DNA of 64,000 nucleotides from Octopus vulgaris (taxonomy: Eukaryota). A model generated the notes under the pieces. The model had not been told where the DNA came from. It searched no databases and was given only the letters and a program-made list of their open reading frames with translations. Positions within the stretch are counted from its first letter, which is position 1. Each line of letters starts with the position of its first letter. A program made the translations under genes and the position numbers. The DNA is taken from NCBI GenBank assembly GCA_951406725.2, contig OX597835.1, positions 31,682,001-31,746,000 of the forward strand. The letters are read 5' to 3'. Of the stretch, positions 1-64,000 are shown piece after piece.

Positions 1-390
1 AAAAAGTGCAACGGAAAAGTTCATAATCGTTTCTTACTTGTCTCAATAGAATCCATGTGGTGGTGTTTTGTCGGTAGTTAGTATAATCGCTATATTACTG
101 TTGAGTGTAGTGAAGAAGTCCATTATTGTTTCTTGCTGGTATCCAAAGGAACCGCTTTTTTGTTACCTTGTGTTCCAATGGTAGCAACAGTAGTGATTGT
201 TAGTTGTAGTAGTAGTAACCTGTGGCTGTTACTGTTGGTCGTAATTTTGGCAACCTTGGTGGTGGTTGGGGTTGTAGCAGTTAAGCTGTGGCAGCAGCAG
301 TAGCAGTAGTGGTCGGTTCTCTGGCACTGCTCACTGACGTCACATAATTCCAAACCAATCAAAACCAAACTTCAACGAATACAAGGAAAA

Positions 391-593
391 GACCCATAAC
401 TGTATCCTGTAAGGAAACCAACCAAGCAGAACGACAAGCTTGACCACGGAAGAAAAACGTCATCAATTTTTTAACGAACCAAATCAGATCTGACCCATAA
501 CTGTATCCTGTAAGGAAACCAACCAAGCAGAACGACAAGCTTGACCACGGAAGAAAAACGTCATCAATTTTTTAACGAATCAAAATCAGATCT
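391..593. repeat. Tandem duplication, ~101-bp unit x2
   Basis: GACCCATAACTGTATCCTG...AAATCAGATCT occurs at 391-491 and again, near-identical, at 492-593. Confidence 0.9.
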
Positions 594-729
594 GCTCGCA
601 GAAAAAAAAAATTTATAAATTCATCTTTCCCTAAAACATACCACTGCAAGCGGGAGTGACTGTTTAAAGATCTGAGAAATTGTAATTCCCCCACCTCCAC
701 CCTTTTTTTACTATTTTAATTCTCACACT

Positions 730-1668
730 GTGGCCGTAGCAGCAATAGTAGTGACTACGGTGGTTGTAGTAGTAGTGCTGCTAGTGGAAGCAGTCGTAGT
801 GGTCGTGGTGGTTGTAGTAGAATTTCATTTTTCCTTTTCGGAAGACCAATGTTTTGTTTTAATATTCCTGAACACCCTGAATAATAATATGATAAAGAAA
901 TATAATAATAACAATAATAATGACAGTTTTAATAATAATAAGAAGGAAAATAAGAATAAAATTTGGTTAATAGTTCCTTATGGTGCTCAAGTTAAAACGA
1001 ACATTATTAAAGAGACTTTAGATATTATTGAACTATTTATTCGAGATAATCATAAATATAAAAACATTTTCTCTAGTAATAATTTTGGAGTAAGTTATTC
1101 CACCACTAATAGTGTAGGTAACATTATTTCTTCTTTTAACAAATTTAAACTGAATAATTTTTATAAAAATAAATTATATAATAATACCAATAATAAAGAT
1201 AAGACACTAATTAACTGTACATGTAGAGATAAAACTAAATGTAAATTAAATAATAAATGTGATATTAACGATGTAATGCATAAATGTATAGTTACATTAC
1301 ATGATGAGAATAATATTAATAATAATAACTCAAACGCGATATATATAGGGTCCACTTCCTCTAAAATAAAATTAAGAATCGCACAACATATGAATTCATT
1401 TAAAAATAAAAACTTAATTAACTCCACTGGACTTAGCAAGTACATTTGGGGACTTAAATCCCAAAATATTAATTATAATATATCTTGGGAAATAATTAGT
1501 AAAACTAAATCATATAGTATAGGAGCGAATTTTTGTTATTTATATTCTAATGAGTTTAAGGAAATTTTATTTTATAAGCATAATAATTTACTGAATATCT
1601 GTGATGAGCGCAAAATAAAATGCAGACACAAGTTACTTTACTTATATAATAATTTTTTTGATAAATAA
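730..1668 (+). CDS. Penelope-like retroelement (Naiad-type) C-terminal fragment: RT thumb/linker, Cys-rich finger and GIY-YIG endonuclease; 5' truncated, true PLE sequence starts ~860
   Basis: HKYKNIFSSNNFGVSYST..IISSFN; CTCRDKTKC..C linker; IYIGST..KLRIAQHMNSF..STGLSKYIWGLK..ISWEII..C.LY..E..LLN..KCRH match the PLE GIY-YIG layout. The first ~40 aa are (GTA/GTG)n filler. Confidence 0.8.
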   Translation: MAVAAIVVTTVVVVVVLLVEAVVVVVVVVVEFHFSFSEDQCFVLIFLNTLNNNMIKKYNNNNNNDSFNNNKKENKNKIWLIVPYGAQVKTNIIKETLDIIELFIRDNHKYKNIFSSNNFGVSYSTTNSVGNIISSFNKFKLNNFYKNKLYNNTNNKDKTLINCTCRDKTKCKLNNKCDINDVMHKCIVTLHDENNINNNNSNAIYIGSTSSKIKLRIAQHMNSFKNKNLINSTGLSKYIWGLKSQNINYNISWEIISKTKSYSIGANFCYLYSNEFKEILFYKHNNLLNICDERKIKCRHKLLYLYNNFFDK

Positions 1669-3650
1669 TGAATATTTCTTAGCCTTAATTAGCTCCCTAT
1701 TTGTTGTTTTATGTAATAGTATTCTAAATATAGCAGGTGATTTGTAGTACATATTATATTAGTTTATTTTAGTTATTTAGGTTCTGTTTTTAAGTATAGT
1801 TAGATTATATATAGTTGTTCATTTTATTACTAAATATTTTATTACTAAATATATTTTTCATAAATATTTAATGGTTTATTGAATATAGAGTTTGGTAAGT
1901 TACAATTTTATTTATTTTATATATTTTTTTATATATTTTGTTATATTTCTGTTATAACTTCGTTAAATTATAATTTTTGTTATATTAATCTATTTGTATG
2001 TAATCTCTTTATATTTGAAATAGATTTATTTAGTTGTTTATTTAATCTATTTTATTTAATATAGAAGTATAGATTAGTAGATTAATTATTCAGATTTAAC
2101 TTAATATTTACCTATATTTTGTATTGTAGTATGATTATAGACATTTATATATGTATTTATTATATGATATATGTGGTTGTGTGTGTATGTATATATGTGT
2201 ATATGATGATGTGTGTGTATATATATATGTATATGTATATACATTTATTTATGTGTATGTGTGTGGGTGTGTATATATAAGTGTAAGTGTATATATTGAG
2301 TATTGTATGTATGTACACGTATGTATGAGTGTGAATATGTGTATGTGTGTATGTGTGTGTATATATGTGTGTATATATGTATACGTATGTGTGATGTATG
2401 TGTATATGTGTATGTATATGTATGTATATATATATGTATGTATATGTATATATGTATGTATATGTATGTATATTTTTTTATATATTTATGTATACGTATG
2501 TATAGTTGTACTACAAATTTTGATAAGTATTTATAATTTTGGTTATGATCACTAATTTTAGCTTATAATTATAAAGGCATGGGAAAGACTTTATAGTATG
2601 TTGAGGGGTTACTTTATAAATAAATCTTTATAAATTTATTAATCTTATAAGATTTTTAGAATATATTTAATAATTAATGGTTTTTAATCATTTAAATCAT
2701 TTAATTTATTTTGTATTAAGTTTCATTTATCATAGTTATTTTATTAAATAATATTATATTATAGAGAGATTTTATTCTTTATTTGTGACTTCATTCTATT
2801 TACAATGATAAACAAATAATTTTCCCATTCACAATCATTAATAAAACGTAGATTCCTCACACGTAATGAATTCTTCAACAATGTATTCTTTTTTTTGTTG
2901 CTAATAACGTAATTCCACGAGTATTCTAATAAACGCTGTAAAGACGTTTTCCGATTCAAAAATTTTAGTTCATTGCTAAACCTCGCTAAGATAAGTATGT
3001 ATTTATTTAAGATCTTCAAATTGTAAATTTTAATATTGTATAAGTCTTTGGAGTAATAATATTCTCCTTATGTAAATACCGTTGTTTTAACTGATTTATT
3101 TCTTTAAATTGATATTCGTTAGTTATTTCCATTGATAATTATATTTATAGTATTTATAGTATTTATTCGATACTATATTACTACGAATTGATTATTTCTA
3201 AAAGTATTTTACATAAGATTTCCGAAAGATCGTTTAAGTTTGTTTATTTGTATTTTGAAATTAGCTATTTAATCTTTAAATATGAAAAATTAAATTTATT
3301 GGGTTTTTATTATATGTGCATATACATTTATTTATAGAGATTATTTTAGATCTTAATTATAATATTTATATAAATTTATATATTTTCATTGATAATTTAT
3401 ATATATTAGTCATTTTTAAATATTTATGTTATTAGATATAAACTAATACCGACATTAGATTATGGGTGGGTTTCCTACCTTATAAATTAAAATTAATATT
3501 TAACATTATAGTCGATTTTGATATAATCATAATTGTTAAGTTCTATGTTTCTAGTTTGATAGTAGAGTTTATTATAAGTAAAATTATTATATTATTTATA
3601 TCTTTAAAATATTGTTTAAATATTTCTGATTATATTTTAGATATTTCAAT

Positions 3651-3719
3651 CACCTGAAGATTGACTGTAACCATAAATCGAATTATTATGAATTGGACAG
3701 ACATGAAACGATCGTAGTG
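3651..3719 (+). ncRNA. Type I hammerhead ribozyme (PLE pLTR-type)
   Basis: cac CTGAAGA ttgactgt...acagacat GAAA cgatcg TA gtg. Stem I cac/gtg, stem II tg-ctgt/acag-ca, palindromic stem III ACGATCGT. Confidence 0.8.
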
Positions 3720-4104
3720 TTTTAATCATTATCTTTTATTAATCTTTTAATACTTTTGATATATATTTAAAATAATATAAATTAATTAATTTTATGTATT
3801 GCCTTAAGTTTTTCATTGTTTGATTTGCCTAATAGTGGTTTTATCTCTAATTTAATATAATATAATATTTTACTATAAAATTGGATTCAATCCTAACTCT
3901 GATTTTTCCCTGTAAGTTTGGATTTATTCCCTAATATTTTATTATATATATATATATATGTATGTATTTGTGTATATATGTGTGTGTATTTATTGATGCA
4001 TATGTTTATATAAATATACTTATTTATGAATATATATGTTTATATATGTATATATATATATATAAACATATATATATATTTATGTATGTTTGTATGTGTA
4101 TACA

Positions 4105-4280
4105 TATATAGCCACTACACACTTTTTTTCTCTCCTTGTTTTCTGTGTCCCTTTCTGTAGAGGAGCGTAGGCTCGAAACGTAAAAGACTTTTTCTATTCC
4201 TGAGCGTTATACTAATACATCTGTTTGTTTTGTACACCACCTGTCTTCGTCTTTTGTTTTTTCGTAAACTCTCCTATATA
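4105..4280 (+). mobile_element. ~180-bp interspersed element with minimal hammerhead-like motif (4151-4186), subfamily H1
   Basis: cttt CTGTAGA g gagc gtag gctc GAAA cg TA aaag. Homologous to 22381-22560 and 38375-38560; ends in (TA)n. Confidence 0.7.
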
Positions 4281-4634
4281 TATTCTAGCTGAATAGTCCG
4301 TCATTGCCGGTCAATTTTTACAATAGAATGTCATACATAAATTTTTGTATCTATTCCATATCACACCATGCCTTTCCCCAACAGACAGGCCTCTTGATCA
4401 GGCCAGATTTGTGCAATTATTCGCGAAACAACTTCATTGAGGACTTTTTTTCCCATTTCAATTATTTACAAGTCTGTTCGGCCGATTCACATGACTTCAT
4501 TTAATAAAACTTATTAAAACTTCATTTAAAGTGGATTTCCGAGACAATCTCTCAGGATCAGACGCCAACTAAACCTGTAAGTATACATATAAATAGATTG
4601 TCAGATAGTGAGATAGATAAATAGATAGATAGAT

Positions 4635-4708
<74 letters not shown>

Positions 4709-5056
4709 AAAGAGAGATATTTAGCTAGATAAAAAAGATAGTTAGATAGAAAGACTGACAGTCAGACAGACAGATAGATAGATTGATTGATAGATAGTTA
4801 GATAGACAGACATACAGACTGACAGACAGAGTTTTCTAAGAGCGTATGTACATGTACACGCACGCACACACACACACAACCACACAGCAAATTTTTTATC
4901 AATACCACGCGTATGTTAATATTCATCTCATTGCGAGCATATCTACTTGAAAGTGTGTGTGTGTGCGTGCGTGTGTGTGTGTTTGTGTGTGTGTGTGTGC
5001 ATGCCTGTGCGTGTCTACATGTGTGTAAGGACATATATATGTTCATATATATATAT

Positions 5057-5089
<33 letters not shown>

Positions 5090-6338
5090 GAGGGAGAGAG
5101 AGGGTAGGAGAGGAAGAGAGGGAGGGAGGGAAGGAGGGCGGGAAAAAGGTAGGTAGTAAAGTACATGGATACTTAGATATACATAGAATTATACATATAT
5201 GTATGCATGTAAGCGTCTATTCAAATATATATATGTATACGCCTATACATATACATGCATATACATCTATGTGTGCATGAATGTGTATACATGTACATAT
5301 ATTTCTATGCTCGTGTATGGGTTTGCATATTCATGTGTTTGAAACAATAGCACAGGTTAAAATCGTAATGGTTTTGATGTTAGGTCAACGTGCTCATGTA
5401 GCTAATCAATAAGTATCGATTAGGCAATTATATGATTACTAAGAGTTAATTGATAAAATAATCGAAACGATCAAGGGAAAACACCCGAAGGTACCGTTGA
5501 GGCATGACCACGTTTCAATCTCAGAAACTGGCAATATAGCTTAGATATGAAATGTTGTGTGAGGATGTGTAATATAAGAGAAAGGAATAGCAAAATTTAT
5601 TTGTAGAACAATCTGAAAAATGTAATTGGATGAAAGATTTATCAATATATACGTTGAATTTTTATACAGTAAAATTTTATCAGTATATATATTCAGTAAA
5701 TATTATATTGTAATATATAAGAAGATACTATACAAGCGCACATACACGTAGAAGCGTGTAGACACGGGCACACCTCAGTGCATCAAGGAATATATGCTCC
5801 CAAGCGTGCAGGTCGAAATAAATATAAAAGCATTTTCGTGCGGGCACAAGATAAATGTGTGTGTATGTAAGTTGTTTTGTAGTAAACATATAACTGTATA
5901 CACTCATCTATTTTCTACTTTTCAAACAAATATAATTTTGCTACCTTGTTTGTTACTCATTTCTGAGTCAGTATGGAAGCACACACACACACACACACAT
6001 ACACACACAGAGACACACACACACACAAACAAATAGACATACATATATATGTTTACTTATATGTATATATATGCATCTACATATTCCTATGTATATCCAT
6101 GTGTGTACATATATGTGCATATATATATGTATATACACACGCGCACATACACATACAGACAAACAGACATACACATATGAGTTTACTTGTATATATGTAT
6201 ATAAATATATATATACATGTGTATCTACATATTTCTATGTATGTCTATGTGTGTACATACACATACATACATTCATACACACACATACACACATATATAT
6301 ATGTATGTGTGTATACATACACACACACATACACACAC

Positions 6339-6370
<32 letters not shown>

Positions 6371-6495
6371 ATATGCACACACACACACACACGCACATAT
6401 ATAATACTTAAAGAGAGACAGATACATGTATAAATATATATATATATAAATGTTTATGATATATGTTTATGTGTATATATGCTTAAATATATCTA

Positions 6496-6540
<45 letters not shown>

Positions 6541-6708
6541 GAGTGTCTGAGTGTGTGTGTATGTGTGTGTGCAATGTGATACAGATTGCTTTAAAATAAT
6601 ATATGAATTATTTAACGCGGAACTGAAAAATAATCCTGAATAAACGCATACAAATACACTAACATGCACACACATTGTAATATATAAGCACAAGTAAGCA
6701 TACATACG

Positions 6709-6783
<75 letters not shown>

Positions 6784-6946
6784 GCATATATATATATGTA
6801 TATATATGTATGAGTGTATATGTCAATCTATGTCTACCTGTATATAGCACCCTCTCCAATTCCCTCTCTTTTTCTCCCTCCTCTCTCTCCCTCCTCTGTC
6901 CTTCTCTCTCTCTTTCTTTCTTTCTTTCTCTCTCTCTCACTCTCTT

Positions 6947-7006
<60 letters not shown>

Positions 7007-7550
7007 TGATATGTGTGTGTATGTAAATATGGTGCCATACGAATAAGCATATATGTACATGTGTGCTAGTCCGTGCTTGTTTGTGAGTTTGTGTGTATGT
7101 GTGTGTGTATCTCTGTGTTTATGTGTATGCATCTGTGTGTGTGTGTGTATATGTGTGTGCATATATTTCAATAATCAGAGCTTTTTACTTACTTCAGCGT
7201 GAGCTTATATAACCGACATCGCTCACATCATTTACGAATACATTACAGTAAAAGCCTTTTTGCCTGGCAGCCATTTATTGATTAACGGACTTGTCAGGCA
7301 TTCATATGTAAATTTACTTTGCCCTTCTCTTGGTTCGCCGGATTTCACCTTTAGATATAGTATTGATATATGTAGACTTAGATTTCGTTAGGTTAGATCC
7401 CTGATTAAGAACAAACACTTCCACATCCACATATGGATATATTTGTAAACAGATATAATCTTCCGTCTGTATGTATATACTTTGCGCGTGTATACATACA
7501 CACACTCATACATACATATATACATACATATATATATTTATATATGTATA

Positions 7551-7625
<75 letters not shown>

Positions 7626-7716
7626 CATATATATATATATATAATTTGTGATACGTATACACATATGTAAGTATGTGTGTATGCATGTATATATACATTC
7701 ATACGTACATACATGG

Positions 7717-7751
<35 letters not shown>

Positions 7752-7821
7752 TGTATGTCTGTCTGTTTGTATGTATGCATGTATACATACACATTCGTAT
7801 CCATACTGATGCGCACACATG

Positions 7822-7873
<52 letters not shown>

Positions 7874-7932
7874 TAAATAGATAGATAGATAGATAAATTG
7901 ACAGACACACAGACAGATAGATAGATAGATAA

Positions 7933-7985
<53 letters not shown>

Positions 7986-8818
7986 CAAACAGACAGATAG
8001 ATAAATATATATATACATACAGATAATTCATACATACATATTTATGCATGCGTAAAAGCACAAATGCACACACACACACACATATATATATACTCATACA
8101 TATTCACAAATATAGATGCATACACTTAAATCTATATGTGTGCAACGGTGTGCATACCCACCTATGAATAAATTATATATATATATATGGTGAGAGAATA
8201 CACTTTTAGTTGTGAACCTTTTGTTCTGGTTGTGTTTTTGAATTGCATGTTTACTGACATACAACTGACACATCATGTCATTTCTGAAAATACGTGTTTC
8301 TATTTATTTTCTAACATTAATATTTAACCTAAAAGGTTATTCTTTAGGAATATATTTCTCATTTGCTCTATGGTGTATTCCATAATCATACGCCTTTTCA
8401 GTATTGTTTCTCCCCGACATTTTTCTGTTTATCATTTTTTTTTTCTTTTAATTATGAGTTTAAAAGCCGGATGTGTCTGGGATGCTGCCGAAAACATGTA
8501 TGTGTGATTGTGGGCCTGTGTGAACGAATCTAAGCTCTTTATATTAAGAATATTCTTATGTATATCGCTTTCAAATTTTGGCATAAGGTCGGCAATATCA
8601 GGGTGAAGGGTAACTGATAGCGACCCTGAAAGATCGAAAGACAAAGTCGACCACTGCGGTATTCGAACGCAGAACAGACAGTCAAAAGAAATATCTCTTA
8701 GCAATTTTCCCGGTGCGGTAACTATTCTCATTTATATGTTCTTATTTATATAGGCTTCAAATTTTGACCCACTGCGAACAATTTCGAGGATGGGGATTAC
8801 GTGCTCAAATAGTACTTA

Positions 8819-9215
8819 TCTTTAAATATAAAAGTCAAGTTGTGTGTCTGTCTCCTACGATTTAGATTCCTAACTACTCCCACATTTTGTGGTGCAGTTT
8901 AACCAAAACAGGGTATCTTATAGTCGTGATTCATATCGAGCCCTTCTGGGTATTAGCGCGCGTCTACGATGAGTCTACGATTTAAAAAAAAAATTACCAT
9001 CATTTTTTCCATTTTAATGCATTTTTTCGCTATTATATAAGGGAAGTAACTCTCTAAAAATGTCTACGATGAGTCAACGATTTAAAAAAAAATTACCATC
9101 ATTTTTTTCCCATTTTTAATGCATTCTTTTGCTATTTTTTTGGCTATAACTCTCTAAAAATGCATATATAGTTATTTCCCTTACAAACCCGAGCAACGCC
9201 GGGTGATACTGCTAG
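8819..9215 (+). mobile_element. Non-autonomous Helitron
   Basis: 5' TC..TATAAAA..GTTGTGTGTCTGTC; 3' hairpin CCCGAGCAACGCCGGG followed by CTAG; inserted between A and T; internal duplicated TACGATGAGTC..TTTAAAAAAAAATTACCATC block. Confidence 0.8.
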
Positions 9216-9374
9216 TTTTATATATTCGCAAAGCATGAACGGCAAAGTGAACCTCGGTGCTATTTGAATGCGAAGACGGATAAAATGCCGCTGAGATAAA
9301 ACCCAGCGTATTAATGATTCTGCCAGGTCACTACCCTCGTATTCTAAATTATATTAATACGTATTTTATTTCCT

Positions 9375-9743
9375 TTTATTATCTCCATCTTAGCAAAGGT
9401 GGAGGTATTTTTTCAGTCGCGTTTCTTTATTTGTCTTTGGACAAGATATCTCAAGAACAGTTGTATGGATTCAGATGAAACTTTCAGGGATGTTTGGCCT
9501 TGCGATGGGAACGAACTGATTAGATTTTGGGATTGATGCATTACAAGACAAGGATTCTGGATTATTTTTCTTGTTCTTTTACTGAATTTTTGAGGGCGCT
9601 CGGGTTCATTTTTAGTATTCTCGTTTGTGAGAGCAGTCAAGTTTATTTCAGATATTCTAATTTTGAAAATCATCTCTGGCTAATTGTTGGGAGGACGTTG
9701 GTGCTGCCTTGGCGGAGGTATACGCTCTCTGAATGCTCTTGTT
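9375..9743 (+). mobile_element. Helentron/HINE-like non-autonomous element
   Basis: Starts TTATTATCTCCATC..GGTGGAGGT, ends TTGGCGGAGGTATACGCTCTCTGAATGCTCTTGTT (sub-terminal repeat plus short 3' hairpin); T-rich flanks. Confidence 0.55.
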
Positions 9744-9959
9744 CAATCTTAAGTTGGTGATAAATTATGGAGCTGGAAATATCATGAAGGAGGGTGATCG
9801 AAACGATTGTACACAGTAAATTATCTGAGCTTGTGTAACAGGTTAATATTTGTCTGTGTAAGGCAGTGAGCTGGCAGTATTGTTCCCGTGACTGGTAAAA
9901 TGCTTAGCGGCATTTCATCCCACTTTATATTCTGAGTTCAAATTTCGCTGGATGGGACC

Positions 9960-10950
9960 ACTCTCAGTGTAGACCTGTCAGTCGGAAAGAAGGTGTTGGA
10001 GAGGGCTTTGCCCTTGGTATTTAGAGTGTTCTCGGATGGTGGTGTTCCTTGATTGTCGCTATAGGTCCTCTTGTATCAGGGGCCCCTATTCTTAACTAAT
10101 TCCCGTATTTTCCAGGGTGGATTGTTGGAAGTCCCGTTAATGTACTTTGGCTTATGAAATGGTTCAAATAATCCAATATCAAGACAGAAAGTAGCGTCAA
10201 GAAAATTTACTCTACCATAATCTTTACTCATAGTAATGTTTAGTCCTAAGATTTTAAAAAGTCTTAAGAAATTTTTCCTGTGCTTTTATAATTGCACTTT
10301 GCTACTTCTGTCCAGAAAAAATAAAGCATCATCCCTATATAGACGCCCTGATACTTTCCGAAAGGAAGACTGAATTAATGAAAGGATATATATTCCGACT
10401 AGTTCAGCGACCTGTGCAGAATCGTATGAGCCCATTGCTATAACAAATGCATTCTCCCTATCTAATTTACTCCATAATCTACCATCGGAATTTCCTAGAA
10501 TGGCTCGTGCAGCAAGTATAATATCTATTTCGCGTCGAGACAAATCGGAATTTTTGATGCTATAAATCAGGGTTCTACTATGGACGATCAGTTTAATAGT
10601 GGCATAATAGTTCTCTATATCTAGTTACAAGCAGTTAATATTTCTAGAAGCTTGAACCATCCAGCCACCTCTTTGATAACGGACCAGAGGACTAATCTAC
10701 TTTTAGACTTAAGGGTGGGTATCAATGATTTTTGTAAAGTAATAATACCTATATCAGATTTAGATGGACAAATTAATCTAACAGGGAGGTCAAAAAGAAA
10801 AATTAGATTTATGGTCCTTAAGAAAAATTTGGGGTTTTCGAGGGACGTAGGACTCGATTCTATCCTCTATAGCTAAATCTCTGACGATTTGTATCCCGGA
10901 ATTGTGGATTCTTTTTTAATACTTTGTTACTAGCTTATCTATATTTCCAG
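9960..10950 (-). pseudogene. Degenerate Naiad-type Penelope-like reverse transcriptase
   Basis: Read across frames: FLKDHKSNF..PVRLICPSKSDIG; W..IKEVAGWF; DIENYYATI; MGSYDSAQVAELVG; LYRDDAL; GLNIT..VNFLDATF..KPKYINGTSNNPP. Confidence 0.85.
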
Positions 10951-11305
10951 GTAGGTAGGGTGGTAGGTAGGAACGTAGGAAGATATATATATATATAGCT
11001 TTTATAATTTTATGAACTGAACCATGGTTTTAATTATTTTTATTCATCTCCCTATTTGTTAGTTTTTTAAAACTATTAGCCAAATATCTATAATAACTGT
11101 GCTTATTAATATTAATATATACACTGATATATATTTTGTTTTATTTTGTTTTGTTTACTTTGCATTATTGTACCAATGAGTATTATATCATATAAGTGTA
11201 GCATTATGAAGTTTATGCATAAGTTTTTATATTTTACATTTTTATATTTTTATATTTATATGTATATGGAAAAATAATTTTTTTCACAATTATAACAAAT
11301 TTAAT

Positions 11306-11415
11306 TCTCTGAAGAGGCCGTGGGGCATCCTTGTTAATGCCTCATTTATACCTGCCTTTATGGCTTATAGGTTAAATGAGGTATGACTGCCCTCGCTGCC
11401 GAAACAGCTGTCAGA
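11306..11415 (+). ncRNA. Type I hammerhead ribozyme with long stem II
   Basis: tct CTGAAGA ggc..cgtggggca..[atgcctcattta..taaatgaggtat]..tgccctcg..gcc GAAA cagctg TC aga; palindromic stem III ACAGCTGT. Confidence 0.85.
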
Positions 11416-11600
11416 TGTGATTTAATTACATATTATATTTGAAATTTTATACTTATATCTCTTTGTCTATTTACATTTACTGTATATTTTGTATAATGCC
11501 TTTACTGATTTGTAATGGTGTAATAAAGTAATGTTTGGGTATAATCTGATAGTTGATGTTTTATTGATTTAAGTATGTTTCTCCATTTTCTAATTTGGTA

Positions 11601-11677
<77 letters not shown>

Positions 11678-12060
11678 TAAATAGATAGATAGATATATAG
11701 ATATATAGATAGATAGATAGATGGATAGATAGGTTGATAGATAGATAGATAGATAGATAGATAACTTTTTATTGTAGCCATACAGGGCTAAACACAGAAT
11801 AAAAATGGACGAAATACAATGTAGAATTTTTTCTTTTCGAGGTGGGATGGGTGGGGCACAAAAAAAAAAAAACACGTTTGATCAATAGGGATCTGTGGGT
11901 TGTGTGGTGTATAAAAAAGCAATATATATATATATATATAAGGTTCACAGTTTAGGTGTAGCCTTGGAAAGAAAAACCTACAAAAAAGACCAAGGTCACC
12001 TCAGACAATTCGAAAAAGAACTCATGAGTAAGTCGCCTTACTTCTCGTTGTCTCTTTTGG

Positions 12061-12681
12061 TTACAGATTTATGCTTAAAATAGTGTCGTCTTTCATACTG
12101 ACCATTTTTGCCACTTTTACCCACTTTTTATTAAAACATTCGTTCGACAAAGCCTTCCTCTCTATTCTCATCCTCCTTTTCAAGTGGTACTTGAAAAAGT
12201 TGACGAGAGACTGACCAGAGAGGAAGGTGTTTGTTTGCAGTCCTTTCAAACGCGTCCACCACACACATTCTTTCGCCATAGCCATCAGCGTAACGAAAAC
12301 CGTTTTCCCTTCCCGTTTAAAGGAAGGTGGTGGAACAATATCCACGATAGACTCGGCCGATAGGCGAGCCCGACCTACACGTGACAACAGCTGTTCGACG
12401 AAGGACCACAGCTCTGAAATATCTGGACACTGCACGAGTGCGTGCAGAACGGTTTCGTCGCTCTGACCGCATCTCGGGCAGGTCGGTCCGGTGATGGTTT
12501 TCGAACCGTGTCTGTAGTTCTTCTCTCGAACAGGTAGTGCGTCTCGATAGCACTGCCAAGCCAGGGATTTCTGGAAGTTATCCATAGGCCCCGGCCCGAA
12601 CGTCGTCCTGAACAGGCGGGTTAGGAATTCTTCGTCGACGCCCAGGTTTGCCCCGAGTGTGTCGTCGAACCTCCCCTCCAC
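12061..12681 (-). CDS. Tx1 ORF2 part 3: C-terminal CCHC domain (second 1-nt frameshift near 12705)
   Basis: CPRCGQSDETVLHALVQCP; the reading TKAFYRGLVEGRFDD bridges the frameshift. Confidence 0.88.
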   Translation of the reverse strand: MEGRFDDTLGANLGVDEEFLTRLFRTTFGPGPMDNFQKSLAWQCYRDALPVREKNYRHGSKTITGPTCPRCGQSDETVLHALVQCPDISELWSFVEQLLSRVGRARLSAESIVDIVPPPSFKREGKTVFVTLMAMAKECVWWTRLKGLQTNTFLSGQSLVNFFKYHLKRRMRIERKALSNECFNKKWVKVAKMVSMKDDTILSINL

Positions 12682-12700
12682 TAGTCCTCTATAGAACGCT

Positions 12701-13768
12701 TTAGTCGTTTGTAAGATTGCACAAGTTTGACCCCGGTCGGCAGAGCTGCTGTAGAGCTTGGCGACACTCTCGGTGCCAATCGCCCAGTTTCGGTCTCTTT
12801 TTGATCCACGTTTGCAGTTCGGTCAGTGAGACGAGCTGCGGGAAGTCGCGCCTCACAAACGGCGCCCACACCTGTTCACCGTCGTCGATGAATTTCCAGA
12901 GATGTCGCAGTCTCAGCGCATGCCAGCGCATCATCAACCACGGCATGTCCAGACCTCCATTCAACGGATGTTGACAGCAAATGGACTTCCTCACCATCGG
13001 AACGCCACCCTTCCACAGGAAGCGGAAGAGTATGCGTTCCAGTTTGGTGATGGTGGCGTCGGGACAAGGTACGACGGTCAGGCGGTAATCGATGACGGAT
13101 GCGATGTACGCGTTCGCCACCTCCGCAAGGCTTTTTAGAGACAGCTTTCTCTCAGCCCATGTGTGGCTGAGAGCCACCACTCTACTCGTGATCTCGTCCC
13201 AGTTCTTATCCATTTGGAGGTCCGGACTGAACCAGACCCCGAGCAATTTAACCGGTCCGTCCGTCCAGCGTCCCACTACTGAGCCGCAGTCGGACGGCAT
13301 GGGCTTGCTTCTCCAGGTGCCGAGTAGCAAACCCACTGACTTTTCCGGGTTAATCTTTGCTCCCGTCACCGTTTCGTATTTTCTCAGTGTCTCGCCAATC
13401 ATCTTGATGTGTTTGTCGCTCGACACTATGACGGTGACATCGTCCGCATATGCCGACACGCTCGTCCCGCAACCCAGTTCCCGTGGGATACCCCTCAGAG
13501 TCTCCAGCTTCCGCAGTAGCGGCTCAAGAGTCAATACATACAGAAGCGCCGACAGGGGACACCCCTGACGGACCGAACGCGTGATGTCAAACGGTTTCGA
13601 CAGGTGACCGTTCACCCGAATAACCGATCGGATGCCGCTATACAAGGCAGCGATCCAACCGCGGAAGACGGGACCGAAGCCAGCCGCCCTGAGGACGGCC
13701 GCCAAGTACCGATGGTCGACCCTATCGAAGGCTTTAGACTGATCCAAATTTATCAGCGCCCCACCCAT
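12701..13768 (-). CDS. Tx1 ORF2 part 2: RT core (joined to part 1 by a 1-nt frameshift)
   Basis: LDQSKAFDRVDH, SVRQGCPLS, AYADDVT, AKINPEKS, KLLGVWF, GGLDMP. Confidence 0.93.
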   Translation of the reverse strand: MGGALINLDQSKAFDRVDHRYLAAVLRAAGFGPVFRGWIAALYSGIRSVIRVNGHLSKPFDITRSVRQGCPLSALLYVLTLEPLLRKLETLRGIPRELGCGTSVSAYADDVTVIVSSDKHIKMIGETLRKYETVTGAKINPEKSVGLLLGTWRSKPMPSDCGSVVGRWTDGPVKLLGVWFSPDLQMDKNWDEITSRVVALSHTWAERKLSLKSLAEVANAYIASVIDYRLTVVPCPDATITKLERILFRFLWKGGVPMVRKSICCQHPLNGGLDMPWLMMRWHALRLRHLWKFIDDGEQVWAPFVRRDFPQLVSLTELQTWIKKRPKLGDWHRECRQALQQLCRPGSNLCNLTND

Positions 13769-15510
13769 GCCAGGATCCTTACTACCCTGTCCACAATGTA
13801 GCGCATCAGATGGAGGTTGTCATGTATGGTTCTGCCCGGCACGGCGCATGTTTGCGCCCTGTCGACCAGTTTACCAATGACAAGCGCCAACCTCTCGGCT
13901 ATTACTTTGGCCAAAATTTTCAAATCTGCGTTGAGCAGAGTGATGGGCCTGAAATTATCTATAAAATTCCCCTTCTTTGGGTCTTTCTTCAGCAACGTTA
14001 CTGCACCTCGGCTCACGAAACCGGGGATTCTCCCGTTTTGTTGCCAGTTGCAGTAGACTGATGCCAAGAGGTCGCCAAACAAGTCTGGCATTCGACAATA
14101 CAGCTCGTAGGGTAAACCATCCAATCCAGGCGACTTATCCCTCGCGCAGCCCGCCATCGCATCCCACACGTCAGCGGCTGTGATGGGACTTTCACAACAC
14201 TCCGCTTCTCTTGCCGAGAGCCGCGGCAGGTCGGTCAGGTAGGCACTGAAATCCATCCCGCGTTCCGACCCACCACTCGCACCAAACAGTCGAGCAAAGT
14301 GCTGTTGAAAGGCCTCACACATCCTTTCGGGTTCGAGTAAACTGCATCCCTGTTGATCTATTAGAGACCGAATGGTGGCTCTGTTGCCACGCTGCGCCTC
14401 CGCTACCCGGGCCTCTCGCGCAGCTTCGATCCCTTCGTTCCTTAAGGCACGCATTTTAGCTCTGACGACGCAACCTTCATGCTTGGCATTGAGGTGTTGG
14501 CCGAGGGCCATCCTCGCAGCCAGCACGTTGGTTGCGCTGCCAGTGGTAAGTGCCTCTTCTAGTTTCTTAACCAAGTCTCCCTCTACTCTATTTCGTTCTA
14601 TCGCTAATTCCTTGCTAAACCTAATTGATTCCGATTTTATTGCCATTTTCAGGGCGTACCACCAGCGGTTGTTAACGACGGCTCCCGTCAGCGCCCTCTT
14701 AATTAACTCGCTAATCCGGTTCCTGTAAACCTGTCGCGCTAACAGCGACGTGTTCAGTTTCCAGTAACCGGGACCCTGCCTATGTGTTTTATCTAAGTCG
14801 AGCGTACACGTAACAAATTTGTGATCTGTGTAGCTGACTATTTTAAATTGTGGACATCCTACACTATCCCTATCCGCTGTCCTGCATAGAATTCTATCTA
14901 GATAAGATCTCGACGATCCGACGCGTTTTGTCCAAGTCCACGATGGCACGTTCGGATGGTCGAGTCGGAACCTGTCAGACAAATGGAAACGTCTGAGCAG
15001 GTCTTTGAGGCTCCTACACCCCCTTCTATTCCTATCCCTTCCCACATAATCTAGATGCGTGTCCAAGGTAGCGTTCCAATCCCCTACTAACAGTAAAGGT
15101 CTAGACGTACCCAGGAAAACCTCTAGACATCTGAAGAAATCCGCCCGACCCGTTAAGGACGGTGCATAAACTGCCATCAGACGGAATGCACACCCATTTC
15201 TGCCATCCACGTCCAAGACAACCAGCCTACCCTCCGGGTCTAGGAATATTGCTCTTACTTTTACATTTAGACTCTTTCGAAAAAGCACCGCAGTACCTCC
15301 ACCACCCATGTTCGGCAGACAGGGAGAAAAATAAATGTCAAATTGATTGCCAAACATGGACTCGAGGGCCCGCGGCTTACTGAGTCTGGTTTCACTGATA
15401 GCTACTATATCCACATTCAGTGACTTGATGTCGTTTAGAAGGTAACCTTGCTTCCAAGCCGACGCCAAGCCACGCGCATTCACACGACCTAATTTAAGCA
15501 TACTTGACAT
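13753..15510 (-). CDS. Tx1 ORF2 part 1: AP endonuclease and start of RT
   Basis: NARGL, ISETR, AVYAP, GDWNA, SYLDRIL, YTDHK, GPGYWKLNTSLL, KSPGLDGLPYELY, NFRPITLLNADLKILAK. Confidence 0.93.
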   Translation of the reverse strand: MSSMLKLGRVNARGLASAWKQGYLLNDIKSLNVDIVAISETRLSKPRALESMFGNQFDIYFSPCLPNMGGGGTAVLFRKSLNVKVRAIFLDPEGRLVVLDVDGRNGCAFRLMAVYAPSLTGRADFFRCLEVFLGTSRPLLLVGDWNATLDTHLDYVGRDRNRRGCRSLKDLLRRFHLSDRFRLDHPNVPSWTWTKRVGSSRSYLDRILCRTADRDSVGCPQFKIVSYTDHKFVTCTLDLDKTHRQGPGYWKLNTSLLARQVYRNRISELIKRALTGAVVNNRWWYALKMAIKSESIRFSKELAIERNRVEGDLVKKLEEALTTGSATNVLAARMALGQHLNAKHEGCVVRAKMRALRNEGIEAAREARVAEAQRGNRATIRSLIDQQGCSLLEPERMCEAFQQHFARLFGASGGSERGMDFSAYLTDLPRLSAREAECCESPITAADVWDAMAGCARDKSPGLDGLPYELYCRMPDLFGDLLASVYCNWQQNGRIPGFVSRGAVTLLKKDPKKGNFIDNFRPITLLNADLKILAKVIAERLALVIGKLVDRAQTCAVPGRTIHDNLHLMRYIVDRVVRILAWVGR

Positions 15511-16205
15511 TTACGAAAATTGTGTTTTACACACTACATTAGAAGAGACAAGAGGCAAGAGGGGAGGTCACTTACTCATTTTAAAAGTTTCTTTTTTTCT
15601 TCTTCTTTTGTATTGTTTTTGATGAGGTGTTTGTATAGTTTTTTCGACAGGTATCGTTGAAACCCGCCTACCGCATTCGGAAATATTGTTTTCAGTATGT
15701 GGTGTTGTGCTTGTGTTATATGTAAAATTCTGATGTGTGTCGGTGGTGTGGTGTGCGGATGATTGTTTGTCTTAAAGTCATCTTCACAGATAACCGTGCT
15801 GGATGTGATGTAGTCCATTAATTCTTTATTGTCTGTGTATATTGCAGTTAGTTGTGTGTGTGGTTTTAAGGTTTCATTGCTTTTTTGATTGTCTAGGGGG
15901 ATGTTGTCCGGAGTTAGATATCTCCCTGCTTTACTTCCTTGTTTGGTGGATTTTTTGGATCTTTTCCTTTTACCCCTGTGGCTATTTGCCATTCCGTCGA
16001 ACTTTCGTCGTCCGACGTATCAGTAGAAGGTAAAGGCAAAGCATTTGCATTACTATGTATGCTTGTAAAAATTGTTGATGTTTTGTGCGGTGTTTGTGTT
16101 GTTGTGGTGTTAGGGGTAGAATTTGTCTTCTCGTCACTGTTTTCTGTCTTTTTAATTGTCGTCCTGGGTGTGGGTGTTGGTCTATTTTTTGTTGATTCAA
16201 CATGT

Positions 16206-17417
16206 TTAATTGGTTGTGACGTCAACGGTGATTGTGTTGGTACTGTTTCTTTTCTTGGTGATGTTGTTGGGGTTTGTTTGCTGGTTTGTTGTTTTTCTTG
16301 GCATTGTTCCATAATTGAGTGTGTTGGTGTTGGTGTTGGCAACAAGGGTTTTTTTATTTGTTTTCTGATTTGTTCTTTCTTGTTTTTTCTGTACCAGAGC
16401 GCACTTGGCAATTAAATGTTCGGGGCTGCCACAGTTGTAGCATCTAGGCTTTTTGCCTTCTGCTACAACATATAGGCATTGCCCATTTTCCAAGTGGATC
16501 TTATCCGGTAGGCTCTCGATAGAGGCCCCCTCAATCTGTATGGTCACCACTATTATCTTCCCACCCCAAATGTCGTCAAGGTACACGGCTGTTTCCAAAA
16601 TGTTGATATTTTTTAAATGGTGACAGATTGCCCCTGTTATCCATTTGTTAGGAATCTCGGGAGGTACATTTTTAATAGTGATTCGACTCACTCTCTGGTT
16701 TTTATAGTATGGGACCATGATGATTTCATCATTTCCCAGAAACTCAATAGAGTGAGCTTTTGCCACTTCCTGGTTAGGGAAGCAGACCACTACTGTGTTA
16801 AATTGGGGACCCGAGTTTATATATTCTTTTTCTTTCATTATGTTTTTTAAGCATTTTTCTACATCCGTTTTTGTAATCTGTTCATTTAGTTTTTTGTTTT
16901 TTCTTATAATTTTATAAATAATTGTCTTATTTTCTATTTCTTGCTTTATGTGTTGAGGTGTATGCAGCACTAAATCTTGTCCACGGGTTGTAAAGAGAGC
17001 TCTTGTTTCTATGAGCTCTTCATTTGTAAATGTTACAATCTCCTTCTTCTGGCGAAGAGTGTCAGCGAAATTTACTGGTGTTGTTGATTTTTTTGTATTA
17101 ACATCTTCACTATTAGATAGTTCATTTTTATTGTTGTTCTTGTTGTTGCTGTTGTTTTTTTCAATAGTTTTCGTGTGAGTTTTATTTTTATCATTTATGT
17201 TGGTCGTGGTAGTGGTGGTGGTGGTGGTGGTGGTGGAGGTGGTGGCGGTAGCAGTAGTAGTCTCGTGGTTGCTGTTGTTAGTGGTGGTGGTGGTGATGAC
17301 AGGGCTGTTACCGCACGTGGTTGCAGCGTTCATTCCACCGATATTCATGTTTGCACTTTGCGTGCCTACGTTCTTTTTTTCTCCTAGCGTTTCCAGACTA
17401 GGAAAATGCTGGTCCAT
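16206..17417 (-). CDS. Tx1 ORF1 gag-like protein; probably continues by frameshift through 16411-15914 and 15992-15576
   Basis: RRM-like region (ITIKNVPPEIPNKWI..), zinc knuckle CYNCGSPEHLIAKC, then a low-complexity T/P/K-rich tail in adjacent frames. Confidence 0.8.
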   Translation of the reverse strand: MDQHFPSLETLGEKKNVGTQSANMNIGGMNAATTCGNSPVITTTTTNNSNHETTTATATTSTTTTTTTTTTTNINDKNKTHTKTIEKNNSNNKNNNKNELSNSEDVNTKKSTTPVNFADTLRQKKEIVTFTNEELIETRALFTTRGQDLVLHTPQHIKQEIENKTIIYKIIRKNKKLNEQITKTDVEKCLKNIMKEKEYINSGPQFNTVVVCFPNQEVAKAHSIEFLGNDEIIMVPYYKNQRVSRITIKNVPPEIPNKWITGAICHHLKNINILETAVYLDDIWGGKIIVVTIQIEGASIESLPDKIHLENGQCLYVVAEGKKPRCYNCGSPEHLIAKCALVQKKQERTNQKTNKKTLVANTNTNTLNYGTMPRKTTNQQTNPNNITKKRNSTNTITVDVTTN

Positions 17418-17654
17418 AAAAGAACGCGACTAGCGTTCTACAATAACATTTCTCGACATTTTCTAATGTCGAGAAGAAAATTACAGAAATGAAATGGGGT
17501 TGAAACTGCCCCTAGGGGCGAATTCCTCCCTTGGAAAAGCACTCAAACGAAAGTTGGGTGCCTTACACACCTTATTTGCAAAAATGTACACAAAATATGG
17601 GCTATAAATAGTAAAAAAAAGGATGACCTTCGGAGCCGAAGTGACAGCACGTCC

Positions 17655-17751
<97 letters not shown>

Positions 17752-18123
17752 AACAAGGTACATATGCGTTCATACATTGGTGTGTTATTTTGACTATAAG
17801 TGGTGGGGATAAGTGGGCGGATAAGCAGAGGTGAATTCCAACCACTTCTGTGAGTAAAAGACAGCGATTGAAAAACAGTGGAGAGGAAGCCATTATTATA
17901 CGTATTTCAGCAAAACCATACAGTTAGAAATGGCGGTAATTGGAGAAGTACATCTTATCAGTAGAATTTAAAAGATAACAGATAATCCAATAGATCACTA
18001 ACTATCAAATTATTATACATAGTTACCCATATATACGTATACGTACTCACACATTCGTTCAGACAAATACGCACTCACACACACATATATATATGTATGT
18101 ATGTATGTATTTATTTATGTATG

Positions 18124-18176
<53 letters not shown>

Positions 18177-18214
18177 TCAGGGAGTGAGAGACAGGCAAAG
18201 ACACAGACACAAAC

Positions 18215-18553
<339 letters not shown>

Positions 18554-19522
18554 TGTTTCTTTATTAGCCACACAGGGCTGCACACAGATAGAACAAATTA
18601 CAAGGTAGAGCTTTTCTTTTGAAGGTTTAAAAAAAAAAAAAAAAAAAAAAGGAAGGGGGAGTTTCGATCAAAAGGGATCGTAAAAGGAGAGAAAGAGGAC
18701 AAAAAAAGGGGGGTTAAAAAAAAAGGGGGAGAGAAAAAAAAATTGATCAATAGGGATCGTTATCACAGAAATGTCAATATGAAGTGTAAAGGGGAGGACA
18801 GGTGAGGTTTACCCGTGGAAAGAAAAGCCTACGGAAAAGACCACGGTAACCTCGGTCAATGAAGTCACATTTTATATTTCTTTTTTTTTTTTTTTTTGCA
18901 AATAAGCAACTCTCTGTTTTCGATTTCTGGGTTCATAGGATCATGCTCAAGGTGGCTTTGTCATTCATACGTGCCATTCTTGCTACATTCACCCATCTTT
19001 TTTTAAAACATTCGCTAGACAAAACTTGCCTCTCTACTCTCACTTTCCTTTTCAAGTGGTACTTGAAGAAGTTGATGAGAGATTGACCAGAGAGGAAAGT
19101 GTTTGTCTCCAATCCTTTCAGACGCGTCCACCAGATACATTCTTTCGCCATAGCCACAAGGATGATGAAAATAGCTCTTCCTTCCCGTTTGAAGGAAGGA
19201 GGCGTGACAATATTGACGATAGACTCAGCTGATAAACCGACTCGTCCCACACGTGACAGCAGTTGTTCGACATAAGCCCACAGGTCGGAAATTATTGGAC
19301 ACTGAACGAGTGCGTGCAGAACGGTTTCGTCGCTCTGACCGCATCTCGGGCAGGTCGGCCCCGTGTTTCTCGAGCCGTGTCTGTAGAGCTTATCCCGAAC
19401 GGGTAGCGCTTCTCGGTAGCACTGCCAGGCCAGGGATCTCTGGAAGTTGTCCATGGGCCCTGGCCCGAAAGTCGTCCTGAACAGGCGGGTCAGGTACTCC
19501 TCGTCGACGTCCAGGTTCGCCC
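18554..19522 (-). mobile_element. 5'-truncated Tx1 copy (related subfamily) inserted in (GATA)n
   Basis: ORF 18933-19454 aligns residue by residue with 12061-12681 (MDNFQRSLAWQCYREALPVR..CPRCGQSDETVLHALVQCP); the truncation point joins (AGAT)n directly at 19523. Confidence 0.92.
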
Positions 19523-19720
<198 letters not shown>

Positions 19721-20071
19721 TAAATGAAAACAGGACTTTGTGAAATATTTTGGCATTAATTATTTAACATTGTATTTGATTCATTTGCTAAATCGATTGA
19801 GAAAAGAGTACATGAAAATGAGAAGATGTAAGATGTCTTCTATTGGAAATTCTTCAGACAGAAAATCAAATAAATCATCACACAAATATAATAAATACAT
19901 ACGGATTTTTGGAATACTGGAATAAACAGATGTGTTTCAAGAATACACACTTGATTTTAAGCTATCTACATTATACATACACACACACACACATACAAAC
20001 ACACACACACACACACACAAACACATACAAACACATACACACATACAAACACACACATATATATGTATTTT

Positions 20072-20279
20072 TTTTACTTGTTTCAGTCATTTGACTGCGG
20101 CCATGCTGGAGCACCACCTTTATTCGAGCAAATCGCCCCCGGGACCTATTCTTTGTAAGCCCAGTACTTATTCTATCGGTCACTTTTGCCGAACCGCTAA
20201 GTGACGGGGATATAAACACACCAGCATCGGTTGTGAAGCAATGCTAGAGGGACAAACACAGATACACAGACACTTACAT

Positions 20280-20310
<31 letters not shown>

Positions 20311-20473
20311 CATATATACGACAGGCTTCTTTCAGTTTCCGTCTACCAAATCCACTCACAAGGCTTTGGTCGGCCCAAGGAAGACACTTGCCCAAGATGC
20401 CACGCAGTGGGACTGAACCCGGAACCATGTGGTTGGTTAGCAAGCTACTTACCACACAGTCACTCCTGTGCCT
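20072..20473 (-). mobile_element. tRNA-derived SINE family A with internal microsatellite
   Basis: Head AGGAGTG.CTGTGTGGTAAG..GGTTCCGGGTTCAGTCCC (A/B boxes); tail CAGCATGGCCGCAGTCAAATGACTGAAAC; many copies in the window. Confidence 0.88.
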
Positions 20474-20484
20474 ATATATATATA

Positions 20485-21772
20485 TATAAAGGAAATGAAG
20501 AAAATGCTGACAAAATAATTTAAGTAAGGGAGAGTGTATTTAATTAGGTGAAAGTTCTTTTTTTAAACAAAAAAAGAGAAAAATTGGGTTAGAATACAAT
20601 GTTAATTTTTTGTGAATGATTTCAAAGTATAAGAAAAAGAGTAAGAGTCTTTTACAGTGTTCTGTTTCAGAATAAATTATTTAGTAAAAGCGAGTAACAT
20701 ACAGTTTTTTGTGGAAAAGTTCAATGTCAGATTTCAGTGTAGGATAAAAAAAGTGAGAGTTTACCGGTTGCGCATTTGTTATGCTAATCAAAATATATTT
20801 TGAGTGAGATAGAGTTCCTTTCTGATTGATTTTTTCCTCTTATCTGACTTTATGTTGGGTTTGCTGTCTCTTATATGTGAAAAAAAAGGCTCCAGAGTTG
20901 TTTAAGATTTGCTTGGTTTCGCGTCTAAAATTTCTTGTGGACAATGGTCAATACAATTTTGATTGGTCATTATAAAGGAGTCACGTGAATGTTTGAATGG
21001 AAGTTGGTGTTGGGGTAAGAAAATAGGCTCCAGAGATGTTAAAATTTGGCTGGTATCGCGCCTAAATTTTCTTATTGGTCATAATAAAGAGGTCACGTGA
21101 ATGTCGTCATAATAGAGAGGTCACGTGAATGTCGTCATAATAGAGAGGTCACGTGAATGTTTAGAATGAATGTTGGTGTAGGTGGTGTATGGAGTTTTCG
21201 AAAATAGCGTTGTTGAAAATTCTTATTGTTCAGGCTGGTCAGTAGACGTCATGTGGATATTTTGAATAGCGTTTTAGCGCGTAGTTAAGGAGTGTATTTT
21301 CCGCTTGACTGAATTTGAGCTGGAAAAGTAAGTTCGTTTAGGACAGGAAGAGCTATATGTATGTATGTGTGCACGCGCGCGTGTGTGTGTGTGTGTGTTT
21401 ATATGTATGTTGGGGCGCGCGCGCGTGTATATATGTGTGCGTGTGTGGGTACAATTTTCAATATTTATAGTTCTGCTGGCCTTGTGCCTGTATCGGGAAG
21501 CAACGTGTTTGTGTGAAGTCAATATTTACAGTCATTTCCCAAAAATAGTGTTGGATGTTTTGCAAAACATCCAACACTATTTTTTGGAAATGTAAAAGAT
21601 GCTTACTCTTTTTCTTATACACTGAAATCATTCACAAAAAATGAACATTGTATTCTAACCCAATTTTTCTCTTTTTTTTTGTTTTAAAAAAAGAACTTTC
21701 ACCTAATTAAATACACTCTCCCTTACTAAAATTATTTTGTCAGCATTTTCTTCATTTCCTTTTTTTTATATA
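20485..21772. mobile_element. Element bounded by ~190-bp inverted repeats in (TA)n, with internal E-box repeats and a nested palindrome
   Basis: 20485-20676 is the reverse complement of 21591-21772; palindrome at 21533-21592; GTCACGTGAATGT x4. Confidence 0.75.
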
Positions 21773-21798
21773 TCACAACACGTGTTCCACATCTCCTT

Positions 21799-21840
<42 letters not shown>

Positions 21841-22162
21841 GCACATAGTAATTCCTCGATATACAAGTTAATTCTTTCTTGGAGAAGGCTCGCGTAGAGA
21901 AAAATCTTAAATAGAATATAAAACTCGTAAAAGCTCATAAAGCGGGCCCTCGTAAAGTGAGGTTTTACTGAATTTAATGTTCTTTTACGAGAAACGTTTT
22001 TGAGTATGCATATAAGAATCTATATTTTATTATGACGGCTGCAGGGCTATTATTGCAAGGATCAGGTAAGTAGTGGAAACGCGCAGAGTGATGCATTAAA
22101 ATATTTATAATTTCCCTCCATGAATTATTATCACTTTTAGTCGCTCTCTCTTTCTCTGTGTA

Positions 22163-22248
<86 letters not shown>

Positions 22249-22293
22249 CAGATAGATAGATAGATAGACACACAGATGGATGTAAATCTGTCC

Positions 22294-22350
<57 letters not shown>

Positions 22351-22380
22351 ATATATTTCGCCATCATTGATCACTAGCCA

Positions 22381-22560
22381 GTAAACCTTTCTTTTTTATT
22401 TTGTCTTTCTGTTTATTTCTGCGTTCCTTGCTGTTGAAGAGCGTAGGCTCGAAACATAAAATACTTTCTCACTTCCCGGGCGTTAAACTAATACATCTCT
22501 TTGTTGTTTACACACACGTCTTCGTAATTTTTTTTTATTTGTTTTATGTAAATTCCGACT
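22381..22560 (+). mobile_element. HHR-like element, subfamily H1 (motif 22427-22462)
   Basis: CTGTTGA a gagc gtag gctc GAAA ca TA aaa; downstream sequence matches 4190-4275; runs into (TA)n. Confidence 0.65.
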
Positions 22561-22584
22561 ATATATATATATATGTATATATAT

Positions 22585-22659
<75 letters not shown>

Positions 22660-22662
<3 letters not shown>

Positions 22663-22855
22663 ATTCATATTTTAAAACAAACAAGGAAAGACTATATAAA
22701 ATTTTAATATAAATTAAATAATTATTTAATTTATATTAAAATTTTATGTATTGATTAAGTCTTTCCTTGTTTGGTTTTAAAATATATTATATTATATAAT
22801 ATTTTACTATAAAATTGGATTTAACCCTAAATATAATTTTGGATTCATTCCCTAA

Positions 22856-22860
<5 letters not shown>
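22660..22860 (+). mobile_element. Foldback PLE 3'-end fragment, same family as 3780-3945
   Basis: AAAACAAACAAGGAAAGACT..AATTAAATA / TATTTAATT..AGTCTTTCCTTGTTTGGTTTT inverted arms, then TACTATAAAATTGGATT..TTCCCTAATATTT as at 3870-3940; (TA)n on both sides. Confidence 0.7.
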
Positions 22861-22909
<49 letters not shown>

Positions 22910-22915
22910 TATATA

Positions 22916-23285
22916 GAGGGGTTGGACAAAATAACGGAAACACCTAGCATAATAGCATCATAATTTTGAAATATCTATAAAACCGTCAAAAGCTTATTTA
23001 TTTTTATGTTTTTTTTTATTTATTATTAGTGTTGCTTAATATGTTTTGCTAAAATTGCTGGGTTTTTTTCAGATATCAACAGAAAAAGGTAATTAAAATT
23101 CATTCATTAAAATGACAGATCTATCGGACTTTCAAAGGTGTCAAATTGTTGGTGCTCGTATGGCAGGCGCTAGAGTAACGAAAACAGCCGAAATATTTAG
23201 CGTATCAAGAAGTCTGCCTCGAAAGTAATGGCAGCCTTTGAGAAAGATCGAAAAACCTCCTCGTGGAAATAAAACGCCGGAAGAA
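22916..23285 (+). mobile_element. Tc1-like DNA transposon 5' end (TIR and transposase N-terminus, disrupted)
   Basis: TA|GAGGGGTTGGACAAAATAACGGAAACACC TIR; ATG at 23112 gives MTDLSDFQRCQIVGARMAGARVTKTAEIFSVSR..SKVMAAFEK..AGR (paired-like HTH). Confidence 0.8.
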
Positions 23286-24061
23286 TTGTTAAAATTGTCA
23301 ACATTTTCTAACTCAAAAGGATTTTATGGCAATATTCTTCAAACGTGATTTTATCTCTCTCGCGGCATGTTCCTTTTATCAGCTATTTAGGTTATTAGTC
23401 GCACACCTAGTTTTGTTGTTTTACCACACTGAAATCTTGTCTGCTGTGTTATATTAGTCAGCCAAATATTGAGTGAGTTGATGCCATTTACCACAGACTT
23501 CAGTGATCATATGCACCAAACATGTGATTAAATGCGGAGATACAGAGAGATAAGAAGACATAGATGTTATTAATGCTGTATTTGGCATTTGTACAAAGAA
23601 AATACAGTAAATATATTTCTATACATACGGACCTAAAGGATAATACTTGTGCTTTTATATTATATAGAAATGAAAAGTTAATAGATACTCCATTCTTACA
23701 CTCATTCTGACTCAAATTTTCGAACACATAGGATATTGTGATATAGGTAAATAAATGTAGATTTATTGCTTCCCCACCGGACACTTTCATACAAATATCA
23801 AAACTTAACTGTCCGTATAGTTGCAGGAAAAATCTTTTTAATCACATTATATGCGTCAACAGCATATATTGCTTGGAATAAATGAGCGAACATAAAAGGG
23901 GAACAGTGCTGCTGAAAACAAACGAGGCACAGTTATTTGGTTCATTTATAATTGTACATATAAAATAAAGACCTTAGGCTACGAGACAGTATATATATAT
24001 ATATCACGGTGATATACACAGACACACACACACACATAAATATATATATATATGTATTTAT

Positions 24062-24316
24062 ATCACCGTGACCGACCAGGCTATCAGATGTTGCTACACA
24101 TCGCTGGTCACAATGCGCTTCGCATTGTTTTAGCCTTCAAATGACGCCATCCCGCTGGCTAAGCGAGCAGGCCAACAGAAGAAAGAGTGAGAGAAAATTG
24201 TGGCGAAAGAGTACAGCAGGGATCGCCATTACCCCCTGCCGGAGCCTCGTGGAGTTTTAGGTGTTTTCGCTCAGTCTGGGAATCGAAACCGCGAGTCCGC
24301 TGCCCTGACCACTGGG

Positions 24317-24317
<1 letters not shown>
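24062..24317 (-). mobile_element. tRNA-derived SINE family C
   Basis: Head CCCAGTGGTCAGGGCAGCGGACTCGCGGTTTCGATTCCCAGAC; homologous to 43990-44185. Confidence 0.75.
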
Positions 24318-24374
<57 letters not shown>

Positions 24375-24381
24375 ATATATG

Positions 24382-24471
<90 letters not shown>

Positions 24472-24475
<4 letters not shown>

Positions 24476-24807
24476 CAAACCGTTAGAGCTACACGTGTTC
24501 TAACGCTCTGTGCATCTAGGATTTGGAAGGCTACCCACTGACGAACGTTGCCTGGGCAAACATATTCTGTATTTTTTGCTAGAAAGAGGTAGAAACTGAT
24601 CAGTCTGGGATACATCTATAATGGTAAATGTTTTTGATTTTCATTCCTTTGATGAATTTATCCCTCTTTGTGTTTCTAACACTTGCTTCCTTATTTGGGA
24701 GCTTTTATTATATTTCTATACGAAAAATATATTGTCTAATGACTAATTCGTCTTTAGTGCTAGGCCACTGGTAATAATAACTTATGTTATTACCCTTTTT
24801 AATTATG

Positions 24808-24810
<3 letters not shown>
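24472..24810 (+). mobile_element. Solo pLTR-like element between two (TA)n tracts
   Basis: Flanked by long (TA)n; small 5' hairpin CGTTAGA..TCTAACG (24481-24505); contains a hammerhead. Confidence 0.65.
24534..24609 (+). ncRNA. Type I hammerhead ribozyme
   Basis: ccca CTGACGA ..stem II.. GAAA ctgatcag TC tggg; stem I ccca/tggg; palindromic stem III ACTGATCAGT. Confidence 0.8.
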
Positions 24811-24902
<92 letters not shown>

Positions 24903-24974
24903 GAAATTTAATCATCAATGTACTTTCCCTAATTATCTATGACTTCCTTCCATCTATTTACAAGCTTTTGAATA

Positions 24975-25163
24975 CCTATTTCTTTACTACCCACAAGGGG
25001 CTAAACACAGAGAGGACAAACAAGGCAGACAAACGGTACATATTTAATCGATCCCCGAAAGGATGAAAGGCAAAGTGGACCGTGGCGGAATTTGAACTCA
25101 GAACGTAGCGGCAGACGAAATACCTCTAGGCATTTCGCCCGGCGTGCTAACGATTCTGCCAGA
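24975..25163 (-). mobile_element. tRNA-derived SINE family B (Meta-domain-like central region)
   Basis: CTGGCAGAATCGTTAGCACGCCGGGCGAAATG..GAGTTCAAATTCCGCC..GCCTTTCATCCTTTCGGGG..TGTGTTTAGCCCCTTGTGGGTAGTAAAGAAAT. Confidence 0.85.
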
Positions 25164-25661
25164 ACTCGTTACTTCGTATTCAAACTTCCGGCATATTAAC
25201 CAGCGATCTTTTCAGGCTAAACGATACGCACTTACACACACAGAAAGAGTAGCCACAAGGGTTAATGAACGGGAGGATGGAAATAGGTGTAATTATCACC
25301 ATTAGTATCAATGACATAAATGTGATTGCATAAACAAATATTGCCAAACATTCAGATTAATAAAATCTAACAGCTTAAGAGAGCGGGAGAACAGCTTATG
25401 CTGAAATAAAACGGAATGTATTCATCTGACAGATTAAAAGAATGTAAAATCGAACATCTTAAAAACTGAACAAAAATAATCACGTGAATTATAGAAATGA
25501 AGAGAATAAAAATTAAAGTTGAAGTAAATAATACACACACACATGTGCACAGCCAAGCACACACACGTGCACAACCACACACACAAACACACACATGTAT
25601 TTGTATGTGTGTGTATAACAGTAATATTTATTTGTAGTTTAATTTCTGTAAATCTGTTATT

Positions 25662-25720
<59 letters not shown>

Positions 25721-25749
25721 CCTACCTACCTACCTACCTACCTACCTAT

Positions 25750-25796
<47 letters not shown>

Positions 25797-25939
25797 ACTA
25801 ACTATATATATACATATGCATATGTACGTAGGTGTATATATGTATGCATAATTATATACTTTATTAATAATATATGTGTGTATGTATATATATATATTTG
25901 TATATATTTGTATATACATATTCAAATATTTGCATATTC

Positions 25940-25996
<57 letters not shown>

Positions 25997-26619
25997 TAGA
26001 TAAAATATACATACATATTTGTATGTATATATATATATATATATATATTTGCGTGTATGTGTTTGTGTGTGTATACGTGTGTGTGTGTACAAAATCTTTA
26101 GGTTTTAGAAATTGAGGCTTTTTGTTAAATGACTTTTCTTTCCATTTTTAAGTCTTTCATCGAATTTTGACAAATGGCAAATAATAAGAAATGGAAATAT
26201 TAGGTTTTGTATGGACAGGCATCATTCTATGAGTTTCTGGAGAGTACCACCTCATCAGACAATAGATAGCTAGCAATTTTGGTATTCATTATATCCAAAT
26301 AGAATCCTATAATTCTTGTAATGTATTACATTCTATGAATATGCGATGTTGTTATAATAGAGCAGATATTAGTTCTTATCGGTGTGTGTGTTTCTATGTA
26401 CATGTATGCGTATGCGTTTTCCATTATAGTGTATGTGTGTGTAAGCGTACGCGAGTGCTTGTGTATGTGTATATGTGTGCTATAGTTATATCATTCTTTA
26501 TAAAACTTGGAAACTTGGAATCCGCCATATAAACCTCCCGCCATTCATATATCGCAATTACGCTTCCATCACCTATGTATATGTGTGTATATGTGTATGT
26601 TCGATTTTATACTTGCCTA

Positions 26620-26667
<48 letters not shown>

Positions 26668-27499
26668 TGTATATATTATATATGCATATATATATATATA
26701 TATATTACATACATACATACATACATATATAGATGCATACATATAAATATAAATATATATATATGTATATAAATATATTATATTTATATATATATATATA
26801 TATATATGTATGAGTGTAAAATATATGCATACATACAAGTAGTGATATAGCTGTATACACACATATATATGAATATATTACGTATGTGTATGCATTTATA
26901 TATATACACACACACATATATGCATATATATATATATGTGTGTGTGGATGTATGCATACATATATAATTATACACACTTGTGTGCAGGCATACTAGTCTT
27001 GTGCGTATACCTGAGCACATCATATCTGTGGTAACCGTTTTGTAAACTTAAATTGTCTTCTAAATTGAATATGTTCATTCATTTAACAATCCAATATTGT
27101 TGAAAATCTAAAGAATATGAGGTTTTCTTGAAATATTGATATGTGACCATATTGAATATAGTCTTTCTCATATTTTAAGGAATATCAATTTCTATAATTT
27201 GTAGCATATTTTTAGTATTGCCAAATTTCAGATTAAATTTTTTTTCCAAATTCAAAATATGAGGTCGTTATAATTTGCTTGTAAAGGGAGCTAGTGACGA
27301 TATCTATTACCAGTACTAATACATATTCATTATTCGTTCAGATAAATATGAAAGGATATTCCATATTTAGTCTTGCATACGTCTCAAGCCGTTTATTTTC
27401 TGATAAAATCAAGTATAAATTAATGAGACTTAAACACGAATAAATAGTATACATTTAAACATGGATACTCCTACATATATGCAAATATAAATATACAAC

Positions 27500-27548
<49 letters not shown>

Positions 27549-27549
27549 A

Positions 27550-28770
27550 TGTATGTATGATTTTTTCATTAAGTTTTATTCAAGTTTGTAAGAGAGTTCA
27601 AGTAACTCGCTAACAAGCCGACAAAAGGCTTTGAGTTAAGAGGCATCCCGGTCTTTGTAAGAATATGGTTGGGTTAGTATGTTGGTTGTACTGTCGATGT
27701 ATACACCCCAAGTGTGTTCATATAATCACCTAAAGAATCTCAGACGGGGAAGCCTTGGAATCCCTTATAAATCTTTACTGTGCCACTAATAGATTGGATT
27801 TGGATGATACGCGTGGGTTCCTTTGTTCTTTCTTCGAAAAACTTCGTATTTTTCGGCTTTCGTGTAAATTGGTTGGTATGTAACCAATGCACCGATATTG
27901 ATACGTACAAATTAGAATTTGTAATCAGGGGACAAGAGTGGTAAGTTCCACATTAATTCACCATAAATGCCTTTTTCCTTCCTTTAATTATGATTGTACG
28001 TTCACATTCACTGGGAAGCTGACATCTACAAATATTCATCCCTTTTGTTCCCTGTCCCACAGAACAATCTCAGGTTTGTTATGTTTGTCCAAATTTGCTG
28101 GGTTTTCTTTTTTTTTAATTGGTCCCTAGAATTTCTTGTTAAAGGTTTGGATACCTGAGCGCTATGATCTTTGAAACTGTAGCCTGCCTCAGAGTCAGGT
28201 AGTATCTCGAATACATTGTTATAACAGAGCCGACATTTTTTTATCACAACTTAGAGGTTTGGTGATATCTTTGTCCTCCTCCTTTATTAAGTATTTATTA
28301 ACTATCTTCTGTTCCTGGAGAGTGAAGGTATATCCTTCTAGGTGGAATGTAATGTATCTATCACAGATCCGGGTAAGGTTACTCTTCCTGTCAATGTTGT
28401 TGTTGCCATCTAGCTTACGGGATATGTACCTATGCATTACCTTTTGTTGATACGATACCTGCTTCTTCTCCAAGCTTCTGTTTAGGTAGGCCAGTCTAGC
28501 CTCCTTTGGGTTGCATGAATGAGACAGTTGTATTTTCAGTACACCTGCACATAATTCCCACTTATGCATATGCACAGAATGTACTCATTCTTCTTTCACT
28601 GTTCTGCAGGTGTTGTCTCAGTGATACAATGCGACGTTCAAACGTTATTTGCACTGACCTTGTGTTTCTACTGTCACTACCACTGCAGTTATTTCGTCTC
28701 ACATAAATTCTATCGGTATCAATGTTAATGTGAAAGTCGCCTGTAGTGGCCAAAACCATTCCGAGCGTGT
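27550..28770 (-). pseudogene. Degenerate non-LTR retrotransposon 3' portion, probably RLE-type (R4/Dong-like)
   Basis: EGYTFTLQEQKIVNKY..CDKKCRLC; terminal IQIQSISGTVKIYKGF; many stops and frameshifts. Confidence 0.45.
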
Positions 28771-29042
28771 ATGTGTTGACAGATACATCTGTCTGTCTAT
28801 CTGATCAATAGACTAACAGATATGTATGTACGTATGAGTAAATTTATAGATACATGTGTATAAATATACATACATATATATATATGAGAATGTTTTGCGT
28901 AATAAGATAAAAAAACCAAGGCTGTGTAGATATTAGAGCATTTATATATAGAAGGTCTTACAGCTGTTTCTAGGATATTTATTAAATGTATCCCTCCATT
29001 ATATATATGTATGTATATTATATATGTATGTATGTATCTATG

Positions 29043-29079
<37 letters not shown>

Positions 29080-29336
29080 TCATATATGTATATATATGTG
29101 TGTATATATATAATGTATGTATGTATATATATAAATAGATGAGTGTATTTTTACCTTGTTAACAATTAACAGGGAAAAAATAAATAAGTAGTTACCAGGG
29201 TAGCAAAAATCTCACCACTAAAGATGTTGTAACTCCTTGTTTATAAAGGTAGAAACTTCGTGTTTACGTTCAATATATTGAATAATATATGAATAAATAA
29301 ATGGAGTTTAACGCAGGTGTAATCAAATATTTTTAA

Positions 29337-29418
29337 TTTCGACATATGTTTCGAAAATTCCACTGATACTATTCAAAAGAATATATAGTATAAACAATGC
29401 AATCTTCTCCTCAGGAAA
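29337..29418 (-). ncRNA. Type I hammerhead ribozyme (left arm)
   Basis: Minus strand: tttc CTGAGGA gaagattgcattg..cagtggaattttc GAAA catatg TC gaaa. Confidence 0.82.
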
Positions 29419-29986
29419 GTGAAAAAAGCGAAACTCGTCAATACGACATTTTAGCAAAAAATTATGGATTTGTATAGCGATAGACAGAACGCTATTAATA
29501 TTGTTTAAAAAAACGTTATATGATATAACGTCATAAGTAGCTAACAGAAAGAGTAGGGATACCAATAGTGAATGTTAAATATAAAGGAAATTAAAGTTTA
29601 AATTATATATAATGATAGAGACTACTTATATGCACTAAATGTATGTTTTTGCCAATGCTTACATCTGTATGCTCGTTCTATAACCGTGTTTACTAGAGTA
29701 TTTTTCATTATTTTTTCTAAAAATACTCTAGTAAACACGGTTATAGAACGAGCATACAGATGTAAGCATTGGCAAAAACATACATTTAGTGCATATAAGT
29801 AGTCTCTATCATTATATATAATTTAAACTTTAATTTACTATTGGTATCCCTACTCTTTCTGTTAGCTACTTATGACGTTATATCATATAACGTCTTTTTA
29901 AACAATATTAATAGCGTTCTGTCTATCACTATACAAATCCATCATTTTTTGCTAAAATGTCGTATTGACGAGTTTCGCTTTTTTCA

Positions 29987-30070
29987 CTTTCCTGAGGAGA
30001 AGATTGCATTGTTTATATCATTTATTCTTTTGAATAGTATCAGTGGAATTTTCGAAACATGTGTCGAAAG
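29987..30070 (+). ncRNA. Type I hammerhead ribozyme (right arm)
   Basis: ctttc CTGAGGA gaagattgcattg..cagtggaattttc GAAA catgtg TC gaaag. Confidence 0.82.
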
Positions 30071-30109
30071 TAAAAATATTTGATTACACCTTAAATCATT
30101 TATTTATTC

Positions 30110-30162
<53 letters not shown>

Positions 30163-30176
30163 GTATATATATATGT

Positions 30177-30204
<28 letters not shown>

Positions 30205-30210
<6 letters not shown>

Positions 30211-30268
30211 GTGAATTGAGAAATGGAGCTCCATTTATTTCATTCATATGATATAATATATATAGGAA

Positions 30269-30300
<32 letters not shown>

Positions 30301-30590
30301 TATATATATATTCGATATTTCCTATTTTCTTCCTGAAGAGAAAGACACAATATGGTCCCATTATTCCATCGGATTTTGGTAATTTGTAAACACGTGTAGA
30401 ATGAATAAAACGATTTCGTTCAATCTGCGTTCAGCTCCATTTCTTCAATTCACCAATATGTTCTAATTTCATATCCGCACCAACGCACGGTTGCAACACC
30501 ATATGGTTGTACCTCCAGCCGTATTTTTGCTACTAAGGTATCGGTTAAACTTTTGATTAATCTACTATTATTCATCTTTCTATTTCACAT
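30205..30590 (+). mobile_element. pLTR-like element with degenerate HHR (30330-30401) and a short inverted 5' copy
   Basis: ttc CTGAAGA..TAAA cacgtg TA gaa (G12 lost); CGTTCAGCTCCATT shared with ~44990; 30206-30235 is the inverted copy of ~30436-30460. Confidence 0.55.
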
Positions 30591-30964
30591 AATATATATA
30601 TATATATATATATAAATGAACTGGCATATATTTTGTTCACATGTGTATGTATGTATACACTTAAATCCATTGTGGTTAATCAACTCCATGTATAAAAGAA
30701 AAAAAAACACAGGTGATATTAAAATCTATTTCATTGCATTAAGAATGAAAGCGTTGGTGTTTTAACTAAATCTGAAATAACGAAATCACATAGATATGAT
30801 CGTTTCATAATTAATATGAGTGTAACGTTATCTTTTACATAAGAACGTTTTCTGAACAATAGCAGATAATGTGTGCGGTGTTCCATATTTTATACTTCCA
30901 TATATAATCATTACAAACTTTTTAAACTCCGAATTATGTGGTATTGGTAACGCAGGAGAATACA

Positions 30965-30998
<34 letters not shown>

Positions 30999-31052
30999 CA
31001 TACAAACCTACATACATACTCACAAAAATCACACACACTCACATGCATTCTA

Positions 31053-31126
<74 letters not shown>

Positions 31127-31283
31127 TGTGTGGTAGTGTGGAGAAATACAAAAATGAGAGAGGGAGGGAGTGAGAGAGAGGTAGAAAGGCAGATAAACAC
31201 AAACCAGCTTCATCTGTATATTTGCTTGGTATACCTAATACGATTACGGAACGAGGAAAACAAATGGAGTTACGTAATAGTTT

Positions 31284-31329
<46 letters not shown>

Positions 31330-32322
31330 GAAGAAGAAGAAGAAGAAGAAGAAGAAGAAGAAGAAGAAGAAGGAGAAGAAGAAGAAGAAGAAGAAGAAGA
31401 AGAAGAAGAAGAAGAAGAAGAAAAAAGAATAACCCTTATTATTAATATCATCGTTATTATATAAGCGTATATATATATATTTATGCACACAAACTCAGAC
31501 ACTCGCGTTCACACACTCACATATAGATACTTATATACATACATACACGCACATTCACACATATAGACATACATATATATATACGAACACATATATGTGT
31601 GTGTGTGTTTTATGTTCGGAGGGAGAGACGAAGGATGGCAATGCAAAGAGAAAGATGATGGCTTTATAATCATGTACACAGACAAATAAGAGCAGATTAC
31701 CCACCCTATTGAGCAGCATTGTCTGTGATATACCACCTGGTGTGGCTTACGTTTGTAAATGTAGTCAATAGGAGAAATCTAGCAATAACAGATTCGCATT
31801 CAAATGATGGTATAACTAGCTACAATGAGAAAATATTTGAATGCTATTCAATATAACCAACATCTTCTAAAACAAGTTTTATAAAGATCTTTATGTCATG
31901 AATAATACACATGTTTTTTACAACCAAAGTTGTATAACTTAATCAACAAATGTCTCGTGCTGCTCGTTTTGTAATCTCTAAGGAGAAAACCAGGTTGTGT
32001 TTAAATATAGAGGGGACGAAGAAAAAAGTAAGAGATAAAGAAATTTGTTCTTCGTCTTTCCCCGAACATTTGCCAGACATTTTTTTATCACCACCAAGGG
32101 AATAGATATGTTCACCGGAAACCATTTCTCTTTAACTGTTTCAGATCGTGATTGGAAATGAAGAATGTGGCAAGGAATTCTTTGAATGATGTTATATTCG
32201 ATACTCAATGTAGTCCATCCCAATGCCTATTCATTAAATATTATTATATATGTTGGCCACGATGAATTACTTGTATCAGCAGAAAACAAAGTTGCAATTT
32301 TTCAAAAAAAGTTACGTATCAT

Positions 32323-32484
32323 AGGCGTAGGAGTGTCTGTGTGGTAAGTGCTTGCTCACCAGCCACATGGTTCCGGGTTCAGTCCCACTGCATGGCACCT
32401 TGAGCAAGTGTCTTCTACTATAGCTTCGGGCCGACCGAAGCCTTGTGTGTGGATTTGGTACACGGAAACTGAAAGAAGCCCGTC

Positions 32485-32566
<82 letters not shown>

Positions 32567-32753
32567 AAATGTATGTGTATGTATGTGTATATGTTTGTCC
32601 TCCCAATCATCTCTTGATAACCGATGCTGGTGTGTTTACGTCCCCATAACTTAGCGGTTCGGCATAAGAGACCGATAGAATAAGTACTAGGCTTACAAAG
32701 AATAAGTCCTGGGCCGCAGTCAAATGACTGAAACAAGTAAAAGAGTAAAAGAG
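32323..32753 (+). mobile_element. SINE family A
   Basis: Same head, body and tail as 20072-20473. Confidence 0.88.
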
Positions 32754-32954
32754 TATCTCAATACTTACTCCAGAATATACAAAACTTTAGTTTATAATGT
32801 GACAATGTAAACCGGAATATCAGCAAAATATATATTTGTTATACATAATGCTGTTTATAAATGTGGTTTTGAAATCATATATCTAATTATTTGCTCATAG
32901 TTTCATATATTAATTACAAAGTAAGAATATGTCTATCTATGATCACAAATGTGC

Positions 32955-33250
32955 TGAGAGGAATTCTTTGGGGTTTGAATAATTCCCTTCTTCAACAATC
33001 ACAAACAACCTGAATTCAGGACCTTTTGTGCAGGATGGACCACACGACCTGAAGAAAATTCTAACTGGGCCCCACCTACAAAGTCATGCGCTGTTAATCT
33101 TTATATTAGATCACCATGCCGCACACATACAGTTGTGATGCATGTGCCTAGTGTACCCTTATCAGACGGGTAGTCATGATGGGTATACTGGGCTTCGTAT
33201 ATTTGTATTCTATCGTCACTTTTATGGCACGCGCTGCCTTCTCACTCACT
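32955..33250 (+). mobile_element. Interspersed repeat family D, 3' end followed by (TAA)n
   Basis: Reverse complement of 35445-35720 and 36352-36660; ends CTCACTC then (AAT)n. Confidence 0.7.
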
Positions 33251-33274
33251 AATTATCATAATAATAATAATAAC

Positions 33275-33312
<38 letters not shown>

Positions 33313-34254
33313 GAAGAAGAAGAAGAAGAAGAAGAAGGAAGAGGGGAGGAGGAGAAGAAGAACAAGTAGTAGTAGTAGTGGTGGTGGTGGTGGTGGTGGT
33401 GGGGTTGTAGTAGTAGTAGTTGTAGTAGATGAAGAAGAAGAAGAAGAAGAAAAAAAGAAGGAAAAGAAGAAGAAAGAAAAGAAGTAGACGAAGAAGAAAA
33501 AGAAGAAGAAGAAAGAGAAGAAGAAGAAGAAGAAGAAGAAGAAGAAGAAGAAGAACAACAACAACAACAACAACAACAATAGCAAGAACAAGAAGAACAA
33601 TAACAATGACAAAAATAACAACAATGCTTTTTTCAAAAATATTAATATGAAGCACATTGTTCTTGAAGACTGTTTATTTTCGGAAAGAATTACATTTCTG
33701 TTTTACTGATGCTTGTTGCGATACGGACGAGTGAGACGAATTGATGGACGCTGACGTAGTCACATCTTAAAACGGAAACGATCTCATTAAAATTAACATA
33801 ATGAAAGATAGGGCGAATTAAAAAAAAAACGTTAAATCATCATAATGAACTTGATTACATTTATCATAATTATGATGAATACCGCCACCCTAATCACCCG
33901 ACCACCACCTGCTGCTACTCGTGCTCCTCTCCACTCATCATCATCATTATCATCCCTACCCTCTTCGTTAACATCATTATCATTCTTATCATTGTCATCT
34001 TCATCATCATGATTGTCATAGTCGACCCCATCATCATCGCCATCGTCATCATCGACGTCATCATCATCGACGTCGTCATCATCATCATCATCATCGTCAT
34101 CGTTGACCTCGTCATCATAATTATCATCACCATATTCGTACTGTTTAACTTCATTATCATCATGATTATCATCATTATCATCATCATCATCTTCATCATC
34201 ATCCTCGTCATCATCATCATCCACATCATCATATTCGTACTGTTTAACTTCCTT

Positions 34255-34289
<35 letters not shown>

Positions 34290-34350
34290 CATCATCATCA
34301 TCATCATCATCATCACCAGAAGCAGCAGCAGTAGCAGCATTGCCGTTGTC
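33251..34350. repeat. Compound trinucleotide microsatellites (TAA, GAA, GGT, CAA, CAT, GAT)
   Basis: Direct reading; source of the poly-K/E/D/H pseudo-ORFs. Confidence 0.9.
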
Positions 34351-34973
34351 TGCATCAATCATCCAAGTTCATTCATCGTAATCTTCAACTTTCCGTTCAA
34401 AATCCTCACCACGTTTCAACCACATCCATCCCCGCTAACTTCTTTTCATCAACGTTTCTTCGGTTACCATGCCAACTAAGACTCCTATCAATTCTACTAT
34501 CACCGATACACACGATCTCGGCTCTGCTACAAACGGTTTCTTCATTATCCTTTACCGCAAAAAATATCAGCGCCACCACCATCAGCGTCAGTATCAAGTT
34601 TTGGCAAAAGGTCAGTGCTTTCGGTGGAGGGATTAGATAAGTCGATTGCATCGATCCCAGAGTTCAACTGGTATTTGTTTTATCGACAAGGAAGGGATGG
34701 AATGCAAAGTCAAACTCGGCAAATACTTAAAGTAAGAACGGAAAATCGGACGAAATGCCACGAAGCGAACAAAATGCTTAGCGGCATTTTATCCATCAAT
34801 TTGCATTCTGATTTCGAATTTCACCGAGGTCGACTAAACCTTTCATGCTTTCGGGCTCGATGGAATAAGTATTCAGAAAGTACTGGGGTCGAACTAATCC
34901 TGTAGTCGTAATACCCCAAATTTCAGGCTTTGTGCCGATGGGAGAAAGGAATATTATCTGAATATAAAAAATT

Positions 34974-35375
34974 AGGGATAGGAGTGGTTGTGTGGTAAGT
35001 AGCTTGCTTACCAACCACATGGTTCCGGGTTCAGTCCCGCTGCGTAGCACCTTCGGCAAGTGTCTTCTACTATAGCCTCCAGCCGACCAGAGACTTGTGA
35101 GTGGATTTGGCAGACGGAAACTGAAAGAAGTCCGTCGTATATATGTATATATGTATGTGTGTGTGTATATGTATGTGTGTCAGTGTTTGTTCCCCACCAA
35201 CATCGCTTGACAACCGATGCTGGTGTGTTTACGTCTCCGTAACTTGGTGGTTCGGCAAAAGAAATCGATAGAATAAGTACTAGGCTTACAAAGAATAAAT
35301 CCTGGGGTCGATTTTCTCGAGTAAAGGCGGTGCTCCAGCATGGCCACAGTCAAACAACTGAAACAATTAATAAAA
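34974..35375 (+). mobile_element. SINE family A
   Basis: Full head-to-tail match to the family consensus. Confidence 0.88.
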
Positions 35376-35444
35376 AAAAGATTATTGCTATTATTATTAG
35401 TGTTGTTATTGTTGTTGTTTTTGTTATTATCATTATTATTATCG

Positions 35445-35945
35445 AGTGAGAGTGCAGCGCATATCATCAAAGTGACATTATGGTGAAATTTATAAAGAAG
35501 TCCAATATACCCATCATGACTACCATCATGATAAGGTCACACGAGGTGCATTCTTCGCAACCATGTGTGCGTGACATGATCTCATTTCAAGATAAACAGT
35601 GCATGAGTTTGCAGGTGGAGCCCAGTTAGACAGGTTGAATAGCCCATTCCACTCAAAATGTCAATGAGTTGTTTAAGAATGTTGAATGAAATACCCTAAA
35701 GAATTCCTCACAACACATGGCTATGATGCCCCCTACTACTTCTGCTCGTGATCAGAGATGCACATATCGTCAGCCACTAAAGGACATGCTCAACTGGTTA
35801 AGGTCAAACAACTGGCAAGCAAATCTGTGGTATTCAGCAGAATATTTGCTGTAGCCCATCTTTTGCACCAAGACAAAACATGTACATCGCAACACTTGCA
35901 AACCGTTAAGATTAGAAAGTATGAGAGCCAGTGCCCGGTACAACT
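35445..35945 (-). mobile_element. Repeat family D
   Basis: Matches 36352-36725; abuts (TTA)n. Confidence 0.7.
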
Positions 35946-35949
35946 TTAA

Positions 35950-36160
35950 AGCGGTGAGCTGGCAGAATCGTTAAGACTCCGTGTGAAATGATAAGCGATA
36001 TTTAGACCGAATTTACATTCTGAGTTAAAATTCCGCCGAGGCTGTCTTTGCCTTTCATCCTTTCGTAGTCGATGAAATAAGTACCAGTTAGGCACTGGGG
36101 TCGATGTAATCGATTATCCACCTTCCCTCAAACTTTTCAAGGCCTTGTACCTAATGTAGA

Positions 36161-36165
<5 letters not shown>
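35950..36165 (+). mobile_element. SINE family B variant
   Basis: GCGGTGAGCTGGCAGAATCGTTAA..GCCTTTCATCCTTTCG..GTACCAG. Confidence 0.75.
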
Positions 36166-36208
<43 letters not shown>

Positions 36209-36235
36209 TAATTATTATTATTATTATTATTATTA

Positions 36236-36333
<98 letters not shown>

Positions 36334-36351
36334 TATCATCGTCATAATTAT

Positions 36352-36725
36352 TGAGTGAAAAAGCAGTGCATGCCATCAAAGTGACACTGGGGTAAAATAT
36401 ACGAAGCCCAGTATACCCATCATGACACCTGTCTGATAAGGGTACATCAGGCACATGCATCACAAACATGCGTTACATGGTGTTCTCATATCAAGATAAA
36501 CAGCGCATGACCTTGCAGGTGGGTCCCAGTTAGAAATTTCGTCACATCGAGTATCCTATTCAGCTCAAAAGATCCCTAAATAAAGGTTGTGTTATTATGC
36601 TGGACGAAACACCCTTGTTTGCAGAGGTGAATTATCCAAGCCCCAAAGAATTCCTCTCAACCCACGGCTATGATGCTCCTCCACCACTTCTGCTCGTGTT
36701 CAGCAAATCCTTGGTATTGAGCAAG
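36352..36725 (-). mobile_element. Repeat family D
   Basis: Matches 35445-35840; abuts (TTA)n. Confidence 0.7.
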
Positions 36726-37079
36726 ATATTATTATTATTTAATTATACAGCTGATTAACAATGTATAAATCCACCTTAATAACGGTTTGTTGAATAATCT
36801 TCATTCTTTCATTCGTTCAAAATAAGAAAAATAAAACAAAACAAAAAATAATTCCAAATTTCGAAGCTCAAAACGAAATATAACAAATGCCACACCGCAA
36901 CCCATCATGACCACCACCACTGCGGTATAATTAGATTTAGAATAATTCACAAAATGCAACCAATGACTAAAATAAATTTCGAAACAAAAGAGAGATAAAT
37001 ATATCGATTTCTTAGCTTCCATCAAAAGACAAGTTTTATTAGAAAAATGCGTATGTAAATGTGTATGAATATATCTGTT

Positions 37080-37122
<43 letters not shown>

Positions 37123-37759
37123 GTGCGTGCGTGTATGTATGTGTGTGTGTGTTTGTGTAGGCTTATGTTGGGATATATGTGTGCGCCAAATAGTCATTAA
37201 AATTTGTCACCATATTTCCTTGAAGCATGACGTCTGGCCCTCTGGCGTCATGCTTGCAAGGATGGATGGCGATGAAAAGATTTATTGCCATTAGCCTATC
37301 TACAAATATGTGGAAGTGTTTGTGTAAACGACTACCGTGTGATGGATATAAACACACTTCACCGTTTATTTTACTTTATTCTACGCAGTATTTTCCTTAT
37401 TCTTTATTTATCATTTTTTCTTAATTACTTCCAGTTTGTATCCACAGCTTCGCAACTAAACCTGCTCTTTGGCATTCCTTCCCTTTGTACTTAAGGTACA
37501 ACCACTAACAGCATGCTCTAGTTAATCTTACAGAACGAAACATCACTTATGTAACGAGTTACATTATTATGTCACCCGATGAGGGGATTTTGTACCGTGG
37601 GATGTACCGAAATTAATTAGTTTCCCACCTGCGAGGGAAGTGAGCGATGCAGGATGTGTCGAAGCGAACGGTGTGATCAATAAAATTTCCCGAATATTCC
37701 ATTTTCCTTTGCTAATGCTTCTATTATATATATATATATATATATAATAGAAGCATATA

Positions 37760-37820
<61 letters not shown>

Positions 37821-37904
37821 AGAGAGCTGGAAACATTCAATTTTTCACTGGTTTCCTGGTTTAATTCCCATTATAGCTGAGAGTATCCTTTTCTCAATTC
37901 AAAT

Positions 37905-38350
37905 GGGTATACATTCGTGCCCCAGGGCCAGGCCGTCGATCAAGAGTTCTACTGCGACGTTTTGAAACGTCTGCGGGAGGACATTCGCAGGAAGCGACCG
38001 AATATGTGGAGCACGAAGAATTGCATTCTTCACTACGACAATGCACTCTGTCAACGAACTCTCCACACTCGTGAGTTTTTGTCCTAAAAGAACATGTTAT
38101 TGCTTCCGCATCCACCCTATTCGCCAAATTGTGCACCTGCGGTCTTCCATCTTTTCTCCAAGATGAAAATGCAGCTCAAAGATCGCCATTTTAGCATCGT
38201 TGTCGAGATGCTGAGCGAATCGCAGAAGGTTGTCGACTCATTTACAGAAAACGACTTCCAAGCCAGATTCCAAAAGTAGCAGGAATGCTGGGACTGGTGT
38301 ACTCCTGCGCAAGGTGACTATGTCGAAGTAGATGATGTTAAAATTTAGGT
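37905..38350 (+). pseudogene. mariner transposase C-terminal fragment
   Basis: FVPQGQAVDQEFYCDVLKRLREDIRRKRP..ILHYDNA..*..LPHPPYSPNCAP..FHLFSKMK..LK. Confidence 0.9.
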
Positions 38351-38374
38351 AAACAAGTTAACTTTTATTAAAGG

Positions 38375-38560
38375 GAAAGTTTACGAAAATAAACAAAAGA
38401 CGAAGGCAGGTGGTGTACAAACAAACAAATGTATTAGTATAGCGTTCAGGAATAGAAAAAGTCTTTTACGTTTCGAGCCTACGCTCTTCGACAGAAAGAT
38501 ACACAGAAAAAAAACAAGGAGAGAAATAAGGAGAGAAAAAAATGCATGTAGTGGCTAACG
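38375..38560 (-). mobile_element. HHR-like element, subfamily H1 (motif 38463-38498)
   Basis: Minus strand: cttt CTGTCGA a gagc gtag gctc GAAA cg TA aaag; homologous to 4105-4280. Confidence 0.72.
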
Positions 38561-38935
38561 ATCTATCATGGCGTCTGACATCAGACAGAAAGGTCAACCG
38601 CGAGAGTGACAGTAGGGGAGATAACAGGGTCAAGTGACTCTCAATAACTACTCCTTGAACTTTGTGATACCAACTCACGCATGTTACTCACTAGCTTCTA
38701 AATTCACTAACCATTTAAATGTATTCATTGTTTTTCCTCCTGTTTCTATTTTGTCTGGGGAGAGTCATTCTCTTCTAGCACCTCGTTAATTCAACACACA
38801 CACTGGTCAGATTTCCACTCATTCACTTATTATTTCTTACTAAAATTTACGTTGCGACTTCCAAACTTTTCAATAGTCATTGATTCTGTCCGTTATCGGA
38901 ATTGCGTTCTTTTTTATACGCATGCGTATACATAC

Positions 38936-38966
<31 letters not shown>

Positions 38967-39834
38967 TGTATGTATGTATGTATGTATGTATGTATGTATG
39001 TTTGCATGTATGCATGTATGTATGTATGTATGTATGTATGTATGTATGTATGTGTATACATGTGTGTGTATGCATACATATATAAGTGTGTGCTCTGCAT
39101 GTATATGTGTACCTCATGTATATATATATATATGTATGCATGTGTACATGATTGTATGTATGTATTCTGTACATCCTGTTTCCTTTTTATCTATATTCAA
39201 CCTGTGTATCAAAGAACACTGTTGCTCAGATGTTGCATGTATAAGCTTGTGCGAATTTATAAACTAAATAAGATTTTTTTTTGACTTTCTACTTTTTTCT
39301 GTATAGGTATATTTTTTCTGCAAAATAGATATATTTTTTTCTGTAAAATAGACATATATATATAATCTAATTGGAAGTTGTCTACAAATCTAATAATGAA
39401 TATTACGAAACAAAGATAAAGCCAGATTGAAATAATCCAAAATTTTCTGGTTTTTTGGGTGTCATTGCATGGTATAGCTGCAACTTCTTTAACAAAGCAG
39501 ACGATGAAAATAAATATATTAACCCTTCCACTTCTCATTGATATACACATTTCCACTTCTCATTGATATTCACATTTTATTCTATATCATGGATTCAAAC
39601 ATTGGCATCAGGATAGCGTAAATCAAACCCAGTCCACGACTAGTACTTTAATTTATCAAACCGAGGGGATGAGAGGCTAAGTCTACCTGAACTGAAAACG
39701 TAAAGAACCGGAGGAAATACCTTGTATAATTTTGTCTGAAATTCGAACGACTTTACCTCTAATGTGGATTTGCAATTTAAAGATGAACATGTGACCTTTT
39801 CATTAAGCCCATGACGTAACTTATAAGTTAATGA

Positions 39835-40132
39835 AGGTGCGTGGCTTTGTGGTTAAGCGTGCTGTGCTCACGATCCTGAGATCGTAGGTTCGATTCCCAG
39901 ACGGGTTGCGCCTTGTGTTCATGAGCAAAGCACTTCATTTCACGTTGCTCCAGGCCTCATTCAGCTGTAAACCGTTCGCTGTGACAGACTAGCCTTCCGG
40001 TCGGAGGGAATGTTGACCTACCCGCCCAACCAGCGGGGTAGCATTATTCGAAACCCCAAATGAGGGAAAATACACTGTAAACAGCGATGTAAAGTAACTT
40101 ACAATAGTCAGGTCGATCACGTGGTCACGTAA
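39835..40132 (+). mobile_element. tRNA-derived SINE, family C-related
   Basis: GGTGCGTGGCTTTGTGGTTAAGCG..GTAGGTTCGATTCCCAG A/B boxes; 3' GGTCGATCACGTG resembles the family C tail. Confidence 0.65.
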
Positions 40133-40271
40133 TAATGTAGTTACGTTTTGCCTCGATGACTAAACTTAGTAGAAAGTATCATACTAAAATTTCAAATTTC
40201 GGGTATGTAGCCTAGGCTAAGCATAAAAGCAACAGCCTTTTCTTTGAGATATTAAAGGAACGGCGCGAGAC

Positions 40272-40845
40272 GAGCGAAATGCTTAGTAGTATTTCGTCTG
40301 GCGCTACGTTCTGAGTTCAAATTCTGCCGAGGTCGACTTTGCCTTTCATCCTTTCGGGGTCGATTAAATAAGTACCAGTTACGCACTTCGGTCGATGTAA
40401 TCGACTTAATCCCTTTGTCTGTCCTTGTTTGTCCTCTCTGTGTTTAGCCCCTTGTGGGTAGTAAAGAAATACGTATTTCGTCTGCCGCAACGTTCTGAGT
40501 TCAAATTCCGCCGCGGTCGACTTTGCCTTTCATCCTTTCGGAGTCGACTACATAAGTACCAGTTACGCACTGGAGTCAATATAACCGACTTAATCCCTTT
40601 GTCTGTCCTTGTTTGTCATCTCTGTGTTTAGCCCCTTGTGAGTAGTAAAGAAATAGGTATTTCGTCTGACGCAACGTTCTGAGTTCAAATTCCGCCGCGG
40701 TCGACTTTGCCTTTCATCCTTTCGGAGTCGACTACATAAGTACCAGTTACGCACTGGAGTATATGTAATCGACCTAATCGGTTTGTCTGTCCTTATTTGT
40801 CCCCTCTATGTTTATCCCCTTGTGGGTAATGAAGAAATAAGAAAC
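40272..40845 (+). mobile_element. Tandem trimer of SINE family B
   Basis: Three consecutive units GTATTTCGTCTG..GTTCTGAGTTCAAATTC..AGCCCCTTGTG.GTA.TAAAGAAAT. Confidence 0.88.
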
Positions 40846-42669
40846 GTTAGCATGCGGGGAAGAAATGCACACTGGGGTCAATCTAAATGACCGGCCCCAC
40901 TCTCCTAAACTTTCGAGCCTTGTGCCTAGAGTAGAAACTAATCGTTAGCACGCTGGACGAAAAGCTTAGAAGTATTTCGCCTGTCGCTATGTTCTGAGTT
41001 CAAATTCCGCCGAGGTCGACTTTGCCTTTCATCCCCCTCGTTGAATTTTCTGACCTTGTGCTTATCGTAGAAATGATTATTACAAAATCTGACTTGTTTC
41101 AAGACTCTTTCCCTTGTCCCACACAATACGTAGGTTTTAATATTGTTCGTGCGTCATACATCGTACCGTTGCTTCTGCAACTTTTGCCACATGGCACATT
41201 CACTTTATCATATCAATCGTGCACGGTAAATTTTGTTTCTGCATCTCTTCTCCTACCACAGAGCGCACGTATACGGTATTACATTAACGGTGCAGCATAG
41301 ACCTTGCTACTGCACCTGCAACTTCTACGACATAGTGTATCTATACGTTATTACAATGTTTGCATACCATACTTGCAGCTGCAGCTTTCACGGTTCAGCA
41401 ATAAGCTAGTTGCAGCCGCTACCGCAGTTCATTTTCCGCTCTGTCGCTTCGACTGCTACTTATAGTCTCGCAACTGCTACTTCTCATAGCAATAGGTAAG
41501 CTACTGGGATAGATATTTGTACACACATACACGTGCGCGCACACAAATATATACAATATATGTGTGTATGTGTGTATGTATATGAGTGTGTATATATATA
41601 TATGTATGTGTGTGTGTGTGGGTGTGTATTCTTTTATCCTTTTATTTGTTTCAGTCATATGACTGCGGCCATGCTGGAGCACATTCTGTAGTCGAAGAGA
41701 TCGACCCAGCACTTATTCTATCGGTCTGTTTTGTCATCCTGCACCAGGTTATGGGGACGTAAACACACCAACATCGGTTGTCAAGCGATGGTGGGGGGAC
41801 AAGACACACAAACATATACATGTATATATATATATTAATATATATATACATACATATATATATATACACACATACTTATATTTGTGTGTATGTATATATA
41901 TATATATATATATATATACATACATACAAATATATATATACATATGTACGTATGTATGTATGTATGTATGTATGTATGTATGTATGTATGTATGTATTGG
42001 CAGCGCATTGTTTCTCAAGGGAGCAGAGGTGGCTGAGAAGACCGATACGAGATAGAAACATATTGTGACATGGAGGGAACGGAAAGTGACCTCGAGCAAC
42101 ACACATAAATGTATGTGTGCGGGCGTTTCTGCGTGTACATACAGTGTGATATGCTGCTGATATTAAATAAAGTGGATATACATTAATAGCATGCAAATTT
42201 GTTGCTCCACTTCTGCGGGATTCTCTAGATTTGATATCCACATTATCAGAATGCGTATTTGTTTTTTTGGGATTGGTCAGACGAGGCATACCTCACACCG
42301 GGGTTATAATAAGGCTCAAAAAAATCGATTAAAAATGTAATTCATTTTTATACTCTACAAAAGGATAGATACAATTGACTTGTTTGAAATTATACCACGT
42401 AGGTTTATCCAAACACACACACACACACACATAGACACACACAGATATGACAATGGTAGACTCTCGTAGTCGGAGTAAGACTCTTCAGGACTATCTTACT
42501 GAATAATCTGCACAAACGATTTGATTCTGGTGATCAAATCGATTAAATCGGTCTGAGATGAATACTTTTATTCAATAACAAATCACATCGACCTGTCCAG
42601 GAACTAAAACCACAATCAATCGATCATGAGAGCAACACACTAACCAGTACTACTAGGCCATGTGTGTAC

Positions 42670-42707
<38 letters not shown>

Positions 42708-42805
42708 ACGCACGCACAAACACGTGTAAATAAGCGATGACATACAAATATCTATGATACACAGATGTTTATATCCTTATATCTATCTATCTATACATGT
42801 ATATC

Positions 42806-43037
42806 TATTTTTTATTGCCCACAAGGGGCTAAACATAGAGGGGACAGACAAGGACAGACAAAGGGATTAAGTCGATTACATCGACCTCCAGTGCGAAACT
42901 GGTACTTTATTTATCGACCCCGAAAAGATGAAAGGCAAAGTTGACCTCGGCGGAATTTGAACTCAGAACGTAATGACAGCCGAAATACCGCTATGCATTT
43001 CGTCCGGCGCGCTAAGGTGTCTGCCAGCTCGCCGCCC
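42806..43037 (-). mobile_element. SINE family B, full length
   Basis: GGGCGGCGAGCTGGCAGAC head through TTAGCCCCTTGTGGGCAATAAAAAAT tail. Confidence 0.88.
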
Positions 43038-43178
43038 ATCTCCCTATACATGTATATCATTAATACTTAGCTGAAGTAACAGTGACTCAGAGTCCGACAG
43101 TTCCGTTCATTTTCACTTATCAAACATTGATAAGAGTTTTATAAGTGCAAACGCACGAAGATCTCAGACTTCAATTCA

Positions 43179-43246
<68 letters not shown>

Positions 43247-43989
43247 GCACACACATACACACACATATATATATATAGCTTATCTACTCCGTTTCTTTTC
43301 TCTTGTATTCTTATACACACACACACACACAAGCATGCCTTATCCACACATTCAAACATGTATATATACGCTAAAGTCTTCTTATATCTTCTTCACTTTA
43401 GGCCGAAGATATCACGACAGATGATTACACTGGAACAATAGCTATTGATTGTAATCTGTTATAAACTACTCTGATCTTATCAAGTTAATGCTGAACATAT
43501 ATCTTACAAAGGTTTCTTCCAACCGTCAGAAAATCGTTGAAACCGACAAAAAGTATAATGAGAAACTAATAGATAATTTCTGTATAAAGCAGTTCTTTCA
43601 TGTAATAATCCTGTTATCATTGTTGACAATAACTTTGTGTGTCCTACTGCTTCAATCCATATCATAACTGGCCACAGAATAATTGTGACTTCGTGATGAA
43701 TCGCCAAAGAACGCGGTTTCGTTTACAGCTCAACGCCCTTAAATGTTACCTCGTAAAGTTGACCGTTGCTGGTGATGGAATTGGCATTGTTGCTGCTGTT
43801 GCCGTTGCTGTTGCTGTTGAGCGAACGGTCTTCGTCCGAGAGCTCGCAAGATGGGAGAAGTCCGAAACGTGGTCCTTTGCTATCCGTAAGACCCGCAGAA
43901 GAGAAAGCAGGTCAACCTCCCACCACCACCGAGAGCATCGACGGATGGATGACTGCGAATCCAGGCTCAGCGGTTGCGTAGGAAGTCGG

Positions 43990-44185
43990 AGTGGAGAAAC
44001 AGGAAGAAAGAGTGAGAGAAAGTTGGAGCGAAAGAGTACAACGGGGGTCGCCACCGCTCCCTGCCGGAGCCTCATGGAACTTTAGGTGTTGTCATCAATA
44101 AACACACACAACGCCCACTTTGGGAATCGAAACCGCGATCCTCCGACCGCGAGTCCGCTGCTCTAAACATTGGGTTATTGCACCT
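43990..44185 (-). mobile_element. SINE family C
   Basis: Matches 24175-24317 (GAAAGAGTGAGAGAAA..GCCGGAGCCTC..GGGAATCGAAACCGCGA). Confidence 0.75.
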
Positions 44186-44384
44186 TCACTGCTGTTGCTG
44201 TTGATGATTGTGCTGTTCTGTTTCGTAGTCTCTGTCTGTGTAGAATTTCAATAATGAGTGTTCCAGCAACGACCAGCCTGTCGTTTTAATAGAGTGGTGC
44301 ATATTGTATGCATACATAAATGTGTATACACATACCGAGTGACGCAGACAGAAGTATATTGATATACTGACAGATGACTATAGG

Positions 44385-44463
<79 letters not shown>

Positions 44464-44668
44464 TTGAGTAGTTGAATGAATTATCTTATCAAGGATAATT
44501 CGAATTAACCGATACATGGGTAGCAAATTCACATCAGAAAAAACACGGTTGAAGTTATGTGCCTAGGGCAAAGATTACGTGTTTTCGTGTAGAAATTTGT
44601 ATGTTTATTTTCAAAATATAAATATATGAAAGAATGGAGCTGAACGATGAATTAACAAAATTCCTTTA

Positions 44669-44751
44669 TTTTCGATATATGTTTCGAAGGCTGCATATTC
44701 CTAATTGCGAAGGAATAAGGAGTACATTATGCCGCTTTCTCATCAGGAAAA
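44669..44751 (-). ncRNA. Type I hammerhead ribozyme (left arm; one stem III mismatch)
   Basis: Minus strand: ttttc CTGATGA gaaagcggcata..tatgcagccttc GAAA catata TC gaaaa. Confidence 0.75.
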
Positions 44752-44883
44752 GCAAGGAACTTATGTCAACATCAAAATGCACAAAAAACTTTTAGATGAT
44801 TGCTCACATGGGGCCCATGTGCTCCATGTGAGCAATCATCTAAAGGTTTTTTGTGCATTTTGATGTTGACATATGTTCCTTGC

Positions 44884-44966
44884 TTTTCCTGATGAGAAAG
44901 CGGCATAATGTACTCCTTATTCCTTCGCAATTAGGAATATGCAGCCTTCGAAACATATGTCGAAAA
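44884..44966 (+). ncRNA. Type I hammerhead ribozyme (right arm)
   Basis: ttttc CTGATGA gaaagcggcata..tatgcagccttc GAAA catatg TC gaaaa. Confidence 0.85.
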
Positions 44967-45003
44967 TAAAGGAATTTTGTTAATTCGTCGTTCAGCTCCA
45001 TTC

Positions 45004-45044
<41 letters not shown>

Positions 45045-45047
<3 letters not shown>

Positions 45048-45250
45048 TTAATCCAAACATGAAAACACAAAGAGAAAACACAACGCAAGGACGTGGAACA
45101 AATATAGTATTATTGGACGCTCAGGAAGGAAGGGAAGAAGGAGGGTTTAACGTTTTGAGTGGAGCTCTTCGTCAGAAACATAGGAAAAGGAGAGATCCAG
45201 AGAAGGGAAGACGGAGGGAAAAAAATCGCCAACTGTATACAGGCGGTCAC

Positions 45251-45252
<2 letters not shown>
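45045..45252 (-). mobile_element. HHR-like element, subfamily H2 (motif 45145-45179)
   Basis: Minus strand: gttt CTGACGA a gagc tcc actc AAAA cg TT aaac; 3' end in (TA)n. Confidence 0.7.
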
Positions 45253-45336
<84 letters not shown>

Positions 45337-45511
45337 ATGTGTGTGTTTGTGTGTGTGTGTTTGTATGTATGTATTTATTTATGTATGTATGTTTGTCTGC
45401 AAGTATGTATGCGTATATATATATATATGTGTGTGCGTATGCATGTATGTGTGTGCGTATATCTATACCTATATATATATATATATATATAAATATATCT
45501 ATATCTATCTA

Positions 45512-45568
<57 letters not shown>

Positions 45569-45607
45569 ACATGTATATTTATATATATATCCATACATGC
45601 ATATATA

Positions 45608-45662
<55 letters not shown>

Positions 45663-45777
45663 GCATACATATATACATACATACATACATACACCTTACA
45701 CATACACACATATTGACTAATATAGAGATTGATAGATAGATAGATAGAAATAAATAAAGCGCGAGAAAGGGAGAGCG

Positions 45778-45837
<60 letters not shown>

Positions 45838-46069
45838 AAATAGATATGTAGATAAATAGATGTTGTCCTTTTAACTTTAAAGAATCAAAAGAATCAAAAT
45901 TAGTGGTAAATCTCAGTTTACATCACAAACATATTTCAGCTTTTAAAATCTTACAATTTTTGCCACACACACATATATAAGTGTGTCAGCTCGCACACTG
46001 TGCATGTGTTACCTTAATATATATATAGTCTTACTTTAATATATACAGTCTTAACTTATATATATATTT

Positions 46070-46278
46070 TTAGTATGTGACCTCGTCTGTATCTCTAGCG
46101 ATTTTTTTCCCCTGTCTTCCCTTCTCGGGATTTTTCCTTCTCCTATGTTTCCGACGAAGAGCTCCGCTCGAAACATCAAACCCTTCTTCTTCCCTTCTTT
46201 CCTGAGCGTCCAATAATACTTTTTTGTTCCACGTCCTTGCGTTGTTGTCTTTTTGTTCTTGTTTCCTTGTTTGGATTA

Positions 46279-46282
<4 letters not shown>
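46070..46282 (+). mobile_element. HHR-like element, subfamily H2 (motif 46147-46181)
   Basis: gttt CCGACGA a gagc tcc gctc GAAA ca TC aaac; 3' end in (TA)n. Confidence 0.7.
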
Positions 46283-46339
<57 letters not shown>

Positions 46340-46489
46340 ATATATATGTATGTGTGTGTGCATGTGTATGTGTGTATGTGTTGTTGTTGTTGTTGAATAT
46401 CATATAAAATGTAAGGAAATTTAGAAATATAACAATGTAATATAAGAAATGTATATCTCGAAAAAACGTTTGATAAAAGTATACATATG

Positions 46490-46568
<79 letters not shown>

Positions 46569-46620
46569 ACATATATTTACACACACACACAGATATATAA
46601 ATAAATAAATAAATAAATAA

Positions 46621-46663
<43 letters not shown>

Positions 46664-46909
46664 TTTCCCGATTTCAAATTAAAGCTGTTGGGCACTTTGA
46701 ATTTGGAGGAGAGTTGTGTTAATTAATTATGATTTTCCTTTTCGTTTAACGTCATTCTTTCATTTTAATTACTGAAAAGAAAATAACATAGTTTTGTTTC
46801 GCTGTAAGAATTGCTTAAAAGTATTTTTTTCCTTTGATTGTTCTTTGAATTTGACTATTTCATTGCATGTGTATTTAATTCTTGTATGCAAGCTGGTGTA
46901 TATACATGA

Positions 46910-47037
<128 letters not shown>

Positions 47038-47587
47038 ATATACAAATACATATGTAAATATATATATATATACATATGCACATGCATATGTATATATATA
47101 TATGTATATATATATGGATGTCTATATATGTGGATGTATGGATGGATGTATGGATGGATGTTTGTGAATTATATTTGAATAATTGTTAGTTCTCATCTAA
47201 TTAATTACTGTACAACATTTGTTGTTTCCCAGATATTAATTAATCGCATGTAACCTTGGCAAACATCACCTTTATGATTTTAAACAACGTAAACACAGTA
47301 GAGCAACCCACAACACACACACACACACACATACAGCCATACATTTACGCATAAACGTATACACATATTTACTTAGGCACACACATATGCATAGTTACAG
47401 ATACACTCAAACAAATATTTACACGTATTTAGTCAACTACATACACACAGACACATACACACACACAATCATGAATTCAAATACAACTGCAAAACAGCTA
47501 TTTTCTCTTATATTTTATATATTAAATATCTATCTACTTATCAAAGAATTTATACATATGTCCTTGTCTTCTTTTATCTCTCATCTC

Positions 47588-47670
<83 letters not shown>

Positions 47671-47673
<3 letters not shown>

Positions 47674-47785
47674 CGCAGGAGTGGCTGTGTGGCAAGTAGC
47701 TTGCTTACCAATCACATGGTTTCGGGTTCATTCTCACTGCATGCCATCTTGGGCAAGTGTCTTCTACTGTAGCCTTGGGCCGACA
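47671..47785 (+). mobile_element. SINE family A, 5' part
   Basis: AGGCGCAGGAGTGGCTGTGTGG..GGGTTCATTCTCACTGC. Confidence 0.8.
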
Positions 47786-47807
47786 CACACACGTATACAT
47801 AGCTATA

Positions 47808-47846
<39 letters not shown>

Positions 47847-48301
47847 GAATAGATAGATACATACCGACAGGCATACACACCTACATACTTACATACATGC
47901 ATACATAAGCACGTATGTACTTGCGTATTTTCATATATACATACATGCATGCATCCATCCATCCATCCATCCATCCATCCATACATATATAAATACATAA
48001 AATATTGATATATGTGAGTCAGAGAGTGCGTATACAAAATCATGCAACCATTTAAGACAAAATTGTGTATATGTCATTGTGCATACACAGGAACACCCAC
48101 TCATACAGAGCTACATAGACACGCTCTCTCACACACTCACACATACACACACACACTCTCACATACACAAACAAAAAGATTCTGTTTTGTACTAATACCG
48201 GAATTTCGTGATCATAATTTTTCTTTATTTCATCGATATCCAATTGTCGAACGGATGTGTTATGGGTCATAAAGAATAAAATGCGTGAGCGCGTGTTTAC
48301 G

Positions 48302-48333
<32 letters not shown>

Positions 48334-48372
48334 AGCACACACATAGTCACATATATACGTATATATATGTAA

Positions 48373-48556
<184 letters not shown>

Positions 48557-49635
48557 CTGAGGATACAATGATACTTTTGATATTCTTTATGTCGACACCA
48601 TCATTTGGTTAGTTTATTATTTAATGGTGTTAGAAGCAAATAAATACTATTTTAAGTCTTCCTATATACTTAATATTCAGTAATCTGTATATCTACAGAC
48701 GATCAGTTTCAGCGTATTGTGTATCTTCAGTGTAGACACTTTGGTTTGCTGTACGAAAAGAAACGGAAGAAGTAGGAAAATAAAGTAGAAGAAATAGAAA
48801 GTAAAGAAGGACGAAAAGAGGAAAAAGAAGAACAAGAACAAGAAGAACAAGAAGAAGATGATGAGAAAAACAAGGAGAAGGAGAATGAGAAGAAAAACAA
48901 CAACAACAGCAACAACAACAAGAAAAAGAAGGAAAAAGATTAAAAAGAAGAAGAAGAAGAAGAAGAAGAAGAAGAAGAAGAAGAAGAAGAAGAAGAAGAA
49001 GAAGAAGAAGAAGAAGATGATAAAGGAGAAGCAGATGAAGGAGAAGAAATCATGCCTAAAAGCGTTTATTGGATTGAGATAAGAAATGTAAGACTTTAGT
49101 TCGAATCAAGTGTACTTTTATGACGGAAGGCAACTAGCGCCAGTCGTAAATCTAAACTGATGGAAATTTACGTAGATAAATGACGAAGAAATGTAAATCT
49201 CCCCTTCATTCCCTTTGCAAAATCGCAATTACTAACTGTTTTTTAGGATAATATTCCAATTTCGTTTCAGGTGTAGTCCCACTGCCCCGCACTTTCGACA
49301 CGTGTTCTCTATCGATAGGCTTGAGGGCATTAATATCTTATGAGGGAATTTAGTAAAAAGAAACGATGCGGAGCCCCTTGTTTATATGAATGTATATATA
49401 TACATACATATTTTCTTTTTTTGCTTTAATCATTTGCCTGCGGCCATGCTGGTGCACCGCCTTTAGTCGAGCACATCGACTCAGGGTCTTATTGTTTGTA
49501 AGCCTAGTACTTACTCTATCGGTTTCTTTTGCCGAACCGCTAGGTTACGCGCAGGTAAACACACCAACATCGGTTATCAAGTGATGGTGGGGGACAAACT
49601 CAGACACATACAGAATTGTATACATACATACATAC

Positions 49636-49669
<34 letters not shown>

Positions 49670-49716
49670 ATGTATATATATATGTATATATGTATATATG
49701 TAAATATATATGTATG

Positions 49717-49763
<47 letters not shown>

Positions 49764-49849
49764 AATAAGCAACAAGAATAACTCCGGTAATTTCATACGA
49801 TCGTTTCGCATTACATCATTTTATTAAATGTTGTAAGTATTACATCAGT

Positions 49850-50300
49850 TTTGAAATGCTGAGCACTCATCAGATATGAACAATTAGATATGAACAAAAG
49901 TGATTGGGAAAATGACGTTCTAGATCGGAACAAGTGGAAAGGTGCTGTGCGGACTGGTTGCAATGCCGAGGAGGAAAAGATGATTCGGCACTCTGAACTT
50001 GAAAGGGCTTGTCGCAAAGGGTCAATTAGAACTGTAATCAAAAGTGAACGTTGGATATGTATTATATGTGACTGTGTTCTGTTGTCAAATGCTGGATACG
50101 TGAATCATATGAAGTAAAATCGTAATGCCAAGACAGATAAGGATCTTGGACACCAACCGCCACTTACAACTTGTGTCATATGTCACAAAACTTGTAAGAC
50201 AATATCTGGACTTACAAGTCATCAACGGAATGATTGTGCTGCATGATGGCGTGTGGTGTGTGTGTTGATGGGGCAGCTATCATCTCTCATGATGAAGCAA
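49850..50300 (+). pseudogene. RTE-like LINE 3' fragment
   Basis: WENDVLDRNKWKGAVRTG..ERACRK..WICIICDCVLLSNAGYVNHMK, followed by a second C..C..H motif. Confidence 0.6.
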
Positions 50301-50334
50301 CCATATATATATATATAAATATATATAATATATA

Positions 50335-50657
50335 TGATTTTATTTATCTAAAAGTCACAATACATGTATTAAAGCGCTACTAATGGTTTCATGTGTTGAG
50401 AGAACTAAGAAATATTCTTAAGGAGCAAATATGTCATAACGAACTAAAGAAATTGAATAATAAAACAAACGCGAAAAAAACGAGAAAGCAGCATATAGTT
50501 CGTTATGAGATGTGGTTTACGCCTGATGAATATGTTAGAGTTCTCTCAAAGTATGAAACTATTAGTAGTGCTTTAATATATGTATTGTGACGTTTAAATA
50601 AATACTATTTATCTCTCACCAGATGGAAAACATTTTTTGTTGAACTTTCTATCACGA

Positions 50658-50665
<8 letters not shown>
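50335..50665. mobile_element. Older foldback element with HHR (intact right arm 50520-50570, decayed left arm)
   Basis: GTCACAATACATGTATTAAAGCGCTACTAATGGTTTCAT mirrors ATGAAACTATTAGTAGTGCTTTAATATATGTATTGTGAC; cgc CTGATGA atat..gtat GAAA ctattag TA gtg; (TA)n flanks. Confidence 0.78.
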
Positions 50666-50741
<76 letters not shown>

Positions 50742-50977
50742 TACCGTCATCTCTGCTTCTTCCTCTTTTGTTATCTATCTAATTAAAGGTACACCAGCAA
50801 AAAACATTGTTATTATATCCATTTTCTCCTCCGATATAACCTATAACTCCGGTTTACCAACCGAACCACCTGCTTCCATACAATCTTACAAATGGCTGTA
50901 CCTACGCATGTAATAGCCAGGTGCAACTCTGGATTTAATTATGCCTTAGAGGTATTAAACCACTCTAAATAATACCT

Positions 50978-51014
<37 letters not shown>

Positions 51015-51454
51015 ATTTATAAATATATATATATATATCCCATACACACGGCACACAATTATACATATATACACACACACACACACTACAAACAAAACAC
51101 ACACACGATACATATACATACACGCACACACACACACACATACTTCTCTGTTCTGACCTGTGGCTGGGACACAAAAAACACCACTCCTTATTCTTAAAAA
51201 CTGGCCAGCTACTAGCCTGTTGTTTGCAGTTAGAACCATACACACATACACACACACGCACTCACACACACACACACACACGTGTCATCATTGCACACAT
51301 ACACACACACGCAGACATCCACGCACGCACAAATCCACACACATTCCCCCTCCCACATTCCTTGTCTTTGACATACTACCATACTGTCTTTGAGAACTCT
51401 TCTGTCTTTGAAAACAACCTTCATCACCCTTTCGACTTCCGGTCTTTCAAAATG

Positions 51455-51660
51455 TGACCCCGTGTGTACCTTTGGCGATTTTTTTCCTCTGTCTTCCCCT
51501 CTCGGGATCTTTCCTTCTCCTATGTTTCCGACGAAGAGCTCCGCTAGAAACGTTAAGCCCTCCTTCTTCCCTTCTTTCCTGAGCGTCCAATAATACTATA
51601 TTTGTTCCACGTCCTCGCGTTGTTGTGTTTTTTTGTGTTTTTTTAACTATTTATATATAT

Positions 51661-51716
<56 letters not shown>

Positions 51717-51890
51717 ATCCAAACATGAAAACACAACAACGCGAGGGCGTGGAAGAAGTATAGTGTTATTGGACGCTCAGGAAAGAAGGAGAGAAGGAGG
51801 GTTTAACGTTTTGAGCGGAAATGTAGGAAAGATCCAAAGAAGAGAAGACGGAGGAAACGAATCGCCAACGGTACACACGCGGTCACATAT
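51455..51890. mobile_element. Two H2 elements tail-to-tail across a (TA)n tract (51455-51650 plus, 51712-51890 minus)
   Basis: Plus copy: gttt CCGACGA a gagc tcc gcta GAAA cg TT aagc (51524-51558). The minus copy has the core deleted. Confidence 0.7.
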
Positions 51891-52692
51891 GTATATATAT
51901 ATATTATTGTGGGATAGGCTGCATTGCACAACTGGTTGTTGGTTGGAACATAATTTTCTATGCAGACATTTTTACAAGTTGACCTGCTGTAGGATCGAAC
52001 AAGAATAACAGGTCTGTGAAAAAGAATTCACAAGCAGATGATTGCGCCAACGTGTAGCTACGAGCAGAAATAAACACTGTGAAAAACACCATACAACCGT
52101 AAGAACACAAATTAGAAAGTGGAATATGAACAATACACACACACAAAAAAAAAATGTCATTATAATATGATTAAAACTTTTCTTATAAAGTTATATAAAG
52201 TTTACGAAGTTTGTGAGATAATACAATTAAAGAAATAAACAAAAAATTAGAAGAAAAAAAACTGAGAAAATATTGAAAATTTTTGTCGAAGTGAAATTTG
52301 TTAAATATTTAAAGCATTGCAAGAGAATAATGAAAATATATATATATATACATATACAAGAAGTGAATAAATAAAAATTAATGACATTAATATTAATAAA
52401 GAAAGTTATTTATAAAAAATTGTAAGAACCACAGTCGTTGTCTCGTTTTTGCTTTTTATTTACCGTTTCTATAGTAATAAGACAATAGCAACTGAAACAG
52501 GCAACATGCATGCATGCACACATACAAAACCTACATATAATTACACACAGACATATATACATCACGAAAGCGTGCACCTGTGTATATATGAATATATATA
52601 TACACGAATATATATTTCTTTATATGTGAGTGTATAGACATACATGCAAACACACATGCGCACATATATACATATATATATATATATATATA

Positions 52693-53072
52693 TTCTTTCT
52701 AATTTCAGCGCAGAGCTGCGGCCATGCTGATGCATCGCCGTTTTGCTACACTGTTATTACTAGGAGCCTCCTCTAATATGTGGCACTTAGTGAAGAATGG
52801 AGTTTGATATAGCTACCCTCATTTGCACCTCTTGCCGTAAGGTAGGTTCATCTGGGACTCTCGACAGGAAGAGGTCCAGCTTTGATTAAAAAACCCTACA
52901 TCTACTTTGTGAAAGTTCCTCAGACTCTTTGGGAGTGTATGAAAAAGCTGTGGTCCCTGGAAACTCAGGCTGTTGCAGTAACTCGTCCTGAAACGTGATG
53001 GCATTGCTGGGATCTTTGGCACTATGCAGTGTCGTCCCGTTCTGGCACTGGTGTAGCTTTCATTGAGAAAGG
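52693..53072 (-). pseudogene. CR1/L2-group LINE 3' end
   Basis: RTGRHCIVPKI..YCNSLSFQGPQLFHTLPKSLRN..KLDLFLSRVPDEP, then a short 3'UTR and tail. Confidence 0.75.
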
Positions 53073-53074
53073 TC

Positions 53075-53268
53075 CACGTAAAACCACTTGAGAACTGGCG
53101 AAAGAACTTCAAGTTAGCCTGAAAACTGTCCGCATCTATCTGCATGCAATCGAAAAGTCAAACAAACTTGACAAAGTAGTACCACACGATTTGAAAGAAA
53201 ATCAGAAAATGCGCAGAAATCAAATTTGCTCGTCGCTCCTTCTCCGTAACCAGGACAAGCCGTTCTTC
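53075..53268 (+). pseudogene. mariner transposase fragment (HTH to WVPHEL region)
   Basis: RKTT*ELAKELQVSLKTVRIYLHAIEKSNKLDKVVPHDLKENQKMRRNQICSSLLLRNQDKPF. Confidence 0.85.
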
Positions 53269-53999
53269 AGAATGCGTTCAAATGAATTTTCCACCGTCTA
53301 GGCTTAAAAAAGTCATTATCGTTTGTTTCTCTTTGTCCTGTTTTTACTATTTTTATCTTTATTTGTATTGCGTTTACTGTCCTGTTCTTGTCACCTTTTG
53401 TTACCCCTCTGCAAAATTTTTTTATTAAATTTGATTTGCGGGAAGGATTGTTTCAAAGTAGTCGTGTCCTGTCGTTACCTTCGAAACACGCAATAAGTCG
53501 AAACAGGAGCAGCTGAAGAAGGGGAATGTTCCTTGTGTTGTATGTCTTGTACTCTGTTTTTTCGTTGTTAAAAAAAAGTCCGTTTCCTTATTTTGTTTTT
53601 ATGTTTTCGTTTCTCGTTGTGTTCTAAGTATTTGTGTGGTGTCCTGTACCCATATATGCGTGTATATATATACATATAGATGTAGGTCTGTACATATATG
53701 TATGTATGTATGCATATGTTTTACTTATTAAATTATTATATGATTGAACGCCACGCGTCTTCTACCAAGTAAGTTTTATTTCAATATATATATATATATA
53801 TATATATACAAGCCCACGTGTATACCGACACTTATACATATATATATACATATACACACACATACATTCATATATTCACACACACACATATACACACGTA
53901 TTTTAATGGTTATCAAAGAATGTATGTATGTTTACATACATACATGTATATATATATATATGTACATACACACGTACATATATACATACATATATAAAT

Positions 54000-54060
<61 letters not shown>

Positions 54061-54062
54061 GA

Positions 54063-54880
54063 CTAGCAGCATAGCCCGACGTTGCCCGGGCATGTAAGAG
54101 CCCCTAGTAGGCAACGACTAATCCCAATCTAGTCCTTTCCCTCTAGGGAACGAAGGTGCATGTGTAGGTTGCAATGTCTTCTCTTCACTCGAATACTTCT
54201 GTGTATACGATGTTCCTAGCTGTCCCTTTGGGCGAAAACTCCCAAGAGAGTTAAAAAGGTCGAGTTGCGTCCCCTAGACTGTCTGTGGTTTGTGTTTAAT
54301 ACACAAATCGGTTTGCTATGTGTGCCACATATGATTTAATTAACCGATTTTTTCCAGTAATAAAGTATCCTTTTGGAATAAAAAGGGCCATATAGCTCCT
54401 TGGAGCAGACATGATACTCGCTGTGAATTCTAAAAAAATTTCCTGCCATTTTGTGAAAGATATTGTCGAAAATATGTCATCTTGAATTTGAACGCGATTT
54501 CCCAAAATGGCATGATTTTATCGATTCTTTCTGATGGTAAGGTACTGCATGGAAAACTAACGTCAGAATTAAGTTTCTTAGGGTAACATTAAGCTTCACC
54601 ATGAGTTTGATGAAAATCGATTGCCAGTTGCGAAAACTACAACAGAAAATGTGTTGCATATAAGAAGCTTAGATTCTCGACCCCATGTCGAATTTATCGA
54701 TTTTTTTCAGCACTGGGGGAACTGTTCTAAATTTTCGCTGCGTTAGTTTTGAATTATGACATTGGGCTATGTGTGTCAAGTTTCATCAGAATCGGTTGAA
54801 AGCCGTGGTCAGGGTGAGGGTACAACCTGACAGACACACAGACACACAGACAGACAAACTGCCGTTTATATATAGAGAGA
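54063..54880 (-). mobile_element. Non-autonomous Helitron
   Basis: Minus strand: A|TCTCTCTATATATAAACGGCAGTTTGTCTGTCTG ... CCCGGGCAACGTCGGG hairpin ..CTGCTAG|T. Confidence 0.82.
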
Positions 54881-55229
54881 TATACACATATTGGTGATTA
54901 TCAAAGAGTGTATGTCTGTTCAAAGGTTATTAGATGGTTACTGAGAATATGTAAAGGGCATACATATATTATGAGTAATTTATTGAAGTAACTATCTGGG
55001 AAGAAGACAAATATGTTAGCGGAATTAAAGCTTCGAAGTGTTTATATAAATTGTTAAGTGAGAGGCACATCTGAGTGTCAAACAATTATTAATGTTATAT
55101 ATTATATCATATAGTATAACTATGCTATTAAATCATAGAATTAAATCATAGAATAATTAAATGATAATTAAATAATAGAATATATGATTTAATTATATAT
55201 TTATTAATTACTTAAATTTAGAGAACACA

Positions 55230-55865
55230 TCTTTTCCCGCGTGAATACAAGAAATATTTTTCTCTTTTCGTCAGTTTAGTAAGTGTTTTAAATGTCTCTC
55301 CTATGCACAAATTGAATTTCTTGTTATTAATTTTGTAAGCCTTTGCGAAAGCAAGATTATCCCATTTAATTTCAAATCAAAAGTTATTCTTCAATTCCCA
55401 TATAAACATCCTTAGTCCGGTGGGGTATTTTTTGTTGATCTTTAAAAGTCTGGAGATCGTTAGCACCGCGGGTCTTTGCTTTAGGTTCGCTTGAACCAAT
55501 ATTAGAATATTTTTTCAGAGTTGTAACAATATATTGATAAACTATATTTCTCTTACATGAATTCTTAAATTTACAACTAGTTTTAACTTAGCAGTCACAA
55601 TTTTCATGAACGTTTTTTGTGTGTGTGTTTATTGGAAGAGTTAATATATTGGTGGAATTTGGGAGATTTGGTTTAAGTTTAGAAGAATAAGTAGAATTAT
55701 TGTCATGGATGTTTCTATTGGCGTAGAATTTATTTAATATTCTGTTGTTAATTGATGATATAATTGTAAATAAATTAGGAGTTAGGCCAAAACCAATGTG
55801 GACAATTTTGTAGTTTATAATTTCGTTGTATTTATTATCGATTTTAAAATCTTTATGTATGAACA
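55230..55865 (-). pseudogene. Degenerate Naiad-type PLE GIY-YIG region, paralogous to 860-1668
   Basis: NKYNEIIN..GFGLTPNLFTIISSINNRILN; CDC*VKTSC..C..NIVYQYIV..NIGSS..TGLRMFIWELK..IKW..AKAY..NLC..E..SCIH. Confidence 0.75.
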
Positions 55866-55869
55866 ACAA

Positions 55870-57230
55870 TTTCCATAAAGCAGGTAAACAAGATTCTGCG
55901 ATACACTTTCGGAAGAGCCAAGATAAAACAGATGACAACCCAGGACCCTACTTCTGAAGAACAATGACTAGAATACCACCAGGTCCGGTTGTTGCTTTAC
56001 ATGGATCCAACCGTGCCACTATGGCCGCAACATTAGCAGAAGTAATATGACAACTATATAACAGTTTATCAGTTTTGAGAAAAACATCGGGAATTGTATG
56101 ATCAGAGTCATTGAAAATACAGTGAGAACTAAACGGTTAAGCAAAGAACTCTGCTTTATTATTAGATGTTGTCAAGACCTCAGTCCGTTGAATAATGGAG
56201 GAATAGAAGACTTATTTTTACATGTAACGCTTTTATTTATTGTCCAGGAGTCACGAGAGTGTCCGTTCTGGGGTGATATACGAACCTGAATGTGCTGATC
56301 GTAGTCTGATTTAATATCACGAATGACAGCCCTACAGTGATTGCCAGCATTGGGGAAAAGCTGTTTATTCACTACAGAATTATCTCGCTGACACTGGTGG
56401 AAAAATGATTACGATGGTCGATAGAAGCAGCACAAGGAGGAGAAAACCAGAATGAGGAATGAGGTTTCAGCTGGTATTTGCGACATGGCGAGCTGACAGA
56501 AACGTTAGCACGCCGGGCGAAATGTGCAGCCGTATTTTGTCTGCCGTTACGTACTGAGTTCAAATTCTATCGAGGTCGACTTTGCCTTTTATCCCTTTTG
56601 GGGTCGATTAAATAAGTACCAGTTACGCACTGGGGTCGATATAATCGACTTAATCCGTTTGTCCCCTCTATGTTTAGCCCCTTGGTATGAGGGTGTATTT
56701 GAGAGAGGGTATGAGGTTTAGCAAAAATGTTTGTCAAAGAAACGTCAGGACGAAGGTCCTGAAAATTGTCACAGGCACCACGATCATAGCTGAATAGAGC
56801 ACAATGAATTGGGGAATAATTTAGAGAAACATTAACTGAAACAACAGCAAGATTAGATCCCTTGAGTGGAGAATCATGACATACCTTACATATATCAGGA
56901 TTTGATGCCAAGAAGTGATCAAAGAGGGAGGAAGATTGGTCATAGGGATCACGAATGCTAGTATGAAAGTCAGCGAGGTGTGAGTAATTGAGAAAGTGCA
57001 AAATTATACACTTCAATGCCAGATGCAATAGTGCTATGAGAAAACTTGGAATTATCAAAGACAAATATATTCGCAGAATTATATAGTAAGGGAGCTTTAT
57101 CGGAGCTGTAAGAAACAGATTGTATAACACAACAATTTTGAGTAGATAACAGAGAACGATATAGAAAGAACAAGTAGGTAGTTGAGTGCAGAAGAGTAAG
57201 TCAAAAACACATGAAAGACTGTGAGCATGA
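55870..57230 (-). pseudogene. Degenerate CR1-group LINE (end of APE to start of RT), interrupted by SINE B at 56487-56685
   Basis: LFDHFLASNPD..SPLKGSNLAVVSV; FWFSPPCAASI; KSSIPPLFNG; TGPGGI..VL..LSSVLSWLFRKCIAESCLPALWK. Confidence 0.7.
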
Positions 57231-57278
57231 ATTTCTATACATACATACATACATACACACATACATATATATATATAT

Positions 57279-57497
57279 ATAAGGGGGAATTATTTTACCA
57301 TTATGTGGAAACACTTACGCTAGAAGAAGAGATCTTCTTCTAGCGTAAGGGTTTTCACATAGTGGTAAAAAAATTCCAACTTATATTTAAGTATGAAATA
57401 CTATTTTCTGAATCTCAGCTTGTTTATTTGCTAGACCTGTGGTGTTAAAATTGATGTTATTTAATTAATATCCAATTTTTCACCCTCATTGTGATTA

Positions 57498-57500
<3 letters not shown>
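57279..57500. mobile_element. Short foldback element (arms 57279-57385) with one-sided extension; no HHR seen
   Basis: TTTTACCATTATGTGGAAAC.CTTACGCTAGAAGAAGA ga TCTTCTTCTAGCGTAAG.GTTTTCACATAGTGGTAAAA; (TA)n on the left. Confidence 0.75.
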
Positions 57501-57543
<43 letters not shown>

Positions 57544-57544
57544 A

Positions 57545-57920
57545 GTATTCGCTCATTAGATGGTCCTTAGACCACTGAAATAAAATGGACGCCAGACAGA
57601 AATCAATAGGTGACAATATACTTTAGATTAGAAGACTGAAGGTGATATTGAAGAGGAAAAGTAAACAGTGGAAGCGAATTCCAAAGTGCAGCAGTGCAAA
57701 GGAAGAAACTGGTACTGTAAAGTGCTTGGCGACACTTAAGAGGTTGCACAGTATGCTGATGAGAACTAGATGCAAGTCTAGTTGATTGCTGATAAATTCT
57801 TAAAGGAAGAACCAGAGAAGAGAGCTCTGCTGAACAATGTCCAGAAAAATACTTATTAAGAGACTAGGAAGCCACACGACGACGATGAGAGAGTGAATCC
57901 AATTTAGAAGATAATCACTT
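57545..57920 (-). pseudogene. CR1-group LINE 3' fragment
   Basis: LDSLSHRRRVAS..KYFSGHCSAELSSLVP; SFFLCTAALWNSLP. Confidence 0.65.
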
Positions 57921-57924
57921 ATAG

Positions 57925-57985
<61 letters not shown>

Positions 57986-58536
57986 AATATATGTGTATGT
58001 ATATGCACGTGTATATATGTATATTTATATGTACACACATAAATTTTTATAGTATAAATTACATTTCATAAATGAATATTTTATTCTTTTTATTAACTAT
58101 AAATTTACCTTAATTATATTTATCTTTCCTCATTGAATTCGATTTTAACATTATTTATTATTCTTGTTTTATTTATTTTATTTCATCATATTCTATTCAA
58201 TCTGTAAACCCTGCACCTCAGCCTATAATAATACAAATTAGAAACCGTAATATTTAGTCCGCTGTAATGAATTGATAGGTCCGCATATAACATCTCAAGG
58301 TACATCTTGTTTATCCGATGAAGTTATGCTCATGTCACATAAATGCAAATTTAATATACCAATTTGTAATTGAATTATTGAATATTAATTGAAACGGCTG
58401 TTAGAAGCGAAGATGACCAATTTGTTAATAATAAATAACTTTCTTATCTCCATTTTCATTTCTTTTCTTATTATAATTCGATATAAACTAAATACATGTA
58501 GACACACACATACACACACACATATATATAGATACC

Positions 58537-58568
<32 letters not shown>

Positions 58569-58841
58569 TAGAGAGAGAGAATTAGATAGATATTTGTTAG
58601 TAATAAATGATTGTTAACTTCCTTATCTCCATTTTTCTTCTTCTATCTACATGCTTAATAAATACCTATTGTTTTAAGGGAATTTCACTCCCTAACAGTA
58701 CTAGGTATTGAACCAGCATTTACCTTGGAAGCAACCATTCCTTCACGAGGTTAATATAACCTCTAATTAAATTTATATACATACATATATACCTACCTAC
58801 CTACCTACCTACCTACCTACCTACCTACATACATACATACA

Positions 58842-58904
<63 letters not shown>

Positions 58905-58914
58905 ATGTATGAAT

Positions 58915-59325
58915 ACTCTTTACTCTTTTGCTCTTTTACTTGTTTCAGTCATTTGACTGGGGCCATGCTGGAGCACCAGCTTTAGTCGAGCAAATCGACC
59001 CCAGGACTTATTCTTTGTAAGCCTAGTACTTATTCTATCGGTCTCTTTTTGCCGAACCGCTGAGTTACGGAGACATAAACACACCCGCATCGGTTGTCAA
59101 GCAATGCTAGGGGGACAAACACAGACACACAAACACATACACACACATAAATATGTATACATATATACGACGGGCTTCTTTCAGTTTCCGTCTACCAAAT
59201 CCACTCACAAGGCTTTAGTCGTCCCGAGGCTATAGTAGAAGACACTTGTTCAAGGTGCCACGTAGTGGGTCTGAACCCGGAACCATGTGGTTTGTAAGCA
59301 ATCTACTTACCACACAGCCACTCCT
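58915..59325 (-). mobile_element. SINE family A, full length
   Basis: Consensus match from head to tail. Confidence 0.88.
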
Positions 59326-60042
59326 AATAATCATAGTCGCTTGTTTTGCAACCAACAAGCTAGCTCTTTAAAGACATCTCCATTAGAGATGAAAGCAGTA
59401 TTTACACTGAGGAGTGGTGTTTATTGCCACCTAAACGTGGGTGTAATATTGTTTTGTTCTTTTTTTATAGTGTATGACACTGTTTATCTACATATTGTGA
59501 GCTTGGGTAAACTACCGCTATGTCTAGCAAACAGGAACCCATCATTGAGGATGATTAAAAATAAGATCGAAATTATGTGATACGGTGGTCTCCGTGCTAG
59601 AATTGTGAGTTCTCTCTCCGCTTGTAATATATATCGAGGGCGAAGAACATTGAACAGTCAACTGGAGAAGATTTTCTCCTGAGGTTCAAATATCAGTATC
59701 GTCTGTTTTTATAAGACACCCATATTTAAGTGGTGATTAATATCATTCCTTAGTAATAATACTGCTTTTATCGCTAATAGAAAATTTCTTAATGAGCTAA
59801 CTTGCTAGTTTCATACAAATATATGAATATTTATCCATTCATTTACTTTTTATCTCCCTTCGGATATTAGACTGTACCTACGCTGAGGTACCGCTTTGGG
59901 GAAGTTTAGTCGAACGAATTGACTCCATTACTTTTTTAAAGCCTGGTACTCATTTAATGGGTCTCTTTAACAAACTAACACTGCTTATCAATAGGTTATG
60001 GTGGATATACACAAAAATCTATCTATATGCCTATCTATCTGC

Positions 60043-60110
<68 letters not shown>

Positions 60111-60144
60111 TAAATATATATATATATATCTATCTATCTATCTA

Positions 60145-60179
<35 letters not shown>

Positions 60180-60211
60180 TTTAATTAAAGCAGCAGAAAA
60201 TTCAACAAAAT

Positions 60212-60249
60212 CTGTTACTCTGAGTTTCTCGTTGCCGTTCATCAGACAG
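60212..60249 (-). ncRNA. Minimal type I hammerhead (left arm)
   Basis: Minus strand: ctgt CTGATGA a cg gcaa cg a GAAA ctcagag TA acag; stem II is only ~2 bp. Confidence 0.7.
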
Positions 60250-60428
60250 TTTTTGCTAGAATGGAACCGATATATCAATTCAATCCAGACTCTTACAAAC
60301 GCTGCACCTTTAAAAAATGGACTTGTTTGATAGGGCCAATCAAACAAGTCAATTTTTTTTTTAAAAAAGGTGTAGCGTTTGTAAGAAGTCTGGATTGAAT
60401 TGATATATCGGTTCCATCCTAGCAAAAA

Positions 60429-60466
60429 CTGTCTGATGAACGGCAACGAGAAAATCAGAGTAACAG
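60429..60466 (+). ncRNA. Minimal type I hammerhead (right arm; stem III mismatch)
   Basis: ctgt CTGATGA acggcaacga GAAA atcagag TA acag. Confidence 0.62.
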
Positions 60467-60568
60467 ATTTTTAAAATTTTCTGCTGCTTTAAATAAAGCA
60501 TATTACTCTACCACTGGTATTTGAGTACTCTTTTTTTCCACCTTGTTTCACATTTATGTGTTTACTCC

Positions 60569-60603
<35 letters not shown>

Positions 60604-60607
60604 TGTG

Positions 60608-60784
60608 TGTATTTCGTCTGTCGTTACGTTCTGAGTTCAAATTCCGCCGAGGTTGACTTTGCCTTTCATCCTTTCGGGGTCGATAAATAAAGTACGTTTC
60701 GCACTGGGGTCGATGTAATCGACTTAATCCCTTGTCTGTCCTTGTTTGTCCCCTCTGTGTTTAGCCCTTGTGGGTAATAAAGAA

Positions 60785-60788
<4 letters not shown>
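60608..60788 (+). mobile_element. SINE family B (5' truncated)
   Basis: GTATTTCGTCTG..GCCTTTCATCCTTTCGGGGTCGATAAA..TTAGCCCTTGTGGGTAATAAAGAAAACA. Confidence 0.85.
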
Positions 60789-60823
<35 letters not shown>

Positions 60824-60842
60824 TGTGTGTATATATATATAT

Positions 60843-61020
60843 AGTGAATCTAAACAAAAACAAACAAGAAGAAACAATAACGCGAGCACGAGGTACAAGT
60901 ACTGTATTATCAGACGCTCAGTGAAGGAAGGAAAAGGATTTAACGTTTCGAGCTTTGCTCGTCTTCAGAAATAGAGGAAAGTCCAAAGGAACTGAAGACG
61001 GAGGAAGAAAATTTGCGATG
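60843..61020 (-). mobile_element. HHR element, H2-related, with canonical core (motif 60938-60972)
   Basis: Minus strand: attt CTGAAGA c gagc aaa gctc GAAA cg TT aaat; 3' end in (TA)n. Confidence 0.75.
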
Positions 61021-61142
61021 CGCATATTACTGCAAGCACCTATCTTTTTTTTGTTACTTGTTTCAGTCATTTGACTGCGGCCATGCTTGAGCACCGCCTT
61101 TAGACGAACAAATCGACCCCGGGACTTATTCTATGTAAGCCC

Positions 61143-61715
61143 GTCAGTTTCGATTGCCTCCAGGGTTGCGAAAGTTATGCCCCCAAATGATTCTCTAAAC
61201 TACGAAACAAATGGTAGTCTGAAGGTTCACGGTTGGGAAAATAAGGTGGATGATGAATTTTTTCCAACCAAGCTCTTCGATCTTCTGTGACGTGATCTTT
61301 GTAGTGTGGGGTCACGCATTGTCCTTATGAAACACCTCTCGTTTTCGATTCACTAAAGCAGGACTTTTTTCTTCAAAGCTTGGTTCAAATGCTCTAATTG
61401 CTGACAATAGACATGAGAATTGCTTGTTGCATTAAGTGGTAACAATTCAATTTGAATTACTCCTTTGCAATCCCACCAGATAGAGAGAAGAAATTTTTTC
61501 CCATGAATTTCCCTTCTCGGTTGTGGCTGAGCTTTTTCCCTTTTACCAAGCCACTGTTTACGACATTTAACATTTCGTTAGAAGATCCATTTTTCGTCAC
61601 CAGTCACAAGTCTATCCAAAAAGGGTGAAATGAGTTCGCGAGAAATGAGAGAAGAGCAGATGTCAACTCGGGATTTGCGGTTGCTTTCAGACAATTCACG
61701 TGGCACCCATAGAAG
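61143..61715 (-). pseudogene. mariner transposase fragment
   Basis: WVPREL; FLTKC*MS*TV; PALVNRKREVFHKDNA*PHT; HPPYFPNREPSDYHLFRSLENHL. Confidence 0.85.
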
Positions 61716-62910
61716 GACTTATCAGAAGATAAATTGGAAGTGCGAAGGTTCTGTACAGAGTAAAATGTGAAGTGGCTTGTATTTACCTAGGAAGTGTTAG
61801 AAGCTGTGACGGCTTAGTATAAAAGGTGTTTAAGGTGGAAAAGAAGTCAAGACACACACGTTCGTTAGATTCGATTAAAATCAGAACACTTTTAAGATAA
61901 ATCTTTATCATCATTCGCCTGCACTTTAATATCTTGAGACATAAAATTCATAAAACAGGGCGAAATACCTAGTTTCCATAATGTATAAGGAATCGAGAAT
62001 TGGGAAACCTGTCCGCCGCTGAGACACTCATTTACATCAAATTGGAATTAGGGCAACATGAAATAAACCGTTATACTCAAAGGACTTACGGCACAATGAA
62101 ATGAACCGTTTTACTTAAGAACACAACATATCTATCGGTCCGGGAATTGAAAATACGACTTTATGATCGTGAGTGCAGTATTCGAAACATTAAGGCCACC
62201 ATGACAGCCTAAGGTTAATAACTTTATCTCAAGATAATGCCCAGAAGCAAGTGTATAACAGAGGAAGGGCTTTATTAAGTTTTATTTCATTTTTCCCGGT
62301 TTAGTAAATCTTGCATTCGATAATAATTTGATATTATTAAGATAAATAATCCCTTGATGATTTACAAGAATTATCCTTGAAACCTCAGAGAGAAGTTGTA
62401 AATGGAAAGGAAATTAAATTAGGAGTCAATTGTAATTTTATTACAGATTCAATCTATAGATTGGGCTTAAGCCCAATGTTTAAGACTGATCAGTAAAACT
62501 ACAGTTGATATACAACACAACAAATAGATACTCGCACACGCACACACGCACACATACACACACAAATACACACAGTCACAATATATATACATATACATAT
62601 ACATATACATATATATAAGGTGGTGAGATGGCAGGATCACTCAGCGACATTTCTTTCGTTTGCCTCTTTACGCTTTCAGTTCAAATCCTGCTGTCACATG
62701 TGCCATGAACCGCTTCGACTATCGATAAAGCAGTGTTCCAGTCAAACACTGGAGTAGGGACAATCATATTGTCCCTCAACATCAAAATATTCTTCCTTGA
62801 CCCTTGCAACGAACCGATGTCTCTTTCAAGGATGTGTTGGGATATCTGTCACTTATACGCCATGAAGTTCTATTACGGACTGTTTGAGTTCTAGGACTCC
62901 AGAAAATCTG

Positions 62911-62961
<51 letters not shown>

Positions 62962-62975
62962 ACATACATGTATAT

Positions 62976-63142
62976 ATACGATGGGCTTCTTTCAGTTTCC
63001 GTCTACAAAATCCACTCTCAAGGCTTTGGTTGGCCCCAGGGTATAGTAGAAGACACTAGCCCAAGGTGCCACGCAGTGGCACTGAACCCCGAACCATGTG
63101 AGTGGTAAGCAAGCTACTTACCACACAACCACTCCTACGCCT
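62976..63142 (-). mobile_element. SINE family A, 5' part
   Basis: AGGCGTAGGAGTGGTTGTGTGGTAAG..GGGTTCAGTGCCACTGCGTGGCACC. Confidence 0.8.
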
Positions 63143-63180
63143 ATATGTAAACATACATATATGAGTGTGTGTGTGTATGC

Positions 63181-63222
<42 letters not shown>

Positions 63223-64000
63223 TTGTGTGTATATGTGTGTGTTTGTATTGTATGTGTGTGTGTGTAAAAGTTTACTAATAAGCTACCTATATTTTAGAAC
63301 ATAGACATTTAATTAACACAGAATCCAGAGTAGGTAATACTGAATTCTGTAGCAAGAAGCAAGCAGCTTAAATCACCAGCTGATGATAAGTGGAAAAATT
63401 TATATAGATTAGAATACAGATTTGCTATGTTTTCAATCTGTGTTTGTGCAAGAAGTTGTTAGAATCATGGCAAACAGCTAAGTTTCAATCTATATATATT
63501 GTAATTACTGTCTTTGAAATTGTGCCACACGTATTTAAAATCGCTTCCACATCATTTCGCTATTTTAACTAAGATTTAAAACCTGTCAAGACCTGCCGCT
63601 ATTGCACTGTATATCTCTATATCTGCGGAACGTACGAGAACATTATAGTTTGACAAACTACTTTGGAATAATTCCTTTTGCCGACTACACTTTGATTAAT
63701 GTCAAAATCCATCACATACTAAAACTAAAAGCTATAATGCGCAAGCTTCGTCTTAAAGCGGAATCCCAAACTGTTTGCGGTGTCGGTGAAAAATTAATTA
63801 CATACATTAACGGGTGATACATATTTCGCAGAGACTGTAGGAGAGACGGCATAAGAAGACGTTTGTATATATCTAAATGGACATTTAGGTAGAGACAAAT
63901 ACACAGGAACACACACGCACGCGCGCAATCACAACTTCGCACACACATAAACACACATACATCCACACACTCACACACATACATACAAACATGCACACGC

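What the first reader, a model, noticed from the sequence alone, without database searches (positions are those of the whole stretch)
29120..30115. Foldback mini-elements with a hammerhead ribozyme on each strand, inserted in (TA)n (type example)
Seen: ~400-bp near-perfect inverted arms with a 13-nt spacer. Each arm carries a complete type I hammerhead (CTGAGGA..GAAA..TC), so ribozymes lie in both polarities and point outward into TA-rich tracts. One side has an extra unpaired ~170-bp tail. The same architecture recurs with different sequences at 44460-45013, 50335-50665 and 60179-60570, and without a HHR at 22660-22860 and 57279-57500. Established: Penelope-like elements carry HHRs in their pLTRs and can leave inverted pLTRs; retrozymes are non-autonomous HHR-bearing retroelements; viroid-like RNAs are rods with HHRs in both polarities. 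Inference: these form a diverse class of non-coding, TA-targeting PLE derivatives ('palindromic retrozymes'). They could be made afresh by template-switch inversion at each insertion, or propagated as a hairpin RNA unit.
Basis: partly seen in the sequence, partly recalled or inferred. Interest (0 to 1): 0.88.

Follow-up and report, generated by a model that had tools for sequence, protein, structure and literature searches.

The report
Head-to-head Penelope retrotransposon tail ends
This palindrome is two cut-short tail ends of a protein-coding Penelope-like jumping gene joined head to head in a TA microsatellite, a known kind of footprint, likely made afresh at each insertion rather than spread as a ribozyme hairpin.

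Summary
The palindrome and both hammerhead motifs are real. The 'palindromic retrozyme' reading is not supported. Both arms hold the last codons of a GIY-YIG endonuclease. In other copies the same sequence is the 3' end of a 2,863-bp Penelope-like element (PLE) with a 775-aa RT + endonuclease frame, open in 3 of the 10 best protein-hit loci. All 45 inversion junctions examined differ, and no second copy of this centre appeared among the 40 candidates scored. Inverted, 5'-truncated PLE copies with a hammerhead on each strand in (TA)n are published (Penelope-13_HM, Hydra clade). Five of the six window elements link to PLE frames; the two 'HHR-less' ones are truncated before their hammerhead.

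What remains of interest: in 32 of 32 complete composites one arm ends at site A (with tail) and the other at site B (148 nt upstream), joined by short microhomology. This favours priming from both cut target strands over fold-back. The parent family is Hydra-like but lacks the CxCX5C linker and has a 55-nt helix II. This scan noted the same kind of thing, including the two-strand idea, on other DNA.

The parts
29000..29134 (.). Degenerate (TA)n tract, left half of the target
29135..29286 (-). 152-bp tail ending at fixed terminus A; in tandem copies this sequence runs on for 55 nt to the ATG of the next unit
29135..29705 (-). Arm A: 5'-truncated 3' end of the PLE (end of ORF, 3' UTR, hammerhead, tail)
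29335..29420 (-). Type I hammerhead motif, core CUGAGGA at 29414, 55-nt helix II region, predicted cut after 29341; helix I shortened to 4 bp
29622..29705 (-). Last 27 codons and stop of the GIY-YIG endonuclease (CxH motif)
29699..29705 (.). 7-nt overlap shared by both arms: the inversion junction
29699..30113 (+). Arm B: second 5'-truncated 3' end, reaching 20 nt further 5' than arm A (this gives the 13-nt 'spacer', 29706-29718) and ending at fixed terminus B, without the tail
29701..29802 (+). Last 33 codons and stop of the GIY-YIG endonuclease
29986..30071 (+). Type I hammerhead motif, core at 29992, helix I 6 bp, 55-nt helix II region, short near-palindromic helix III, predicted cut after 30065
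30114..30206 (.). (TA)n tract, right half of the target
44464..45010 (.). Family F2: same anatomy; sister family of the focal one (about 62% protein identity in the parts seen), 54-nt helix II region, ORF-linked in 6 of 20 loci
50341..50664 (.). Family F4: older composite, left hammerhead core mutated; ORF with CxCX5C linker in other copies (ORF hits in 5 of 20 loci)
60179..60570 (.). Family F3: composite with compact Hydra-type hammerhead; ORF hits in 8 of 20 loci
22660..22856 (.). Family F5 stub truncated 3' of its hammerhead; L218 is a long copy with RT-EN frame and an inverted 5' arm
57279..57500 (.). Family F6 stub truncated 3' of its hammerhead (46-nt helix II region in longer copies); link to an ORF not shown

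Best explanation
The palindrome is a single insertion made of two 5'-truncated 3' ends of an autonomous Penelope-like retrotransposon joined head to head, likely produced when both cut strands of a (TA)n target prime reverse transcription of the element's RNA at two fixed start sites. SHOWN by sequence: the parent is a 2,863-bp unit with one RT + C-terminal GIY-YIG frame, a type I hammerhead motif in the 3' UTR and two fixed termini, A and B, 148 nt apart; composites pair one A end with one B end; junctions fall anywhere and carry short microhomology. INFERRED: the element's endonuclease nicks both strands of (TA)n; one 3'-OH starts at A and the other at B on the same or a sibling transcript; both cDNAs stop early; their 3' ends anneal through a few complementary bases and repair fills in. 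The hammerhead is a passenger of the 3' UTR, present twice only because both arms are longer than about 290 nt.
For: Autonomy: ORF continues upstream in other copies; 775-aa frames without stops in L129-L131, 3 of the 10 loci fetched; nearest Atlas clusters carry HTH_animal and GIY-YIG families on part of their members. Tandem pLTR copies run from the tail into the ORF start (L040, L130; F2 L051; F3 L066, L071). No fixed centre: 45 of 45 junction pairs distinct; only the window spans its own junction among 40 scored of 1,016 candidates. Reciprocal ends: of 82 F1 insertions, 45 have inverted pieces; the 32 with two canonical ends are all A/B, none A/A or B/B (16 of the 32 from loci not chosen on the tail), while single-orientation insertions end at A (24) or B (12). 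Microhomology: exact overlap of 3 or more nt at 29 of 45 junctions, against 7.6% in 20,000 random joins. Common template: in 29 of 30 arm pairs the arms are closer to each other than the median other copy is, and three pairs are identical over 113, 449 and 1,313 nt. Target: 111 of 113 canonical ends lie beside (TA)3. Independent DNA run X1 has 19 contigs leaving the element at terminus B into TA repeats. Literature: an anole PLE protein cuts and extends both target strands and starts at two internal sites that bound the tail, without needing ribozyme cleavage (PMC11167929).
Against: No biochemical test on this family. The anole work found no difference in start site between strands, so strict A/B reciprocity is not explained by it. 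Two overlapping arms up to 1.3 kb need two copies of the template or strand displacement, which is not shown. 13 of the 45 inverted insertions have one non-canonical or cut-off end and were not classed. Half of the sample was chosen for having end A, and only the best 40 candidates per search are scored, so frequencies are not genome-wide. Gene conversion between arms could also make them alike. In 18 of 23 two-piece composites the A arm is the longer, which fold-back would also allow.
Confidence: 0.75

Rival explanations
1. Same parent element, but the inversion arises by self-priming or template switch: one cDNA (or an antisense template) folds back on a short internal inverted match and is recopied, and the endonuclease then trims one end to site B.
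For: Proposed for rotifer Penelopes from palindromes at the junction (PMC3846280). Microhomology at junctions and near-identical arms fit. The focal junction sits on a natural 7-bp inverted match with a 13-nt loop. The A arm is the longer one in 18 of 23.
Against: In 5 of 23 two-piece composites, including this one, the shorter arm carries the tail that the longer arm lacks, so it cannot be a copy of it. Needs an extra trimming step to give 32 of 32 A/B.
Confidence: 0.17
2. The hairpin is itself a mobile non-coding unit ('palindromic retrozyme') whose two-polarity hammerheads process a replicating RNA.
For: Both focal cores are intact; non-LTR retrozymes are reported to derive from PLE ends (bioRxiv 10.64898/2026.07.22.740005).
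Against: No shared centre; arms contain ORF sequence; ribozyme predicted to be buried in the hairpin; one arm's motif is damaged in three of the other window elements; most family copies have no ribozyme-bearing second arm.
Confidence: 0.02
3. Two independent insertions landed head to head in the same TA tract, or the palindrome is an assembly fold-back.
For: The family is abundant (3,665 first-look candidates) and always targets TA. No contig bridged this particular junction in the four runs laid.
Against: No TA at the junction; arms share minor alleles; strict A/B pairing; arms differ by 8 substitutions and an 18-bp indel and end at different family-wide termini, which a read fold-back would not give.
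Confidence: 0.06

Closest known systems
Hydra clade of C-terminal-endonuclease Penelope-like elements (Craig et al. 2021, PMC8557442), including Hydra-1_Obim and Penelope-13_HM
   Same: Under 3 kb, one ORF, RT then GIY-YIG, DKT motif, no CCHH, C-terminal CxxC and CxH, type I hammerhead near the 3' end, (TA)n target. Penelope-13_HM is listed with a 5'-truncated inverted copy and a hammerhead on both strands (Files S1, S2). The F1 protein follows Hydra-1_Obim motif by motif by eye.
   Different: F1 and the part of F2 seen lack the CxCX5C linker that the nine Hydra proteins in Fig. S7 show; RWK reads RWL; helix II region is 54-55 nt against about 10-25 nt in File S2; tail is about 150 bp against the 30-40 bp described; a different family from Hydra-1_Obim.
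Inverted-pLTR insertions of EN+ PLEs (Adineta vaga Penelopes, PMC3846280; general scheme in PMC8557442 Fig. 2)
   Same: Head-to-head inverted 5'-truncated copy, tail on one end only, overlap at the junction, partial tandems.
   Different: Those papers describe the pattern qualitatively and favour self-priming; here it is counted (32 of 32 A/B) and points to two primers.
Poseidon element of Anolis carolinensis, PAc (PMC11167929)
   Same: Two internal RT start sites bounding the tail; AT-rich target; both strands cut and extended; hammerhead not needed for insertion in vitro.
   Different: Other clade; tail lies inside the ORF there, upstream of the ATG here; no strand preference of start site seen there.
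Non-LTR retrozymes (bioRxiv 10.64898/2026.07.22.740005; PMC7229834 seen as a listing only)
   Same: Type I hammerhead, PLE ancestry.
   Different: Retrozymes are non-coding direct tandem repeats; this is inverted, contains ORF sequence and has no fixed unit.
LINE-1 twin priming (recalled, no call)
   Same: Second target strand primes on the RNA, giving an inversion joined by microhomology.
   Different: In LINE-1 the second primer starts far upstream at variable places, so arms do not overlap; here it would start at a fixed site 148 nt from the first, giving a palindrome.

Membership tests
EN+ Penelope-like element | Single ORF with RT and GIY-YIG endonuclease | tested here: met
   775-aa frames with YRDD and YIGST motifs in L129-L131; Atlas neighbours with GIY-YIG/HTH_animal. 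Pfam and PDB sequence searches gave no useful hit.
EN+ Penelope-like element | Partial tandems forming pLTRs, frequent 5' truncation, inverted 5' copy, optional tail | tested here: met
EN+ Penelope-like element | Type I hammerhead motif in the pLTR | tested here: met
   36 of 110 F1 pieces have CUGANGA + GAAA + UH, 95 of 110 if C is allowed at position 4
EN+ Penelope-like element | Self-cleavage of the hammerhead | not testable with these tools
   fold prediction only
Hydra clade | Length under 3 kb, C-terminal EN, DKT in place of DKG | tested here: met
   unit 2,863 bp; DKT at residue 122
Hydra clade | No CCHH; CxxC and CxH near the C-terminus | tested here: met
   CLLC at 735, CKH at 763; only 8 cysteines in the protein
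Hydra clade | N-terminal RWK motif | tested here: inconclusive
   F1 has RIRWL; F3 has RLRWK, F5 RIKWK
Hydra clade | CxCX5C linker before the endonuclease | tested here: not met
   absent in 3 of 3 open F1 frames and in F2 copy L057; present in F3 and F4. F1 is therefore filed as Hydra-like, linker-less, not as a plain member.
Hydra clade | Insertion into (TA)n | tested here: met
   111 of 113 canonical ends
Hydra clade | Placement in the RT phylogeny | not tested
   reference proteins were seen only as text in the paper's supplement; compared by eye
Non-LTR retrozyme | Non-coding, non-autonomous | tested here: not met
   arms contain the ORF end; family has open frames
Non-LTR retrozyme | Direct tandem repeats with a hammerhead in each unit | tested here: not met
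   inverted, no tandem array here
Non-LTR retrozyme | Circular RNA intermediate | not testable with these tools
   only contigs of runs guessed to be RNA were on offer
Viroid-like or fold-back mobile unit | Fixed unit with a shared centre at many loci | tested here: not met

The most novel reading that the evidence does not exclude
These PLEs integrate by ordered double priming: each nicked target strand is tied to its own start site on the RNA (A or B), so every two-armed insertion is A/B and single-armed ones are the failures of one primer. The F1/F2 lineage does this and still targets (TA)n after losing the zinc-finger linker proposed to guide TA targeting. That would explain inverted pLTRs and the one-sided tail by one rule.
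Probability: 0.5. Interest if true: 0.55.

Novelty: new variant of a known kind. Interest (0 to 1): 0.3.

Why it matters
The architecture itself is in print, so it is not a new class of RNA replicon. Its use is as a large natural data set for an open question named by Craig et al.: how PLEs form tandem/inverted structures and pick microsatellites. A strict A/B rule and microhomology junctions give a sharp prediction for the in vitro system that now exists. A linker-less family that still lands in (TA)n at 111 of 113 ends weakens the idea that the CxCX5C finger is needed for TA targeting. If transcribed inside introns or UTRs, such 400-bp hairpins would be double-stranded RNA substrates for editing; that is untested here.

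Tried and rejected
Rfam E-value scan: only microRNA-type matches below gathering score among the 150 of 313 listed; no hammerhead shown. Pfam on four partial frames and on the full protein: no RT or GIY-YIG match. PDB sequence search: nothing below E 0.3. Naiad clade rejected: endonuclease is C-terminal. Neptune/Nematis rejected: DKT, no CCHH, Hydra-type RT4. Expression: no RNA holder listed on record; contigs of runs guessed to be RNA cover the 3' end but show no starts, ends or strand. A possible intron just before the ATG, read from the sequence of L040/L130, had no spliced joint in four runs of contigs. No listed contig bridged the focal junction. Link of F6 to an ORF: an endonuclease fragment lies near two F6 loci but on the other strand in the one examined (L217), so not shown. 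One search timed out part-way through F2 and was redone for F2-F4. Seven loci that duplicated longer fetches were dropped before all F1 counts (L003, L004, L015, L019, L021, L029, L127; L130, the reference). Literature searches for a two-primer model in PLEs returned 1 and 2 general reviews, seen as listings only; the library lacks most subscription papers, so this does not show the idea is unpublished.

Full report
OBSERVATION. The two arms lie at 29287-29705 and 29719-30113, with 387 of 395 aligned bases identical, an 18-bp indel and a 13-nt spacer. A descriptor scan found type I hammerhead cores at 29992 (+) and 29414 (-), each with a 55-nt helix II region and a short helix III, plus one at 44889. 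Thirty block shuffles gave one weak core in all. Both ends meet (TA)n. The unpaired tail is 29135-29286 (152 bp). The other five inverted elements are present, but in three of them one arm's motif is damaged. The host is likely an octopus, inferred from the 2.8-Gb genome with about 30 large contigs and its repeat content.

WHAT IT IS. The long arm matched 40 of 40 scored places at 94-100% among 3,665 first-look candidates. [quoted passage not shown] A protein search returned 78 matches; of the 10 loci fetched, 3 have a 775-aa frame without stops. The unit is 2,863 bp. The focal arms themselves include the last 33 and 27 codons of this frame, so the centre of the palindrome lies in coding sequence. 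In tandem copies the tail runs on 55 nt to the next ATG. Families F2, F3 and F4 have PLE frames in 6, 8 and 5 of 20 loci, and tandem copies of F2 and F3 run from tail into ORF. The two elements called HHR-less are truncated 3' of a hammerhead found in longer copies. F5 has a long ORF-bearing copy with an inverted arm (L218). For F6 an ORF link was not shown.

IS THE HAIRPIN A UNIT? No. A 146-nt query across the centre was spanned only by the window itself among 40 scored of 1,016 candidates. Among 82 F1 insertions (after dropping seven duplicate loci), 37 are single-orientation and 45 have inverted pieces; the 45 junctions measured are all different. Arm lengths run from about 50 nt to over 2 kb. 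Folding predicts that the isolated hammerhead is within 0.7 (right) and 3.1 (left) kcal/mol of its best fold. In a read-through transcript, 83 of its 86 nt pair with the other arm, and forcing the ribozyme costs about 110 kcal/mol.

HOW IT FORMS. The family has two fixed termini, A (end of tail) and B (148 nt upstream). All 32 composites with two canonical ends are A/B; 16 of them come from loci not chosen for the tail. Single-orientation copies end at A (24) or B (12); 13 inverted insertions had one other or cut-off end. 111 of 113 canonical ends lie beside (TA)3. DNA run X1 independently shows 19 contigs leaving at B into TA repeats. Exact junction overlap is 3 nt or more at 29 of 45 junctions (median 3), against 7.6% by chance. 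Arms of one insertion are closer to each other than the median other copy in 29 of 30 pairs, and identical in three; the focal pair differs by 3.0% against a median of 4.4%. This indicates a common source template, though conversion between arms cannot be excluded. In 5 of 23 two-piece composites, the focal one included, the tail-less arm reaches further 5', so the tail-bearing arm is not a fold-back copy of it. The simplest reading is that both nicked target strands prime, one at A and one at B, and the two cDNAs join by microhomology. This is inference. It agrees with the anole PLE, which cuts and extends both strands, starts at two internal sites bounding the tail and does not need ribozyme cleavage; that study saw no strand difference in start site (PMC11167929; passages and section 3 part 2). 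Self-priming is the published alternative (PMC3846280; passages and section 11).

COMPARISON WITH WHAT IS KNOWN. Craig et al. (PMC8557442; passages, section 11, supplement parts 2, 54, 58 and term searches) describe inverted 5'-truncated copies with a one-sided tail as a common PLE layout. They define the Hydra clade as under 3 kb, DKT, RWK, no CCHH, CxxC and CxH, CxCX5C linker, canonical hammerheads and (TA)n targets. Their tables list an octopus member and Penelope-13_HM with an inverted copy and a hammerhead on both strands. F1 meets length, domain order, DKT, CxxC/CxH and target; it has RWL for RWK and lacks the CxCX5C linker in 3 of 3 open frames. It is therefore filed as an EN+ PLE, Hydra-like, linker-less variant; no tree was built. 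Short palindromic helix III and weak monomer activity are typical of PLE hammerheads (PMC4209133; passages). Non-LTR retrozymes are non-coding direct tandems (bioRxiv 10.64898/2026.07.22.740005; first fifth read), which this is not. An octopus repeat annotation reports 31 recently active Penelope-like families (PMC13282606; first third read). LINE-1 twin priming is recalled, not looked up. Two searches for a two-primer model in PLEs gave only general reviews.

EARLIER NOTES. After I had reached this reading, the scan's own notes showed five reports of the same kind, one with the same two-strand idea. They are not independent evidence. The remark on editing substrates echoes one of them and is untested.

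VERDICT. That it is a truncated PLE insertion with a per-insertion inversion is about 95% sure; the two-primer mechanism about 75%. Interest 0.3: the counted A/B rule, the linker-less TA-targeting lineage, the long helix II and the changed core in the youngest copies (48 of 50) are useful leads for PLE specialists.

Noticed in passing
window 676-1668 (+): 330-aa open frame holding the 3' part of another Hydra-type PLE, with the CxCX5C linker and GIY-YIG endonuclease; 31% identical to the focal family's protein.
   Followed up: partly
window 10088-10920 (-): Decayed Hydra-type RT fragment with stops and frameshifts, E 1.5e-33 against the focal protein.
   Followed up: partly
window 12061-17429 (-), and 18933-19520 (-): Near full-length non-LTR retrotransposon in several frames (zinc-knuckle ORF1, endonuclease, RT; looks L1/Tx1-like by recall), plus a related 3' fragment beside ATAG repeats.
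   Followed up: no
window 51540-51819: Inverted pair of about 110 bp with (TA)n in the middle instead of outside, the reverse of the focal layout.
   Followed up: no
window 30207-30460: Small inverted ends next to TA tracts just right of the focal element, resembling the F2 end region (read).
   Followed up: no
F1 copies at least 97% like L130: 48 of 50 parsed pieces carry the core CCGAAGA instead of CUGANGA, and 42 of 50 a UA cut site; this is the group with open frames, so the newest wave spread with a changed catalytic core.
   Followed up: partly
L197-L215 (family F6) and F1/F2: Hammerheads with 46-55-nt helix II regions kept across copies in three families; File S2 of PMC8557442 lists only short ones for Hydra.
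   Followed up: partly
window 40289-40839 and about 60600-60750: 184-bp unit in three tandem copies; related sequence follows the F3 element.
   Followed up: no
L057 (family F2): Asparagine-rich stretch between RT thumb and endonuclease where other families have the zinc-finger linker, like the N-rich inserts described in rotifer Penelopes.
   Followed up: no
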